64,000 bases of DNA. It comes from Candidatus Marinacidobacterales bacterium. GTDB taxonomy: Bacteria > Acidobacteriota > Vicinamibacteria > Marinacidobacterales > SMYC01. The notes under the pieces are model-generated. The model had not been told where the DNA came from and searched no databases. It saw nothing but the letters and a program-made list of their open reading frames with translations. Numbering within the stretch: position 1 is the first letter of the stretch; the number at the start of each line of letters is the position of its first letter. Below are positions 1-64,000 of this stretch, piece by piece. The stretch covers positions 1,088,001 to 1,152,000 of the forward strand of contig CBDCYI010000004.1 in the NCBI GenBank assembly GCA_965224085.1, given 5' to 3'. The position numbers and the translations under genes were made by a program.

Positions 1-697
1 CGTCTTTTGCGAGGCGCGCTACGACGGTGAAGATGCGCCAGCCGCGGCGAAGCTCGTCGTAGCTACCGCCCCAGGGCACCCACGCCGACAGCTCTTCGGG
101 AACACCTGCATCCGGAGGCAGGAGCAAGCGGAAACCCTCGGGCATCACCCCGACGACCGTGTGCGGCACGTCGTCCATATCCACGGTCTTGCCGACGATG
201 TCGCGATCGCCGCCGTAGCGACGCTGCCACAAACCGTGGCTCAGCACGATGACGGTAGGTCCGTTCGGAACGTCTTCGTCGGCGGCGACGAAACGTCCAA
301 GCGCCGGGCTCACACCGAGGGTCCGCAAGAAGCCTTGCGAAATGAAGCCCATGTCGATCTCTTCAGGATCGGAAGCGTCGTCGGTCAGCGCTGCCGGGCG
401 GTACCAGATACCGCCGACAGACCTGAAGGCGGTCGTATCGTCGCGATAAGCGACAAGCTCCGGCCCGGAGCTCGCGGGACGAGCGCTATCTTGGCGCGGC
501 AGCTCGGTGTGAATAACACCGAGTCGGTCAGGCTCTGGATAGGGGAGCGGCTTCAACAACACGCCGTCGATCACCGAAAAGATCGCCACGTTGGCGCCTA
601 TGCCGAGCGCCAGGGTGGCTACGACGACGAGGGCGAAGCCTGGACGCCGTTTCCAGGAACGAAGGGCGATGCGAAGATCCTGCGCCAGTGTCTCCAT
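1..697 (-). CDS. ABC transporter permease, MacB/ADOP type (5' part; runs off window edge)
   Basis: Not in the ORF track. The minus strand from ATG 697 (RBS AGGAG) reads METLAQDLRIALRSWKRRPGFALVVVATLALGIGANVAIFSVIDGVLLKPLPYPEPDRL, then LSHGLWQRRYGGD and TVVGVMPEGF, the typical MacB_PCD permease N-terminus. Confidence 0.9.
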   Translation of the reverse strand, partial: METLAQDLRIALRSWKRRPGFALVVVATLALGIGANVAIFSVIDGVLLKPLPYPEPDRLGVIHTELPRQDSARPASSGPELVAYRDDTTAFRSVGGIWYRPAALTDDASDPEEIDMGFISQGFLRTLGVSPALGRFVAADEDVPNGPTVIVLSHGLWQRRYGGDRDIVGKTVDMDDVPHTVVGVMPEGFRLLLPPDAGVPEELSAWVPWGGSYDELRRGWRIFTVVARLAKD

Positions 698-775
698 GAC
701 GGTCTCCTGTGAGCGTGCTATCCTGAAAGGGATCCCCCAACAGTCGAATCTACCCAAGCTCTCTCAGGAGGCCCT

Positions 776-1132
776 GTGGTCAAGCGGAAAAACTTTCCGG
801 CGGTTAAAGCACTCTTGTGCATGTTGGTCGTCTCGGTGAGCTGCGGCTTCTTCGCCGAATTCGAGAAGCAAGTCGTCGAAGATATCAAAGATAATCCAGT
901 GATTCGCAGGCACATCGGAACCATCGACTCCATCGACATCGATTGGTCCAAGACGGGCGAAGAGCCAGGTGAGAACGTGTTCGTTTTCGAGATTAGCGGC
1001 CCTAACGGAGAGGGGACGCTCACGGCGGAGTGCATCACCGTCGACGCCGAGCATGAAGACGTCGTTTCGGGTACGCTGCGTCTTGCATCCGGCAAAGAAT
1101 TCAATTTGTTCCCGATGGCCGGGGACTACTAA
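776..1132 (+). CDS. hypothetical lipoprotein
   Basis: 118-aa ORF with a basic N-terminus, a hydrophobic stretch and a lipobox-like VSVS-C, followed by an acidic beta-rich domain. Confidence 0.65.
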   Translation: MVKRKNFPAVKALLCMLVVSVSCGFFAEFEKQVVEDIKDNPVIRRHIGTIDSIDIDWSKTGEEPGENVFVFEISGPNGEGTLTAECITVDAEHEDVVSGTLRLASGKEFNLFPMAGDY

Positions 1133-1172
1133 CCCTAATCGCAAAAAAAGAGAGCAAAGTAGCGCGAAAGTA

Positions 1173-1200
1173 TTGACAAAGGAGCCTCTGGGTTTATGTT
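1173..1200 (+). promoter_or_regulatory. putative sigma70 promoter of the transposase
   Basis: TTGACA (1173-1178), 16-bp spacer, TATGTT (1195-1200), about 50 bp upstream of the transposase start. Confidence 0.45.
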
Positions 1201-1248
1201 TGGAGCGTTGCTTCCAAACAAAACCCCAAACGACCAGAGGCCCCTATA

Positions 1249-2622
1249 GTGCGCTTGAAACTATCTCGATTTCGCCGGAACTTCAACAAGGATCTTCCGA
1301 TCGAGTTCACAGAGCAGAACCTGAGCTCGTTTGGTGGACTGGAACTGTTTTCACGATATTTGCGCCGGGTTGAGCTAAGCCGCCGGGTAGGAAAGGCGTG
1401 CAGAGGAAAAGGCATTCGGTCGGACTACGGGAGCGTCCGACTGGTTCTGGTGTTGGTTGGGATGCTGCTCGTGGGAGCTCGTCGTCTAGAGCACCTGCAG
1501 TATGTCTGTGATGACCCGATGCTGCTTCGCTTCTGTGGGTTGAGAAGACTACCGAGCCGTCCGACGATCGTGAATTGGCTGAAGCAATTCACGGGAGAGC
1601 GGCTCAAGGGCCTATCGGAGTTGAACGGTGTATTGGTCCACGAGCAGATCGAGCGATTGGGTCTGAACCGTCTGACGGTAGATATGGACGGCACCGTGGT
1701 TCAGGCAGGCAATCAGGTTGGATGGGCGTTTCGAGGATTCAATCCTCATCGCAAGAAGAATAAAAGTTACTACCCTTTGTTCGCTCACCTGGCTCAGACG
1801 GGCCAGATTCTCAAATCCAGAAATCGTCCTGGCAACGTTCACGACTCCAAGGGTGCCGATGCGTTTCTACGGGAGCTGATAGGCGAGCTACGGGGCCAGT
1901 TCGGTCGGTCCCGAAAGCTGGAATTCCGCACGGATGCCGCGTTTTTCAACGAAAAGATTCTCAAGAGGCTAGAGCGCTCCCGAAGCGAGTTCGCGATCAA
2001 GGCTCCGTTCTGGCCGTGGCTCGGCCTAAAGGAGGTCGTCGCTGGGCGCAAGCGATGGCACCGCGTGAGTGACGAAATCGATGGCTTCTCCATCAAACAC
2101 TTCATCGAGCCCTGGAATATCACCGTCCGGATCGCGACCTATCGGAAGCGAGTTCGACATCGAACGCCGAAAAACTTCCAGCTCGACCTGTTTTCTCCAG
2201 ACGACGGCTACTTCGAGTACTCAGCCGTCGCCACCAACAAATCGCTCACCGTCCAACGCCTTTGGTACTTCGCTGCTGGGCGAGGCGGCCAAGAGAAAAC
2301 CTTCGCCGAATTGCGCAGCCAGTTCGCTCTCGACGTCGTGCCCACTAAAAGCTATGCCGCCAATAGCGCCTGGCAACAGTTGAACGTGCTCGCACACAAC
2401 CTGTGTCGCAGCTTTCAGCTCGACACCATCGCCGAAACGAAAGGCATCTCTCGAAAGCGTACATGCACCCATCTGCTGCACACCATCCGCACCATCCGCT
2501 TCCGCATCATCAACAAAGCCGGCCGCCTCGTTCGCGTTAGTGGTCGAAACGCGCTCCGAATGGCCACAAACTCCTCCACTCAGACACTCTTTGAAAGAAT
2601 CGAACTCGCGCTAGCGTCATGA
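1249..2622 (+). CDS. IS1380-family DDE transposase
   Basis: 457 aa. LSSFGGL N-terminal motif, VDMDGT, YYPL, RPGNVH, RTDAAF and RGGQEKTFAEL motifs typical of DDE_Tnp_1_4. Confidence 0.93.
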   Translation: MRLKLSRFRRNFNKDLPIEFTEQNLSSFGGLELFSRYLRRVELSRRVGKACRGKGIRSDYGSVRLVLVLVGMLLVGARRLEHLQYVCDDPMLLRFCGLRRLPSRPTIVNWLKQFTGERLKGLSELNGVLVHEQIERLGLNRLTVDMDGTVVQAGNQVGWAFRGFNPHRKKNKSYYPLFAHLAQTGQILKSRNRPGNVHDSKGADAFLRELIGELRGQFGRSRKLEFRTDAAFFNEKILKRLERSRSEFAIKAPFWPWLGLKEVVAGRKRWHRVSDEIDGFSIKHFIEPWNITVRIATYRKRVRHRTPKNFQLDLFSPDDGYFEYSAVATNKSLTVQRLWYFAAGRGGQEKTFAELRSQFALDVVPTKSYAANSAWQQLNVLAHNLCRSFQLDTIAETKGISRKRTCTHLLHTIRTIRFRIINKAGRLVRVSGRNALRMATNSSTQTLFERIELALAS

Positions 2623-2647
2623 ATTATTGTTCAATTAGGGCTAACAA

Positions 2648-3166
2648 CTAGCTCAGGGACTCTGCTCGCGCTTTGCCGTAGCCGCTTCCTTTGTTGGCGA
2701 TCGCGCGCGCAAAGAGGAGCAGCATGCTCAAAAGCCCTGCCCCGAGTCCCACGACGACACCAGCGTCGATGATCCCTCGCCACGGCTGCGGGAGCTGACG
2801 TACGAAGATAACGACGCCGATGATGGCGAAGAGCAAGACCCAGCTCGTGATGAGGACCCTTCGCGGCGCGCGGAAGAGCCCCATACAATAAGGAGCCGCG
2901 AACAACGCTCGGAACCAACCCGGGTTGTCTCCGAGCTCCATCGCCCGCTCTACGACACGTGGCGAAAAGCGCCGGTGGAAACCGCGATAGCCCTCCGCGT
3001 AAGCGTTGAACAACACCCATGCACCAAGAAGGACCCATTGCCAGCTCGTGAGGCTCCCGTCCCCGATCGGCTCGAGGGCGATGGGCGTGAGTTCGACGAG
3101 AGCGCGCAGGATGAAAACTGCGACACCCATCACGCCCCAGCTGGCAATCAAGAGAGAGCGTAGCAA
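2648..3166 (-). CDS. hypothetical integral membrane protein
   Basis: 172 aa with about four hydrophobic segments and a YAEGYRGFHRRFSPRVV loop that looks conserved. Confidence 0.75.
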   Translation of the reverse strand: MLRSLLIASWGVMGVAVFILRALVELTPIALEPIGDGSLTSWQWVLLGAWVLFNAYAEGYRGFHRRFSPRVVERAMELGDNPGWFRALFAAPYCMGLFRAPRRVLITSWVLLFAIIGVVIFVRQLPQPWRGIIDAGVVVGLGAGLLSMLLLFARAIANKGSGYGKARAESLS

Positions 3167-3277
3167 TATCAGTAGCCATTCCCACGAGTAGTTACTTGTG
3201 CGATAGACCTAGATGTTCCTTGCACCATACAATGCCTCCACGATATCTGCCAAAGGCAGGAGGCAACAAACCCAATC

Positions 3278-4453
3278 ATGCATCGACGCGATCTTCTTCG
3301 TTTTCTCGCGGGAAGCCCCTTTTTCGCGGGCTTGCCGCAGCTTCCAGGTGAGAAGACCATCACGTCGCCGGAGGAGGCGTTCAGCGTCTTCGACTTCGAG
3401 CGTGTTGCGCGCGACGTGCTTCCGCCGGCGCATTGGGGCTATCTTGCCACCGGCGTGGATGGCGATCGCACATTGCATGCCAATCGCGAAGGCTTCGACA
3501 AGTTCGGCATTCGAGCGCGGCGCCTCGTCGACGTGCGCGAAGTGGATACGTCGGTCGAGATCTTCGGGACCCGGTGGGAAAAGCCGATCGTGCTCGCACC
3601 GGTCGGAAGCCAAAAAGCGTTTCATCCAGAAGGCGAAGTCGCGGTCGCGCGGGCCGCAAGAAACGGCAGCCATCTCCAAATCCTCTCGACGATGACGACC
3701 GCTTCGGTCGAAGACGTCAACGCCGCGCGCGGTACGCCGGTTTGGTATCAGCTCTATCCCACCGCGAGCTGGGACGTGACCCAAGGACTGCTGTCGCGAG
3801 CGGAGCGCGCCGGCTGTCCCGCTGTTGTCTTGACGGTCGACCTTCCCGTGATCAGCCATCGCGAGACCGCGCAGCGCTTCGCGCGGATGGACGCGCGCGA
3901 TTGCTCCGTCTGCCACGAGACTGGGCCCGTCTATTTCCGGCTCAGACGCAAACCGATGTTCGACGATGTCGACGTCACCGGGCTCACCGATTTTGATGCG
4001 CCAAGCCTCACATGGTCGTTCATCGAGCGTCTGAAGGAGCACACCACGATGAAGGTGCTCATCAAAGGCATCGTGTCACGAGAAGACGCTGCGCTCGCGG
4101 TCGAGCACGGAGCCGATGGGCTCATCGTCTCGAACCACGGCGGCCGTGCAGAGGAGAGCGGCGTTTCTACGATCGAGGTTCTACCCGAAGTGATCGAAGC
4201 GGTGCGCGGACGCATTCCAGTAATTATCGACAGCGGCTTCCGTCGCGGTACGGATATCTTCAAAGCGCTTGCACTCGGAGCGACGGCGGTGGCAGTCGGG
4301 CGCCCCTATATTTGGGGCCTCGCGAGCTTCGGACAAGAGGGCGTGGAGATGGTACTCACGACCTTGTGTCGTGAGCTCGAGCTCGCCATGCGGTTAGCGG
4401 GAGCGACGTCGGTGCGAGCTCTGGACCACTCCTTCGTGCGTCCATCGATTTAG
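3278..4453 (+). CDS. FMN-dependent alpha-hydroxy acid oxidase/dehydrogenase with Tat-like signal
   Basis: LAPVG, WYQLY, LTVD, IKGI, VSNHGGR, DSGFRRGTDIFKALALGA and GRP motifs. N-terminus is MHRRDLLRFL. Confidence 0.93.
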   Translation: MHRRDLLRFLAGSPFFAGLPQLPGEKTITSPEEAFSVFDFERVARDVLPPAHWGYLATGVDGDRTLHANREGFDKFGIRARRLVDVREVDTSVEIFGTRWEKPIVLAPVGSQKAFHPEGEVAVARAARNGSHLQILSTMTTASVEDVNAARGTPVWYQLYPTASWDVTQGLLSRAERAGCPAVVLTVDLPVISHRETAQRFARMDARDCSVCHETGPVYFRLRRKPMFDDVDVTGLTDFDAPSLTWSFIERLKEHTTMKVLIKGIVSREDAALAVEHGADGLIVSNHGGRAEESGVSTIEVLPEVIEAVRGRIPVIIDSGFRRGTDIFKALALGATAVAVGRPYIWGLASFGQEGVEMVLTTLCRELELAMRLAGATSVRALDHSFVRPSI

Positions 4454-4870
4454 TTTTAGTGGTGCGACGACACTAGCGGCTTCGGGCAAGCGCCGCGTTG
4501 TTGTCCCGGCACCGTTTTTCGAGCTTCTTGGCGAGGTCGTCGGCCGCCGAGGATTATCGCCGACACGAACACCGAGCTGGCCGTCCGTTTCAGTCGCCGA
4601 TGTGTTGGTAACGCTTTGCCCACTGATCGTCGACTGGCTCGTGCCTTGACCGATCCGCTGACTGTAGACCTCGACGAGGATTTCGGCCTCGTCTTTGTTC
4701 TCGACGACTTGCAGCCAGTCCTTTCGCCTCTTGACCCGGTCTCGGATAGTCTTCGCCGCTTTTTCCGCGTACTCTTGCTCCGGTCCCGATGCGGGAGGGG
4801 TGAGGCCTACCCAATCCAAGGCCACGCTCCAAGTAAGCTGGCGGTTGCGATTCTCGCCAAGCGCCCCCAA
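4394..4870 (-). pseudogene. possible remnant of a hypothetical protein
   Basis: Only the central part (EYAEKAAKTIRDRVKRRKDWLQVVENKDEAEILVEV) looks protein-like. The ends are low quality and overlap the oxidase gene. Confidence 0.3.
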
Positions 4871-4916
4871 AACGGGCGGCTTCCCGGCGCCCGGTCGCTG
4901 AAAGCATCAGCCAAGC

Positions 4917-5387
4917 TCATGGCTGCTTCGGTTGCGAGTAACTACCCATGAGCGCTACGCACTCATCGAGCAGGACCCCTTGCACTATGGAGGGAGGCGT
5001 CCCGAAGCCTTGGATCTCTGGGTCGACGAGGATCGCATACCGCGACGTGACGCCACCGAGCGCCCCCGTTGGCATACCGATGACGACGCGGTCGATCAAC
5101 GAGCGCCGTATCGCATACGAGCAGAGAACACATGGCTCCACGTTCGTGTACACCGTGCATCCGCGCAAGTCGACCATGCCTCTGGCGCGCGCCGCATGGC
5201 GGATGGCAACCACCTCCGCGTGCGCGGTCACGTCCAGGCTCGATTTCGACCCCTAGCGACCTTGGCCAAGGACTCTGCCTTCGAGAACGACAATGGCCCC
5301 CACCGGGACTTCGCCTTCGCTTGCCGCGGCGCGGCCGAGCTCCAGACACTGTCGCATGAGCTCCTCGTCACGTGCTAGCACCGCCAT
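4917..5387 (-). pseudogene. TadA-like nucleoside deaminase interrupted by an in-frame TAG
   Basis: ATG 5387 with RBS GGAGG. Reads GEVPVGAIVV..GQGR*GSKSSLDVTAHAE..EPCVLC in one frame, with the stop at 5253-5255. Confidence 0.8.
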
Positions 5388-5407
5388 CGAACCTCCACCG
5401 GAAGCTT

Positions 5408-7048
5408 TTAAATCGGTCGATCCGCGCGGGCAGGCTTGATTCCCATGGTCTTGATGCGGGATCTCAGCGTCGAGGCGTTCATACCCAGTAGCTCCGCCGT
5501 GCCGCCTCGACCGGCAATTCTCCAGTTGGTCTGCTCCAGGGCCGCGACGAGATTTTCGCGCTCGATGCGTCTCAGCTCCTCGTAGTTGAGAAGGCTCTTC
5601 CCAGATTTCGATTTGGAGGACGGCGATCCCTCGGAGCGGTGCAGCCGCACCGTCGGTAGGTCGAAATTGAGCTTTCCCGATCGCAAGGTGATCACCGCGC
5701 GCTCGACGATGTTCTGGAGCTCCCGGACGTTGCCGGGCCAATCGTAAGCTTGAAGCATCCGCACATGACTCTGCGTGAGCCTCGGGGCTGGTACGCCTAG
5801 CCGCCGGCAGACGTTCTCCAAGCACATAGCAGCAAGGGCGGGAATGTCTTCGAGGCGCTCGCGAAGCGGCGCCACGGTTATTGGAAAAACGTTCAACCGA
5901 TAGTACAAGTCCTTTCGGAAACGCCCCTCGCTGACGCGCTCTTCCAGATTGCAGTTCGTCGCAGCGATGATTCGAACATCTACCTTGCGGGTGTGGGCTT
6001 CTCCGATACGCTCGAACGTGCCTTCCTGGAGAACGCGTAGCAGTTTGCTCTGAAGCTCCAAAGGAATCTCTGCGATTTCGTCCAGAAGGAGCGTGGCCCG
6101 GTCGGCCAACTGAAAACGCCCCACGCGGTCGCTCACCGCGCCGGTAAACGCTCCTTTTACATGCCCGAAGAACTCGCTCTCGAACAGCTCTCGCGGTATC
6201 GCCCCGCAATTCACTTTTACCATCGCACGCCCCCGGCGCCGGCTTTGTTCGTGAATGGCTCGAGCAATCAGCTCCTTTCCCGTTCCGGATTCTCCGAGAA
6301 TCATGACGGCACTCTCCGTGGGAGCAACCAACTCTATCTGCTCGAGCACCCTTCCGAGTGTCGAGCTCTCCCCGACGATGCCGCCAAAGGCGTGGGCGTT
6401 TTTGACCTCCTGTTGTAAGTATTCGTTCTCGAGCTCCAGCTCCTTCTTCAGCCTCTCGATTTCTTCGAATGCGCGCGCGTTGGCGATTGCCGCAGCGGCG
6501 TGATCGGCGAAGGCGCGCAACCAGAGAAACTCTTGGTCGTCGATGAATGCGCGACGGAAAACGCCCAGAACACCAAGCGTCTCGTCCCTGAAAATCAACG
6601 GATGCCCCGCGAAGCTCGCGATGCTTTCCTTCTTCAACCAGTCGCCGCGAGCGAACCATTCACTATCTCGCGCGGTGTCATGGAGCAGCTTGGATTCCCC
6701 GCTCGAGCCGATCTTGCCGACGTGTCGCACACCGAGCGGGAACCTGCGGTAAGAGCCATCCATGCTGAACCAGTCCGTGCCGCTGTCGGGAGCGACGGCG
6801 CGGGCAGCGCTGGCAACGAGATGAAGGCAGCGCGTTTGGTCCGGGCATTCCGCCCGCGCCGCGCACCCCGCACAGATATCACCTGGCCGAATCAACCAGA
6901 TACGAGCCAGGGCGACCTCGGGAAGTCCCCGCAACCGCTCGACGAGCCGGCTCAAAAGAGCGGGCAGGGCGCGCTCGTGAGCGATGTCGAGGAAGATTTG
7001 CTCGAGCTCCTGGCGCTCGGAGGCGTCGTAGAGGCTCTTGTCCGTCAC
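5408..7048 (-). CDS. sigma54-dependent enhancer-binding protein (GAF-AAA+-HTH, FhlA/NifA-like)
   Basis: GAF region, Walker A GESGTGKE, GAFTGA, LLLDEI, WPGNVREL and a C-terminal Fis-type HTH. Start placed at GTG 7048 because the longer ORF (to 7162) spans the enhancer repeats. Confidence 0.93.
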   Translation of the reverse strand: MTDKSLYDASERQELEQIFLDIAHERALPALLSRLVERLRGLPEVALARIWLIRPGDICAGCAARAECPDQTRCLHLVASAARAVAPDSGTDWFSMDGSYRRFPLGVRHVGKIGSSGESKLLHDTARDSEWFARGDWLKKESIASFAGHPLIFRDETLGVLGVFRRAFIDDQEFLWLRAFADHAAAAIANARAFEEIERLKKELELENEYLQQEVKNAHAFGGIVGESSTLGRVLEQIELVAPTESAVMILGESGTGKELIARAIHEQSRRRGRAMVKVNCGAIPRELFESEFFGHVKGAFTGAVSDRVGRFQLADRATLLLDEIAEIPLELQSKLLRVLQEGTFERIGEAHTRKVDVRIIAATNCNLEERVSEGRFRKDLYYRLNVFPITVAPLRERLEDIPALAAMCLENVCRRLGVPAPRLTQSHVRMLQAYDWPGNVRELQNIVERAVITLRSGKLNFDLPTVRLHRSEGSPSSKSKSGKSLLNYEELRRIERENLVAALEQTNWRIAGRGGTAELLGMNASTLRSRIKTMGIKPARADRPI

Positions 7049-7083
7049 GCTGAGAGTTTGCACGACAGAGGGCAAGTTGTCAA

Positions 7084-7113
7084 CGCGAGATTTCGCGAGT
7101 CGCGAGATTTCGC
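7084..7113. promoter_or_regulatory. tandem upstream activator sites
   Basis: Exact 13-bp direct repeat CGCGAGATTTCGC at 7084-7096 and 7101-7113. Each copy contains the dyad GCGA-N4-TCGC. Confidence 0.7.
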
Positions 7114-7171
7114 ATTGACCTCTATGCAACATAAATTCCGTTCTATCAACGGTTTCCTCCATTCGCCGGCC

Positions 7172-7187
7172 TGGCCTAGGAATTGCT
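7172..7187 (+). promoter_or_regulatory. sigma54 -24/-12 promoter
   Basis: TGGCCTAGGAATTGCT, with exact GG-N10-GC spacing, upstream of the hydrolase and next to a divergent enhancer-binding protein gene. Confidence 0.8.
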
Positions 7188-7229
7188 TTTCCGCCTAGTC
7201 AAACGCGCACACTTCGAAAGGAGAATAAA

Positions 7230-8219
7230 ATGAACCCAAGAACAACGACCCGCGTTCTGGCGTCCGTCACCATCTTGCTCGTCACGGCCTCCCTCGTATG
7301 GGTCGGAGCATGGGCCAGCCCGAAGGCTTCCGATTCCGACTTCGATGCTTCCCAGGTCCTGAACAAGACCATGACGATCGATGGGCTGGACATCTTCTAC
7401 CGGGAGGTCGGACCGAAGAACGCCAAGAACGTTCTTCTGCTGCACGGCTTTCCTACTTCATCCCACATGTTTCGCAATTTGCTCCCGGCTCTTGCCGACA
7501 AGTACCACGTCATAGCACCCGACTACCCGGGCTACGGCAACAGCTCGATGCCGAGCGTCGAGGAGTTCGACTACACGTTCGATCGCATGGCCGAGCTCAT
7601 CGAGACGTTCACCGAGAAGCTTGGGCTCGCGACCTACAGCCTTTACTTGATGGACTACGGCGCGCCGATCGGGTTTCGCCTCGCCGCCAAGCATCCAGAA
7701 CGTGTCGACACGCTCATCATTCAGAACGGAAACGCGTACGATGAAGGCCTCCTCGAATTCTGGGACCCCATCAAGGCCTACTGGAAGGATAAGACAACGG
7801 AGAACGGCGATGAGCTCAGGGGATTGCTCACCATCGATGCCACCAAGTGGCAGTACACGCACGGCGTGCGCAACCAGGAAGCCGTAAGCCCGGACAACTG
7901 GAACATCGATCAGCGCTTGCTCGATCGGGAAGGAAACCAGGAGATCCAGCTCGCGATGTTCTATGACTATGGATCCAACCCACCGCTCTATCCGGAATGG
8001 CAAGCTTACTTTCGCACGCACCAGCCGCCCACTCTCTTAACCTGGGGCAAGAACGACCCGATTTTCCCAGAGGAAGGCGCTCATCCGTACAAGCGGGATC
8101 TAAAGAACCTCGAGTTTCACATTCTCGATACCGGCCACTTCGCGCTCGAGGAGGACGGCAAGCTCATCGCGCAGCTGATACGCGATTTCCTAGAGAGGAA
8201 TCTCGACAGCGAAACTTGA
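7230..8219 (+). CDS. secreted alpha/beta hydrolase (epoxide hydrolase/haloalkane dehalogenase-like)
   Basis: Signal peptide, LLHGFP, DYPGYG, nucleophile elbow MDYGAP (Asp), WGKND and TGHF. RBS AGGAG. Confidence 0.92.
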
Positions 8220-8311
8220 CGATTGATGATGAGGCCGAGGCTACGCGGCGACTGCTCTTCCGCCGCGCGGCTCTCGAAGGCTCGAGTGCCCAATCGTAAA
8301 AGAGGTCAACG

Positions 8312-8956
8312 ATGGAAAAGAAAAACACAAAAAGCGCCAAAGTTCTTTCCGTGAACGTCGGCGGTGCCCGTCAGTTCGACTATAACGGCCGAGCAGCCCA
8401 GAGTGCCATCTGGAAGTTCCCCGTCGCGGGGCGCGTCAGAGTCTCCGGCGTCAATCTTGATGGAGACGATCAGGCCGATCGCACAGCCCATGGCGGCCCG
8501 GATAAGGCGGTTTACGCGTACGCGGTCGAGGATTACAAATGGTGGCAGACCCAACTCGATCGTCCCTTACAGCACGCCGAATTCGGAGAGAACCTGACCA
8601 CAGAAGGGATCGACGTGACGAGCGCGCTGATCGGGGAACGCTGGCAGATCGGGAGCGTCCTGCTCGAAGTTTCGGAGCCAAGAGTGCCTTGTTGGCGACT
8701 CGGCGCGCGCATGGGGGATCCGCGCTTTCCACGCCGCTTCACGGCTGCCGGGAGGCCGGGCGCGTACTTGCGGATCCTCGTGGAAGGAGAGCTCGGCGCC
8801 GGCGATGAGATTCGAGTCGTCGCCCGCCCTGCACACGAGCTTTCCATAGGAGATATGTTCCGCATCTACACGCGCGACCGGCAGGAAGCCCATCGCCTTC
8901 TCGCCGTCTCGGAAATTTCGGATGCTTGGACCCGGTGGGCAGAGGACCGAGTCTAG
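8312..8956 (+). CDS. MOSC domain protein (YiiM-like)
   Basis: GDDQADRTAHGGPDKAVYAY, FGENLT, SEPRVPCWRL and GAYLR motifs. Confidence 0.92.
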   Translation: MEKKNTKSAKVLSVNVGGARQFDYNGRAAQSAIWKFPVAGRVRVSGVNLDGDDQADRTAHGGPDKAVYAYAVEDYKWWQTQLDRPLQHAEFGENLTTEGIDVTSALIGERWQIGSVLLEVSEPRVPCWRLGARMGDPRFPRRFTAAGRPGAYLRILVEGELGAGDEIRVVARPAHELSIGDMFRIYTRDRQEAHRLLAVSEISDAWTRWAEDRV

Positions 8957-8986
8957 CGAGCCCCCTGCATGGAGTAGAACAACTTC

Positions 8987-9319
8987 GACGAGCACGGCAA
9001 CGCGGTCGTTAATACCTATACGCTGATGTTCTCCTACGGCTCGGGCGTCGTCATCGACGGCGCAGGCATTCTCATGAACAACAACATGGGAAACTTCACG
9101 CTCCGCCCCGACATCCCGGACGCTTTCGGACTCATGGGAAGCGCCGACAATCAGATCGCGCCGGGGCACCGGCTGGTGAGCTCCATGACACCAGAGATCG
9201 TCTTTCGCGAAGGGAAGCCTTTTCTTCTCACCGGAAGCCCCGGCGGGAGTCGCATCATCACCACCAACCTTCAGCTCATCCTCAATGTCCTCGCTCACGG
9301 AATGAACATCGCCGACGCG
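8987..9319 (+). pseudogene. gamma-glutamyltransferase small-subunit fragment
   Basis: DEHGNAVVNTYTLMFSYGSG..GILMNNNM..SSMTP..GSPGGSRIIT. The large subunit, the catalytic Thr and the C-terminus are missing. Confidence 0.85.
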
Positions 9320-9324
9320 CGACC

Positions 9325-9390
9325 CGTGCGCAGAACACGATCTATCACAACGCGCGCCGCGCATCGCACGTCGTTCTCCCCATCGTCGAA
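9325..9390 (+). pseudogene. C-terminal scrap of a CocE/NonD-type hydrolase
   Basis: Frame from 9325 reads RAQNTIYHNARRASHVVLPIVE, which resembles the typical CocE/NonD tail. Confidence 0.55.
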
Positions 9391-9457
9391 CGCCGAGCGC
9401 CTCGCCACGCGCTTGTGCTCAGTAGTCGATGGCGTAGCTCCATCGTTAGTGGCGTGA

Positions 9458-9700
9458 CTATCTCGCACTGAGGTTCATCGCGCGTCGGCGGATCGCGCGC
9501 AACCACATCCGGCGGATGATCGCGCTCCCGGGATAGATCGCGCGCCAGTATGCGCCAAAACCTCGGCGCGCGGCCGGGCTGTTGGCATACACGCGCGTCT
9601 CGGTGGACACGACCGAACCGCCCGCCCCATCGGATTCGACAAGAAAGTTCATCGCCGCAAATGCGAATCCAGGGGGCATCGGCATCTGAAAGAGTCTCGG
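9458..9700 (-). pseudogene. C-terminal fragment of a conserved hypothetical protein
   Basis: PGFAFAAMNFLV..STETRV..RRGFGAYWRAIYPGSAIIRRMWLRAIRRRA. It has no credible start of its own and abuts the truncated PIN gene. Confidence 0.6.
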
Positions 9701-9702
9701 TA

Positions 9703-10002
9703 TCAGTGTCTCGCGCGGACCAGGTGGTGCCATAGCTCGACATCTTTCGGCCGGCATTCGAGCGTTTTGAATCGAGAGAGTTTGGAAAGCGAATCCTTCC
9801 ATGCCAGAGCCACATCGCGCTCCGCATTGCGCTCTAAGAATGTAAAAGTTTCGAGTACCACGGGCACCGAAGTGCGCAGCTTGATTCCATCATCCTTGAG
9901 GGCCAGCCAAATCTCGGACGCCCGCGTGTGCAGCGGGTCACGCGTCAAGGCGAGGGCGATCCAAGCTCCTGAATCGATGAATACCAGCTCGCCCTGCCGC
10001 AT
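9703..10002 (-). pseudogene. VapC/PIN-domain toxin, C-terminally truncated
   Basis: VFIDSGAWIAL..DPLH..VVLETFT matches a PIN N-terminus. Only 99 aa; the later conserved Asp motifs are absent. The start overlaps the antitoxin stop (TGATG). Confidence 0.75.
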
Positions 10003-10217
10003 CAGGGCTCGTCGTAGATCGTATCGTGTTCCATGGATGAGCGCCGTGGTTCACCATCCCACAGAGCAACGGGCTCATCTGACTCGATGCCAGGTCGCAA
10101 CCAAACCCGGCGAACCGCCTCCCGTACGAGTTCAGCGACGCTGCGACCCGAGCGGTCCGCAGCGGCTCGAAGCGCTTCCAGCTCCTCTTCCCGGAGGTAA
10201 ACCTGTGTTTTAACCAT
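10002..10217 (-). CDS. CopG/ribbon-helix-helix antitoxin
   Basis: MVKTQVYLREEELEALRAAADRSGRSVAELVREAV and C-terminal EHDTIY, directly upstream of the PIN gene. Confidence 0.85.
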   Translation of the reverse strand: MVKTQVYLREEELEALRAAADRSGRSVAELVREAVRRVWLRPGIESDEPVALWDGEPRRSSMEHDTIYDEP

Positions 10218-10297
10218 ATGTGTCATTTTATTCCAGTAATTGACGTGTATCAATTGCGGTTACTTTCGAGCGTCGTGACGAAGGGCCGCGCACTTCG

Positions 10298-11956
10298 TCA
10301 CTCGGTGTAACCGAGCGCGCGCAGCTGCTCTAGCGCCTCTTCGCTTATGTCGGTCTCGAACTTGTCCTCCCCATCTTTGGTGTTGAGCGTGGTGTCGATG
10401 TCCGCGTAGCGCGGCGCATGCTGCGCGAGCCAGCTACTCTCGAAAATTTGCGCGAGTACCTTCCCGTCCATGTCCAGGGGCACATCCGCTCCGAGCAAGT
10501 GCAGGATCGTCGGTGTGACGTCGAGCACAGTCGAGCCGTGGAAGATTTCCCCGCGGCGCAAGCCTTCCCCCTGGGCGATGAACAAGCCAAAAGGGGCGTG
10601 ATGGCCGCCGCCTTCGATGGGCTGCATCCCATGATCGGAAACGATCACGACGGTGGCGCGTCGCGGGAGTGCTTCGAGGATCTCCTGGAGCCAGCGATCG
10701 ATAAGCATGTACGTCTCGTCCACGATGTCGCGGACCGATTCGGGGCATCCTTCGGGGATGGGCTGTCCGTGGCGCCAGTGGAGCGTCGGGTGCCCCGCGA
10801 CATCGATGGACCGCAGGTAGATCGAGAACATGCCGGCGTCCATCTTCGGGAGGAGCTCGCGAGCGACCCGCAAGTAGTACTCATCCTGGATCAGTATCTT
10901 CTTCAAGACGGATTGCTGTTCGATGAACGGCGGGTTGCACTCTAAGAGGTGAAGACGCTCGAACGTGGGCGCGAGATCGTTGGCGTCAGGAGCCAGGGGG
11001 GCCATCTCTTCGGCAAGCGCTTCCGGCCAGCTCAGCCGGCTGCTCCCGCGGCGTTGCTCGCGGATCCCCATTCGCGACGAGGCGAGGAATCCGTTCACCG
11101 GATAGGCGGGCCACGTGCCCCAATAGCCGACGATCCCGACGGGCACTCCCGCATCTCCGAGAAGACTCCAAAACGGTTTCGCTCGCCAGTGAAGACTCTG
11201 GACTTCCGTGAGCTGTCCCCGCGGCGGGTAGAAACCGCGTCCGAGGTGGTCGCGATGAAGCGCCGGGTCGAGATGAAAGATCTCCTCGCCGGCGCGGTCG
11301 GTGATCGTGAGCCACGAAAGCTCCGCGGCCAGCCTGCGCCCGTCTTTCGCGCGCGCTTGCCGCGCGAAGACGAGCTCGATCGTGTTCCGCACCGGCGCCG
11401 ACGTCACCTCCACCGCGATCTCCTGCCACGCGTCCTCGAGCCGGACCGTGTCCACGGGCTCACCGTTCCAAAGGAACTGTACGCGCTGAGCGCCGGCGTG
11501 GCCGAAAGAGTGCATCCGCATCGTGAGCGTGAGAGGGGCCTGTCCGTGAAGCTCCGGGATCGTCATCGTGGCGCTGGCCGGGTCTTCATCGGCGCCCATC
11601 CACACCGAAGACGTTCCCGGGATCGGCAAGACGAAATCGCGCACGCCGTGCTTTTCCGGGATCTTACCTGTCGCGATCGAGGTCCACACGATCGGCGACC
11701 AGAATCCGCGGCGCAAGTTCTCGCTCATGATCGGCTTCGACGCCCAGGACTGGAGCGGGCCCGAGATGCCGGTACGGATCAGCCGGTCGAACGTCGGGAG
11801 CCGTCCCTCGGCGCGCAGGTCGTCCACAATGTCTAGGCTCGCTCCGTCGAGGCCGACGAACAGAACGAGACGCTCGGGCTCCCCCGGGGCACAGGACATC
11901 ATGCTGAGCACAGCTGCGCATACCACGCCTAGCGCGAATATCCCGCGAATCAGCAT
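10298..11956 (-). CDS. alkaline phosphatase superfamily (type I phosphodiesterase/nucleotide pyrophosphatase) lipoprotein
   Basis: Lipobox MMSC, GLDGA, SPIVWTSIATG, IDVAGH, VSDHG, DVTPTIL..MDG and C-terminal LRALGY. Confidence 0.88.
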   Translation of the reverse strand: MLIRGIFALGVVCAAVLSMMSCAPGEPERLVLFVGLDGASLDIVDDLRAEGRLPTFDRLIRTGISGPLQSWASKPIMSENLRRGFWSPIVWTSIATGKIPEKHGVRDFVLPIPGTSSVWMGADEDPASATMTIPELHGQAPLTLTMRMHSFGHAGAQRVQFLWNGEPVDTVRLEDAWQEIAVEVTSAPVRNTIELVFARQARAKDGRRLAAELSWLTITDRAGEEIFHLDPALHRDHLGRGFYPPRGQLTEVQSLHWRAKPFWSLLGDAGVPVGIVGYWGTWPAYPVNGFLASSRMGIREQRRGSSRLSWPEALAEEMAPLAPDANDLAPTFERLHLLECNPPFIEQQSVLKKILIQDEYYLRVARELLPKMDAGMFSIYLRSIDVAGHPTLHWRHGQPIPEGCPESVRDIVDETYMLIDRWLQEILEALPRRATVVIVSDHGMQPIEGGGHHAPFGLFIAQGEGLRRGEIFHGSTVLDVTPTILHLLGADVPLDMDGKVLAQIFESSWLAQHAPRYADIDTTLNTKDGEDKFETDISEEALEQLRALGYTE

Positions 11957-11959
11957 GCT

Positions 11960-12024
11960 CTATCCTACGTGATAAACTCTCTCGCAGCTGCAACCGGACG
12001 TGACACGCCCCTAGCGAGGCCGGT
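11960..12024 (+). repeat. internally deleted copy of the fdh leader and Sec-codon region
   Basis: 11960-11985 matches 12951-12976 (25/26) and 11986-12024 matches 13206-13244 (35/39). Confidence 0.85.
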
Positions 12025-12279
12025 GGCGCGCTCGCGATCGGTCGCGCGATGGCGATTGTCTCCCAGACCCCAAGGAAATACAGCCACATTTGGCTGGCTC
12101 CGAAGCCAGCAGACGTCTCGTCCGGACGAGATTCTCTCACGACGCTAATGGGTCATTCGTTTTCCCACTCAGCGAGGAGGTTCGACGCCTCGAATCTCGT
12201 CTCTATCTAGTCGTAGGCCCCGCGGAAGCGACCGACGCGTTGACGCGGTCGCCACGTGGCGGTAGATTGGAGGTCGAGG

Positions 12280-12642
12280 TTGGGTTTGATCCAGGTCACA
12301 GTAACTCTAAGGGTTCCGGGTAGCGAGAACGCCGGTTATGAAGCGTTGTTTCTCGTCGACACCGGGGCTACGGACTCGATGGCGCCCGGCTCGGAGCTTC
12401 GCATCGCAGGGATCGAGCCCGTCGGCAAGATGAGCTACGAACTCGCCAACGGAGAGGTCCAGGAGTACCCGTTCGGGCTTGCACAGATCGAGTTTATGGG
12501 AGAAGTCACCGCGGGGCGGGTGGTTTTCGGTCCTTCAGGGACGGAACCCATTCTGGGGGTCACGGCACTAGAATCCGTCGGCATCACGATCGATCCTGCA
12601 AATCGGACCCTGAAACGACACCCGGCGATACCTCTCAAGTGA
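12280..12642 (+). CDS. clan AA (retropepsin-like) aspartic protease
   Basis: FLVDTGA, ELANG and ILGVTALE motifs. TTG start after GGAGG. Confidence 0.88.
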   Translation: MGLIQVTVTLRVPGSENAGYEALFLVDTGATDSMAPGSELRIAGIEPVGKMSYELANGEVQEYPFGLAQIEFMGEVTAGRVVFGPSGTEPILGVTALESVGITIDPANRTLKRHPAIPLK

Positions 12643-12654
12643 GGCCCAGACTTC

Positions 12655-12908
12655 GCTTGGAGCCCGGGCGCCACAACTTCGGCCACGGTTTCCGCGGCGG
12701 AGGGCGCGGGAGCATTAATTAATGATCGCGTTCAGCGTCTCCGGAACGCTGGGCCCCAGAAACGGAAACGGCCCCGTCAGCAGCTCGTGCAACACGATCC
12801 CGAAGCTGAAGACGTCACTCCGGTTGTCGACATCCTCGCCGCGTGCTTGCTCGGGTGACATGTAAGAGGACGGCGCCCACGATCGCGCCGTCCTGGGTCT
12901 CACCAAGA
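12655..12908 (-). pseudogene. Ser/Thr protein kinase fragment
   Basis: TQDGAIVG / [34 protein letters not shown] (subdomains VIII-IX) with a frameshift and a TTAA duplication. No N-lobe. Confidence 0.85.
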
Positions 12909-12986
12909 GCGCGCCACGCCTAACGCGAACGCACGGCGAAACAGCGTGCCCTATCCTACGTGATAAACTCTCCCGCGAGGCAAGTT

Positions 12987-14864
12987 ATGGGTAAGAGTTA
13001 CAAACGACTGACTCATCCAATGGTTCGCGACAACGGGTCTCTCCGTCGTGCGAGCTGGGATGAGGCGCTCGAGCGCGCCGCCGCGGGCTTCAAAGACCGC
13101 CGCGGGACGTCCTTCGGGCTTTTTAGCTGCTCCAAGTCGACCAACGAGATGAACTTCATGGCCGAGAAGTTCGCGCGTGTCGTCATGGGCAGTAACAATA
13201 TCGATAGCTGCAACCGCACGTGACACGCTCCTAGCGTCGCCGGTCTGGCGAAAGTGTTCGGAGCGGGCGGGGGTACGAGCTCGTACCGTGAGCTCGAAGA
13301 AACGGATGTCATCATCTTGTGGGGCTCGAACGCCCGCGACGCGCACCCTATCTTTTTTCATCACGTTTTGAAAGGCGTACATAAAGGCGCCAAACTCTAC
13401 ACTATCGATCCGCGCCGGACCAGCTCTGCGCAGTGGGCCGATCTCTGGTTGGGTCTCGATGTCGGCACGGATATCGCCCTCGCGAACGCGGTCGGCCGCG
13501 AGATCATCAAATCCGGTCTCACGCATCGAACTTTCATCGAGAACGCGACGACCGGTTTCGAAGCCTACGAGGCGTTGGTCGAGTCCTATACGCTCGAATA
13601 TGCCGAAGACGTCACGTCCCTTCCGAGGGAAAGCATCCGCGAGCTCGCGCATAGCTACGCGAAAGCGGACCGCGCGCAGCTCTGCTGGACGCTCGGCATC
13701 ACCGAGCATCACAACGCCACCGACAACGTGTGCGCGCTCATCAACCTCGCGCTTCTCACGGGCCATGTGGGCCGGTGGGGCTCCGGGGTCGTGCCTATCC
13801 GCGGCCAGAACAACGTACAGGGTGGAGGCGACATGGGCTCGCTCCCGAACAAGTTCCCCGGCTTCCAAGATGTCGAGAGCCCGGACTCCCAGGCGAAGTT
13901 CCAAAAAGCGTGGGGCGCGCGTCTCCCCGACAAGAACGGTCTGCACCTTACGCTCATGTTCGAGGCCATGGCGCGCGGAGACCTGACGTCGCTCTACGTG
14001 ATTGGCGAGAACCCAGCGCAGTCGGAAGCGGACGTAGGCCATGCGATAAAAGTCCTGGAAGGCCTCGAGCACTTCGTCGTGCAGGACCTCTTTCTCACCA
14101 AGACTGCCGAGCTTGCCGATGTGGTGTTCCCGGCGGCCGCTGCCTGGGCGGAGTCCAAGGGCACGGTGACGAGCAGCGAGCGACGGGTCCAACGGGTGCG
14201 CAAGGCGCTCGACGCGCCGGGCGAAGCGAAAGACGATATCGAGATCATCTGCCGGCTCGCGCAAGCGATGGGCCATGATTGGTCCGTGCCGACGGCCGAA
14301 GAGGCATGGGATGAGCTTCGAAGCCTCTCGCCGTTGCACGCGGGCATGAGCTATGCGCGCCTCGAAGAGCTCGGGGGGCTGCAATGGCCGTGCCCGGACG
14401 AGAGCCATCCCGGTAGCCCGTTCCTTCATGGCCGACTTTGGGAGCGTCCCGCCGGTGGACGTCTCGCGCCTTTTTCGATCGTCGAGCAAGTCCCGCCGGT
14501 CGACAAGCTGACCGACGAGTTCCCGCTTCGTCTCACCACGGGCCGGCGGCTCGACTCTTACAACACGGGTGTCCAGACCGGAAGCTTCGACTCCCCTATC
14601 CGTAATCGCGAGACGCTCGATCTCGCGCCCGCGGACGGGGAGCGCTACGGCGTTCACGAAGGGCAGAACGTTAAGATCACGTCGCGTCGCGGCTCGATCG
14701 AAGCACCGGTACGCTTCGACACGAACTTGAGGCCGGGGCTCGCGTTCCTCACGCTTCATTTCCCCGACGAGGTCGACGTCAACCAGCTCACGATCGAGGC
14801 GTGGGATCCCAAGTCGGGCACTTCGGAGTTCAAAGCCACCGCGATTCGCATCGACGCCACTTAG
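12987..14864 (+). CDS. fdhF: selenocysteine-containing formate dehydrogenase catalytic (Mo/W-bisPGD) subunit
   Basis: ORFs 12960-13223 and 13254-14864 are in the same frame, joined by TGA 13221-13223 in NNIDSCNRT-U-HAPSVAGL. Also IRGQNNVQG, QDLFLTKTAELADVVFPA, LTTGR and EFKATA motifs. Confidence 0.9.
13221..13256 (+). promoter_or_regulatory. bacterial SECIS element
   Basis: TGA-CACGCTCCTAGCG-TCGCC-GGTCT-GGCGA hairpin. Position and apical GGUCU resemble the E. coli fdhF SECIS. Confidence 0.8.
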
Positions 14865-14873
14865 GAACCCTTC

Positions 14874-16688
14874 ATGGACCTTCACTTCCTGGACGCCGCT
14901 CCTACGGACGAGGAGCGCGCGGCACTCGACAACTTGCTCGGCCCACCCACCGAGCTCGACGAGCCGGGTGAGGCGCTCGAAGCGCACATCGTACGCGGCG
15001 GACGTCACGCCGCCGAAGCGCGCCGCCATCTTCTGCTCCCAGCTCTGCGTGCTATACAAGGCGGCATCGGTTGGGTCAGCCAAGGTGCTTTGAACTACAT
15101 CTGTCGGCGCCTCATGGTTCCGCCGGCCGAGGCTTACGGTGTCGTGACGTTCTACTCCCTCCTCGCCACCGAGAAGCGCCCGGCGCGCGTGGCGCATGTC
15201 TGCGACGACATCGCGTGTAAGCTTGCGGGCGCGGACGACCTCTGTGCCACGCTCGAGAAAACCTTCGATGCGGGCTCATGGCACCGCAGCCCGTGTCTAG
15301 GCCAATGCGAGCGCGGCCCCGCGGTAATGTTTCAGCTCGCGGGCGATGAAGACTGGGTTCTTACGGCGGCCACAGCGGACGGTGTGCGGCAGGGTCTAGA
15401 AGGTGGGAACGAGCGACCGACGCCCGCGCCATCGACCCCGCAAACCGCCGACCCCCGCGAAGAAGGGCTGCGCATTCTCCGCCGCGTCGGCGTCGCCGAT
15501 CCTACGAGTCTTGACGAGTATCGGGAGCACGGGGGCTACCGAGCGCTCAGGCGGGCGGTGAGCCTTGGCTCCGACGGCATCGTTCGAGAGGTCAAAGATT
15601 CCGGGCTTAGAGGACGTGGCGGCGCTGCCTTCCCGATGGGCATCAAGTGGGACGCGGTCGCAAAAGCGCCCGTGCGCCCGCACTATGTCGTCTGCAACGC
15701 GGACGAGTCGGAGCCCGGGACGTTCAAAGACCGCGTGTTGATGGAAGAGGACCCGTTCGCCATCGTCGAAGCGATGACGATCGCGTGCTTCGCGACCGGC
15801 TCGGAGCGAGGCTACATCTATATACGCGGCGAATATCCTCACGCGACAAAACGCTTGCAAAACGCGATCGATAGCGCCACCCGGCGCGGTTTTCTCGGCG
15901 AGAACGTAATGGGCGAAGGCTTTCGCATCGATCTCGAGATACGGCGAGGGGCCGGCGCCTATATTTGCGGTGAGGAGACCGCGCTCTTCAACTCGATCGA
16001 AGGCTTTCGCGGCGAGCCCCGCAACAAGCCACCCTTCCCGACACAAGTGGGGCTTTTCGGAAAGCCGACCGTCGTCAACAACGTTGAGACACTCGTCAAC
16101 GTGCTCGACATCGTGAGCGATGGCGGCCCGAGCTTCGCATCGATCGGCTCGAAAGACTCGACGGGCTCGAAACTCTTCTGCGTCTCCGGCAATGTTGCCA
16201 AGCCGGGACTCTATGAAGTGCCTTTCGGGACGACGCTCGAGGAGCTTCTCGAAAAAGCTGGCGGTGCTGAGAGGATCCAGTCCATTCTTCTCGGCGGTGC
16301 GGCCGGTTCTTTCGTAAGCCCCGACGAGATCGACGTGCCGCTGACTTTCGAAGGCACGCGCGCGATCGGCGCGTCCCTCGGCTCGGGGGTCGTGATGGTT
16401 TTCGGTGAGCGTGCGAACCTGACGGATATTCTGCTGCGGGTCGCCGAGTTTTTCCGCGACGAGTCGTGCGGGCAATGCGTTCCGTGCCGCGTCGGGACCG
16501 TCCGCGTCGAGGAGGCGCTACACCGCCTCGCGAAAAACGGCGGGCGCCAAAACGGCGAAGTCGAGCTCATTGACGAGCTCGCGCAGGTCATGAAAGACGC
16601 ATCCATTTGCGGCCTGGGCCACACCGCGGCGAGCGCCGTGCAATCGGCTCTGTCGAGGAATCTCTTAGCACCCAAGGATGACGCATGA
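14874..16688 (+). CDS. NuoE-NuoF-like fused NAD(H)/FMN-binding subunit of formate dehydrogenase
   Basis: CDDIAC..CLGQC (2Fe-2S), GLRGRGGAAFP, NADESEPGTFKDR, GAGAYICGEETAL and SCGQCVPCRVG..ICGLG. Confidence 0.93.
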   Translation: MDLHFLDAAPTDEERAALDNLLGPPTELDEPGEALEAHIVRGGRHAAEARRHLLLPALRAIQGGIGWVSQGALNYICRRLMVPPAEAYGVVTFYSLLATEKRPARVAHVCDDIACKLAGADDLCATLEKTFDAGSWHRSPCLGQCERGPAVMFQLAGDEDWVLTAATADGVRQGLEGGNERPTPAPSTPQTADPREEGLRILRRVGVADPTSLDEYREHGGYRALRRAVSLGSDGIVREVKDSGLRGRGGAAFPMGIKWDAVAKAPVRPHYVVCNADESEPGTFKDRVLMEEDPFAIVEAMTIACFATGSERGYIYIRGEYPHATKRLQNAIDSATRRGFLGENVMGEGFRIDLEIRRGAGAYICGEETALFNSIEGFRGEPRNKPPFPTQVGLFGKPTVVNNVETLVNVLDIVSDGGPSFASIGSKDSTGSKLFCVSGNVAKPGLYEVPFGTTLEELLEKAGGAERIQSILLGGAAGSFVSPDEIDVPLTFEGTRAIGASLGSGVVMVFGERANLTDILLRVAEFFRDESCGQCVPCRVGTVRVEEALHRLAKNGGRQNGEVELIDELAQVMKDASICGLGHTAASAVQSALSRNLLAPKDDA

Positions 16689-17599
16689 GCGACCGGCTCG
16701 TAGAAATCGAAATCGACGGAGACGCTGTCTCCGTAACCGAAGGGGCGACGCTACTCGACGCTTGCCGCCAAAAAGGCATCGGGACCCCAACCCTCTGCTA
16801 TCTCGAGAACTTGACGCCGGTCAATGCGTGCCGCGTCTGCGTTGTCGAGCTCGAAGGCTCGCGAACCCTCGTTCCGGCTTGTTCGCGCGAGGCAGAGCCC
16901 GACATGAAAATCCAGACGGACAGTGAGCGCGTCCGCCACAGCCGCAAGCTCGTGCTCGAGCTTCTCGCTTCGTCCGTCGACATGTCGCTCGCCACCGACG
17001 AGATCCAAGGATTCATCGAGCGTTACGACGCAAAACCCGAGCGCTTCGGCACCGCGGCGCCGGCAACCGAAGCCGGCGATCGAGACTCCCGACCCACGGG
17101 ACACCATCACGCGCCGTCGGGCGAGCTCGCCGAAACGGTCGCGCAGCCCGTGAAGATCCACGACGAGATGTATGTGCGCGATTACAGCCGCTGCATCCTT
17201 TGCTACAAATGCGTTGAGGCGTGCGGCACCGACGCCCAGAACACGTTTGCCATCGCCGTGGCGGGTCGCGGCTTCGACGCCCGCATCTCGACGGAGTTCA
17301 ACACCCCGCTCGACGATTCCGCCTGTGTTTATTGCGGCAATTGCATCGGCGTCTGTCCGACGGGCGCTCTGATGTTCAAAGCGGAGCACGACCACCGCGA
17401 AGCGGGCACGTGGGACGCGTCGAAGCAGGATGTCACCCGCACCGTGTGCTCGTATTGCGGGGTGGGTTGCAACCTCGAGCTCCACGTCCAGGATAATGCG
17501 ATCGTACGCGTCACTTCACCCCAGGACCACGATGTGACGCACGGCCACTTGTGTATCAAAGGGCGGTTCGGCTGGCAGTTTGTGCAGAATCGCGAATAG
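16685..17599 (+). CDS. Fe-S subunit (2Fe-2S, two 4Fe-4S and Molybdop_Fe4S4 domain)
   Basis: PTLC..ACRVC..AC, CILCYKCVEAC, CVYCGNCIGVCP and C-terminal CSYCGVGC..HLCIKGRFG. ATGA overlap with the previous gene. Confidence 0.93.
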   Translation: MSDRLVEIEIDGDAVSVTEGATLLDACRQKGIGTPTLCYLENLTPVNACRVCVVELEGSRTLVPACSREAEPDMKIQTDSERVRHSRKLVLELLASSVDMSLATDEIQGFIERYDAKPERFGTAAPATEAGDRDSRPTGHHHAPSGELAETVAQPVKIHDEMYVRDYSRCILCYKCVEACGTDAQNTFAIAVAGRGFDARISTEFNTPLDDSACVYCGNCIGVCPTGALMFKAEHDHREAGTWDASKQDVTRTVCSYCGVGCNLELHVQDNAIVRVTSPQDHDVTHGHLCIKGRFGWQFVQNRE

Positions 17600-17642
17600 G
17601 TATTGCTAGCAGCAGGAGAATGTTGTCGTCAACGCGCCGCCC

Positions 17643-19961
17643 TCAGTCGACGCCGCCGCTAATCGTGAGGCCGAAAAAGAGCTCGCGTCCGGGCGACGGC
17701 TCGTAGTACCGGCGTCCGAAGGCGTTGGGGATGGTCGAGCCGTTGTAGCGCTCGTCGAACACGTTGTCGATGCCGAGGAAGGGGTGGAGGTCTACCTTCT
17801 TCCACAAGCGAGCGAGTGCAAAGCGAAGGTTTACAACGTGGGAGGCCCAGTTGGACTCCGAGTTGGCATTGTTCACGGCGTAGGCATCCATCCACTCATA
17901 GTTCACGACCGAGCGGAGCCCGAACTCGGTCTCGAAGCTGACCTCCGCGAACAGACGATTGGGCGGTGCGCCGGGCTCCTGATTGCCCGAGAAATCGGCG
18001 TTGTCAGTGACGAATCGCGTGAACTCGAAATCCTGGTACGTGTACGCTAGGCGAGTCTTAACGCTCGGGACCGGGGTCCAGTCCAGAAGAAGCTCGAGAC
18101 CGTTGCGTGTCGACTCGCCGGCGTTCCTGAAGAAGGTCTGCTCGTCCTCCCGCTCGAACTGAATGAGCGTGTTCTTAAGCGTGGCGAAGTATACGGCGAC
18201 GCCGTAGTGCAGCCGTGACTCCGGCACGAGCCCCCGAAGTCCGAACTCGAGGCTCCGCACATCCTCGGGCTCGAGGTCCGTATTGAAGCCGCCTTCGCCC
18301 GTCGGCCGGTTCGACAGCTCGACGGTTGTCGGCGTTTGGTAGGCTGTGGATAAGCTGGCGTACACATTGAGCTCGTCGGTGGCCGCGTAGGTCACACCGG
18401 CCATCGGGCTGAACGCGTCCATCGTTCTGCCACCGGACTGGTCACCGTCACTCAGGAAGAGATCGGTTACCTCGAAGTCGAAGTAGTCGTATCGGATGCC
18501 CGCGGTCACCGTCCATTGCGGCTGTGGTTGGAAGTTCACCTGAGCGAAGGGCCCGAGCGAAAACACCTTCTCGGCCTGGTCGACCAGCTGGCGCCCCTCC
18601 TCCGCCATGCCGTCGTCACCGGCCCCCTCGTTGACGAACTCGACACGATCGTCGTTTTGGGAGGAGGCATCGACACCCGCCGTCCAAGTGACGGGAACCG
18701 TGCCGATTCGAACGGCACCACTGTACTCGGACCGGAAGCCTGAGCCTGTGCGGCCAAGCTGAATGATCCGGAACGGAATCGGATTCACCACGTCCCGCCA
18801 CATACCCCAGCCGCTCGCTCGGAGCGATTGGCCGCCGCCGAAGCGGTGCTCAAAGGCGATGCCGCCTTGGCCCTGGGTAGCACTCTCGCCCCATCCCTGA
18901 GCGATGGCGAGCGACCTGACGCTTTGGGGGTTGTCCATGGCGTCCGATCGCGTCAGCGTGCTCGAGCTCTGGCCAAAAGGGAGGTCGAACAGGTTGAAGA
19001 TGCCCCGGAGCTCGGTCTTTGGAGTCAGCTCTGTACGGATCACTACGTTGGCCTGACGAACCTCCCCGGCGCTGTGCTGGCGGTACCCGTCGGTCGCGAT
19101 GCGGCTCACATCCACCAGGTAGCCGACCCGGCCCGAGGATCCTTGGACTTTGACGGCTTGGCGCTCGTACCCGTAGCTGCCGAACTGGAAGTCCGGTGTG
19201 ATGACGAGCGGACGCGACGGTGGGAACTCTGTACGAAAAGCGACGACTCCTGCTGCGGAGTTCCCATAGAGCACCGAGCTTGGCCCGCGAATGACTTCGA
19301 TCCGTCCGGTGGATCCCAGATTGATGTTCGTCGGCTGCGTCGTTCCATCTGCGGTGGTGAGGGGGATCCCGTCCTGAATGAGCTGAATGCCCGCCATGCC
19401 GAAGCCCCTCGGAAGAGGCGACCGGATGTTGAGCCTGATACCGCCCGTCTTCGAGAAGTCGTGACGGTTCTGAGCGTACACGCCGGGAATGGCCCGGAGG
19501 GTCTCGGCCGGTGTCGCCCTGCGCTGCCCGAACTGGATCTCCTCGCCGGAAACGACGCTTACGGCCTGCGGAACCACGGACAGCGACTGCTCGGCGCGGG
19601 TGACCGTGACGGTCTCGCTGATGGCGGCGATCTGCAGCGTGAGGTCCAACGTTTGGGGCTCGCCCGGCGCGACCGTGACGGTGGCAACCTCGCTGCGAAA
19701 ACCGGGCAACACCGCCTGTAGATCGTAATCGCCACCCTCGAGCCCGGAGAACTCATAGTGTCCCCGGGCGTCGCAGAAGACGGTCGCGACGTTTCCGGTC
19801 TGCAGGTTCTTCGCCGTGATGGTCGCACCAACCAAAACCCCTCCCCGCTCGTCGTGGAGCGTTCCGTTTATTTGGGCCGGTTGTGTCTGAGCGCGTGCCT
19901 TCGGCGTGAGTCCGCACAGCAGCAACCCGCTCAAACACATGGTCACAGAGGCGTAGTTCAT
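17643..19961 (-). CDS. TonB-dependent receptor with carboxypeptidase-regulatory-like N-domain
   Basis: Signal peptide, GTLHDERGGVLVGATIT, ETVTVT, RIEVIRGPSSVLYG, DNVFDERY and PGRELF. Confidence 0.93.
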   Translation of the reverse strand: MNYASVTMCLSGLLLCGLTPKARAQTQPAQINGTLHDERGGVLVGATITAKNLQTGNVATVFCDARGHYEFSGLEGGDYDLQAVLPGFRSEVATVTVAPGEPQTLDLTLQIAAISETVTVTRAEQSLSVVPQAVSVVSGEEIQFGQRRATPAETLRAIPGVYAQNRHDFSKTGGIRLNIRSPLPRGFGMAGIQLIQDGIPLTTADGTTQPTNINLGSTGRIEVIRGPSSVLYGNSAAGVVAFRTEFPPSRPLVITPDFQFGSYGYERQAVKVQGSSGRVGYLVDVSRIATDGYRQHSAGEVRQANVVIRTELTPKTELRGIFNLFDLPFGQSSSTLTRSDAMDNPQSVRSLAIAQGWGESATQGQGGIAFEHRFGGGQSLRASGWGMWRDVVNPIPFRIIQLGRTGSGFRSEYSGAVRIGTVPVTWTAGVDASSQNDDRVEFVNEGAGDDGMAEEGRQLVDQAEKVFSLGPFAQVNFQPQPQWTVTAGIRYDYFDFEVTDLFLSDGDQSGGRTMDAFSPMAGVTYAATDELNVYASLSTAYQTPTTVELSNRPTGEGGFNTDLEPEDVRSLEFGLRGLVPESRLHYGVAVYFATLKNTLIQFEREDEQTFFRNAGESTRNGLELLLDWTPVPSVKTRLAYTYQDFEFTRFVTDNADFSGNQEPGAPPNRLFAEVSFETEFGLRSVVNYEWMDAYAVNNANSESNWASHVVNLRFALARLWKKVDLHPFLGIDNVFDERYNGSTIPNAFGRRYYEPSPGRELFFGLTISGGVD

Positions 19962-20257
19962 CTTGATACCTCGAATAAAAGGAAACCGCGGCAGCGAAAA
20001 CGAATTCGTCCGCGAGAGTTCAGACCTCGGCGCCTAATGCCCGCGCTCCTCATACCGCCGACGCTATCGTAGCACTAACCGACCCGCTCTAGAACACTCG
20101 GCCAAAGGTACTTTGTCGGATTGGTGACTCTTTTTCTGCAAGTCGTTCCAAGATCCCATGGCCAACGCCGTAGTGAGAACGCGCTCGCCAGGAACAAGCG
20201 GTTCGGGACGATCCCCTCGAGTCCATTTGGGTTGTAGAGTAATATGCGTCACACTTC

Positions 20258-20524
20258 ATGAGACCGTTGCCGACCGCCGACGTCACTGTCCTCGCAATTT
20301 ACGTTGTCGGCGTGGTTCTGCTCGGCGCGTATTTCGCTCGGCACCGCCGCACTCCCGAAAGCTTTGGCTTTGGAATCGATCAGAGCTACGTGCAGTGCTA
20401 CCACGCTGCGGGCAGCGTAGCGGGTGCGAAGCGCTCGGTGTGGATAGCGGCGAGCCTCTACATCCCCATTGCGCTCGTCTTGTTCGTTACTCGGTGCGCG
20501 GCTTCGACATGGCCACTGACCTGA
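20258..20524 (+). pseudogene. sodium:solute symporter remnant with a large internal deletion
   Basis: The first helix (DVTVLAIYVVGVVLLGAYFARHRRTPESF) is joined directly to the mid-protein motif FGIDQSYVQ-YH..AKRSVW. Only 88 aa. Confidence 0.7.
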
Positions 20525-21483
20525 CGCTCCCGCACCGCTTCCCTCTCGGGATCTTCCCCACGCCGCTCGTCGAGGCGCCCCGTCTGTCGAAAAGGCTGGG
20601 TGGGCCACGCATTTTCATCAAACGCGACGACCTTACAGGGTTTGGATTCGGCGGGAACAAGATCCGCGGGCTCGAGCTCTTTATGGCTCAAGCGATCGCG
20701 CAGGATGCGGATGTGATCGTCACGGGCGCGGGACCTCAATCAAATCACGTGCGCGCTAGCGCAGCTGCGGCACGGGCAGCGGGGCTCGACATCGTTGCTG
20801 TGATGCACGACGCCCGACCCGACCAAGCTCGCGGTAACCTCTTCCTGGACGAGCTGCTCGACGTGGATCTGCGATTTACTGGCGATCCCGACCGCGCGCT
20901 CGTAGACACGCGCATCGACGAGGTGGCCAACGAGCTTCGCGAGAGCGGCCGAAGGCCCTATGTCATCCCGCGCGGCGGTACTAGCGGGCTCGGCGCCGTC
21001 GGCTACATCGAATGCGTGCGCGAGATGCGCGAGCAGCTTCTAGCTCGTGAGCTCTCTCCCACGTGGTTGGTCGTAACGACGGGCGCTTGCGGGACGCATG
21101 CCGGGCTCGTGGCTGGGGCCAAAATCTATCAAGCGCCGTATCGTATCCTCGGAATTACGGTCAGCCGGCCCGTCGCCGAATGCCGACGACGCATTCAGCG
21201 TTTTGCCGTCCTAGCCGCTGAAAATGTCGGCCATACCATCGACGTGGCGGAGGACACGCTATTCGTGCGCGACGGTTTCATTGGCGCTGGGTACGGTATC
21301 CCGACGCTAGAAGGCCACGAGGCGATTCGGCTCGTGGCGCAGACCGAGGGCGTGTTTCTCGATCCGACCTATACGGGAAAGACGATGGCGGGACTCATCG
21401 CCGAGATCGCGTCCAAGCGTCTGGGTCGGAAGGACACGATCGTCTACCTTCACACCGGTGGGGAGCCGGCGTTGTTCGCTTAG
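20509..21483 (+). CDS. D-cysteine desulfhydrase/ACC deaminase family PLP enzyme
   Basis: PTPL, IKRDDLTG..GGNKIR, QSNH, GYG, EGVFLDPTYTGK and HTGG. Start placed at ATG 20509. Confidence 0.92.
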   Translation: MATDLTLPHRFPLGIFPTPLVEAPRLSKRLGGPRIFIKRDDLTGFGFGGNKIRGLELFMAQAIAQDADVIVTGAGPQSNHVRASAAAARAAGLDIVAVMHDARPDQARGNLFLDELLDVDLRFTGDPDRALVDTRIDEVANELRESGRRPYVIPRGGTSGLGAVGYIECVREMREQLLARELSPTWLVVTTGACGTHAGLVAGAKIYQAPYRILGITVSRPVAECRRRIQRFAVLAAENVGHTIDVAEDTLFVRDGFIGAGYGIPTLEGHEAIRLVAQTEGVFLDPTYTGKTMAGLIAEIASKRLGRKDTIVYLHTGGEPALFA

Positions 21484-21710
21484 CTTAGACGTTCTAAACA
21501 ATCCGCTGAGCCTGATTGAATGACTCGCTCTCCAGTTCAGCTCCGACGCGTAGCACATCAGCACGATTCCACGCCTTCATGAACGGGTAGCGCTCGGCTA
21601 GCGCCACGTGCTTCTCAGTGCGATCCTGCTCTGCCCTTGAAACGCCCGTTTTCTCTTTGATATCACGTTGCGATCCCGGCTTCCGAGCTGTCCACGTTTT
21701 CCTTTCTTAT

Positions 21711-21747
21711 TGGAAACCTGGCCCACAGCGGGCCAGGTTTCCATTTT
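21711..21747 (+). terminator. intrinsic terminator-like hairpin
   Basis: Perfect 14-bp stem TGGAAACCTGGCCC/GGGCCAGGTTTCCA with a 5-nt loop, followed by TTTT. Confidence 0.75.
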
Positions 21748-22251
21748 AGCCGCTGCCTCTATTGCGTATCTCAGCGAGCCCCTGCCTGCTGGTCGCGCTC
21801 ACTAAACCCAACGAGCACAATTGCAAGCGGCATGCGAAGCTTCGTACGCCACGTGCAAAAACCCGCCGGCACCGAAGGGCCCTCGAATTACGGGTACACC
21901 TTCGGGCGGGTTTGTCACGGGACCACTTGCGAAGCTTCGCAAGTACGACGAGCGCAATAAGCCAAGCTCGAGCTCGACAAGCTGCTCGGCGCGACGCATG
22001 GCGGCAAGAGCGGCATACGGTACGGCGCTATTGACAGCGAGCACGTAGGCCGCTTGGCTCACGGTATCCATCCTGCGGCTTGAAGCTCAGAAATACGCTT
22101 CTCCATCGTCGCTCTAGCTTCGGGATGATCACGGAGCACTTGCCGGTTAGTCCGGATATATATTTTTTGCCAGGCTTCATAATCGTGCTTGTCGGAGGAT
22201 TTTTGGGAGGCACGCCCCACCGGTTCGCGATAAACTCCCGTCTGCACAGCG

Positions 22252-23559
22252 ATGGGCTTGCTCATTCTCGGTTTATTCAAGCGCGGCTCCCGTGGGCCGA
22301 CCCTTCACGAGGCTGCCCACGCGGGGGACCTCGATGCGGTGTCGAAGCGGCTGGTCGAGGGCGTGAACATCGACGAGCGCGGTCGCGCGCAGGCAACGCC
22401 GTTGATGCTCGCCGCACAAGAGGGCCACGTCGACGTTGTGCGAAAGCTCGTCGAGGCCGGAGCCGAGCCCAACGCGCGTAACCCGCTCGGTGTGACCCCG
22501 ATCGGCTCTGCCGCTTTCGGCGACCATACGAGCGTTGTGCGCTATCTTCTCGAAAACGGTGGCGACGTCGACGCTAAGGATCGCAAATCGACGACCCCTC
22601 TTATGATCGCCAGCCAACACGGCCAGGGCGAAACGGTGCACGTACTCGTGGAAGCTGGCGCGAACCTGGAGGCGCTCAACGATGACGGCCGCACAGCTTT
22701 GACGCTGGCTCTGCTCGAAGGGCACGACGTGATCGTGAACCTCTTGCTCGAGCTCGGAGCGGACGTCGACCTAGCAGACGCCGACGGAACGACGGCGTTG
22801 ATGCTCGCTTCGGAGGCTGGCAACGTCAAGCTTCTACATCGGCTCATCACCGTTTTTAGGGCCGACGTAAACGCTACACGGCAGGACGACACGACCGCGT
22901 TGATGACGGCGGCCTCGGTGGGAAACCGCGCCGTCGTCGACCTCCTACTCGAATCGGGAGCCGACCCGCTGGCGAAAGACCGACATGGGCTCAGCGCGTT
23001 CCTGCGGAGCGCGATGTACGGTCATCTCGATCTCGTAGAGACGATGCTGAGCCACGGCGCGGAGCCCGCCCAGGTCGACCACCTCGGTCGCGACGGGCTG
23101 ATCTTGTCGGCAACGGGAGGGCATGTCGCGCTGGCGCACTTGCTTCTCGAGCATGGCGCTCCTGTCGATTCACAAGCAGAGAATGGAACTACGGCGCTCA
23201 TTGCGGCCGCCCATGGAGGGTACGAGGAGCTCGTCGAGCTTCTTTTGACGCGAGGCGCCGCTGTCGACGTCAAGACACGGCAAGGGGAGACGGCACTCTT
23301 CAAAGCTGCAGAAGAGGGCCGCACCGCTTTCGTCGAGCGGCTCGCCGAGGCGGGCGCTGACGTCAATGTCGCCGACACCCACGGGCGGACGCCACTGACG
23401 ATCGCCGCTCTAAACGCTAATTGCGATCTCATCGAAACACTCCTGCGACGAAACGCGACCCTCGCACCCGCCGAAGCCAAACGACTCACGACCCTCGCTG
23501 AGCAACAAGGGCTCTCGGATGTAGCGGCGTTACTCCGAGACTTACACTCGGCACAGTAA
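22252..23559 (+). CDS. ankyrin repeat protein
   Basis: About a dozen G-T(P/A)L-xAA-xGH..LL..GADVN repeats. Confidence 0.95.
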   Translation: MGLLILGLFKRGSRGPTLHEAAHAGDLDAVSKRLVEGVNIDERGRAQATPLMLAAQEGHVDVVRKLVEAGAEPNARNPLGVTPIGSAAFGDHTSVVRYLLENGGDVDAKDRKSTTPLMIASQHGQGETVHVLVEAGANLEALNDDGRTALTLALLEGHDVIVNLLLELGADVDLADADGTTALMLASEAGNVKLLHRLITVFRADVNATRQDDTTALMTAASVGNRAVVDLLLESGADPLAKDRHGLSAFLRSAMYGHLDLVETMLSHGAEPAQVDHLGRDGLILSATGGHVALAHLLLEHGAPVDSQAENGTTALIAAAHGGYEELVELLLTRGAAVDVKTRQGETALFKAAEEGRTAFVERLAEAGADVNVADTHGRTPLTIAALNANCDLIETLLRRNATLAPAEAKRLTTLAEQQGLSDVAALLRDLHSAQ

Positions 23560-23574
23560 AGGAGCTTTAAGCGC

Positions 23575-25770
23575 ATGTCTCATTCTCTGAAGGGAGCGAT
23601 CCTGGGCCTGGGCCTGGCCCTCCTCGTCCTCGGGGGGGCCTCGCCTCTCCAATCTGCGGAAGATTCGAATCTCAAAGGGTTTCTGAAAGATGAGATCGAG
23701 ACGCAACGCGAATGGGAAGAAAAATATCGCTCGATCCCCGAGCCTGCCAATCTTCGCGAGTACATGCGCATCATCACCGAAGAGCCGCACATAGCCGGCC
23801 TACCCGGCAGTAAGAAAGTCGCCGAGTACATCCACGCGCAGTTCAAGTCATGGGGCCTCAACGCGTGGATCGAGGAAACGCAAGCGCTGATGCCGCTCCC
23901 GATCGAACGTCATGTCGAGCTTCTCGAGCCAGACAACTACGTGCTTCTGCTTCGCGAGCCACCCGTCTTGAACGACAAAGACTCTGCTGATGATGGGTCG
24001 CTTCCGACCTACAACGCCTACGCAGCCGACGGAGATGTCACCGGTCAGCTCATCTACGTGAATTACGGGATCCCGGAGGACTACGAAACGCTTCAGTCCA
24101 AAGGCCTCAGTGTAGAAGGCAAAATCGTCATCGCCCTCTACGGCCGAAGCTGGCGCGGCATCAAAGCCAAGCTCGCACAAACCCATGGCGCGATCGCCTG
24201 CCTCATCTATTCCGACCCTCGTGATGACGGCTACTACCAGGGGCAAACTTATCCAGACGGGCCTTATCGCCCCGAGCATGGCGTGCAACGCGGCAGCATC
24301 ATGGATATGCCCGTTCACCCCGGCGACCCACTGAGCCCGGGCTTCGGCGCCAAGACGGATCAAGAACGACTCGAGCTCAGTGAAGCGAAGACGCTCGTCA
24401 AGATCCCGGTTCTTCCCATTTCCTATGGTGACGCGCTCCCTCTGTTGAAAAACTTGCGCGGCGAGGTCGCGCCCGAGGACTGGCGCGGCGCGCTTCCCAT
24501 CACCTACCACATCGGACCGGGGCCGTCGAAAGTGCGCGTAAAGCTCGCGATCGAGTGGAAGAGCCGTCCGCTCTACAACGTCATCGCCAGCATCGACGGG
24601 AGTGTTTATCCCGACCAATGGATCGTCCACGGAAACCATCACGACGCCTGGAACAACGGCGCCACGGACCCGACGAGCGGCAACGTCGCGTTGATGGAGA
24701 CGGCGCGCTCGTTCGCCGAGCTGATGAAGCAAGGATGGAAGCCGAAGCGCACGATCGTCCTCGCGTCCTGGGACGGCGAAGAATGGGGTCTGCTCGGCTC
24801 TACCGAGTGGGCGGAGACACACAAGGAAGAGCTCACCGAGAAAGGTGTGGTGTACATCAATAGCGATAGCAGCGGAAAAGGCTGGCTCGGGATGTCGGGA
24901 AGCCATACGCTCCAAGAGCTCGTCAACGATGTCATCCGCGACATCCCTGACCCCGAGCGCGGGGTCAGTGTTTGGGAGGCAGCACGACGACGGCGGATCG
25001 AGACGGCCGATAGCGATGAAGACCGCGCGGAAATCGAGCAGACCGACGATCTCCGGATCGGGGCGCTCGGCTCTGGCTCCGACTACACTGTATTTCTCGA
25101 CCACCTGACGATGGCGTCCTTGAACCTCGGCTTCGGCGGCGACAGCCCGGGCGGCATCTACCATTCGAACTACGACTCGTTCGATTGGTATACACGTTTC
25201 TCTGACGGGTCTTTCGTTTTTGGCCGCGCCTTGTCGCAAACCATCGGCACCACGATCATGCGGCTCGCGAACGCCACCGTACTCCCGTTCAACTTCACCG
25301 ATCTTTCCGACACGATGAGCCGCTACGTCGAAGAGATCAAACAAGAGCACGAAGAGCGGGAGAACGCGCCAGAGATCGACCTCGCTCCTGTGGAAGCCGC
25401 GCTCGCGAAGCTGAGCGAAGCAGGCGAAGAGTACGAGCGCGCGCTCGAGAAGCTCGCCACGATGAGCTCGAGCGCGGTGCAGTCACAACCCGAGCTCGAG
25501 CGGCTAAACCAGCTTCTCTACACGTCGGAGCGGCGGCTCTCCCACGACGAAGGCCTCCCCGAGCGGGAGTGGTTCCGCCACCAGGTTTACGCGCCGGGCT
25601 TTTATACAGGCTACGGGGTCAAGACGATTCCGGGTATCCGCGAAGGACTGGAAGAAGAAGCGTGGGAAGAAGCGAAATATTACGTCACCGTTGTCTCCCA
25701 GGCACTCTCCGAATTGGTCGCGCAAGTCCAGCAAGAGCGTGCTCTAGTGGATGGCCTAGCGTCGAACTAG
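23575..25770 (+). CDS. M28 peptidase, glutamate carboxypeptidase II/transferrin-receptor-like
   Basis: Signal peptide, PA domain, GNHHDAW, GATDPTSG, WDGEEWG, GSGSDY, YHSNYD and dimerisation-domain motif WFRHQVYAPG. Confidence 0.93.
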   Translation: MSHSLKGAILGLGLALLVLGGASPLQSAEDSNLKGFLKDEIETQREWEEKYRSIPEPANLREYMRIITEEPHIAGLPGSKKVAEYIHAQFKSWGLNAWIEETQALMPLPIERHVELLEPDNYVLLLREPPVLNDKDSADDGSLPTYNAYAADGDVTGQLIYVNYGIPEDYETLQSKGLSVEGKIVIALYGRSWRGIKAKLAQTHGAIACLIYSDPRDDGYYQGQTYPDGPYRPEHGVQRGSIMDMPVHPGDPLSPGFGAKTDQERLELSEAKTLVKIPVLPISYGDALPLLKNLRGEVAPEDWRGALPITYHIGPGPSKVRVKLAIEWKSRPLYNVIASIDGSVYPDQWIVHGNHHDAWNNGATDPTSGNVALMETARSFAELMKQGWKPKRTIVLASWDGEEWGLLGSTEWAETHKEELTEKGVVYINSDSSGKGWLGMSGSHTLQELVNDVIRDIPDPERGVSVWEAARRRRIETADSDEDRAEIEQTDDLRIGALGSGSDYTVFLDHLTMASLNLGFGGDSPGGIYHSNYDSFDWYTRFSDGSFVFGRALSQTIGTTIMRLANATVLPFNFTDLSDTMSRYVEEIKQEHEERENAPEIDLAPVEAALAKLSEAGEEYERALEKLATMSSSAVQSQPELERLNQLLYTSERRLSHDEGLPEREWFRHQVYAPGFYTGYGVKTIPGIREGLEEEAWEEAKYYVTVVSQALSELVAQVQQERALVDGLASN

Positions 25771-25861
25771 CGGGACCATGCGCTAAAATTGCGCTACGCG
25801 GAGATCGGGGCGCTATGCCGACGCACGTCGAAAGGCTGGGGGCACCACCACGGCCACCGCG

Positions 25862-26509
25862 TTATTCGACGGAAAGACCGGTCGGACACGCGACGCCCGT
25901 TCCGCCGAGGCCGCAATAGCCTCCCGGGTTCTTCGCGAGATATTGCTGGTGGTAGTCCTCGGCGTAGTAGAACTCCCGCGCCTGAAGAATCTCCGTCGTG
26001 ATGGGATCGTAGCCAGCCGCGCTCAGCCGCTCTTGGTAGGTTACGAGAGAAGATTCTGCCGCCTGCGCTTGCGCTTTTGAATGGGTATAGATCTCTGAGC
26101 GGTATTGGGTGCCGATATCGTTTCCCTGGCGCATGCCCTGGGTCGGATCGTGGGCCTCCCAAAACACTTTGAGGAGCTCTTCATAGCCGATGACACTCGG
26201 ATCGAACACGACCAAGACGACCTCGTTGTGACCCGTCCGTCCGGAGCAGACTTCGTGATAGGTGGGGTTCGGGGTGGAGCCGCCCGCATAGCCGACCGCG
26301 GTCGTGTGCACGCCATCGATCTCCCAGAAGACTTTCTCGGCTCCCCAAAAACACCCGAAACCGAACATCGCGGTCTCGAACATTTCTGGAAAAGGCGGCT
26401 TCAAAGGATTCCCGTTCACGAAATGCGTGTCCGGAACAGCCATTGGCTCGGCGCGGCCTGGAAGAGCGTCTTCTGGTGTCGGTAGTGTTAGCTTCTTGGT
26501 CAGAAACAT
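25862..26509 (-). CDS. msrA: peptide-methionine (S)-S-oxide reductase
   Basis: [38 protein letters not shown] and [12 protein letters not shown] 26509 with RBS GGAGG. Confidence 0.97.
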
Positions 26510-26567
26510 CGTGTCCTCCGCACGCCAAGTCTCGCGCGGCGTGCGGAAAGACGCAAGTCTTTCCGGG

Positions 26568-27095
26568 CTATCGAAAGGCCTCTCGCGCTTTGATTTTCGC
26601 GTCGAGGAAGTCCGCTCGCGGGACGTGCAGTAGCTCGGAAATCTTACGGACGAGATATTCCTCGCTCGGCAGAAGCTGCGCATCGGCGAATGCGACACCC
26701 CATAGGTATTGGACGACGGTCTTTTTCTGCTCGGGCGTGTAGTGCCGATCGACGAGGTTCGTGAACTCGTGGATGCGTTTCGACTGTCGCACTTCTTCCT
26801 CGGCGAAACGGACCACGGCAACGGCCTCGTCTTCCATCAGACCAAGAACATCCCGCACCCCCGCCGAGACCGCGTTGAGCTCGTCGGCGCGCAAGTCGAA
26901 GTCACAGCGCGCTACCTCGAGAAGAAGGACGGCCGTCGCGAGTTGGAGCTGGCGGTCCGACACGCGTGGTCGCTTCGCGTCTGCGCCCTCCACTTTCGCG
27001 GCAAGCTGCTCGTCGAAGAAATCCTGGATGGCTCCGAGGAGCGACTCTTTTAGCTTTAGCTCGGCCCGCAACTCGGGCGTGAGAGGTTCGGACAT
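26568..27095 (-). CDS. TerB family protein
   Basis: [35 protein letters not shown]. Confidence 0.85.
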
Positions 27096-27161
27096 GGTTT
27101 AGTCTGCCGCTTTGAAAGGCTTTCTTTATTGTCACTCTCGAGCTCGGCGCGGTCAACACGC

Positions 27162-30100
27162 CTATTCGGCGCGCAGGTTCGCGAGCAGCGGCGTGCGAAA
27201 GACCGCGGTCATAGCGAGCAACGAGGACAGGAGGCCGCTCACGACGACAGCACCAAGCAGCAGGCCCAAAAAACCGCCGCCGAAGCTACCGCCCCGGGAG
27301 ACGAGCGCAGGTGCTATGGCTACCATTGCGGCGAGACTTCCTGTCAGAAGGCCGAGGAACAAAAGGAGACCGTTCTCCGCGGCGATCATGAGCGAGAAAT
27401 GGCGGTTTTCATAGCCTACGGCTCGCAGAAGCGCGAGCTCGCGCCGCCGCTCGAGCACATTGCGTAGAAGTACGGCCGCGAGCCCAAACGTTCCGAGGAC
27501 CAGCCCCAGTCCTCCTAGCGTTTGGAAAGTGGACAAGTAGGTGTTCTCCACCCGGTGGTAGCCCTCGAGCTTCTCGCTCGTGCTTTGGACGTCGAGCCCG
27601 AAATCCGCGAGGCGGGCTTCGAGAAGCGCGCTCGCTTCGTCAACACTCGCGGGAGGCGTGTCGACGAGGAAGAAGCGAAAACCATCCGCTTCGGGAAAGT
27701 GCGCGAGGAAATTCTCTTCCGAGCTCAGAAGCTCGCTTTGAAAGATGCTATCGGCGAGCGTCGCTACGAGACGTAGCCGAAGGGGAGTCTCCCCTATCCG
27801 TGACAAAACAAAGTCCTCGCCGAGGCCTAGATGGAGCACGTAGGTCATCGAGTTCGCGTCACCGATTACAGGGATGACCGGACCGACGCCGTCGGAAAAG
27901 CTCTTTCGGAGCAATAGCCAGGGATTCGCTTCCTCCTCTGGCGTCTCGGCGAGCGATGCCGAGAAGCGAAAGCGGCCCTCCTCGATGAACGCACCGTTGG
28001 CCGCGAGAAGTCGTGGGTTCTGCGGCCGGTAGAGATTCAAGCAGCTAGCGTCATCTCCGGGACGCAACCGGAAGGTCTGGATTTCCAGGTCGAGTGCGTC
28101 CGGATCCTCCGGATAGGGCAAGTTGGCGGCGTCCCGCCCCTCGAGCGTGTTCGGGTCCCAGTGGAGCGGAAGAAGCGACTCCGCCATGAGCGGATAGCCG
28201 CCACTTCCAGAATCACGGGCGAGGTCCACGGCCCGATCGTTCTTGCGAAACCCGTCGACGGCGACGATGGTAAAGCTCGCGAAAGCAATGAGTGCAACCG
28301 CCGTGAGACTTCGACCCGGGCGGTAGGTCGCGTTCCGGAAGCCGAGCCGTGCCATCGCTCCGGCACCTTGCCCGGAGACGACGCGCTTGGCCTCCGCGTT
28401 CAACGAGAGCCATTGAAACAACAAGAGCGAGACGAGAAGCAGGTTCCCGGCGCCGAAGAATCCTGCGACTTCATTGACGGCGCCCGTTCCTGCGCCCGCG
28501 ACGAGCAGCAAGCCGAGCGCTGTCGCGCTCCATGCGAGCCGTGACGCCCTGCGGGAGCTTCGCAGCTTGGACGCCGCCGTCTCACCACCGGTCTCGCCAG
28601 CGAGCAAGTTTCGCGACGAGATCTTTTCGAGATGACGGAGCGTCCAAGCGATCGCCAAACAAGCAACGCCGACGCCGCCTACGACGCCGATAAACAGCGA
28701 AGCCGCGCTAACGTGAAGCGTTAAAAGGCGCGTTCCAACGGCATCGACCCACCACGTGCGCAATCCGTACATGATGAGCCACCCGTAAGAAACGGCGATG
28801 ACGATACCGACAAGGCCCCCTATCCCCGACAGGACGACGCCTTCGAGCGTGAACAAGCGCCGCACGCGTTGCATGGGAAAGCCGAGCGCAACGAGTGTTC
28901 CGACTTCGCGAAGACGCTGCTCGACAGAAAGCTTGAAGAAAAGCCCCGTGAGCAAAAGCGCGGCGACGACGAGGAAATAGCTGAAATATACGAAGTACTC
29001 ACCGAAGTCGGTCGCACCCTCGGACGCCCGCATGCCGTCGGCCCGCGCTGCAATCACAGAATATCCCAGAGCGAGCGGGTCGAGGCGCGCCCGCAAGCCT
29101 CGCTCGAAGCCCACGGCGTCCTCCGCCTGTAGGCTTACCCGAATCGAGGTCAGCTTTCCCTGACGCACGGGCCAAATTCTTTGCCCGCGCGTGAGACGAA
29201 TGAATGCCTTCGAGCTCGTGCGGTACTCATCCCAATATTCTTCGTCTTTGTCTCGAACGCGCCGAAGGTCGATGGGAAAAGGCGGCTCCCAGTCGCCGAG
29301 ATTATCGGCGCCCGATATGCCCGGATATTCCGGTGCTAGCTCGCGATCGACACCAAAGCCTTCCATCGGGATGACGGCGTCTACGATGAACTCCGCGCTT
29401 TCGGTTACGATAAGGCCATCGTCGCGCCAGAGGTAGTACTCCATCGTCAGCGCGTCGCCGCGTTTCGCCTCGAGATCGGACGCCGCCCATTCGTTGAGCA
29501 CGAGGCTCGGCGAGAGTATCTCTTCGGAAGGCACGAGGCTCTCATAAGTGCGGCTGTCGAGCGCCGTGACGAGAGAATACGGCACTTCCCTCTCGCCGAC
29601 GCGTAGCGTATTCGCGAGATAGGTCAGAATCGAAGTCGTCTCGAGCCCTCGTTCAGCCGCTTCGTCGCGCACTGCCTCAACGACGGGACCGCTCAGCATC
29701 AAAGCGCGCGATTCGATCGCGTAGCCCTCTCCGGAGTCGAGAGCGCGTAGCTTTACGCCCAAGTCCGAAAGCGTGGCCGTCTCCTGAAGCCTTGGCTCTG
29801 CAGCACCGCTCCCTGAGATCAGAATCGTATTGACGGTTCCTTCCTGCCCGAGATCTCTCTGCAAGCGCGACAGCGGCAGAAAAACGGCCTTCACGCTGTC
29901 TTGCTGAGGATAGAGCGAGAACTCGGGCACCGCTGCCGCCTCTTGCGTCAGCCTGAGCGTACGTCCGGTGTTTTCCTTGGAACCGTGGAGCGACCCTCGG
30001 GACACCGCAGAGGGCTGCTCCACCCTCAGCAGCAAAGTATCCCCGTCAGAACTTTCGAGCTCTTCCACGAGGCTCGGCGTCAGAGTGGCGCCGCGCTGGG

Positions 30101-30464
30101 ACAGCGCCGGATCCGCCACGCCGTGAAAGGCCCAAAACCGCGCATCCACTCCATAGACTTGGACATCCGCTCGCCGACGCCCGCTCACTTCATGCGTCAG
30201 CATCCCTTCGAAGGCAATGAGCGGAACGGTGTCAGGGCCCAACTCTTCAGCGAGGGCGTCGCGAAAGAAAGTGTTGGCCACGATAACGCTCTTGGTGTTG
30301 CCTAGACGTGCCAGGAAGAGCTCCCGCAAGCTTCCGCGAACAGAATCCCCTACGAGAAGCGCGCCGGTGAGAACCCCCACCGCGACGGCCACACCGAGCA
30401 CCACTGCAACGTTGGTCCGCCAAAAATACCGAAGGCTGCGCGCGACCAACTGCCCAAACGTCAT
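27162..30464 (-). CDS. FtsX/MacB-type ABC permease with duplicated architecture
   Basis: 1100 aa. Two TM1-periplasmic-FtsX repeats with [15 protein letters not shown] and [14 protein letters not shown] motifs. Confidence 0.92.
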
Positions 30465-31120
30465 TCGAGAAGAACTCCGCCCCTGAGCTCCGCGCGCCTT
30501 TTGAAGCGACTCGCGAGCGCTTCACTGTGGGTTACGACGACCAGGATTCGCTCGGCCCGGGCGTCGAGGTCGAGAAGCAAGGAGGCGACGGGTTCCGAGG
30601 TCTCGCCATCTAGATTGCCGGTCGGCTCGTCACAGAGAAGAAGCGTCGGATCGCGGATGAGCGCCCGCGCAATGGCCACACGTTGCTTCTCGCCGCCCGA
30701 GAGCTCCGCCGGGCGATGCGTCAGACGGTCCTTCAGTCCGACTTGATGAACAAGGGCCTCCGCACGCTCGCGGTAAGTGCCACGAGGGGCGACAAGAGTC
30801 GGCGCCAAGACGTTCTCGAGCACGTTGCACTGCGGAAGAAGACAATGATCTTGAAACACAAAACCGATTTTCTCGTTTCGGAATGCCGCGACCGCCTTGT
30901 CGTCGAGCGCGAAGGGGTTTTCGCCATCGAGCTCGACGACGCCCGAGGTGGGCTTGTCGAGCCCGCCGAGCACGAAGAGCAGCGTGCTCTTCCCGCCGCC
31001 CGACGGGCCCATGATGGAGAGAGCGTCGCCGCGCTCGAGCGTGAGCGAGATCCCCTTGAGAACCGCGAGAGGTTCTTTTGGTGTGGGAAAATTCTTGACG
31101 AGCTCCCGTGCTTCGAGCAA
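30461..31120 (-). CDS. ABC ATP-binding protein (LolD/MacB type)
   Basis: [37 protein letters not shown] and VTH. Confidence 0.96.
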
Positions 31121-31132
31121 AACCTCGACCTT

Positions 31133-32560
31133 TCAGGCCTCCTGATAGGCGCGGGCACGAAACAAAAAATCGATGATGTTCCCCTCGTGCGGCTGTAGCC
31201 AGTTGAGACGGATCGTTGGGACGGGACCGACGTTGAGTCGATCGATGTGGACGGCGTCTCGGAGCTGGCTTCGGAAACCCTCGTCCGATGTAATGGCGCT
31301 ACCCACCAACGTGTCGCCAATCGTACCGATCATCTTTTCCTGCGGGCAGTTGACGACGGAGACGAAGGGGAACATATATTCCTGGTTCGCGAGCCAATTA
31401 TCGGGAGACTCACAATGGATGACGGTGGGCCTCAAGTAATCGCACCGTTTATGGGGGACGAGCCGCGCTTCGTCCTCTCCTCGATACTTTCGCGTTACGT
31501 CCTCACTCCCCGCCTCTTCGAGGTGCCGGTCGATTTCATTCGAGATGGCCTCAGCGACACCTGGCACGGTAAAGGCTGCGAGCGCGCTTTCTGGGTCTTC
31601 CGGGGAGCGGGGAGCCACCGGCCCTAGGCGCTCCGCGATGGCTTTTGCTATCTCTTTCGTGTGGCGAGACGCCCAAATGCCGGAGCAGCTGATACAGCTT
31701 CGCCCGCTATTGATCAGTACACTGTCGACCATGACGTCGAGATAGCTCTCCCAGTCGTCCACGACGTCGTCACCGAGCAAAATCTTGCTGAAGCCCGGGC
31801 CGTGTACTTGAACGCGCGGGTCCCCTTTGTAGCGCTCTACCGTTGGTTGGCCGCCGAAGATCATGCTCCTCCTGCAGCTTTTGAGCACCGCGGCACCGAT
31901 GTCCCCGAGGCCCGGATAGATGGAAATCGTTTCCCGAGGCACACCCGCTTCAAAGAAAGCTTCCGCCATCCGATAGGGCGTCCACGGCTCCTGCGGCCCA
32001 GGCTTGAAGACGAGACCGATCTGGAGCGGTATGACCGGCGTCCACAGCGTGTGCACTCCCGGAGAGTTAGAAGGCAGCACCAAGCCGAGCACCGGTGTTT
32101 GAGCCTGATAGCTCAGCGTTACGCCGCGCTCTTCGACGCCGTAGCCGTTTTCGAGAATCGAAAGGTCCAAGCCGCGCGTGAGCGCATCGAGCACTTCGTC
32201 CATACGCGTCAGCACGAAATGGTTTTTCTCCATGTTCGCGCGGCACATGTGCTCGGGAAGCCCCGTCGTCGCGGACTGATACTTGACGAAATCATCGGGC
32301 CCTTGTCTGCCGTTTCCGAGTGGGAGCTCTTCGTTCATGTAGAGATCCGCGGCCCTTTTCACCATCTCGATGAGATCCCCTGGCGGGATCTCTCGCAGAA
32401 CGTCGCGCGCTCTTTGCGCTTTACGCATGTCGCGCTCGATTAGCCCGCCGCCTGCGAGGCTCACGGTGGCGAGCTCTTCACCCGTGTCGAAATGGACGAC
32501 GGTGTCTTTTTCCAAGCTGTCGTAGGGCTGTCCCCAACGAAGAACAGGAATGTCGATCAT
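31133..32560 (-). CDS. aldehyde dehydrogenase-fold protein (GriD/EhpG/acyl reductase-like)
   Basis: LPSNSPG, KPG, FGG, NSGRSC (catalytic Cys) and EYMFPF. The ELGG motif is replaced by VHGPG. Start at ATG 32560. Confidence 0.85.
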   Translation of the reverse strand: MIDIPVLRWGQPYDSLEKDTVVHFDTGEELATVSLAGGGLIERDMRKAQRARDVLREIPPGDLIEMVKRAADLYMNEELPLGNGRQGPDDFVKYQSATTGLPEHMCRANMEKNHFVLTRMDEVLDALTRGLDLSILENGYGVEERGVTLSYQAQTPVLGLVLPSNSPGVHTLWTPVIPLQIGLVFKPGPQEPWTPYRMAEAFFEAGVPRETISIYPGLGDIGAAVLKSCRRSMIFGGQPTVERYKGDPRVQVHGPGFSKILLGDDVVDDWESYLDVMVDSVLINSGRSCISCSGIWASRHTKEIAKAIAERLGPVAPRSPEDPESALAAFTVPGVAEAISNEIDRHLEEAGSEDVTRKYRGEDEARLVPHKRCDYLRPTVIHCESPDNWLANQEYMFPFVSVVNCPQEKMIGTIGDTLVGSAITSDEGFRSQLRDAVHIDRLNVGPVPTIRLNWLQPHEGNIIDFLFRARAYQEA

Positions 32561-32570
32561 GAGACCTGCG

Positions 32571-33674
32571 CTAGTAGACGCCGACCGTCGTGGCCGACGC
32601 AAGCTCCTGGAAGGGTCGAACGCCGCTGACGCCGTCCCACGGATAGGTTTCGTACGGCTCTTCCCGCTCGCCTTCGTCACGCTCGAGAAAGCCGGGCACG
32701 AAGAACTCTTTGGTTAATGTCGTGAGACGAACGCGGCCGGACTCACTGTAGCCGACCATGGTGCGCCCGTCATCGGGGTCGACGACTTCGATAACTGCCC
32801 GAGGCTGTGGCGCGTAATAAGTAATTTTGTAGCCATCGTGCGGCCCGACCGGCTTCGACGCCGCAAGGCCCATCAAAGTATTGCCGTAAGTCGGCGTGAT
32901 ATAGACGCCGTCGAGAAGCTCTTCAACCGCAAAGCGCGTCCATTGCGGGGTGAACTCGGTGCCACCGGAAAAAATACCCGTGAAACCGGCTTCCTTGAGA
33001 CTCGAGCCTTCGTCCTCAAGCCGTAGCGCGAAGGCCTCGAGGAGCTTGGGTGTTGTGAACAAAACCTTCAAGTCGTGCCCCGCACTCAAAAGCGTCATGG
33101 CTTGATCGATTACGTGGCTCTTGTACGCCTCGAGGTGCTCCGTCCAACCCTTATTGATGAGCTTGATGACCCATCGAGGATCCAAGTCGAGCCCGAAACA
33201 GATACCGCCGCGGTACTGCGCGAGATGCTCGACTGCGAGTCGCAAGCGGCGCGGCCCGGACGGCCCGAGCATGAGCCAATTCGCGCCCTTCGGGAAAGGC
33301 TCTTCAGGAAGGGTCTCGCTGAACAGCTCGTAGTCGATACGGAAGTCGTCGATCGCCACGCGGCTCTTGGGAATGCCCGTCGTGCCCCCGGTCTCGAAGA
33401 CATAGATGGGACGATCCTGATACGCTTTCGGTACGAAGCGCCTGAGCGGCCCCCCGCGGAGCCACTCGTCTTCGAAGAGCGGGAATCGCCGCAAATCCTC
33501 GAACGCTTGGATGTCTCCGCGCGGGTCGAAGTCGAGCTTCTCCTGGAAATCGAGCCAGAAGGGCGTCCCCGTCTCGGGATCGAAATGCCATTCCACAATC
33601 TCACGTACGTGGGCGTCGAGCGCCTGTTTGGCGCTCGCACTCTTTTCTTCGATGTCGGTGCTCAAGTTACTCAA
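32571..33674 (-). CDS. short adenylate-forming enzyme (EhpF/GriC-like)
   Basis: 367 aa. WHF.PETGTPFW, P-loop ETGGTTGIPK, YGNT and LERD; no C-terminal ANL lid domain. Confidence 0.75.
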   Translation of the reverse strand: MSNLSTDIEEKSASAKQALDAHVREIVEWHFDPETGTPFWLDFQEKLDFDPRGDIQAFEDLRRFPLFEDEWLRGGPLRRFVPKAYQDRPIYVFETGGTTGIPKSRVAIDDFRIDYELFSETLPEEPFPKGANWLMLGPSGPRRLRLAVEHLAQYRGGICFGLDLDPRWVIKLINKGWTEHLEAYKSHVIDQAMTLLSAGHDLKVLFTTPKLLEAFALRLEDEGSSLKEAGFTGIFSGGTEFTPQWTRFAVEELLDGVYITPTYGNTLMGLAASKPVGPHDGYKITYYAPQPRAVIEVVDPDDGRTMVGYSESGRVRLTTLTKEFFVPGFLERDEGEREEPYETYPWDGVSGVRPFQELASATTVGVY

Positions 33675-35014
33675 ACCGTGACGACTCCCGTTTCCACTTG
33701 CTGTTTTTCAGCAACCGGCTCCCGCGCAGCGAGTTTCTCGAAAACTGCGACTGACTGTCGCGCCATTTCCGAAACACTGTAGTGACGTCGTACGCCTTCG
33801 GAGGCTCGGCGCCCAAGCTTCTGGCGCTCGGACGCGTCCAAACACAAGCGTGCCAGTGTTTCTGCGAGTACAGCGGCATCGTTCGCGTCGACGATCAAAC
33901 CACCGCCGGTTTTTTCCACGATCTCGGCGAAAGCCCCCTTGCGCGGCTGGACTACCGGTGTCCCTGCCGCCATCGCCTCCAGGAGAAAGATCCCTTTCGG
34001 CTCTTGGTAGTCGGTCGGCACCGACGCCAAGGCCAGGGAGCGTAGGAAATCTATCTTCTCCTGCCGATCGAGCACGCCGTGATAGTGGAACTCGTCTCCG
34101 AGCCCGTAGCGGTGCATGTCGCTTTCAGCTTTGGCCAGATAACCGCGGTGCTCGCGTCCGAGGTAGCCCGCAACCTCGAGTCGCGTCGCAGGCAAATCGC
34201 TACGCTCGCGCAGCAACCGATAGGCCTCCACGAGGTTGTGAAGCCCTTTCTCAGGTGCTATGCGTGCGAAGTAGCCGATTTTGAGGGGACCCTCGTCGAG
34301 CTCAGGCGGATCCGCGGACTCGTAGCCGTCGAAGTTGATACCAAGCGGTACCATGGTCATCTTCTCCGCCGGGATCGCGAGAAGCTTACCCATGAATTCC
34401 GCGTAGTAATCGCTTACCGCTATGAACGCGTCGACGTGCTCGACTTGTTCTCGGATGAGCTCGATGGCCTCCGCCCGGTGGGTTTTCGGAAGACCATCGA
34501 GAAACAAGTCCTCCCCTTGGAGCGTACACACCACGGGCACCTCGAGCGCTCGTGCGAGCGGGAGCGCGAGGCCTATCATGAGCGAGTTGGGCAGGATGAT
34601 GACATCGGGCTTCGGGTGCTTCTTTAGCCAATCGGTCACGTTGCGGACTTCCTTCTTCTGAAAGCCGTGCTCGCCCCTCAACGTCGAGACGGTGAGCTCC
34701 GCTAGCTTTGCTGGGTCGGTTGAGACCGAGACTTTGCTCACGAGCTGCATGACCCATTTAGAGTCGAAGAGACGATCGATGAACTTGGGCGTATGGCGAA
34801 ACAGCGGGACGGTCTGCTGAAGATAAACATTCACTCCACCGTAGAGAACGCGCTCCTCGCTCACGTTGGGCTCGTCGGTGCGCGTCGGCGTGTAGATCGG
34901 TACCAACGTTACGTCGTGCTCTTGGCGGCGAAGCTCGGTCGCGAGAGCGTTGTCACGTAGACAACTCCCGCAATACATGTTGGCCGCGCCGGCGGTGATA
35001 GCCAGAATTTTCAA
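33671..35014 (-). CDS. glycosyltransferase family 4
   Basis: GYFARIAPEKG, EPKGIFLLEAMAAGTPVV and N-terminal TAGAANMYCGSC. Confidence 0.92.
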   Translation of the reverse strand: MKILAITAGAANMYCGSCLRDNALATELRRQEHDVTLVPIYTPTRTDEPNVSEERVLYGGVNVYLQQTVPLFRHTPKFIDRLFDSKWVMQLVSKVSVSTDPAKLAELTVSTLRGEHGFQKKEVRNVTDWLKKHPKPDVIILPNSLMIGLALPLARALEVPVVCTLQGEDLFLDGLPKTHRAEAIELIREQVEHVDAFIAVSDYYAEFMGKLLAIPAEKMTMVPLGINFDGYESADPPELDEGPLKIGYFARIAPEKGLHNLVEAYRLLRERSDLPATRLEVAGYLGREHRGYLAKAESDMHRYGLGDEFHYHGVLDRQEKIDFLRSLALASVPTDYQEPKGIFLLEAMAAGTPVVQPRKGAFAEIVEKTGGGLIVDANDAAVLAETLARLCLDASERQKLGRRASEGVRRHYSVSEMARQSVAVFEKLAAREPVAEKQQVETGVVTV

Positions 35015-35121
35015 GAGAGCTTCCCTAGCGCCTCCGAATTTAGCATCTTATTGCGCCGGAATGATCCTCGCAACTTGCTCTAGTGTTTGACAATGGCTGG
35101 AAACGGCCTTAGCCTGGCCAA

Positions 35122-35449
35122 ATGGGCGGGCGCTACGGAGTTGTCACCGTTCTCGTTTTCGTTCTGATCGCTCCCGCATGGGCCCAGCAAAGCGAAAAAA
35201 AAGAACCCGCGCCGAGTGATCGCATCGTTTTCGACTTCTCCTTCGACTACGACCCGGAGGAGCTCCGCGAGCACATCATGGACAAATTGCAGTGGAAACG
35301 CATATGGGGCCCCTTTCGGCATTGCCGGCTACCACATCGCGCCGGCCGCGGAATCTGGCCCCTACCGCGGCCCGCCCAAGCAGTTCTGGAGCAACGGATG
35401 GGGGACCAGCCTTTGGCGCGACCCCGTCACCGGCTGGCCTCTCCAGTAA
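35122..35449 (+). CDS. small secreted hypothetical protein with an apparent frameshift
   Basis: Signal peptide ending APAWA-QQ. Removing one T at 35314-35316 joins it to FGIAGYH..WRDPVTGWPLQ*, which avoids a long overlap with the asparaginase gene. Confidence 0.45.
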
Positions 35450-35472
35450 TATTGAAGGGCAGCAACTCGCCC

Positions 35473-36600
35473 TTACTCGTCCGTCCAGCTTCCCTCGAAA
35501 AGCGGCTCGAGCGGCAACGACTCGGCGCCGTTGTCCGTGCATACGGCATATTTCGAGCGCTCGGTCGCGTACATCGAAACGCCTGCGAAGTCGCCGTTCT
35601 TATTGGTCACGTAGAACGAGAGCCCGAAGCTCGGAAGGCCGCGACTGTTGAGAAGCCGCTTTTCGACCGTGTTCGCTTGAACCCGTTTCAACGCGGCCAT
35701 ACCGGCATCTTTCGGAGACGCACCGCGCCGCATCTCTTCGACGACGAAGAAGGAGCAAAGCCCGTAGAGATTCGCTTCACCCCGCCCGGTCGAGCCCGCG
35801 GCGCCGACCTCGTTGTCGACATAGAGGCCCGCTCCGAGGATGGGTGAGTCGCCGACGCGTCCCGGGATCTTCCATGCGAGTCCGCTCGTGGTCGTGACAC
35901 CGCAAACGTCTCCGTTCGGCCCCACACCGTCGCAGTTAATGGTGCCCCAGAAGTGCTCTTCATCGATGAGCCCTTCGCGCACCATCGCAACACCCGCTTT
36001 GAGGCCGGCCTCGGCGCGTTTTTTCGGGTCCAGATAGTGGCTCGGGTCGATGCGTCGCTTCCACTCGATGAAGCGCTCGCGCGAGTGTTCCGTGTTCAAA
36101 TCGTCTTCGATCGTAAATCCCATATGACGCGCGAAACTCTGGGCGCCGTCGCTGACGAGGAGGTGATGATCGGTGTGCTCCATCACCGCATGAGCTACCC
36201 GCGCGGGCGCTCGCACGCCTTCGATCGCGGCGACGCAGCCGGCGCGCTTTTTTGGGCCGTGCATACAGCACGAATCGAGCTGCACGACCCCGTCCGCATT
36301 CGGAAGACCGCCATAGCCGACGCCAGCCTCTGTCGGGTCAAGCTCCACGATCTCGACGCCCGCGATGAGGCTCTCGAGAACGTCTCGGCCACTCGTCAAC
36401 ATACGAAACGCGCGCTCGACGCAGGTCTCGTCACCGCCGTTCTTGTAAGTATTGCCATTGCCCGAGGCGATCACGACCGGCTTGACACTTTGCGCCGTGA
36501 TCATGGTCGGCGCTGCTCCAACCGTTTGCGAGGCCGCAGCCAAGCCAGCCGCGGCCGCCCCGGATTTGACGAACTCTCGTCGACTCAGTTTCTTGCTCAT
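35473..36600 (-). CDS. N4-(beta-N-acetylglucosaminyl)-L-asparaginase (Ntn hydrolase), Tat-exported
   Basis: SRREFVK signal, VGYGGLPN..VQLD, GTI nucleophile, TTTSGL..KIPGRVGDSPILGAG and TGRGE. Confidence 0.92.
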   Translation of the reverse strand: MSKKLSRREFVKSGAAAAGLAAASQTVGAAPTMITAQSVKPVVIASGNGNTYKNGGDETCVERAFRMLTSGRDVLESLIAGVEIVELDPTEAGVGYGGLPNADGVVQLDSCCMHGPKKRAGCVAAIEGVRAPARVAHAVMEHTDHHLLVSDGAQSFARHMGFTIEDDLNTEHSRERFIEWKRRIDPSHYLDPKKRAEAGLKAGVAMVREGLIDEEHFWGTINCDGVGPNGDVCGVTTTSGLAWKIPGRVGDSPILGAGLYVDNEVGAAGSTGRGEANLYGLCSFFVVEEMRRGASPKDAGMAALKRVQANTVEKRLLNSRGLPSFGLSFYVTNKNGDFAGVSMYATERSKYAVCTDNGAESLPLEPLFEGSWTDE

Positions 36601-36637
36601 GGTGACTACTTCCCTAAGTGCGGCATCATACATCAAA

Positions 36638-36779
36638 TTAGCAGGGTGATGAAAAAGTCATGTGCACCCTGCGCTCGCTTCGCTCCCCCGGCCCAAAAGG
36701 GCCGACAGCGGAAAGCCGAGCGAAGAGCGAGGCGACAAGCGCGCGAGCGAGAGGAGTGAGCGCGCACTGAGCACTCTAG
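36638..36779 (+). repeat. dispersed MITE/REP-like element, copy 1
   Basis: Similar along its length to the reverse complement of 58292-58407. 36751-36782 is identical (32 bp) to the reverse complement of 58289-58320. Confidence 0.85.
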
Positions 36780-37736
36780 ATGAACACTTCGACCGTAGCC
36801 TGCGTCCGAAGCGTCTCGACTTCCGTCTCGAGTCGTTGTTGCAGATTCAACTGCTGCAAGTATTCTTCGATCCGCCCCTGCACCTCTTCGTACGGGATCA
36901 AGCCGCCGCCGCGGCGCTCGAGAAGCTTGAGAATGTGGAAGCCGAACTGCGTTTCGACGACATCGCTCATCTCTCCAACCTCGAGAGCCATGGCGGCCGC
37001 TTCAAACGGAGGCACCATCTGGCCTCGAGACATCCAGGGCAGCTCGCCGCCCTTGTTCTTTGGAACCCGGGTCGCCCGAGTTTCGCCGCGCGAGGTCGCC
37101 GAAATCCTGCCCGACCTCGATCATGCTCCGTAGCGAGGCGGTTTTCTTGCGTGCGGCTTCTTTGACTTCGGGTGTCGCGTCCTCGGCAACTTGAATGAGA
37201 ATATGCGCGACGCGAAACTCGGGCGACCTTTGCATCGCTTCCGTGTTGCCGCTATAGAACGTGCGCTTTTCCTCTTCGGTGACGGTAACTTGCGGGACGA
37301 GGTCGCGCTGCACCATCCGCTGAATGCCGATGTCTTTCTTGAGATCGAGCTTGATTTGGTCGGCAGAGACGCCTTCTTTCGCGAGCGCCTCCGCGAAGGC
37401 CGCTGGGCCGCCGAAGCCCTGGCTTTGGTTCTCGAACTCACTTTCGATCTCGGCCTCAGTCGGAGCGAGGTTCTTTGCTTCGACGGCCTGGTAGAGGAGC
37501 TCGCCGCTGATCAGCTCGTCGAGGACGCGCCGATAAAAATCGGGGGGCACCTCGGAGGATGGAAGCTGCGTTTTGAGCGCGTTCGCCCGTCGCAGAAGGT
37601 CGGTTTTCGAAATCTCGAGACCGTTCACGCTGGTTACGACCTCGGGGAAAGTGCTCGGGCTCGGAGCCTGTTGGGCGAGTGCTATGGCGCACGGGGCACT
37701 CAACACGAGCGCGGGGACAAGCCACCACCATTTCAT
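36776..37736 (-). CDS. PpiC/SurA-type peptidyl-prolyl isomerase with a one-base frameshift
   Basis: Signal peptide, SurA-like N-domain and VAHILI..F.DLARRNSGDPGSK continue in another frame as GGELPWMSRGQMVPPFE..ETQFGFHILK. Shift near 37050-37058. Confidence 0.88.
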
Positions 37737-37838
37737 TGATTGTCCTCCATCACTGGACCTATCCAACCATCTTAAGCCTTGGTACGGGCGGATCCAAAAG
37801 CGCGCCGGATGCCAGAATGCTAGACTCCTACGCCTTCG

Positions 37839-39056
37839 ATGTTTTGGTCCCGAGTCTTCCTCCCTTTCGCCCTAGGCTACTTCGTCTCCCAGCTCTTTCG
37901 CTCGGTGAACGCTGTGGTCTCGGCAGACCTCATTGCCGAGCTCGCTATCGATGCCTGGACGGTCGGCTTTTTGACGAGCGTGTATTTTCTCGCTTTCGCG
38001 AGCGTTCAGCTTCCCGTCGGCGTGGCTCTCGACCGCTACGGCCCCCGACGAACCGAGGCCGCGCTATTGCTATTCGCGGCTTTTGGCGCTCTCGTATTCG
38101 CGGCCGCACAGACGCCGAACGGCCTTGCGCTCGGCCGGGCGCTCATCGGTCTCGGCGTCTCGGCCTGCTTGATGGCCTCGTTCCACGCTTTCATCCTTTG
38201 GGCTCCCCCGGCGCGGCTGCCTTTCATGAACGGCTCCGTGATGGCGGTCGGTGCTACCGGAGCCCTCACCGCCACGGTCCCGGTGGAATGGGCGATCGGC
38301 CACATCGGATGGCGGGCGCTTTTTACTTGGCTGTCGGCTGCCACCGTCCTATGCGCCGCGGTTTTGTTCTTCGTGGTGACCGACAAAAAGAGCGTACATC
38401 CGAAAGAAAGTCTCGGTGCGGTTGCGCGGGGCCTGGGCAATGTCTTTCGAAGCCGTGTCTTCTGGAGCATCGCTCCCTTCTCGATATTGCATCAGGGCGC
38501 CTATCTTTCGATCCAAAGCCTTTGGGCCGGCCCATGGCTCGCGGACGTCGCCGAGCTTCCGCGCGATGAGGTCGCAACCCATCTCCTGATGCTCGCGTTG
38601 TCGATGGGCGTCGGCTTCATCGGCTTGGGGTTTCTTGCCGAGCGGCTCGGGCGCTTCGGCGTTCCCACGGTCGCGATCTGGATCGGCTCGTCCATCGCCT
38701 TCCAGTGCGCACAGCTCGGCCTCGTTTTGGAGTGGACGGGCTACGCGCGTGGCCTGTGGTCCGCGTTCGGCCTCTTCGGTGCGGCCGGTATGTTGAGCTA
38801 CGTGATCTTGACGCGATCGTTTCCGATCGCGATGGCGGGCCGCGTCAACACCGGGCTCAACGTCTTCGTCTTCGTCGGAGCTTACGCGCTGCAAGCGGGC
38901 ATCGGCGCGATCGTTCAGCACTACTCGGAACCTGGCGCGCCGTTCTCGCCGAAAGGCTTTCAGATGGCATTTGGCATAGCGCTAGCGCTGCAGACGCTCG
39001 CTCTCTTCTGGCTTCTCACGACCTCGCCGTGGCGTCAACGCACGCGCGACCACTGA
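37839..39056 (+). CDS. MFS transporter
   Basis: About 12 TM segments, motif A GVALDRYGPRR, and GRALIGLG. Confidence 0.93.
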   Translation: MFWSRVFLPFALGYFVSQLFRSVNAVVSADLIAELAIDAWTVGFLTSVYFLAFASVQLPVGVALDRYGPRRTEAALLLFAAFGALVFAAAQTPNGLALGRALIGLGVSACLMASFHAFILWAPPARLPFMNGSVMAVGATGALTATVPVEWAIGHIGWRALFTWLSAATVLCAAVLFFVVTDKKSVHPKESLGAVARGLGNVFRSRVFWSIAPFSILHQGAYLSIQSLWAGPWLADVAELPRDEVATHLLMLALSMGVGFIGLGFLAERLGRFGVPTVAIWIGSSIAFQCAQLGLVLEWTGYARGLWSAFGLFGAAGMLSYVILTRSFPIAMAGRVNTGLNVFVFVGAYALQAGIGAIVQHYSEPGAPFSPKGFQMAFGIALALQTLALFWLLTTSPWRQRTRDH

Positions 39057-39235
39057 TTGTGGACCATCACTTCGAGCGGAGCATCACCTTCTGCGACCTC
39101 GAACACTTCCTCGAAGTGGTCGTCATCTCTCAAGCGCAAGGTGTAGCGTGCGCGTCCCATGAAGTTCTCGATGATTTTCGAAACGAAGACGAGCTCTTTC
39201 GGGCTGCCCTTTTCTAGATCTAGAACATATTCCAT
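39035..39235 (-). pseudogene. probable C-terminal remnant of a beta-barrel hypothetical protein
   Basis: 66 aa, LVFVSKIIEN..RARYTL..DHFEEVFEVA. Too short to be a complete domain. Confidence 0.45.
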
Positions 39236-39266
39236 CTTTGGATAGGTTCTTAGGGGTCGCGAGCGT

Positions 39267-40343
39267 TTAGCCTGAGAGCGTCACCGGCTGGCGTCGCGAG
39301 CCCCAGCGCCCCGGATGTTCGGCGAAAACACCGGGGCATGTCGCGCCGCAGGAACGGCACCGTCCGGCCTCCGACAGATTCCAATCCGACAACTCGTACC
39401 AGTCGCGCCCGATAAGGATTTCTCCGCACGCGTGACAGTAGGTGCTCCCCCCGGCTTTGTCGTGGACGTTGCCGGTATAAGGGAAGCGAACACCATTTCG
39501 CGTAGCGATCGACCGTGCCCGGCTCAGAGTATCCGGGGGCGTGCTGGGCTTTTCGAGCATCTTCCAGTCCGGGTGAAACGCAGTGAAATGCATCGGTACG
39601 TCCGGACCCAAATTCTCGACGACCCACGCCGTCATTTCGTCGAGCTCACCGTCCGAGTCGTTCTCTCCTGGAATGAGAAGCGTCGTCAGCTCGAGCCAGA
39701 CATCCGTCTCTCGAGAGATGTAGCGCAGCGTGTCGAGAACCGGTGCGAGGGCACCCGCGCAGATTTTCTTGTAGAACCGCTCTGTGAACGCCTTCAAGTC
39801 CACGTTCGCAGCGTCGAGATGCGCGTAGAGCTCTTCGCGAGGCCTCTCGGTGATGTAGCCCGCCGTCACCGCGACCGCCTTGACGTCACGCGCCCGGCAA
39901 GCGTCGGCGACATCGACGGCATATTCGAGAAAGATGGTAGGGTCGTTGTACGTGAACGCCACGCTCCGGGACCCGTTCTCCGCGGCCGCGCGTGCGATCG
40001 CGTCGGGAGAAGCTTGGTCGGACAGCCGGCTCACTTCGCGCGACTTGCTGATGTCCCAATTCTGGCAGAACTGACAGGCGAGGTTGCAACCGGCCGTGCC
40101 GAAAGAGAGCACCGAGCTCCCCGGGTAGAAATGATTCAGCGGTTTTTTCTCGATGGGGTCGATGCAGAATCCGCTGGAGCGGCCGTAGGTTGTCAGCACA
40201 ACCGCGTCGTCTTCGCGCGCCCGCACGAAGCACATGCCGCGTTGGCCTTCGTTCAGCTTGCAAAAGCGTGGACAGAGATCGCATTGGACGCGCCCATCGC
40301 CGAGCGCGTGCCAGTACTTCGTGGCGACCACATCCGATGCCAT
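39267..40343 (-). CDS. amrS: AmmeMemoRadiSam system radical SAM enzyme
   Basis: CDLCPRFC..G.C.VR, DPIEKKPLNHF.PG, GCNLACQFCQNW, FTYNDP, AFHPD and YTGNV..TYCHACG. Confidence 0.95.
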   Translation of the reverse strand: MASDVVATKYWHALGDGRVQCDLCPRFCKLNEGQRGMCFVRAREDDAVVLTTYGRSSGFCIDPIEKKPLNHFYPGSSVLSFGTAGCNLACQFCQNWDISKSREVSRLSDQASPDAIARAAAENGSRSVAFTYNDPTIFLEYAVDVADACRARDVKAVAVTAGYITERPREELYAHLDAANVDLKAFTERFYKKICAGALAPVLDTLRYISRETDVWLELTTLLIPGENDSDGELDEMTAWVVENLGPDVPMHFTAFHPDWKMLEKPSTPPDTLSRARSIATRNGVRFPYTGNVHDKAGGSTYCHACGEILIGRDWYELSDWNLSEAGRCRSCGATCPGVFAEHPGRWGSRRQPVTLSG

Positions 40344-40400
40344 GACCGATTATCCTGCGTTGTCGCGATATCCGCCAGTGCCCCGCGCGCGTTAATATGG

Positions 40401-40664
40401 ATGTATGGCTACATCCATCGGCAAAGAAGAACGCCAGGGCTCATCCGCGGTTTCCTGTCCCGGCTGAAGTTCCCGCAGCTCTTTCTCGTTCTTGTCGCTC
40501 TCTTCGCCGTCGACATGGTCACGCCCGACCCGATTCTTTTGCTCGACGAAGCGATTCTCGGCGTCCTAGCGGTCATGTTTGGCCTTTGGCGCAATCGCGG
40601 CGAGGATGACGTGAAACCTCGGATGAAGAACATTACGCCCGAGAAAGAGAGCGAGTTGCGGTAG
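40401..40664 (+). CDS. small membrane protein (DUF6116-like)
   Basis: RLKFPQLF..LFAVD..PDPILLLDEAILG. This is the 3' end of track ORF 39315-40664. Confidence 0.75.
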   Translation: MYGYIHRQRRTPGLIRGFLSRLKFPQLFLVLVALFAVDMVTPDPILLLDEAILGVLAVMFGLWRNRGEDDVKPRMKNITPEKESELR

Positions 40665-40675
40665 GATCAGCCGCC

Positions 40676-41620
40676 ATGACGACGGCCTCCGCGATTTCGG
40701 TCGCCAAGATAGAGCACGCACGCTCGGTCATCGACCCCGTCTTCTTGGACTCGCCGCAGTTCAAGGCCGACTTCCTGAGCGAGCAGCTCGGGACCGACAT
40801 CGTCCTCAAAGTCGAGTGCGTCAACCCCATCCGCTCGTTCAAAGGTCGGGGCGCGGAATATTTCACACACCTTAACAAGGATAATGCCGCCCGCCCTTGG
40901 ATTTGTGCGTCCGCCGGAAATTTCGGCCAGGGCCTCGCCTATGCGGCGCGCAAGCACGACATCCCCATCATCGTCTATGCGGCAACGACGGCGAGCCCAT
41001 TCAAGATAGAGAAGATGCGCGCCTTGGGCGCCGACGTTCGGCTCGTCGGGCATGACTTCGACGCCTCGAAAGACGCTTGCCGCGCCCACGCCGAAGCCGA
41101 AAGGCTCACCTTCGTCGAGGACGGCCGGGACGCTGCGATCACTGAAGGCGCCGGCACCATCGCTCCTGAGCTCGCCCGATGGCCCGAGCCCTTCGACGCG
41201 GTGCTCGTCCCACTCGGAAGCGGCGCGCTCGTAAACGGCATCGGGAGCTGGGTGAAAGCACACTTACCGGAGACGCGTGTCGTGGCCGTCGGCGCCGACG
41301 AGGCGCCCGCAATGGAGCGTTCGTTCCGCGAGCGCCGTGTCGTCGCCACAACCGCACCAGTAAAGACGATAGCGGACGGCGTGGCGACCCGCGTCCCGGT
41401 GCCGGAGGCGGTCGAGGTGATGGTGGACGTCGCGGATGACGTGCTGCTTGTTCCGGAGGAGGACATCATCGAAGCGATGGCGCTCATCGAGCGTGAGCTC
41501 GGAGTGAAGGTCGAAGGAGCGGGCGCTGTTCCGCTCGCCGCAGCGCGTCGGTTTCGGGAAGGCTTCCGCGGCCAGCGCCTTGCCGTCGTCGTCTCGGGCA
41601 GCAACGTTGTTGGAGGATAG
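40676..41620 (+). CDS. threonine/serine dehydratase family PLP enzyme
   Basis: LKVECVNPIRSFKGRGA, SAGNFGQG, GAGT, PLGSGAL, TIADG and VSGSN. Confidence 0.92.
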   Translation: MTTASAISVAKIEHARSVIDPVFLDSPQFKADFLSEQLGTDIVLKVECVNPIRSFKGRGAEYFTHLNKDNAARPWICASAGNFGQGLAYAARKHDIPIIVYAATTASPFKIEKMRALGADVRLVGHDFDASKDACRAHAEAERLTFVEDGRDAAITEGAGTIAPELARWPEPFDAVLVPLGSGALVNGIGSWVKAHLPETRVVAVGADEAPAMERSFRERRVVATTAPVKTIADGVATRVPVPEAVEVMVDVADDVLLVPEEDIIEAMALIERELGVKVEGAGAVPLAAARRFREGFRGQRLAVVVSGSNVVGG

Positions 41621-41622
41621 TC

Positions 41623-42294
41623 GTGGGGAACAGACTGACACTTACGGCCGCCGACGGTCACACGCTCGGCGCCTATCGCGCCGACCCGGCGGAGTTTGCC
41701 AAAGGCGGCATCGTCGTGCTCCAGGAGATCTTCGGGGTCAACGCCCATATCCGAGACGTGTGTGATCGCTTCGCTCGAGAGGGCTATGCGGCGATCGCCC
41801 CGGCGCTCTACGATCGCAGCTCGCTCGACAACGCGGAGCTCGACTATACCGGAGACGACGTGGCCCGGGGCCGTGCGCTTCGCGACGAGTTCTCTTGGGA
41901 TGATACGATGAAAGATGTCGACGCTGCTGCGAACGTTTTGAAGGGAGGCGGGCTCAAAGTCGGCACGGTGGGCTACTGCTGGGGCGGGACGATGGCGTAT
42001 CTCTCCGCTACGCGGCTCGACATCGCCGCTGCGGTCGTCTACTACGGCGGTCAGATCATGCCGTACATCGACGAGAAGGAACGCTGCCCGTTACTCATGC
42101 ACTTCGGCGAGACGGATCACTCGATCCCGCTGAGCGGTGTCGAGGCTATCCAAAGGGCGCACGCGAACGCCGTGGTGCACGTCTACTCTGCTGGGCACGG
42201 CTTCAACTGCGACCGCCGCGGGAGCTACGACGAAGCAGCTTCGAAGCTCGCTTACGATCGGACGCTGTCCCTTTTTGCCGAACAGCTGACGTGA
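41623..42294 (+). CDS. dienelactone hydrolase family protein
   Basis: QEIFGVNAHI, GYCWGG, YYGG, HFGETD and AGHGFNC. Confidence 0.95.
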   Translation: MGNRLTLTAADGHTLGAYRADPAEFAKGGIVVLQEIFGVNAHIRDVCDRFAREGYAAIAPALYDRSSLDNAELDYTGDDVARGRALRDEFSWDDTMKDVDAAANVLKGGGLKVGTVGYCWGGTMAYLSATRLDIAAAVVYYGGQIMPYIDEKERCPLLMHFGETDHSIPLSGVEAIQRAHANAVVHVYSAGHGFNCDRRGSYDEAASKLAYDRTLSLFAEQLT

Positions 42295-44015
42295 GCACGA
42301 TCGGTAAAACGCGCAGTCACAAGCGCGTCGCGAAGAGCGAAGCCGTCGCTGTGAACGGGATGGTGACGGCGATGCATCCGCTTGCCGCCGAGGCGGGCGT
42401 CGAGATCTTGCGAAGCGGCGGGAACGCGGCCGACGCGGCCGTCGCCACCGCGCTCGCCGTTTCTGTAGTCGAGCCTTTCATGAGCGGGCTCGGCGGCTGC
42501 GCCTACGCCGTGTCTTACGATGCGAAGCGCGCGACAACGAGCTGTTACGAAGGGAGTGCGCGAGCACCCCTAGAGTCCCACGACGCGATGTTCGCGCTCG
42601 TCGACGCCGATCTCAAGAGCGATGGGCTCTACGGCTGGCGCGCCACCGTCGACGACGCCGCCGAGACCGGCCACCGCGCGGTCGCCGTGCCAGGGACCGT
42701 CGCCGCGCTCGCTATGCTGCACGAAGCGGAGGGCAAGAGACCGTGGAAAGAACTCTTCACGCCCGCCATCCGGCTCGCTGAAGGCGTTCCCGTCGACGAG
42801 TATTTCTTCACACAGTCCGCTGCCTCCGCCGCGCGCTTGAAAGCCTTCGACCACACGATGGCGATCTTCTTTGAGCCGGACGGCACGCCCAAAGTACCGG
42901 GAGCGGCCGGCGGGCTCCATCAGGAGGAGCTCGCCCGCACCTTCGCCGTGCTCGCGGAAGAAGGACCGCAGACGTTCTACACAGGCTCGCTCGCGTCTGC
43001 CGTCGTCGACGCCGTCCGGGCAGGCGGCGGCGTTTTGAGCCTCGAGGATTTGGCGCAATACACGGCGCGTCGTTTCGACCCGCTATGGGTGCGCTATGGC
43101 GACGCCACTATAGCCACGCTCCCAGAGAACAGTGGCGGACCTACGCTCGCTTTCGCGCTCTCCCTGCTAGACGGCTTCGACCTAGAGTCTCTCCCCTACG
43201 ACGCGGTGTCTCGCCTGCATCTGATCGCGGAAGCGCTTCGGATGGCGTTCACCGATCGTTATCGCTTCCTCGGCGACAGCGAGCTTTTGGCGATACCTTT
43301 CGAGGGCCTATTCTCGGACGAATACCTTACTGAGCGGCGAAAGCTCATTACGGCCGAAGGCCATCGCCTCGAGACACTTCCAGAGGGTGATCCGTGGCGC
43401 TACGATTCGAAATCGCGGAGCGCGCTTCAAGACTCGGGTGAAAGCGCCAGTCAACAGACGACACACTTGAACGTAGTCGACGCGGATGGCAACATGGTGG
43501 CTCTGACCGCGACGCTCGGCGCCCGCTTCGGTTCGGGAGTCACGGTGCCAGATCTGGGTGTTGTGTTGAACAACGGGATGATGTGGTTCGACCCCGACGC
43601 CGGCCACAAGAGTTCCGTGAGTCCAGGAAAACGCGCTCTTCACGCCGCCGCGCCTTGTCTCTTGTTCGACGCCGGCGTGCCCTCTGCCGCAGTGGGCTCG
43701 CCCGGTGGGCGCAAAATCATGAGCGCGGTCCTACAAGTACTGCTCGCCATGGTGGACCACGGGATGGGGCCGAAAGACGCCGTCGCCGCGCCACGCATCC
43801 ATTGCGAGAGTGCTCCCAGCCTGCTCGTGGAGACAGGCTTCTCGAGCGACGTTGCCGACGGGCTTCGCGCTCGTGGCCACGACGTCACTTTTGCAAGCGA
43901 GGGATTCATCGCTACTTACTTTGGACGACCCAGCGCGATCGTCCTCGACCGTACGCGCCACGAGCTTCGCGGCGGCGTCGAGCCGTATCGCGTGAGCGCC
44001 GCCGTAGGTTATTGA
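42291..44015 (+). CDS. ggt: gamma-glutamyltransferase family protein
   Basis: HPLAAEAG..GGNAADAAVA, VEPFMSGLGG, AVPG, QTTHLNVVDADGN, LNNGM and GSPGG. Confidence 0.9.
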   Translation: MSTIGKTRSHKRVAKSEAVAVNGMVTAMHPLAAEAGVEILRSGGNAADAAVATALAVSVVEPFMSGLGGCAYAVSYDAKRATTSCYEGSARAPLESHDAMFALVDADLKSDGLYGWRATVDDAAETGHRAVAVPGTVAALAMLHEAEGKRPWKELFTPAIRLAEGVPVDEYFFTQSAASAARLKAFDHTMAIFFEPDGTPKVPGAAGGLHQEELARTFAVLAEEGPQTFYTGSLASAVVDAVRAGGGVLSLEDLAQYTARRFDPLWVRYGDATIATLPENSGGPTLAFALSLLDGFDLESLPYDAVSRLHLIAEALRMAFTDRYRFLGDSELLAIPFEGLFSDEYLTERRKLITAEGHRLETLPEGDPWRYDSKSRSALQDSGESASQQTTHLNVVDADGNMVALTATLGARFGSGVTVPDLGVVLNNGMMWFDPDAGHKSSVSPGKRALHAAAPCLLFDAGVPSAAVGSPGGRKIMSAVLQVLLAMVDHGMGPKDAVAAPRIHCESAPSLLVETGFSSDVADGLRARGHDVTFASEGFIATYFGRPSAIVLDRTRHELRGGVEPYRVSAAVGY

Positions 44016-44046
44016 CAGGCTGACATCCGGGATTCGAAATTCATAA

Positions 44047-45567
44047 ATGGCCGAGACGAACGCACCCAAACCCGAACCCACTGAGACTGAGACTGCCACG
44101 ACCGCCGATGAATCGGCACGATCGAAGCGCCGTGTCCTCGTTGTCGGCGCCGGGCAAACCGGGCGCGCGCTCGCGCGCGTTTTGTCGAATAGTTGGGACA
44201 TCGCCATTCTCGATCCGGACGAAGAACGCCTCGCCCGGCTCGAGAACGAGCTGCCGGACCGCGAAGTGCGGCTCTTCGCTAAAGATGGGACGAGCCTCTT
44301 GAATTTGAAAGAAGCAGGCCTCGTCGGAGCCGAATGGCTCGCGGCGGTCACCAACAAAGACGAAGTCAATGCCGAAGCCTGCCGCGTCGCGAACAGCATC
44401 CAGGACCCGCCGGCGACGATCGCCATCGTTCGCCGCCCCGAGCACCAGGACTGGTTCAAAGCCGTGGGTGCCGAGCTCGTCAGCCGTCCGGCAGCGGTGG
44501 CCGGTCTCATCAAGAACCGCATCGAGCGCGCCCATCAGATCGCGAGTGGCGTTGGGCTCGAACAAGGTGAGATTCTGGAGATCCCGGTGCTACGCAGCTC
44601 ACCGGCTGTGGACGTGCGGGTCAAAGATTTGCGCGCCCGCCGCTGGCTCGTCGCGGCCATTTATCGAGACGACCGCTACGTTGTGCCCCACGGCCACGTC
44701 ATCATTCGGAAAGGGGACCGCCTGCTCTTGACGGGCGAACCCGAGGTCCTTCCCTATATTGCCGACTATCTTCGAGAAGGTGTGGCGCGCTTCCCTCTTC
44801 AATACGGCGTGCGCACGATTGCCCTCAGCACGAGCGAGCCGCCTCCGGAATTTTGGGAAGAGGTGCGCTATCTCGTGGACCACACGCGCACACGAACGGC
44901 ACGGGCATTGATGCCGAAGAACGTGCCGACACCGAGTGTTGCGCTCGAAAGCGGCAAGATGGAAACGCAAACGATCAACGCGACGGACTCCCTCATGACC
45001 GTCATACGCCGCGACCTCCCCGGCCTCGATTGCGGCTGTCTCGTCTTGCCGAAAACACCCGTCGACTTCTGGGGCCGCATCGGGCTCCGGCGTCCCTGGT
45101 TTGCCGATGCACTCGATACGCTGGACTGTCCGGTGCTCCTTGCGACTTCCAGCCAACCCTATCGGCGAATTCTGCTTCCGGTGCTCGACCCCGACGCCTC
45201 GATACTTGCCGCCGAACTCGCCATCGACATCTCGCGCCAGTTGAAAGTCGAGCTAGCGGCGGTCGTGGTGACGCCGCCCACTTTCATCGTCGGCCAGGAG
45301 AGCGTCGACGAGCAGAAAGAAGCGCTCGAGACCGTGATGGAGGTCGGCTCGCTCTATCACATCAAGATCGAGCAAATCATCATGGAAGGAAATCCCGCTA
45401 AAGAGATCGAGACCCTCGCGGGCGACGGCGACCTCCTCGTCATCTCGCACCGTGCGGGCCAGCGAGCGTCGATGTTCAATCCGGATACAGGGCTCCAGAT
45501 CATCGCACGGTGCAAGAGCTCCGTCCTGGCGCTCTCCTATCGCGAGCGCGTGCATGGAGCTGGCTGA
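44047..45567 (+). CDS. TrkA/RCK_N-RCK_C plus universal stress protein domain regulatory subunit
   Basis: VVGAGQTG Rossmann fold, VPHG..IRKGDRL (RCK_C) and C-terminal RRILLPV..EGNPAKEI..DLLVI (USP). Confidence 0.85.
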   Translation: MAETNAPKPEPTETETATTADESARSKRRVLVVGAGQTGRALARVLSNSWDIAILDPDEERLARLENELPDREVRLFAKDGTSLLNLKEAGLVGAEWLAAVTNKDEVNAEACRVANSIQDPPATIAIVRRPEHQDWFKAVGAELVSRPAAVAGLIKNRIERAHQIASGVGLEQGEILEIPVLRSSPAVDVRVKDLRARRWLVAAIYRDDRYVVPHGHVIIRKGDRLLLTGEPEVLPYIADYLREGVARFPLQYGVRTIALSTSEPPPEFWEEVRYLVDHTRTRTARALMPKNVPTPSVALESGKMETQTINATDSLMTVIRRDLPGLDCGCLVLPKTPVDFWGRIGLRRPWFADALDTLDCPVLLATSSQPYRRILLPVLDPDASILAAELAIDISRQLKVELAAVVVTPPTFIVGQESVDEQKEALETVMEVGSLYHIKIEQIIMEGNPAKEIETLAGDGDLLVISHRAGQRASMFNPDTGLQIIARCKSSVLALSYRERVHGAG

Positions 45568-46768
45568 AGCCCTTTCGCTCGTCATATTCTATTTGGGCGC
45601 CTCTACCATGCCGATGGTAGCGTCGCGCGTGCACGTGCCAGCGGCCGTCGCGGAAATCCTTTACGGGCTCGCCATCAGCGCTTTGGGACTGGTACACGAA
45701 GGCGGGGCGACCCATTTTCTCGCTGAGCTCGGCTTCGTCTATCTCATGTTCCTCGTCGGGATGGAGATCGACTTCAACCGAGTCGAGCGCGAGGGGAGAG
45801 GCACCGTCGCGTTCGCGTTCGCCATTGCGGCGCTCGTGCTCGTAACATCGAGCTACATCGCCGTACGACTCGGGATGTCGTTTTTTATGGGGATCGTGAT
45901 CGGAGCGATGTCGGTGGGTGTTCTTCTGGTCGCGCTCGTCGAAAGCAACGCTTCGCAAACGCGATGGGGACAGATCCTCCTACTCGTGGGGTCGGCTGGC
46001 GAGCTTCTGACGCTCCTCACATTGACGGGCTACCACCTCGTGCATACGCACAGCTTGAGCTTGGCGCTCGCTGCTGCGGCCCTTCGCGTGCTGTTGCTCT
46101 TTATCATCGCTCTCGTGCTCCTCACGTTGCTGCGCCTCGGGGTCTGGTGGTTCCCGCACAGCTTTCAGCGATGGGTGCGCGAAGAAGATCCTTCCGAGCT
46201 CGGCGTGCGTTTCGGCTTCGTGCTCATGCTCGGCCTGACCGCAGTCGCCGCGTGGGTGGGGCTCGAAGCGATCCTTGGCGCCTTCCTCGCCGGAATGCTC
46301 TTCGCCTATGTTTTCCGGGAGACGGGTGTCCTGGAAACGAAACTCACCGCGCTCGGGCAAGGATTCTTCGTGCCCATCTTCTTCATCAACGTCGGCGTCA
46401 CGTTCGAGTGGTCCGCGATCGGAAACCTCTCTACCCTCGGTAGAAGCCTGATGGTGTTGGGCGTCGCCTCTCTGGTCGCAAAGCTCCTCCCAACAATATT
46501 ACTGTTGTTTCTCGGCCTGAGATGGCGTTCCGTTCTCGCGGGTGCGTTTCTCTTGGCAACACCTCTAACACTGCTCGTCGCCATCGCCGCGCTTGGCCGC
46601 GAGATGGGTGTCCTCGACGCGAGCATGAGCGCCGCGGTGATTTTCTTGGCCATCGCGACCGGGGTGGTCTTCCCGACGCTGTTCAAGCTGATCGCACCGC
46701 CGGTTCCGGAACCCACGATGTCCGAAGGCGAGTTGCCACCCTTTACTTCTGACGCCGGGGCGACTTGA
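45554..46768 (+). CDS. cation:proton antiporter (CPA2)
   Basis: VPAAVAEILYG, LAELGFVYLMFLVGMEID, GLEAILGAFLAG and GFFVPIFF. Confidence 0.92.
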   Translation: MELAEALSLVIFYLGASTMPMVASRVHVPAAVAEILYGLAISALGLVHEGGATHFLAELGFVYLMFLVGMEIDFNRVEREGRGTVAFAFAIAALVLVTSSYIAVRLGMSFFMGIVIGAMSVGVLLVALVESNASQTRWGQILLLVGSAGELLTLLTLTGYHLVHTHSLSLALAAAALRVLLLFIIALVLLTLLRLGVWWFPHSFQRWVREEDPSELGVRFGFVLMLGLTAVAAWVGLEAILGAFLAGMLFAYVFRETGVLETKLTALGQGFFVPIFFINVGVTFEWSAIGNLSTLGRSLMVLGVASLVAKLLPTILLLFLGLRWRSVLAGAFLLATPLTLLVAIAALGREMGVLDASMSAAVIFLAIATGVVFPTLFKLIAPPVPEPTMSEGELPPFTSDAGAT

Positions 46769-47091
46769 CGTGAAACTAGAATCGCTGCAGGGTTGGTTCT
46801 CCCGGACCCGCCTCGAGCGGGCCAACTCGTTCTGGACAGAGCTCAAACGACGGCACCGGTTCACCGACCCGGTCGGCTGAACGACGGTACGCGTCTATTT
46901 TCTTCTTGCCGAAGTCCAGCTCGGAGCGTCTGGGGAACCAGGATCTGTGGGTGCTCTCGCTCGAGGACGAACTCTCCCGGCCTTGGCCGACGATCCCGCG
47001 CCCGACGAGCAACCTAAGCGCCACGTCACGGCTATTGGCCAGAGTGGCAGCGATTGCCTGACTCGATTCCCACTGCTGTGGCGCGCGGCGC

Positions 47092-49548
47092 CTAGCCGAT
47101 GGGACTCCCTTGCGGTGTCTTGGGTTTCGTCGAGCCCGGGATCGTCCCCTCCGGCCTGGCTTGCCAGCGGCGGATGTCCTCGAGCGCGAGTTTCCGATGC
47201 GGGCCTGCGCTCGTGTCGCTTTCCAGGCGGTCGGCGAGCTCGTCGAGCTTTGCGCTCAGGATCGCTCGGACCCGAGCGGGGTTGTCGGCGCTACTCCCCT
47301 GGCTCATCACTTCGTCGAGCACGCTGCGCTCCGCCACTTCACGTACTTGCGCGTGATAGCTGTTCGCTGGGCGGGCCGCGTACCAGGTCGCCTCGTAGAG
47401 GCCGTCGACCACTTCGCCGAGCCCCAGGTTGTCCGTGTCGCGGCTGTGGTAGTCCACGAGCCGGGCCATCCGTTCCGGGTGCAGCAGCAGGCTCATCGTG
47501 TAGTCGGCGGAGACGTCGGCGGCCGTCAGCGGATCGAAGAGGAGGCCGGTGTGGCGCGGAAACGGTTCTCCGCCCGCGTATCGGTAGGCCGGCGGTGGGA
47601 TGAGCCCCAATATGTGGTCCGGGATCGCTAGGAACTCCGCGTCGAGTGTCACGAGCACGTTCTCGAGAGCGCGTCTCTGCTCGCCCCCCGGGACGATCGT
47701 CACCGGAGTCTGGTTGTCGCCCCGAACCGCATAATAGTAGTCGGCGCCGCCCACCGTGTTGAGCGCTGATTTCATCTGATAGCGATGATGGAGGTAGAGC
47801 GGGAGCAGTGCTTGCTCGAGCAGAGACATCGGTTCCCCCACGCGAATGACGGAAGGTCCAAAGTTCTCGAGGCCGATGCGGCGTACCTCGATCTCGTGGG
47901 CCAGCGTGTCGACGAGATTCCCTCCGTTGTCCCACACCGATGCAAGTGGGTGTGCGCCCGCGGCTATGAGGTTATCGGTATGGGTCATGAACCGAGTCTC
48001 GCTGCGCAGCCCCGCCTCCACGATGGCGCCGAGCGCTTGTGGCTCGTCGGTTCCTGGGGCGAAGTCGCTGTAGAGCCATCGCACCGACAGTTTGTCGTAC
48101 TCCCCGATCCCGACACCGTAGGCGTCTCCGAGCTCGAGCGCGCCGTCTCGGATTTGTACGAGCGGAGCGGGGTAGTCCATGACGCTCGCGCGGCCGCCAT
48201 AGGTGCTCGCCATGTAGTTGTGGGGAAAACCGAGGGTGTGGCCTACTTCGTGTGCGGAGAGCTGTCGCACGCGGGCGAGCGCCATCTCCACTGGCGTTGC
48301 GCCACCGCCGACTTGAGCGAGGTATTCGAAGCCCGGCGCGGCGCTCAGTGCGCAGCCGTCTAGCGTTCCCGCGTCGGCGAAGGGACCGATCATTCCCTTC
48401 CCCATCAAGTAGTCCTGCCGGAGGCGTAAGCTTCCGAGATTCACGTTCCCTTTGATGATCTCACCCGTGCGCGGGTCCGAGACCGATCCGCCATACGACC
48501 AGCCGCGCGTCGATCGATGCGTCCAGTGGATCATGCTGTAGCGGACGTCCATCGGGTCCGCACCTTCCGGAAGCACTTCCACGCGAAAGGCGTCGATGAA
48601 ACCGGCCGCTTCGAAAGCCTCGTTCCACCACCGCGCGCCGTCGAGAAGTGCTGTGCGGATCGGCTCCGGCACGCCGCGGTCGAGGTAGTACATGATAGGC
48701 TCCACCGCCTCGGATCGGACGGCACTCGGGTCGCGTTTTTCCAACCGGTGCCGCGCCGTCCACCTTACGGTCAGACTTTCATCGATCGGGGTCGCGTAGT
48801 CGTTGAACGTGGGCCCGAAGACGCCGATGCGTGGGTCCGCTACGCGTGGCTGGAAGTTATCGTCGGGAAGCTTTACCAGAGAATGATGCTGGCGGAGCGT
48901 CACCGCTTCACCACTCGCAGCAACCGAGCGGACGAGCGCTCCTGGATCGTCGCTCGTGAAGGTCAGTAGGGTCTCGATCTCCGTATTCTCCGGAAAGGCT
49001 TTCGTCCTAGGCAAGTAAAAGACGCTGCGGCTTCGGTCGAGCTTGTAACTCCCTTGGCCCGCACGCTGGATGCGTCGCGCGGCGCCATGCGTGTCGCGGA
49101 GGAAGAAGTCTGTGGCGTCGACGAGCACGCTTGCTCCCGTCTCGGCCTCGACTTCGAAGCCCCAATGCACCGAAGGCGCGAAGGCGTCCCGCACCGCGGC
49201 TACCTCGTCCGGGTTGTCACTGCGGGCACGGTAGCCGTAGTTCGGCTCCATCAGCAGCACCCGAGGGCCCACCCGCATCGCTTTGAGGACGTAGGCGCCT
49301 CCGAGCTGGCCGCGGTCGAGCCCGACAGGGTTACTTCCGAGCCCCGAGCTCAACGAGACCGAGTAGAGAAACTCGGTGTCGAGCTCGTCGATCTCCCAAT
49401 AGAGCTTGCCGGTCTCGTCATCCCAATAGATGTCGAAGAATCCTTCTAGCCGTTCCATCTCCGCGGTCTTATCCGCGATCGACGGTGTGTCCTCCTGAGC
49501 GTTCGCTGTACAAGCGACGAGTAGGATCAACCATCTTGCTGCTTTCAT
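47092..49548 (-). CDS. secreted zinc-dependent metalloprotease (Met-zincin)
   Basis: Signal peptide, PRVADPRIG, WNEAFEAAGF, HEVGHTLGFPHN and Met-turn SVMDY. Confidence 0.92.
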   Translation of the reverse strand: MKAARWLILLVACTANAQEDTPSIADKTAEMERLEGFFDIYWDDETGKLYWEIDELDTEFLYSVSLSSGLGSNPVGLDRGQLGGAYVLKAMRVGPRVLLMEPNYGYRARSDNPDEVAAVRDAFAPSVHWGFEVEAETGASVLVDATDFFLRDTHGAARRIQRAGQGSYKLDRSRSVFYLPRTKAFPENTEIETLLTFTSDDPGALVRSVAASGEAVTLRQHHSLVKLPDDNFQPRVADPRIGVFGPTFNDYATPIDESLTVRWTARHRLEKRDPSAVRSEAVEPIMYYLDRGVPEPIRTALLDGARWWNEAFEAAGFIDAFRVEVLPEGADPMDVRYSMIHWTHRSTRGWSYGGSVSDPRTGEIIKGNVNLGSLRLRQDYLMGKGMIGPFADAGTLDGCALSAAPGFEYLAQVGGGATPVEMALARVRQLSAHEVGHTLGFPHNYMASTYGGRASVMDYPAPLVQIRDGALELGDAYGVGIGEYDKLSVRWLYSDFAPGTDEPQALGAIVEAGLRSETRFMTHTDNLIAAGAHPLASVWDNGGNLVDTLAHEIEVRRIGLENFGPSVIRVGEPMSLLEQALLPLYLHHRYQMKSALNTVGGADYYYAVRGDNQTPVTIVPGGEQRRALENVLVTLDAEFLAIPDHILGLIPPPAYRYAGGEPFPRHTGLLFDPLTAADVSADYTMSLLLHPERMARLVDYHSRDTDNLGLGEVVDGLYEATWYAARPANSYHAQVREVAERSVLDEVMSQGSSADNPARVRAILSAKLDELADRLESDTSAGPHRKLALEDIRRWQARPEGTIPGSTKPKTPQGSPIG

Positions 49549-49582
49549 AGATCCATTACCTCCGAACAGTGAAACTATTGTA

Positions 49583-50521
49583 TTAACGCGACTTGTTCAA
49601 AAAGCCGAGAAACTCCGAGCTGCTGCTGAGCAGAAGGGTTACGTCCTCGTCCAGGCTCGTGCGATAGGTCTCCAGCGTCTTCAAGAACTGATAGAAGTCA
49701 GCGTCCTTGCTGTAGGCCCGGCCGTAAATGCCCGTCGCTGCCGCGTCGGCATTGCCGCGGGTCTCTTCGGCCGTTCGGAACGCTGCCGACTCGATACGCT
49801 GCAGGTCCCGGTCTTTCTGGCCACGAATCTCCGCAGAACGTCCGAGTCCTTCAGAGCGGCTGCGCTCGGCGATGCGTTTGCGCTCGGAGATCATGCGCTG
49901 ATAGACGGACTCGCGCACTTCCTCCGTATAGTTGATCCGCTTGAACTGCACGTCCACGAGCTCGATGCCGAGGGTCGCCACGGCCACCGAGGCGCTCTCG
50001 AGAACGCTTCGTGTGATCTCGTCACGGCCGCTCTGAATCTGCGTCGGAGCCTCCTGCTCGAGCATGCCGAGAAGCACTTCGGTCACCTCGAACTCGCGAT
50101 CGGTCGCGCGCACGATCTCGATGAGGTCGAAGCTTGCGACAGCGTTTCGCGTTTCGCCGTCGATGATGTCGTCGATTCGGGTTTGGGCCTGCTGTTCGTT
50201 CGTGACCGACACGAAGAACTGCAGCGGGTCCTCGATACGCCATCGGGCATAGGTGTCGACCCAGATGAATTTCTTGTCCTTGGTCGGGATTTGGTTGGCG
50301 TCACCGTCCCACGGGAGCCAGCGTTTGTCGAAGCGGTGCACTTCTTGGAAGGGCCACGGAAGCTTCATGTGCAGCCCCGCGTCCTGAACCGCGTCGCCGA
50401 CCGGTTCTCCGAATTGGGTGATGATCGCTTGCTCGGTCTCGTTCAACGTGTAGAGGCTGGTGGCGAAAAAGGCCCCCGCGACGATCAGTAGTCCGGTGAA
50501 GAGCGTGCGGCTCGCGTTCAT
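49583..50521 (-). CDS. hflC: FtsH protease modulator HflC
   Basis: EQAIITQFG, TKDKKFI.VD.YARWRI.DP, RMISERKRIA and DADFYQF.KTLE.Y; downstream of hflK. Confidence 0.95.
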   Translation of the reverse strand: MNASRTLFTGLLIVAGAFFATSLYTLNETEQAIITQFGEPVGDAVQDAGLHMKLPWPFQEVHRFDKRWLPWDGDANQIPTKDKKFIWVDTYARWRIEDPLQFFVSVTNEQQAQTRIDDIIDGETRNAVASFDLIEIVRATDREFEVTEVLLGMLEQEAPTQIQSGRDEITRSVLESASVAVATLGIELVDVQFKRINYTEEVRESVYQRMISERKRIAERSRSEGLGRSAEIRGQKDRDLQRIESAAFRTAEETRGNADAAATGIYGRAYSKDADFYQFLKTLETYRTSLDEDVTLLLSSSSEFLGFLNKSR

Positions 50522-51522
50522 TGCTGTCCTCCTTGGGTTAGATTCATCAACGGGAGCACCGAGGCGCCATCTTCGTCGACGATCACTTTCTTGCCGACAC
50601 GGGGCAGAACTTCGTTGAGCATCTCCAGGTACATGCGGGTGCGAGTGACGCGCGGTGCTTTGCGGTACTCCGCATAAATGGAATCGAAGCGGGTGGCTTC
50701 ACCTTCGGCGCGGTTCACGCGGGCGGTCGCATAGCCTTCCGCTTCCTGGATCAGCTGGAGCGCCTCGCCTTCGGCTTTCGGGATCGCTTGGTTGAACTCG
50801 GTGCGTGCTTCGTTGATGAGCTGCTCGCGCTCCTGGATGGCTTGGTTGACCTCGTTGAACGAAGGCTTCACGGCGTCGGGCGGGTTCACGTCCTGGAGCA
50901 CGACCTGCTGGACGTCGATGCCGATCCCGTAGGTGTCGCTGAGCTGCTGCAGGATTTCCTTGGCCTGGTCGGCGATGCTGGCGCGGCCGGTCGTAATGAC
51001 TTCGTCCACGCTGTGGTCGCCCACGACTTGGCGCATCGCCGCTTCGGTCATGTCGCGAAAGCTCGACTCGGGCGAGCGCACATTGAACAGAAACGCGCGC
51101 GGGTCCTTGATCCTGTACTGCACGATCCACTCGACGACGGCAACGTTCAAATCGCCCGTGAGCATCAAAGATTCGTCCTCGAAGCCCCGGTCGATATATT
51201 GGGTCCGGACGCCGGCCTCGGCCGTACGGAAGCCGAACTCCTCCTTGAGCTGGCGCTGGACCGGCACCTTGATCACGTCGTCCACGAACGGGACGAGGAA
51301 GTGCAGCCCCGGTCCCGTTTCCGATGAGTAGCGCCCGAATCGGAGCACGACGCCCCTCTCATCCGGGTCGATTTGGTAGACCGAGCTGAACGCGGCTACC
51401 GCAACAACGAGACCGACAAGGATCGCGATCGCGTTCTTCGGTACGAACTTGGGCATGTTGATCTGCGGCATTTTGGACGCGTCAAAATCAAACGGGCCCT
51501 TACCACTACCTCCAAAAGACAT
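50518..51522 (-). CDS. hflK: FtsH protease modulator HflK
   Basis: ERGVVLRFG, MLTGD, QDVNPP, AEGYA..VNRAEGEA.RF and APRVTRTRMYLE. ATG 51522 with RBS GGAGG. Confidence 0.95.
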   Translation of the reverse strand: MSFGGSGKGPFDFDASKMPQINMPKFVPKNAIAILVGLVVAVAAFSSVYQIDPDERGVVLRFGRYSSETGPGLHFLVPFVDDVIKVPVQRQLKEEFGFRTAEAGVRTQYIDRGFEDESLMLTGDLNVAVVEWIVQYRIKDPRAFLFNVRSPESSFRDMTEAAMRQVVGDHSVDEVITTGRASIADQAKEILQQLSDTYGIGIDVQQVVLQDVNPPDAVKPSFNEVNQAIQEREQLINEARTEFNQAIPKAEGEALQLIQEAEGYATARVNRAEGEATRFDSIYAEYRKAPRVTRTRMYLEMLNEVLPRVGKKVIVDEDGASVLPLMNLTQGGQQ

Positions 51523-51778
51523 ATGTGACCTCCTCGGCAGAGAGTATCGCTTATAATCACGATACGCTATGAGCTTCGGAGACGACTTCAAGAATGCCGA
51601 CGACCCTCAGTGCAAAGAATTGTGCGTTTTTCACGCCCTTACGAGCGCGACGGCCGCATATGCCGGTACCTTGTAACCTGAATCCACCGCAAGTGGTCTC
51701 GCACGAGGGCGAGCTTCATTATGTATTCCCTGCGGTAGCAGCCGGCTGGTATTGCGGTCACTTCTCTCCGAAGCGCTG

Positions 51779-54661
51779 ATGGATATCCCTACTCGTTACG
51801 ACTTCACGAGCACCGAAAAACGCATTTACAACCTGTGGCGTGAGAAAAAGTGCTTCGACAGCGTCTACGATCCCGACGGTAAGCCGCGCTCCGAGACCGA
51901 GGCAAACAAACCCCGTTTCACGATCGCGATCCCGCCGCCGAACGTCACCGGGCGGCTCCATATGGGGCACGCGCTCAACAACACGATCCAGGACGTGTTG
52001 ATCCGCTTCAAGCGGATGGACGGCTACGACGCCCTGTGGGTCCCAGGAACGGATCACGCCGGCATCTCGACCCAGACGGTGGTGCGCAAACATCTAGACG
52101 CGCAAGGCGTCGACTACCGCGAGCTCGGCCGCGAGAAGTTCATCGAGAAAGTCTGGGAGTGGAAAAAAAAGTACGGCGATTTCATTCTTCGTCAGCTGGA
52201 GAGACTCGGAAGCTCGTGCGACTGGAGCCGCATTTGTTTCACGATGGATGACGGTCCATCCCGCGGCGTGCGTACCGTTTTCAAAGCGCTCTACGATCGC
52301 GGGTTGATTTACCGGGGCAAGCGGATCGTGAACTGGTGCCCAGTCGATCAAACCGCTCTCTCGGACGACGAAGTCAACACGAAAGACGGCGGCGAAGCCG
52401 GACACTTGTGGCACATTCGCTATCCGCTGGTGGAGCCGGCCTCTGATGTGACCCATGTGAGTGTCGCGACCACCCGTCCCGAGACGCTGTTCGGGGACGT
52501 TGCGGTCGCGGTGCATCCGGAAGACGAGCGGTTTCGCGGACTCGTGGGAAAGCAAGTCCGGCTGCCGCTCCAAGGGCGGCTCATCCCGATCGTCGCGGAC
52601 GATTACGTCGACCGCGAGTTTGGCACGGGTTGCCTCAAGATTACTCCGGCGCATGACGCGAACGACTTCGAGGTCGGCCAGCGCCACGCGCTCGAGCCCA
52701 TCAACGTCATGAACCCCGACGCCACGATGAACGATGTCGTGCCCGAGCGGTTTCGCGGGCTCGACCGCTACAAAGCGCGCGACGAGACGGTGAAGGCCCT
52801 GGAAGAAGAAGGGCTGCTCGAAACGATCGAAGATCGCATGGTGCCCATCGGACGAGCGCAGCGTTCCGGGGCGGCCATCGAGTACCGGCTCTCCGACCAG
52901 TGGTATGTTCGCATGAAGCCTCTCGCCGCGAGAGCGCTCGAGGCGAGCGGCTATCGGCTCGAGACCGAGAATGAGGAAGCGACGTGGGAGAAGACAGCGA
53001 CGAGCGCGCTCTTCTTCCATCCGCCGCGCTGGGAGAAGATCTATTACGCGTGGCTCACGAGCATCCGGGACTGGACGATCAGCCGTCAAATCTGGTGGGG
53101 GCATCGCATCCCGGCCTGGTATCACAAGGACTCGGGCGAGATCCTCGTGGATGTCGATACACCGGACGCCGTGAAGAAAGACCCAGATTCGTGGGAGCAA
53201 GACCCGGACGTGCTCGATACGTGGTTCAGCTCCTGGCTTTGGCCGATGACGACGCTCGGCTGGCCGGACAAGAGCCCCGATTTCGAGCGCTATTACCCGA
53301 CGAGCGTTTTGTCGACGAGCAAGGACATCATCTTCTTTTGGGTCGCACGCATGAACTTTGCGGGCCTCGAGATGGCGGACGAGCTTCCTTATCGTGACGT
53401 CTACATCCATCCAACCGTGCTCGACGATCGTGGCGCGGTCATGAGCAAGAGCAAAGGCAACGGCATCGACCCGCTTGCCGTCATCGAAGGCGCGAGCCTC
53501 GAGGATCTCAAAGGGCCTATCTTCGAAGCGCGACCCGCGAACATGAAAGAGCTCATCGCGCGCGTCGAGAAACTTTTTCCAAATGGGTTCGAAGCGGTGG
53601 GCGCTGATGCGCTGCGCTTCACGCTCGTCCACTCGTGCTCCGAAGGCCAGGAGCTGCGGCTCTCGCTGCAGCGGTTCAACGAGATCGGACGCCGCTTCGT
53701 GACCAAGCTCTGGAACGCGAGCCGGTTCGTGCTCTTGGCGCTCGACGACGTCCCAGGTCCTGATGTCCCTGATGTGCCTGATGTAGATGTCGCGGAGCCG
53801 ACCGTCGAAGATCGCTGGATTGGCTCGCGCACAGCGTCGACGGTGCGGCAGGTGCGTCGGGCGCTCGAAAGTTACGATTTTGCGCCCGTCGGCCACACGC
53901 TGTACCGCTTCGTCTGGAACGACTATTGCGACTGGTACCTGGAGCTCACCAAAGCGCGCATGACGGGCGACGACCCGAAGGCCGCGCGCCGCGCTGCGCA
54001 CGTGCTCGGCATAACGCTCGCAGAGATCCTGCGCATGCTGCATCCAGTGGCGCCCTTCATCACCGAAGAGCTTTGGGGAAAGCTTCTCGAAGCGATGGAC
54101 GCGAAGCACCTGTGGCTCGGTCGGCGGCCACAATCTGAGCTTCTCATCTTTGAGACAGCGCCGAAGGGTGAACGCGAGCCCGACGGGGCGCTCGAAGACG
54201 CTTTCGCGTCGCTCCAACGTCTCGTTTCTGGGGTGCGTACGAGCCGCGCCCATGCTCGCATCTCGGAGAACGTGCGTCTCACGGCAGCAGTCAAGCCGCT
54301 CGCAGACGGCTTCGAGGACCTCGTCGAGACGACGGCGCCTGTCTTGAGCCGTTTGGCGAATCTGGGGTCGTTGACGCTCGCAAGTAAAAAGCCTCCTGGA
54401 AGCGTCGGGATCGTCGACCCAGCATTCGAGCTCTACGTCGCGCTAGGCGAGCACGTGGACATCGAGGCCGAGCTCAAGCGCATCGAGCAGGAGATGGCCG
54501 GTATCCACAAGAAGCTGTCGCAAGTCTCGAAGAAGCTCGAGAACCCCAAATTCCTGGCCGGGGCCAAGCCAGAGGTTGTCGCCGAGCAAAAGGCGAAGCA
54601 CCATGAGCTGTGCGACATGCTCGAAAAGCTCGAAGCGATGAAGAAGGACTACGCCGGCTAG
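51779..54661 (+). CDS. valS: valine--tRNA ligase
   Basis: IPPPNVTGRLHMGHAL, GTDHAGI, ATTRPET, ITPAHD, ISRQIWWGH, VMSKS and C-terminal coiled coil. Confidence 0.97.
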   Translation: MDIPTRYDFTSTEKRIYNLWREKKCFDSVYDPDGKPRSETEANKPRFTIAIPPPNVTGRLHMGHALNNTIQDVLIRFKRMDGYDALWVPGTDHAGISTQTVVRKHLDAQGVDYRELGREKFIEKVWEWKKKYGDFILRQLERLGSSCDWSRICFTMDDGPSRGVRTVFKALYDRGLIYRGKRIVNWCPVDQTALSDDEVNTKDGGEAGHLWHIRYPLVEPASDVTHVSVATTRPETLFGDVAVAVHPEDERFRGLVGKQVRLPLQGRLIPIVADDYVDREFGTGCLKITPAHDANDFEVGQRHALEPINVMNPDATMNDVVPERFRGLDRYKARDETVKALEEEGLLETIEDRMVPIGRAQRSGAAIEYRLSDQWYVRMKPLAARALEASGYRLETENEEATWEKTATSALFFHPPRWEKIYYAWLTSIRDWTISRQIWWGHRIPAWYHKDSGEILVDVDTPDAVKKDPDSWEQDPDVLDTWFSSWLWPMTTLGWPDKSPDFERYYPTSVLSTSKDIIFFWVARMNFAGLEMADELPYRDVYIHPTVLDDRGAVMSKSKGNGIDPLAVIEGASLEDLKGPIFEARPANMKELIARVEKLFPNGFEAVGADALRFTLVHSCSEGQELRLSLQRFNEIGRRFVTKLWNASRFVLLALDDVPGPDVPDVPDVDVAEPTVEDRWIGSRTASTVRQVRRALESYDFAPVGHTLYRFVWNDYCDWYLELTKARMTGDDPKAARRAAHVLGITLAEILRMLHPVAPFITEELWGKLLEAMDAKHLWLGRRPQSELLIFETAPKGEREPDGALEDAFASLQRLVSGVRTSRAHARISENVRLTAAVKPLADGFEDLVETTAPVLSRLANLGSLTLASKKPPGSVGIVDPAFELYVALGEHVDIEAELKRIEQEMAGIHKKLSQVSKKLENPKFLAGAKPEVVAEQKAKHHELCDMLEKLEAMKKDYAG

Positions 54662-54669
54662 TCCCTGGG

Positions 54670-57600
54670 TCAGGCTTTACTCAGCCAAATCGTCATTTTT
54701 TCACCGTCTATCTCGACCTCGCGCGCCGTGCCGTCCTCGAGCGCATCCTCTAGGTCGACGCAGAGGGTCTCCTCGAGGAAGTGCTCGCGACGGCTGTCGA
54801 CGATCGCGCCGAACGCGTCGGGCCCATCGAGCGCGAGCCGGATGCGCTGCGTGTATTCGAGGCCGAGGGTCTTCCTGAACGCTTGGATGCGGCTCAAGAG
54901 CTCGCGATACTTCCCTTCCTCGAGAAGCTCCGGCGTGAGCTCGGTGGCGAGGACGACGACCGCCGCCTGGTCAGAAGCGGCGGCGTAGCCTGCCTTCGCT
55001 TGCACCCCGACTTCGATGTCCTCGAGGTCGAGGCTCAACGTCTCGCCGTCCACGAGGATCTCCGCTTTCCCCGTCTCGACAATGGCCGCGCGAAGGGCGC
55101 TTCCATTCGCGGCGGCGAGCGCCGCTTTCACCGCAGGCATCTTTTTTCCGACCTTAGGGCCGAGCTTCCGGAAATTAGGCTTGACGAGATATTCGACGTG
55201 CTCTTCGGCGCCGTGGACGAAAACGACTTTCTGCACGTTTAGCTCTTCGGCGATGAGCTCGCCATAGACGCGAATGCGCTCGTCGAGCTCGGGACGGGAC
55301 AGTGTGACCTCGGCTTTGAGAAGCGGTTGTCGCACTTTGAGCCTGTTATCCGTCCGCACGCGCAGGCCGAGCGAGACGATGCTGCGTACAACCGCCATGT
55401 CTTCGTTCAACAGGGCGTCCACACGCGCGCTGTCGGGCTTCGGGTAATCGCAGAGATGAACGCTCTCGGGCGCATCTTCCTCAAACGGCCCGAACGGGCC
55501 ACGCACGAGGTTTTGGTAGATCTCCTCCGTCATGAAGGGGACGAACGGCGCGGCGAGCTTCGTCACCGTTACAAGCGCTTCGTAGAGCGTCGCGTAGGCG
55601 TCGATTTTGTCGTCGTTGCGCTCCGACCCCCAGAACCGGATCCGGCTTCGGCGGAGATACCAGTTCGAGAGCGCATCGACGAAATCCGTGAGCTCGCGCG
55701 CGGCTTCATAAGCGCGGTAGGCGTCGAGGTGCTCGATCAAGCTCGCGTTCAGCTTGGCGAGCTCGGAGAGGATGAAGCGGTCCAGAAGCGCGCGCTCGGC
55801 GACCGGCCTTCCCTTTTCTTTCGTGGGATCGAAGCCGTCGATGTCAGCGTAGATCGTGAAGAAGCTGTAAACGTTTCGGAGCTTGATCGGGAACTCTTTT
55901 TGCGAGGCGCGCACGTTTCCGAGCGAGTGCCGCTTCGAGCCCCACGGCGGATTGGTCGCGAGAAAGAACCAGCGAAAGGCGTCCGCTCCCGGCGCCGGCG
56001 TATCGGGGTCTTCGAGCGTGACCTTCTGGTTCCCGGGAAGGCGCGGCACGTCTGCAGGTAGCATCGCGAGGCCCCGCTCTGCCGCGAAGACGCCGAGCTT
56101 GTTCCGGACGTCGTCGGGGAGCACGACGACACGACGCGGGAGTCCTTTCGCGGCCTCGAGACGCAATTCGATGCCCCCCACGACAACGGCGACTCCCGGG
56201 TCGAGGTCGAGCCCTTCGAGGTCTTCGTGCGCGATGAGCGCCACCCCGTCTTTCGCCTGGACTTTTGTCGCGTCGATGACGGCGAAGTCCATCGCCACCT
56301 TCTCCAAGATGACTTCGGGCGGCGTGTAGTTGCCCTTGGACTTAGATTCTTTCTTGCCTTCCTTGTCGCTGACGTGGCCGAGCACGATGCACGTCTTGTA
56401 CGGGTGCGGGTAGTCGTGCTCGAAGACCAGCGTCGAGATCATCAACATCGAGTAGAACCAGCCGCGTGTTTGGTCGATCGCTTCGACGATGTAATCTGCG
56501 GGAAACGTCTCCTTGAACTTCTCGTGGCCATGGTGCGGGTAAGCCCACTGCGCGAAAGGCATGCTTCCGGAGTCGAACCAGCAGTCGATGACTTCCGGCA
56601 CGCGCCGATAGACCCCTTCTTCGTTGGGCTCGGTGAAGGTCACATCGTCGATCCACGGCTTGTGGACGAGAAGATGCTCCGACAGGTCGGGATTTTTCTT
56701 CTTCGCCTCTTGAAACGATCGGAACGCGTCGGGGTTCTTCTTCAGGATCTCGTCGACCGAAGTCGGGGCGACCATCTTGCCTGTGACGTCGTTGACCCAG
56801 ATGTTGAGCGGGGTTCCCCAGTAGCGCTCGCGCGAGAGCGCCCAATCGACGTTGTTCGCGAGAAAATCGCCGAAGCGGCCTTCTTTGATGTGGTCGGGGA
56901 CCCAGTTCACGGCGCGGTTATTCGCGATGGCGCGGTCGATGAGCGCCGTCGTGCGGATGAACCACGCGGGCCGGGCGAACTGGATGAGCGGATCGTCGTC
57001 GGCGCGCCAACAGAACGGATATTCGTGGCGCAGGGTCTCGTGATGGACGAGGGTTCCCCGCTCCTTGAGCGTCCGGATAATCTGCTTGTCCGCGTCCTTG
57101 ACCCATAGACCTGTGAGCGACGGAACTTCGGCGGTGAACTTCCCGTCGGAACCGATGGCACACAGAAGGGGCACCGCGTCGGGGTCTTCGTAGCCGGCGA
57201 CGATCGTCCGATGGAGGTTGTGGTCGACCTCACCGAACGCGGGGGCTTCGTGCACGAGGCCCGTTCCTTGATCGAGCTCGACGAAATCCGCGGCCAGCAC
57301 TTTCCAGAACATCGGGACTGTGCCAGATTGCTTGGAAACGACTTCCGTAGTGCCGTAGCGCGCGTAATAGTCGTCGAACGGAGGCAGGTAGCGCTTGCCG
57401 ACGAGGACCTTGCCTTTGAGCTCACGGACCACGGGAAGATCCCGCCCGAGCTTAGCCGCGATGGACTCGCGAAGAGCGGAGGCGACGATGAACTTTCGGG
57501 CCTCATCCTGGACGACGACGTAATCGATGTCGGGCTTCACAGCAGCGTATATGTTTGACGGGAGCGTCCACGGGGTCGTCGTCCAGACGAGGAGCGAGGT

Positions 57601-58266
57601 ATCGGGCTCGTCTACGAGCGGAAACGCGACATAGACGGAAGGATCGTCGACCGTCTTGTAGCCGAGGCCGACTTCGGCGGAAGAGAGCGCCGTTCCGCCT
57701 TGCGCCCACCACCAGAGGACTTTGTGACCTTTGTAGAGCAGGTTCTTCTTGAACAGCTGGGCGAGCGCCCACCAGACGCTCTCGACGTAGCGTTTGTGAT
57801 AGGTGACGTAGGCGTCTGAAAGATCGACCCAGTGGCCCATCTGCTCCGTCATGCGCTCCCACTCTTTCGTGTAGCGGAAGACAGAGTCCATGCAGCGCTG
57901 AATGAACGCTTCGACGCCGTAGGCCTCGATCGCGGCTTTGCCGTGGATACCGAGCTCTTTTTCGACTTCGACCTCGACGGGCAGGCCGTGGGTGTCCCAG
58001 CCTGCTTTGCGCTCGACATAGAACCCGCGCATCGTGCGATAGCGCGGGAATATGTCCTTGAAGACGCGGGTCAGTACGTGGCCGTTATGGGGCTTTCCGT
58101 TGGCGGTCGGCGGCCCGTCGCCCCAAATGAAGCTCTCGCGTCCTTCGCGCATCGCGACGCTCTTCTCGAAGATGCGCCGGTCTTTCCAGAACGCGCGCAC
58201 CTTCTCCTCGGCCTTCGGGAAGTCGACAATGGCTTCCGCTTTCGCGAAACGGGGCGAATCGGTCAT
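54670..58266 (-). CDS. ileS: isoleucine--tRNA ligase (type 2)
   Basis: GPPTANG, GWDTHGLPVE, WTTTPWTLP, GTGLVH.APAFG, DWALSRERYWGTP, DCWFDSG and DQTRGWFY; no C-terminal Zn finger. Confidence 0.96.
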   Translation of the reverse strand: MTDSPRFAKAEAIVDFPKAEEKVRAFWKDRRIFEKSVAMREGRESFIWGDGPPTANGKPHNGHVLTRVFKDIFPRYRTMRGFYVERKAGWDTHGLPVEVEVEKELGIHGKAAIEAYGVEAFIQRCMDSVFRYTKEWERMTEQMGHWVDLSDAYVTYHKRYVESVWWALAQLFKKNLLYKGHKVLWWWAQGGTALSSAEVGLGYKTVDDPSVYVAFPLVDEPDTSLLVWTTTPWTLPSNIYAAVKPDIDYVVVQDEARKFIVASALRESIAAKLGRDLPVVRELKGKVLVGKRYLPPFDDYYARYGTTEVVSKQSGTVPMFWKVLAADFVELDQGTGLVHEAPAFGEVDHNLHRTIVAGYEDPDAVPLLCAIGSDGKFTAEVPSLTGLWVKDADKQIIRTLKERGTLVHHETLRHEYPFCWRADDDPLIQFARPAWFIRTTALIDRAIANNRAVNWVPDHIKEGRFGDFLANNVDWALSRERYWGTPLNIWVNDVTGKMVAPTSVDEILKKNPDAFRSFQEAKKKNPDLSEHLLVHKPWIDDVTFTEPNEEGVYRRVPEVIDCWFDSGSMPFAQWAYPHHGHEKFKETFPADYIVEAIDQTRGWFYSMLMISTLVFEHDYPHPYKTCIVLGHVSDKEGKKESKSKGNYTPPEVILEKVAMDFAVIDATKVQAKDGVALIAHEDLEGLDLDPGVAVVVGGIELRLEAAKGLPRRVVVLPDDVRNKLGVFAAERGLAMLPADVPRLPGNQKVTLEDPDTPAPGADAFRWFFLATNPPWGSKRHSLGNVRASQKEFPIKLRNVYSFFTIYADIDGFDPTKEKGRPVAERALLDRFILSELAKLNASLIEHLDAYRAYEAARELTDFVDALSNWYLRRSRIRFWGSERNDDKIDAYATLYEALVTVTKLAAPFVPFMTEEIYQNLVRGPFGPFEEDAPESVHLCDYPKPDSARVDALLNEDMAVVRSIVSLGLRVRTDNRLKVRQPLLKAEVTLSRPELDERIRVYGELIAEELNVQKVVFVHGAEEHVEYLVKPNFRKLGPKVGKKMPAVKAALAAANGSALRAAIVETGKAEILVDGETLSLDLEDIEVGVQAKAGYAAASDQAAVVVLATELTPELLEEGKYRELLSRIQAFRKTLGLEYTQRIRLALDGPDAFGAIVDSRREHFLEETLCVDLEDALEDGTAREVEIDGEKMTIWLSKA

Positions 58267-58291
58267 AAGCTTTCATCTTAACGCAGAACAT

Positions 58292-58407
58292 CTAGAGTGC
58301 TCAGTGCGCGCTCACTCCTCGTGAGCGCGCTTGTCCTCTGTCAGCCCTGTCGGGCCGGGCTCGCTCCGCTCGCGCAGGGTGCAGATGAGTTTTCAGCACC
58401 GTGCTAG
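58292..58407 (-). repeat. dispersed MITE/REP-like element, copy 2
   Basis: Reverse complement reads CTAGCACGGTGCTGAAAACTCATCTGCACCCTGCGC..GAGGAGTGAGCGCGCACTGAGCACTCTAG. CTAG occurs at both ends. Confidence 0.85.
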
Positions 58408-58769
58408 TGCTCGCGGTCCTCTTGGACGAAGCCCATCTTCTCGGCAAAGCTCTGGGCGAAGGTGCGCATCTCGCCTGCCATCTCCCGCTCGGAGGTCGCG
58501 CGCTCGAAGGTGTCCGCCATTGTCAAGAGGGTCTGGAACGTGAAGAGCTTCATCTCGTCGACGAGCATCTCCGAGGTCCAAAGGTCGATGCGCATCGCTT
58601 TTTTCTCTTCGTCGTTCCACACGGAGAGCATGATGGATTTCGTAGATTTCGCATCGTCTTCGGAAGCGTCGGTCGCCGACCATTCGATCGACTCCGGCAT
58701 CTGCTCGCGGTTCAAGCGGATCTTGAAGTGGATTTCCGCGCTACGTGGGGCGTTCGTGGGATCGGCCAT
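58404..58769 (-). CDS. gldC: GldC-family protein
   Basis: EIHF.I.L...PE.IEWSATD, K.IMLSVW, RIDLWT.EM.VDEMK.F.FQTLLTMADTFERAT and FAEK, matching my recollection of Bacteroidota GldC. Confidence 0.85.
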   Translation of the reverse strand: MADPTNAPRSAEIHFKIRLNREQMPESIEWSATDASEDDAKSTKSIMLSVWNDEEKKAMRIDLWTSEMLVDEMKLFTFQTLLTMADTFERATSEREMAGEMRTFAQSFAEKMGFVQEDREH

Positions 58770-58834
58770 GGCCGGCGGATCCTATCACGTGGCAGCGCAA
58801 CGACCGCTCGCTGCTCACTCTGCGGAAAGAGACG

Positions 58835-59584
58835 TCAACCCGGTCCGTTCTCCTTCAAGAACGTTTGTCGAAAATCATCAATGAGTTGAGTCAAGAATCC
58901 GTCGAGCCCGGCCGCGTCTCGATCTTCTCCCGTGAACGTGCGCTTGGACGCATCGAGAAGCGCCGCGTGCGCCCCGGAGAGATCACCCGTCAAAAAACGC
59001 ATCGTGCCGACGATGACGAGCGTCTCTTTGGCCGTCGCCGCGGGCTCTGTCTCCAGAAGACCTTCCGCAAGCGCGAGGGCCCGTTCCCGAGCGGCGTGTG
59101 CCTCTTTTGATTCACCCGACTCGGCCAAGTGATATCCCGTGATGCGCTCGAACTCGCACCAGAAATGTTCGTCTCGTCCCAATAGCCCATAGACCTTGCG
59201 TGCAATGTCGAGGCGCGTCGTTATGGGAATCTCGAAATACGGAACCACGGGCCCCTCGATCGCGGCCTCGCGCTCGAGCATCGCCGCCAAATCGGTGATC
59301 TCGTCAGGCGGGATGGCCTCGAAGTCCGACAAATAAGTTGAGAGATGACACCGCCGGCACGTGTAAGCGAAGAAGTTGGTCGTTGCCGGCCAGAATACAT
59401 ATTGGTAACGCGACGGCTCTCGATAGACGTAGGTACCGTAACTCCCCGGGGTTTTGAAGAGGTTCACCGTGGCGCAGACAGGACAGGTGACGTCGACGTC
59501 GACCCAGGTACTGGAAAGCGCGCGCCGGGACACGCCGAGGAGCAAACCCGATGCGATGAGCATGTCCCGCCGCGTGACCAGCAC
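58835..59584 (-). CDS. zinc-ribbon plus helical-repeat protein (DUF2225-like) with Tat-like signal
   Basis: TRRDML N-terminus, CPVC..CRRC pairs and TPR-like helices. Confidence 0.65.
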   Translation of the reverse strand: MLVTRRDMLIASGLLLGVSRRALSSTWVDVDVTCPVCATVNLFKTPGSYGTYVYREPSRYQYVFWPATTNFFAYTCRRCHLSTYLSDFEAIPPDEITDLAAMLEREAAIEGPVVPYFEIPITTRLDIARKVYGLLGRDEHFWCEFERITGYHLAESGESKEAHAARERALALAEGLLETEPAATAKETLVIVGTMRFLTGDLSGAHAALLDASKRTFTGEDRDAAGLDGFLTQLIDDFRQTFLKENGPG

Positions 59585-59694
59585 ACCAATAGTATACCTC
59601 TCTCGCCTGCGAGATCTTCTGCAGGTACTATCGAGTACGGCAATCCTGTGTGGCGCAATCAACAGCCCTGGCCGTAGGGCGCAGTGTAGCCAAC

Positions 59695-60051
59695 CTAGCG
59701 CTCGACGAACGACTTCAGCCGCGATAACGCTTCGTCCCACTGACGCGAGACCGTATCGAGATAAGACCGCGCATCGTCGATCGGTGCCGGCACGAAAGTG
59801 AACCGGCTTTCGCGCCCCACTCGGCTCGAGGTGACGATGCCCACGTGCTCCAGCACGCGAAGGTGCTTCGTGATCCCTTGCCGGGTGAGGCTCGAGCCGT
59901 CGGTCAGCTGGGCGATGGAACGCGACCGGCCGTCGATGAGACGAGCGACAAGCTCGAGCCGCGTTGCATCCCCCAGCGCGGCAAACACAGGCGCCGTGGA
60001 CGCACTTCCGGGCTCAGTCGACGTACGCGGCAATGTTGTTGACCTGTTCAT
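59695..60051 (-). CDS. ArsR/SmtB family transcriptional regulator
   Basis: VFAALGDATRL, TRQGITKHLRVLE..G.V..RVGRE and WDEALSRLK. Exact start uncertain. Confidence 0.92.
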   Translation of the reverse strand: MNRSTTLPRTSTEPGSASTAPVFAALGDATRLELVARLIDGRSRSIAQLTDGSSLTRQGITKHLRVLEHVGIVTSSRVGRESRFTFVPAPIDDARSYLDTVSRQWDEALSRLKSFVER

Positions 60052-60460
60052 TCCACCCCTGGGTGTTCTCCCGCATGGCATCGACGCGTCGTTCGTCGTC
60101 GGGCAGTGCGCTGAAGCCGGACTCGGAGATGACGAGGCGCGTTCCGCTCCCGGTAGGCTCCAGCCGGAACTCGACCAGCGTCTGCGGCTCCAGGGCCGAG
60201 TCCGTTTCAGGGTCGACGTTGTAAGGGCACCACGTGTAGGCGAAGAGTCGGTCCGTCTCCATCGTTTTGATCTGCGCTGCCCACTTCATGTGCTCGTAGC
60301 CCGGATAGGTCATCCGCCCCCGCGAGACCCCGACGACGACGAACGGCCCGTCAAGATCGACGCGGAACCACTCCCCGAACTCCTGGTGGTCCGTCAATGC
60401 CCGCCAGACGCGCGCGACCGGTGCCTTTAGCTCAACTGTTTTCTCAATACGATCTTCCAT
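60014..60460 (-). CDS. SRPBCC/Aha1 family protein
   Basis: IEKTVELKAPVARVWRALTD..FGEWF, TLVEFRLE..GTRL.I.ESGF and GW. Confidence 0.93.
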   Translation of the reverse strand: MEDRIEKTVELKAPVARVWRALTDHQEFGEWFRVDLDGPFVVVGVSRGRMTYPGYEHMKWAAQIKTMETDRLFAYTWCPYNVDPETDSALEPQTLVEFRLEPTGSGTRLVISESGFSALPDDERRVDAMRENTQGWNEQVNNIAAYVD

Positions 60461-60465
60461 GAGAT

Positions 60466-60526
60466 GCAACCTCCTGGTTGCTCATAATGTGCCACGAAAA
60501 TTCGATTCGCGCAACCATTTTGTTGC
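60466..60526. promoter_or_regulatory. paired palindromic operators (probably ArsR sites)
   Basis: GCAACC-tcct-GGTTGC at 60466-60481 and GCAACC-attt-TGTTGC at 60511-60526. Confidence 0.7.
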
Positions 60527-60725
60527 TTATTTGATGGGGGTTCATCCGACTTCTCCATTTGGAGCAACCCACAATCGGATTCCCGAGGTCACCGCCGCAG
60601 GAGTGAATGCGTCAACCGCGACGATTCGACGCAGTGTTGTCTCTCGGACGGTGGAGCAAACAACGCGAACTCCTGAGCATGGCCGCTCGCGCGCAAACGC
60701 CTAGAGTGAGTCGAGGAGGTCAATC

Positions 60726-61115
60726 ATGAACAAGAACGCTAAAGGCGTCGCACTCGATGAGTACGACGTCGTCGCCTATTTCACCGAGGATCGTGCCGTG
60801 CGTGGCAGCTCGGAGCTCGCCGTCGAGCACAACGGCGCTACGTTCTATTTCTCGAGCCAAGAAAACCGCGACTTGTTCAGCCACTCACGCGAGCGTTACT
60901 CGCCGGCGTTCGATGGCTATTGCGCGTTCGCCGTCGCTCGGCACAAGGCGCGCGCGCCTTCGGACCCAAAAACCTTCAAGGTCTACAATGGGAGCTTGCT
61001 GTTGTTTTTCAACGACCTTCATGAAGGCAAACCGGTGAACACGAAGTTGATCTGGAACGCGAACGAACGACAGCACTACCAAAACGCAACCCGGAACTGG
61101 CCAAGTATCGAGTAG
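60726..61115 (+). CDS. YHS domain protein
   Basis: YDVVAYF, GATFYFSSQENRDLF, Y.P.FDGYCAFAV and DPKTF. RBS GGAGG. Confidence 0.88.
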   Translation: MNKNAKGVALDEYDVVAYFTEDRAVRGSSELAVEHNGATFYFSSQENRDLFSHSRERYSPAFDGYCAFAVARHKARAPSDPKTFKVYNGSLLLFFNDLHEGKPVNTKLIWNANERQHYQNATRNWPSIE

Positions 61116-61118
61116 ACG

Positions 61119-61176
61119 ATGACCGACGTACTCGCGACTGCACTCGAAGCGATCCGGCTTCGTGGCACCGTCTACC
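61119..61176 (+). pseudogene. N-terminal scrap of a cupin-AraC regulator
   Basis: MTDVLATALEAIRLRGTVY starts 3 bp after the YHS stop; the similarity then ends. Confidence 0.55.
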
Positions 61177-61275
61177 GCTTGTTCCGCTTGCGCCGCTTGT
61201 CCTCCCGCACTTGATCAGAAACGTCGCCAAGAACGTCGACAACAATCGGCAGGTCATCATCTTTCCCTCCTGCAT

Positions 61276-63015
61276 TTAGTTCGTTCCCGCCGCCATGCCT
61301 TCCCCACGCGGATCGGATGCTCCGTAACGAACTCCCGTCCCGGGATCGACTCCGGCAATCTGGGCGTTTCTCATGGAGAACAGGGCTAGCCACTCGATCC
61401 GGTATCCGCGACGGGTGAGCTCGCGGGCCACCGCCTCATCGATCCGATGTTCGATGTGAACCGTGTTCGCCGCTCCGGGAGAGCCCATGCCCCAGCCGGT
61501 ATAGAAGCTGGACGTGATGCGGAAGCGGGGCGCCTCCTGAGCCTCCTCGAAGCTCTTCCCCCAGATCAGCACGTTGGTCATGAGGAAGAACGGGTTCGTG
61601 ACGCCTCCGGACGAACCGGCCGCAAGAAAGGGCTGGCCTTTTTTCAGGACGACCATCGGGGACTTGGGGGACATGAGCCGTTGACCCGGATGCCCGGGGT
61701 GCCCGCCGGCGGAGTTCAGAACCATGCCGTCCACCAAGAGACCCGAGCAGGAGTACACACAGCCATAGATCGTATTCGTGAGGGAGCAGAGATTGCCCTC
61801 CTCGTCGACGACCGAGATGTTGTTGGTGTTGTGCTCCTCCGGGATTCCCCCGTTCGGCCCGTGTGACGCGGCGCTGACCGTTGGTTCGTCCGTCGCCTGG
61901 CGCTTCATTTGCTCGATCTTGTGGCGAATCATCTCGTAGCGCTTCCTCGCATAGTCCTTCGAGATGCGCGCCCGGGCGATGGTCTCGTCGAGCTCCGGAA
62001 TCCCGGTGAACTTCCGTACGTCGACCGCCCGCATCGTCTCGATGAGCCATTGCAGGGAATCGGCGGACTCCGTGTAGTGCCCCATCGACTCCAAATCCAC
62101 GTTCTCGAGAATTTGCAGGGCCTCGATGAGCCCCACCGGACCGACGAGAGGCGGTCGCGTCGCCAGGATCTCGAAGTCCTTGTACGTACCCCGGAGAGGC
62201 TCGGTCTCCCAGACCTCGTACGAGCTGAAATCCTCCAAGGTCGGCTTGCCGCCGATGGCCCGGATCTCGTTCACCATTTTTTCCGCGAAGGGTCCCCGGT
62301 AGAAGTACTCGGGCCCCTCACGGACAATCGCCTTCAAGGTCTCGGCCAGCTCGGGCTGCTTGAAGGTCTCGCCGACTCCCGGCAGAAAACCGTCCGGCGC
62401 GAAAAGGCGCCTTCCCGAAGGATGGAGGGTCAGCGTCGCATAGTTGGCTTTCATCGTCGCATAGGCGTCGTCGTGGATCGGAAAGCCGTTCTCCGCGTAG
62501 AAGATCGCGGGCTCCATGACGTCTTTCCAGTCGAGCTTGCCATGCTTGTCGACGGCGGTGTGGAAGCCGGCAACGGCTCCCCCAACGCGAATCGAGCGTC
62601 CGGTGCGCCCGTCCCTCTGTCGGTTGTAGGGGAGGACCTCTTCACCAAAGGAATGCGCTTCGAAGTTGAGGGCGACCGCCTTGCCACTCGTCGCGTTCCA
62701 GTAGACGAGTCCCCCGCCGCCGCCGAAGCTCGTCTTGCCGTTGTCGACGACCGCGGCCACCGCCGCCGCGGCCACTGCCGCATCCACGGCGTTTCCGCCG
62801 CGACGGAGCATCTCGAGCGCGGCTTCGGTGGCAAACGGGTGAGGGCTCGCCACCATCCCGCCGCGGCTCGAGGCAAGCTCCTTGTGCCCGAGGCGAATGA
62901 AGTCACTTTCGACGGGATAGCGGTGTTGGGATGCGGACAAGAGCGGCAGGCAAAGTACCCCCAGAGTCGAGAAAGCCAGCCGGCAACGTTTTCGCCACGC
63001 CGTGTTCGTTTCCAT
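61276..63015 (-). CDS. secreted gamma-glutamyltransferase family protein
   Basis: Signal peptide, GMVASPHP..GGNAVDAAVA, FGGGG, QPELAETL, NTNNISVVDEEGN and GASDPRGEG. RBS AGGAGG. Confidence 0.9.
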   Translation of the reverse strand: METNTAWRKRCRLAFSTLGVLCLPLLSASQHRYPVESDFIRLGHKELASSRGGMVASPHPFATEAALEMLRRGGNAVDAAVAAAAVAAVVDNGKTSFGGGGGLVYWNATSGKAVALNFEAHSFGEEVLPYNRQRDGRTGRSIRVGGAVAGFHTAVDKHGKLDWKDVMEPAIFYAENGFPIHDDAYATMKANYATLTLHPSGRRLFAPDGFLPGVGETFKQPELAETLKAIVREGPEYFYRGPFAEKMVNEIRAIGGKPTLEDFSSYEVWETEPLRGTYKDFEILATRPPLVGPVGLIEALQILENVDLESMGHYTESADSLQWLIETMRAVDVRKFTGIPELDETIARARISKDYARKRYEMIRHKIEQMKRQATDEPTVSAASHGPNGGIPEEHNTNNISVVDEEGNLCSLTNTIYGCVYSCSGLLVDGMVLNSAGGHPGHPGQRLMSPKSPMVVLKKGQPFLAAGSSGGVTNPFFLMTNVLIWGKSFEEAQEAPRFRITSSFYTGWGMGSPGAANTVHIEHRIDEAVARELTRRGYRIEWLALFSMRNAQIAGVDPGTGVRYGASDPRGEGMAAGTN

Positions 63016-63076
63016 CAGCGACCTCCTGTTCCTTGAAGAAGACATGTGCCGGCCTGCGGCACCGTCTCCTCTGAGC

Positions 63077-64000
63077 TCAACGCCGGGTCGGTGGAATGGG
63101 GCGCCCCGGCGTCCACGCTACCCCGTGCTGGTCGAGCTTCTGATAAAAGGCCGGTAGCGCTTCGGTGGAGAGCCTCGTTAGCTGGTCCACGATCTCGTTC
63201 AGCCGCTCGGAGCCACGCCGCTTCCATCGCTTCTGGTCCTCGGTGGGCGGCGCCGTCGATCCTTCCACATAGGCGTAGACCATGTTGATCTGGTCGACGA
63301 CGCGAAAACGCTTGGGCATGGTGCCTCCGAAAAGCCCCTCCTGCGGTTCGCTCTCGCGCACGATGTCCCCGACCTGCTTGGAGAGCGTCTCGACCTCGGA
63401 AACGAGCGCCGCCGACACGTCGGGGAGCTCCTCCAAAGCGGACGTCACCGCCCTCAACTGGTCCTCGATCTGCCCGGCAGCGGTTCGGACGGCTCGTACC
63501 CTGCCCTGAAGATGCGTCAGCTCCACGAGCATGTCGTGCCATTCGCGCCGGGCCGTATCACTCATGGAGATGTCGGGGTCGGCTCGACGCGAACGTTCTC
63601 GGTGTGCAGTGCATCCTCCACACGAAGGCGGACCTGGTACTCGCCGGGCATCACGAAGGGTCCGTAAGGAACGTTGAACGAGCTGCCTCTCTTGGTCTCC
63701 CGGCCCGCACCGCCGGCGGCCTCATACACCAGCGGGTGACGCAGGTCCCAAACCGCCCGCTGAATGCCGGTGCCCGCCGGGCCTTGCGGAACCTTCAAGC
63801 GGCGCACCAGGTTGTTCTGAGCGTCATAAATCGCCAGTTGAATGGAAGCCCCGCTCCTCGTCTCCGTACCCCCGTCGCCGGCCGTGATCGGCTCCGCGCT
63901 CGAAGACGACATGAGCTTAGGATTCACGTAGTACGTGATGATCGCTCCGTCGGGAGGGTTCGGGGCCCGGAAGAACTGTTCACCGAGATTGCCGCGGCCC
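63077..64000 (-). CDS. C-terminal part of a large glycosyl hydrolase/BNR-VPS10-type protein with a one-base frameshift
   Basis: APNPPDGAIITYY..GIQRAVWDLR..GPFVMPGEYQVRL..V then, in another frame, DPDISMS..APPTEDQ. Shift near 63582; the gene enters from beyond the window. Confidence 0.8.

Follow-up and report, generated by a model that had tools for sequence, protein, structure and literature searches.

Five adjacent genes of a Candidatus Marinacidobacterales bacterium (Acidobacteriota) are the core of a system of 10 to 16 genes found in many Acidobacteriota and Planctomycetota. They lie within a stretch of 64,000 nucleotides, here called the window. In the reading that we favor, with a probability of roughly 0.4, this module makes a sugar-tagged benzyl compound from an aromatic acid and delivers it through the inner membrane to secreted propeller proteins as a cofactor or prosthetic group. 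We found no characterized equivalent of the system in the open-access literature, in agreement with the original prediction that no characterized pathway with this combination is known.

Layout of the Locus

The five genes had been described as co-oriented and tightly coupled, and the coordinates and junctions bear this out. All five open reading frames are on the minus strand, in the order glycosyltransferase (GT4), EhpF-like enzyme (below, the ligase), ALDH-fold protein, ABC ATPase and permease (Table 1); the junctions, in gene order, are a TTGA overlap, a 10-bp gap, a 12-bp gap and an ATGA overlap. The length of the ALDH-fold protein and the 10-bp gap are counted from an ATG start, while its longest open reading frame begins at GTG 32680, inside the preceding gene. 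A promoter and terminator scan of the locus stayed at chance level. The ligase, ALDH and permease genes are each single-copy in the source genome and hundreds of genomes share the set, so the grouping is not due to chance. Genes for a TerB (tellurite-resistance-like) protein, msrA and asparaginase-2 were rejected as members, since they flank the operon in close relatives only (4 and 7 of 80 loci).

Table 1. Features of the five-gene locus (positions in the window)
Feature	Position	Strand	Basis
GT4 glycosyltransferase, 447 aa	33671..35014	-	PF00534 E 2e-27; Pfam/NCBIfam
EhpF-like adenylating enzyme, 367 aa, ANL N-terminal domain only	32571..33674	-	PDB EhpF E 5.5e-43
ALDH-fold protein, 475 aa	31133..32560	-	Aldedh PF00171 E 6e-19
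LolD/MacB-class ABC ATPase, 219 aa	30461..31120	-	ABC_tran E 1e-34
Duplicated FtsX/MacB-type (type VII ABC) permease, 1100 aa	27162..30464	-	FtsX x2 + MacB_PCD
Cys15-Gly-Ser-Cys18 motif of GT4	34961..34972	-	Sequence and conservation
Catalytic Cys289 codon, ALDH-fold gene	31694..31696	-	Invariant in 24/24 aligned orthologs
His253 codon, ALDH-fold gene (place of hydrolytic Glu in ordinary ALDHs)	31802..31804	-	Alignment to solved ALDHs

Co-inheritance and the Wider Module

Are the five genes inherited together elsewhere? Among 250 genomes of the phylum of the window, 66 have the ligase, 69 the permease, 65 both and 180 neither. The GT4 is present in 38 of 39 permease-positive genomes and in none of the 41 permease-negative genomes picked; for the ALDH the counts are 36 of 39 and 0 of 23. 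A radical SAM gene is found in 55 of the 250 genomes, all of them permease-positive. Most closely tied to the module is a family of secreted propellers: 68 of the 69 genomes with the permease encode such proteins, mostly with at least six matches each, against 0 of the 181 without it. Kin among the tallied genomes are not independent, so these tallies overstate the association; eight families hold both module-positive and module-negative genomes, and the pattern is therefore not that of one clade only. Across the two phyla the module is single copy, with 55–70% identity, and the 1100 amino acid permease is its best marker.

Among 111 genomes of Planctomycetota, 21 have a close ligase, 20 of them together with the permease, and propeller and permease occur together in 28 of the 31 genomes with either. 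In ten of the 30 Planctomycetota with the permease, neither a ligase match nor the ALDH was found, while the propellers are mostly kept. Another genome (G136) likewise lacks the reductase pair. The GT4, ABC, permease and propeller genes can thus exist without the pair, in which case another aglycone or salvage would be needed. The cluster of Planctomycetales strain 10988 and several ligase-less clusters hold terpene-cyclase-like and polyprenyl-synthetase genes, which are missing from most clusters and from the source genome; in ligase-less clusters a propeller also lies amid ferredoxin, polyferredoxin and NuoEF/G-like genes. Divergent EhpF-like proteins (32–38%) in 11 Planctomycetota and in G075 were set aside as a different system, being found without the permease and, where tested, without the ALDH.

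The expected co-occurrence was thus found, but not as a fixed operon: the five genes are adjacent in some genomes only, yet co-inherited. The GT4 ortholog and the permease lie beside the ligase in 12 and 10 of 80 loci, respectively. The ALDH adjoins it in 67 of 80 (in 7 of the other 13 the contig is cut), and of 30 loci with a permease match 23 have the ATPase no more than 1.5 kb away. Nor are the five genes the whole pathway. The proposed survey of neighborhoods for extra conserved partners yielded about ten more recurring genes, among them those for an iron-containing alcohol dehydrogenase (Fe-ADH), a HemN-like radical SAM protein, a thioesterase, a PaaK-like ligase, a halogenase, a chorismate-lyase-like protein, importers and several propellers. 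In two genomes (G370 and G404), single operons hold propellers, symporter, ligase, ALDH, Fe-ADH, radical SAM, chorismate-lyase-like and halogenase genes along with GT4, thioesterase, EamA-like, PaaK-like, ABC and permease genes; near-complete operons occur in G371, G352, G090, G055 and G177. In the source genome (95% complete), orthologs of most partners are present but scattered elsewhere, and neither the chorismate-lyase-like gene nor an orthologous halogenase was found.

The partner halogenase matches PltA (E 5e-56), with the active-site Lys and WxWxIP in the alignment, and a consensus of 16 sequences has GxGxxG, the active-site Lys, WxWxIP and FxDPxxSxG. The PaaK-like ligase is nearest to aryl-CoA ligases. 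The chorismate-lyase-like protein has no HMM match to PF04345 or PF01947; its Atlas neighbors are at 0.94–0.97, with these domains in only 11–19% of cluster members. The cultured strain 10988 produces and releases 3,5-dibromo-p-anisic acid. The report on this strain put forward baaA/baaB, a chorismate lyase gene next to a halogenase gene, and likened BaaB to Bmp5 (10.1101/723874). In this strain the chorismate-lyase-like and halogenase genes of the module are adjacent, on the strand of the ligase and 11.5 kb downstream. They are probably baaA/baaB, an identity that we infer, the available text of that report giving no coordinates. The same text treats baaA/baaB as a two-gene cluster and mentions no ligase, ALDH, Fe-ADH, radical SAM or propeller; neither gene was found in the genome of the window. 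With the module, the planctomycete metabolite that was described first would become part of a larger pathway.

The Putative Reductase Pair and the Glycosyltransferase

EhpF (PDB 3l2k/3hgu) is the sole solved relative of the 367 amino acid protein, matching residues 19–356 (Table 1). The two are of one length class (366–369 amino acids for EhpF) and the C-terminal ANL lid is absent, which confirms the predicted lid-less, EhpF-like adenylating enzyme; the best 120 homologs have 351–387 amino acids, in a search restricted to 201–643. The AMP-binding domain PF00501 matches weakly (E 3.5e-5, under the cut-off), and the motifs ETGGTTGIPKS, PTYGNT and ERD are present. Module ligases form one group (SH-aLRT 99) on a long branch of a quick tree that excludes EhpF itself, where long branches meet and the root is unsure. 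A LuxE/LuxC fatty-acid reductase identity was rejected, as domain searches gave no match to either family.

The ALDH-fold protein keeps Asn165, Lys186, Glu191 and Cys289. Both Cys289 and His253, which replaces the general-base Glu, are invariant in all 24 aligned orthologs, the region around His253 reading VHGPG against VLECGG/VWLEAGG in solved ALDHs. These residues fit the predicted partner of reductase type, and the protein is likely, judging from its sequence, an acyl-AMP/acyl-enzyme reductase. Full-length relatives (26–28%) are encoded next to EhpF-like genes on plasmids of Streptomyces and haloarchaea. We consider it very probable that ligase and ALDH-fold protein act as a carboxylate reductase pair. 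The D-alanylgriseoluteic acid cluster of Pantoea agglomerans Eh1087 (PDB 3L2K, 3HGU, 3HGV) has the same arrangement, a lid-less ANL enzyme of the same length (EhpF) and an adjacent ALDH-fold partner (EhpG, likened by description); unlike EhpF, the module ligase is tied to a GT4, a type VII ABC system and propellers. GriC/GriD of grixazone biosynthesis, likened to the module pair by description only, probably share its mechanism; they are an AMP-binding protein and a partner that convert an aryl acid to the aldehyde (Suzuki et al. 2007, via PMC10179220).

What is the substrate? EhpF and GriC belong to phenazine-dicarboxylate and aminohydroxybenzoate pathways (PMC3175449, PMC10179220). As had been expected from the window, neither core was found in five module genomes, including the source: the 3,4-AHBA synthase family (GriH-type, PF01959) matched in 0 of 5, with control matches in three archaea, and PhzA/B in 0 of 5 in a weak search in which no control genome matched. 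No PhzA/B gene recurs in the mapped clusters. We lean toward an aromatic substrate, as the halogenase, PaaK-like ligase and chorismate-lyase-like partners also suggest, and the odds that it is of hydroxybenzoate type are about even. By its sequence, the GT4 belongs to a subfamily specific to the module; its orthologs (consensus of 31) conserve an unusual YCGSCLRD (CxxC) motif at the N-terminus and an E-x7-E motif, and solved structures are only distantly related (best E 4e-13).

The Secreted Propellers and a Possible Pathway

A cleaved-type signal precedes a W-x-x-W/F-R-G motif in 86 of 101 propellers, while a regular expression found a lipobox-like sequence in 2 of 101. The source genome has 17 propellers with the motif. 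(A count of the motif as a DNA pattern in 251 genomes was discarded as noisy in GC-rich genomes, with control matches and wrong codons, and a protein search was used; stops inside propeller matches were taken as alignments overrunning the shorter C-terminus of homologs.) A structural model shows an eight-bladed PQQ-like fold (pLDDT 89) that resembles PedH (Z 29.8, rmsd 2.6, 364 aligned) and BamB (Z 35.0); BamB, YxaL and Rv3035 head the fold matches (Z 34–35), above PQQ dehydrogenases (Z 28–30), and the propellers are far under the TIGR03075/TIGR04528 cut-offs. Many polar residues are invariant within each ortholog group. Across 34 paralogs, only Trp, Gly and Pro columns are invariant, with Arg4 at 90%, and neither shared cofactor-binding residues nor canonical PQQ ligands appear as conserved columns. 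We slightly favor the propellers as recipients of the module product.

The favored pathway would begin with an acid, probably 4-hydroxybenzoate or a derivative substituted on the ring, supplied by the chorismate-lyase-like protein or, where this is missing, as in the source genome, taken up through a TonB receptor and a sodium symporter. The EhpF-like enzyme would form the acyl-AMP, by analogy with GriC/EhpF. Cys289 of the ALDH-fold protein would take the acyl group, and NAD(P)H would reduce it to the aldehyde, His253 in place of Glu hindering hydrolysis. The linked Fe-ADH could then give the alcohol. Optional tailoring, in no given order, may involve the PltA-type halogenase, the HemN/ChuW-like radical SAM protein and the PaaK-like ligase/thioesterase, and the GT4 would add a sugar. 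Finally, the type VII ABC system might extract or load the product on the periplasmic face, working like LolCDE and not like a MacAB-TolC pump, and the co-inherited propellers would receive it.

That this product is a redox cofactor of the propellers is a doubtful, if attractive, further step. PQQ and mycofactocin each combine a cofactor biosynthesis set with expanded client dehydrogenases, and the module has a similar logic: one biosynthetic set is co-inherited with candidate client paralogs, a radical SAM protein and a PQQ-like propeller fold are present, and glycosylation is proposed as for mycofactocin. Unlike those systems, it has no precursor peptide or PqqB/C, its enzymes differ and its cofactor role is putative. 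Speculatively, the cofactor could be a new one, a glycosylated, variably halogenated or methylated hydroxybenzyl/quinone synthesized in the cytoplasm and loaded by the ABC system into “empty” periplasmic PQQ-like propellers, with 3,5-dibromo-p-anisic acid as a shunt product. If so, it would be a counterpart of PQQ and mycofactocin in about one quarter of the sampled Acidobacteriota and Planctomycetota. Both phyla have numerous secreted “PQQ-like/BamB-like” propellers that lack an assigned function, and their exact co-inheritance with the module means that one pathway may equip them all.

Transport and Alternative Readings

The original prediction of a MacB-type exporter holds at the level of class, the ATPase and permease being of the MacB class as in MacAB-TolC. 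As a type it is too narrow: MacB is not the best match, and no membrane-fusion protein (MacA type) was seen among the recurring clustered neighbors of the permease in the neighbor lists. The best NCBIfam match of the ATPase is LolD, under the cut-off (234 against 308 bits). By profile comparison the permease matches LolF/LolC/LolE but is about equally distant from LolF, LolCDE, MacB and BceB/PsdB; it matches solved type VII members at E 1e-4 to 4e-8 only. It shares the FtsX/MacB type with LolCDE/LolF, MacB, BceB/PsdB and YtrF, although it is fused and duplicated. LolCDE has a LolD-class ATPase in common with the module but carries lipoproteins, which the putative propeller clients are not.

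These Lol-like matches, together with BamB as the top fold match, the terpene genes of some clusters and the survival of the GT4–ABC–permease core without the reductase pair, would also suit an envelope glycolipid or glycoconjugate with an aryl, alkyl or terpenoid aglycone, moved as Lol/Lpt cargo, with the propellers as BamB-like scaffolds or carriers. We regard this as rather unlikely: the terpene genes are sporadic, no acyltransferase or carrier protein recurs in the mapped clusters, and a soluble ligand would be a better fit for the uptake genes and for the multiple propeller copies, whose polar pockets differ. Even so, it would be a widespread uncharacterized pathway.

Less probable still is that the product is an aromatic metabolite secreted as a metallophore, redox shuttle or signal, then taken up again and bound or processed by the propellers. 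The linked TonB receptor is just above the siderophore-receptor cut-off (TIGR01783, 225 against 223.5 bits), a sodium symporter and a MarR-like regulator are linked to the module, and strain 10988 does release dibromo-anisic acid. Yet just 8 of the 20 mapped regions contain the receptor and the permease neighbors include no recurring membrane-fusion protein, while the conserved single copy and its strict gain and loss with a large paralog family resemble primary metabolism.

Few module genomes have a PqqC match above cut-off (3 of 80), the source genome has many PQQ-dehydrogenase-like genes without a PqqB/PqqC match, and PQQ import has been reported in Vicinamibacteria (PMC12124388). The module might therefore scavenge an existing planar cofactor such as PQQ, reducing its carboxylate, glycosylating it and re-exporting it for the propellers, but this is very unlikely: PqqU can be discounted as the linked receptor (42.6 bits, cut-off 1200), canonical PQQ ligands did not appear as conserved columns, and the chorismate-lyase-like, halogenase and aryl-CoA ligase genes suggest a benzoate. 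Least likely is a catabolic module that imports an aryl glycoside or alcohol and oxidizes it to the acid with Fe-ADH and ALDH, for although a TonB receptor, symporter, ADH, ALDH and PaaK-like ligase also occur in aromatic catabolism, no ring-cleavage gene recurs in the mapped clusters, the Glu needed for thioester hydrolysis is His, the GT4, halogenase, radical SAM and outward type VII ABC are biosynthetic, and the known homologous pairs are reductive (PMC10179220).

The Five Core Genes

The five core genes were described in the original prediction as a tight, co-oriented cluster, and our reading of the ORFs and sequence confirms five minus-strand ORFs with 4-bp overlaps and gaps of 10 and 12 bp. 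Counted from its ATG at 32560, the ALDH-fold gene encodes 475 amino acids. The window spans G000:C4:1088001-1152000, and the closest named relatives, sharing 93-95% identity, belong to Acidobacteriota, from which the phylum is deduced. By family the genes are a GT4 glycosyltransferase, a weak AMP-binding match (the ligase), Aldedh, an ABC ATPase (best match LolD) and a permease matching FtsX twice and MacB_PCD. The proposed likeness of the 367 amino acid ligase to EhpF also holds, EhpF being its only match among solved structures (E = 5.5e-43).

Positions of genes around the core cluster, of partners elsewhere in this genome, and of the strain 10988 gene pair (C, contig)
Feature	Location	Position	Remarks
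TerB-like + msrA	window 25862-27095	3' of permease	linked in close relatives only
Tat-signal asparaginase-2	window 35473-36636	5' of GT4	linked in close relatives only
AmmeMemoRadiSam system radical SAM enzyme	window 39267-40343		TIGR04337 above cut-off; ordinary
Two propellers, Fe-ADH, propeller 390	G000 C4:1057288-1063144		
TonB receptor	G000 C4:1046959		
Radical SAM + thioesterase	G000 C4:1577954-1579729		
Symporter	G000 C11:323051		
PaaK-like second ligase	G000 C11:1626798		
Chorismate-lyase-like gene	strain 10988 6190660-6190145	same strand as ligase	paired with halogenase
Halogenase	strain 10988 6189875-6188709	same strand as ligase	paired with chorismate-lyase-like gene

Co-inheritance and Layout of the Module

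Co-occurrence of the five genes in other genomes stands as genome-wide co-inheritance, but the five-gene order is local and not general. Among the best 80 of 399 ligase loci, many of them at contig cuts, a GT4 orthologue lies within 10 kb of the ligase in 12 and the permease in 10. By genome, the permease accompanies the ligase in 49 of 50 cases, which cover 50 of these 80 loci. In 250 genomes across the phylum we find the ligase in 66, the permease in 69, both in 65 and neither in 180; one genome has a ligase (a 34% divergent copy) without the permease, and four the reverse. Related genomes are not independent in these tallies, eight families hold both states, and G073, flagged as unpublished, enters as one negative genome only. 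In a hand-picked subset, GT4 occurs in 38/39 permease-positive and 0/41 permease-negative genomes; for the ALDH gene the figures are 36/39 and 0/23.

We mapped 20 regions, picked mostly for closeness of ligase and permease. Besides the core genes (ALDH and ligase 20 each, permease and ABC ATPase 19 each, GT4 17), they contain recurring enzymes (Fe-ADH 13, radical SAM 10, thioesterase 9, halogenase 9), further genes (symporter 10, EamA-like 9, TonB receptor 8) and five types of secreted propeller, named by length in amino acids, each in 8 to 14 regions. The module is a single operon in two Planctomycetota (G370 and G404), in the order propeller 740, propeller 500, symporter, ligase, ALDH, Fe-ADH, propeller 390, radical SAM, chorismate-lyase-like, halogenase, GT4, thioesterase, EamA-like, PaaK-like, ABC, permease. 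The radical SAM partner belongs to the HemN family (best model ChuW/HutW, below cut-off) and occurs in 55 of the 250 genomes, never without the permease. In the present genome (6.9 Mb, 95% complete) the partners are scattered, at 41-54% identity, and neither a chorismate-lyase-like gene nor an orthologous halogenase was found.

The Probable Reductase Pair

The ALDH gene adjoins the ligase in 67 of the best 80 of 399 ligase loci; of the other 13, seven have less than 1.3 kb downstream and six are real separations. The ALDH-fold protein is remote from ordinary ALDHs (best E 2e-12 against solved structures). Among 24 orthologues spanning two phyla, Asn165, Glu191, Cys289 and His253 never vary, and His253 lines up with the Glu of LE(x)GG in solved ALDHs. 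In ALDHs this Glu is the general base that hydrolyzes the thioester. Since His253 occupies its place, the protein would fit an acyl-transfer/reduction role like that described for GriC/GriD in PMC10179220.

A quick tree of 56 rows puts the module ligases in a single group (SH-aLRT 99), separate from the EhpF-like proteins of Streptomyces and haloarchaea and from the other planctomycete ones. The pair adds a new member to an established enzyme type. The module system is not a grixazone cluster, and no phenazine core turned up in five module genomes, in a search that gave no match in the control genomes either. Two further arrangements were noted: a GT4 flanked by two ligase copies (72% and 64%) of different branches in one cluster (G257:C4:28289-33119; L140-L141), and two di-haem MauG/peroxidase-domain genes, each of about 1000 amino acids, between ligase and ALDH (G358:C2:194700-201100; L182).

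Secreted Propellers

With one propeller of this genome as query (E up to 1e-35), relatives appear in 68 of the 250 genomes, all permease-positive, and in 0/181 permease-negative ones; most positive genomes have at least six matches. Among 111 Planctomycetota, 29 have the propeller, 30 the permease and 28 both. By simple patterns, 86 of 101 propellers carry a cleaved-type signal and two a lipobox-like site. The predicted model (pLDDT 89) has the eight blades of a PQQ-like propeller, and its nearest folds are those of BamB, YxaL, Rv3035 and tetrathionate hydrolase (Z 33-35), followed by PQQ dehydrogenases (Z 28-30); such a predicted fold by itself reveals no function. Many polar residues are kept inside each orthologue group, and almost none are common to paralogues. 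Among 80 module genomes, three have a PqqC match above its cut-off, and neither PqqB nor PqqC has a match in this genome. Several of its contigs together hold at least 13 strong matches to the 'acido-empty-quinoprotein' model TIGR04528 (E 1e-33 or better, none above cut-off). Outside the module, a QhpG-like FAD monooxygenase precedes genes that by eye resemble a quinohaemoprotein amine dehydrogenase cluster (G000:C9:592000-600000; L224).

Substrate and Proposed Pathway

What acid does the module act on? The halogenase carries motifs of PltA/ChlB4-type enzymes, the PaaK-like ligase is closest to aryl-CoA ligases, and a small protein shows likeness to chorismate lyases only at the level of language-model features, with no HMM match to chorismate lyase families. 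Together these resemblances point to a benzoate as the probable substrate. In the Planctomycetales strain 10988, one strand carries ligase, ALDH, Fe-ADH, propeller and radical SAM genes, then a lyase-like/halogenase pair, the only matches there to the halogenase and lyase queries. Bmp5 is FMO-like, and a search for the FMO family in this strain returned nothing beyond a 37-residue match. According to 10.1101/723874, the strain produces 3,5-dibromo-p-anisic acid, which is assigned there, without genetic evidence, to neighbouring lyase and halogenase genes, baaA/baaB. The pair in the module is probably this one. Elsewhere, EhpF-like/ALDH pairs on Streptomyces plasmids are accompanied by DAHP and isochorismate synthases, and a plasmid of the archaeon Halalkalicoccus jeotgali (NC_014299.1; L229) has genes for a symporter, an EhpF-like protein (36%) and an ALDH-like protein (27%) in the order seen in planctomycete operons.

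Searches of an open-access library gave no description of the module system. In the scheme we propose, an acid would be supplied and converted to an acyl-AMP, then to an aldehyde and an alcohol, which would be optionally tailored, glycosylated and loaded onto the propellers on the periplasmic side. The whole scheme is the most likely reading, with a probability of roughly 0.4. That the module makes an envelope glycolipid is the next candidate, itself rather unlikely; a secreted metabolite is more doubtful; remodelling of PQQ is improbable, and a catabolic role least probable of all.

Variants without Ligase and ALDH

Ten of 30 permease-positive Planctomycetota have neither ligase nor ALDH. We mapped seven such clusters (G314, G340, G360, G308, G410, G377, G136; L167-L180). 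Beside the permease they hold propellers with an NHL protein, ferredoxin, membrane polyferredoxin and NuoEF-like plus NuoG-like genes; some also contain GT4 or terpene-cyclase-like genes. These clusters show that the reductase pair is dispensable for the GT4-ABC-propeller core; their aglycone may be different, or salvaged. The set may form an electron-transfer chain in the membrane that leads to a propeller in the periplasm, and the electron-transfer-type genes that accompany the propellers support a putative redox role for them.

Inside the strain 10988 module (G009:C1:6190700-6196400; L216-L217) are a GcvH-like protein, a ferredoxin, a squalene-hopene-cyclase-like protein (DADDT motif) and a polyprenyl synthetase. 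The last two also occur in the ligase-less clusters of G360, G340, G377 and G136; this genome does not have them. Finally, five genomes (G401, G326, G368, G318, G075; L201-L205) carry EhpF-like proteins (32-38% identity) of a distinct subfamily that has no ALDH partner and is a second undescribed system; its neighbours, labelled by eye, are MMPL/RND-like, U32-peptidase-like, class III aminotransferase-like and SDR-like genes.
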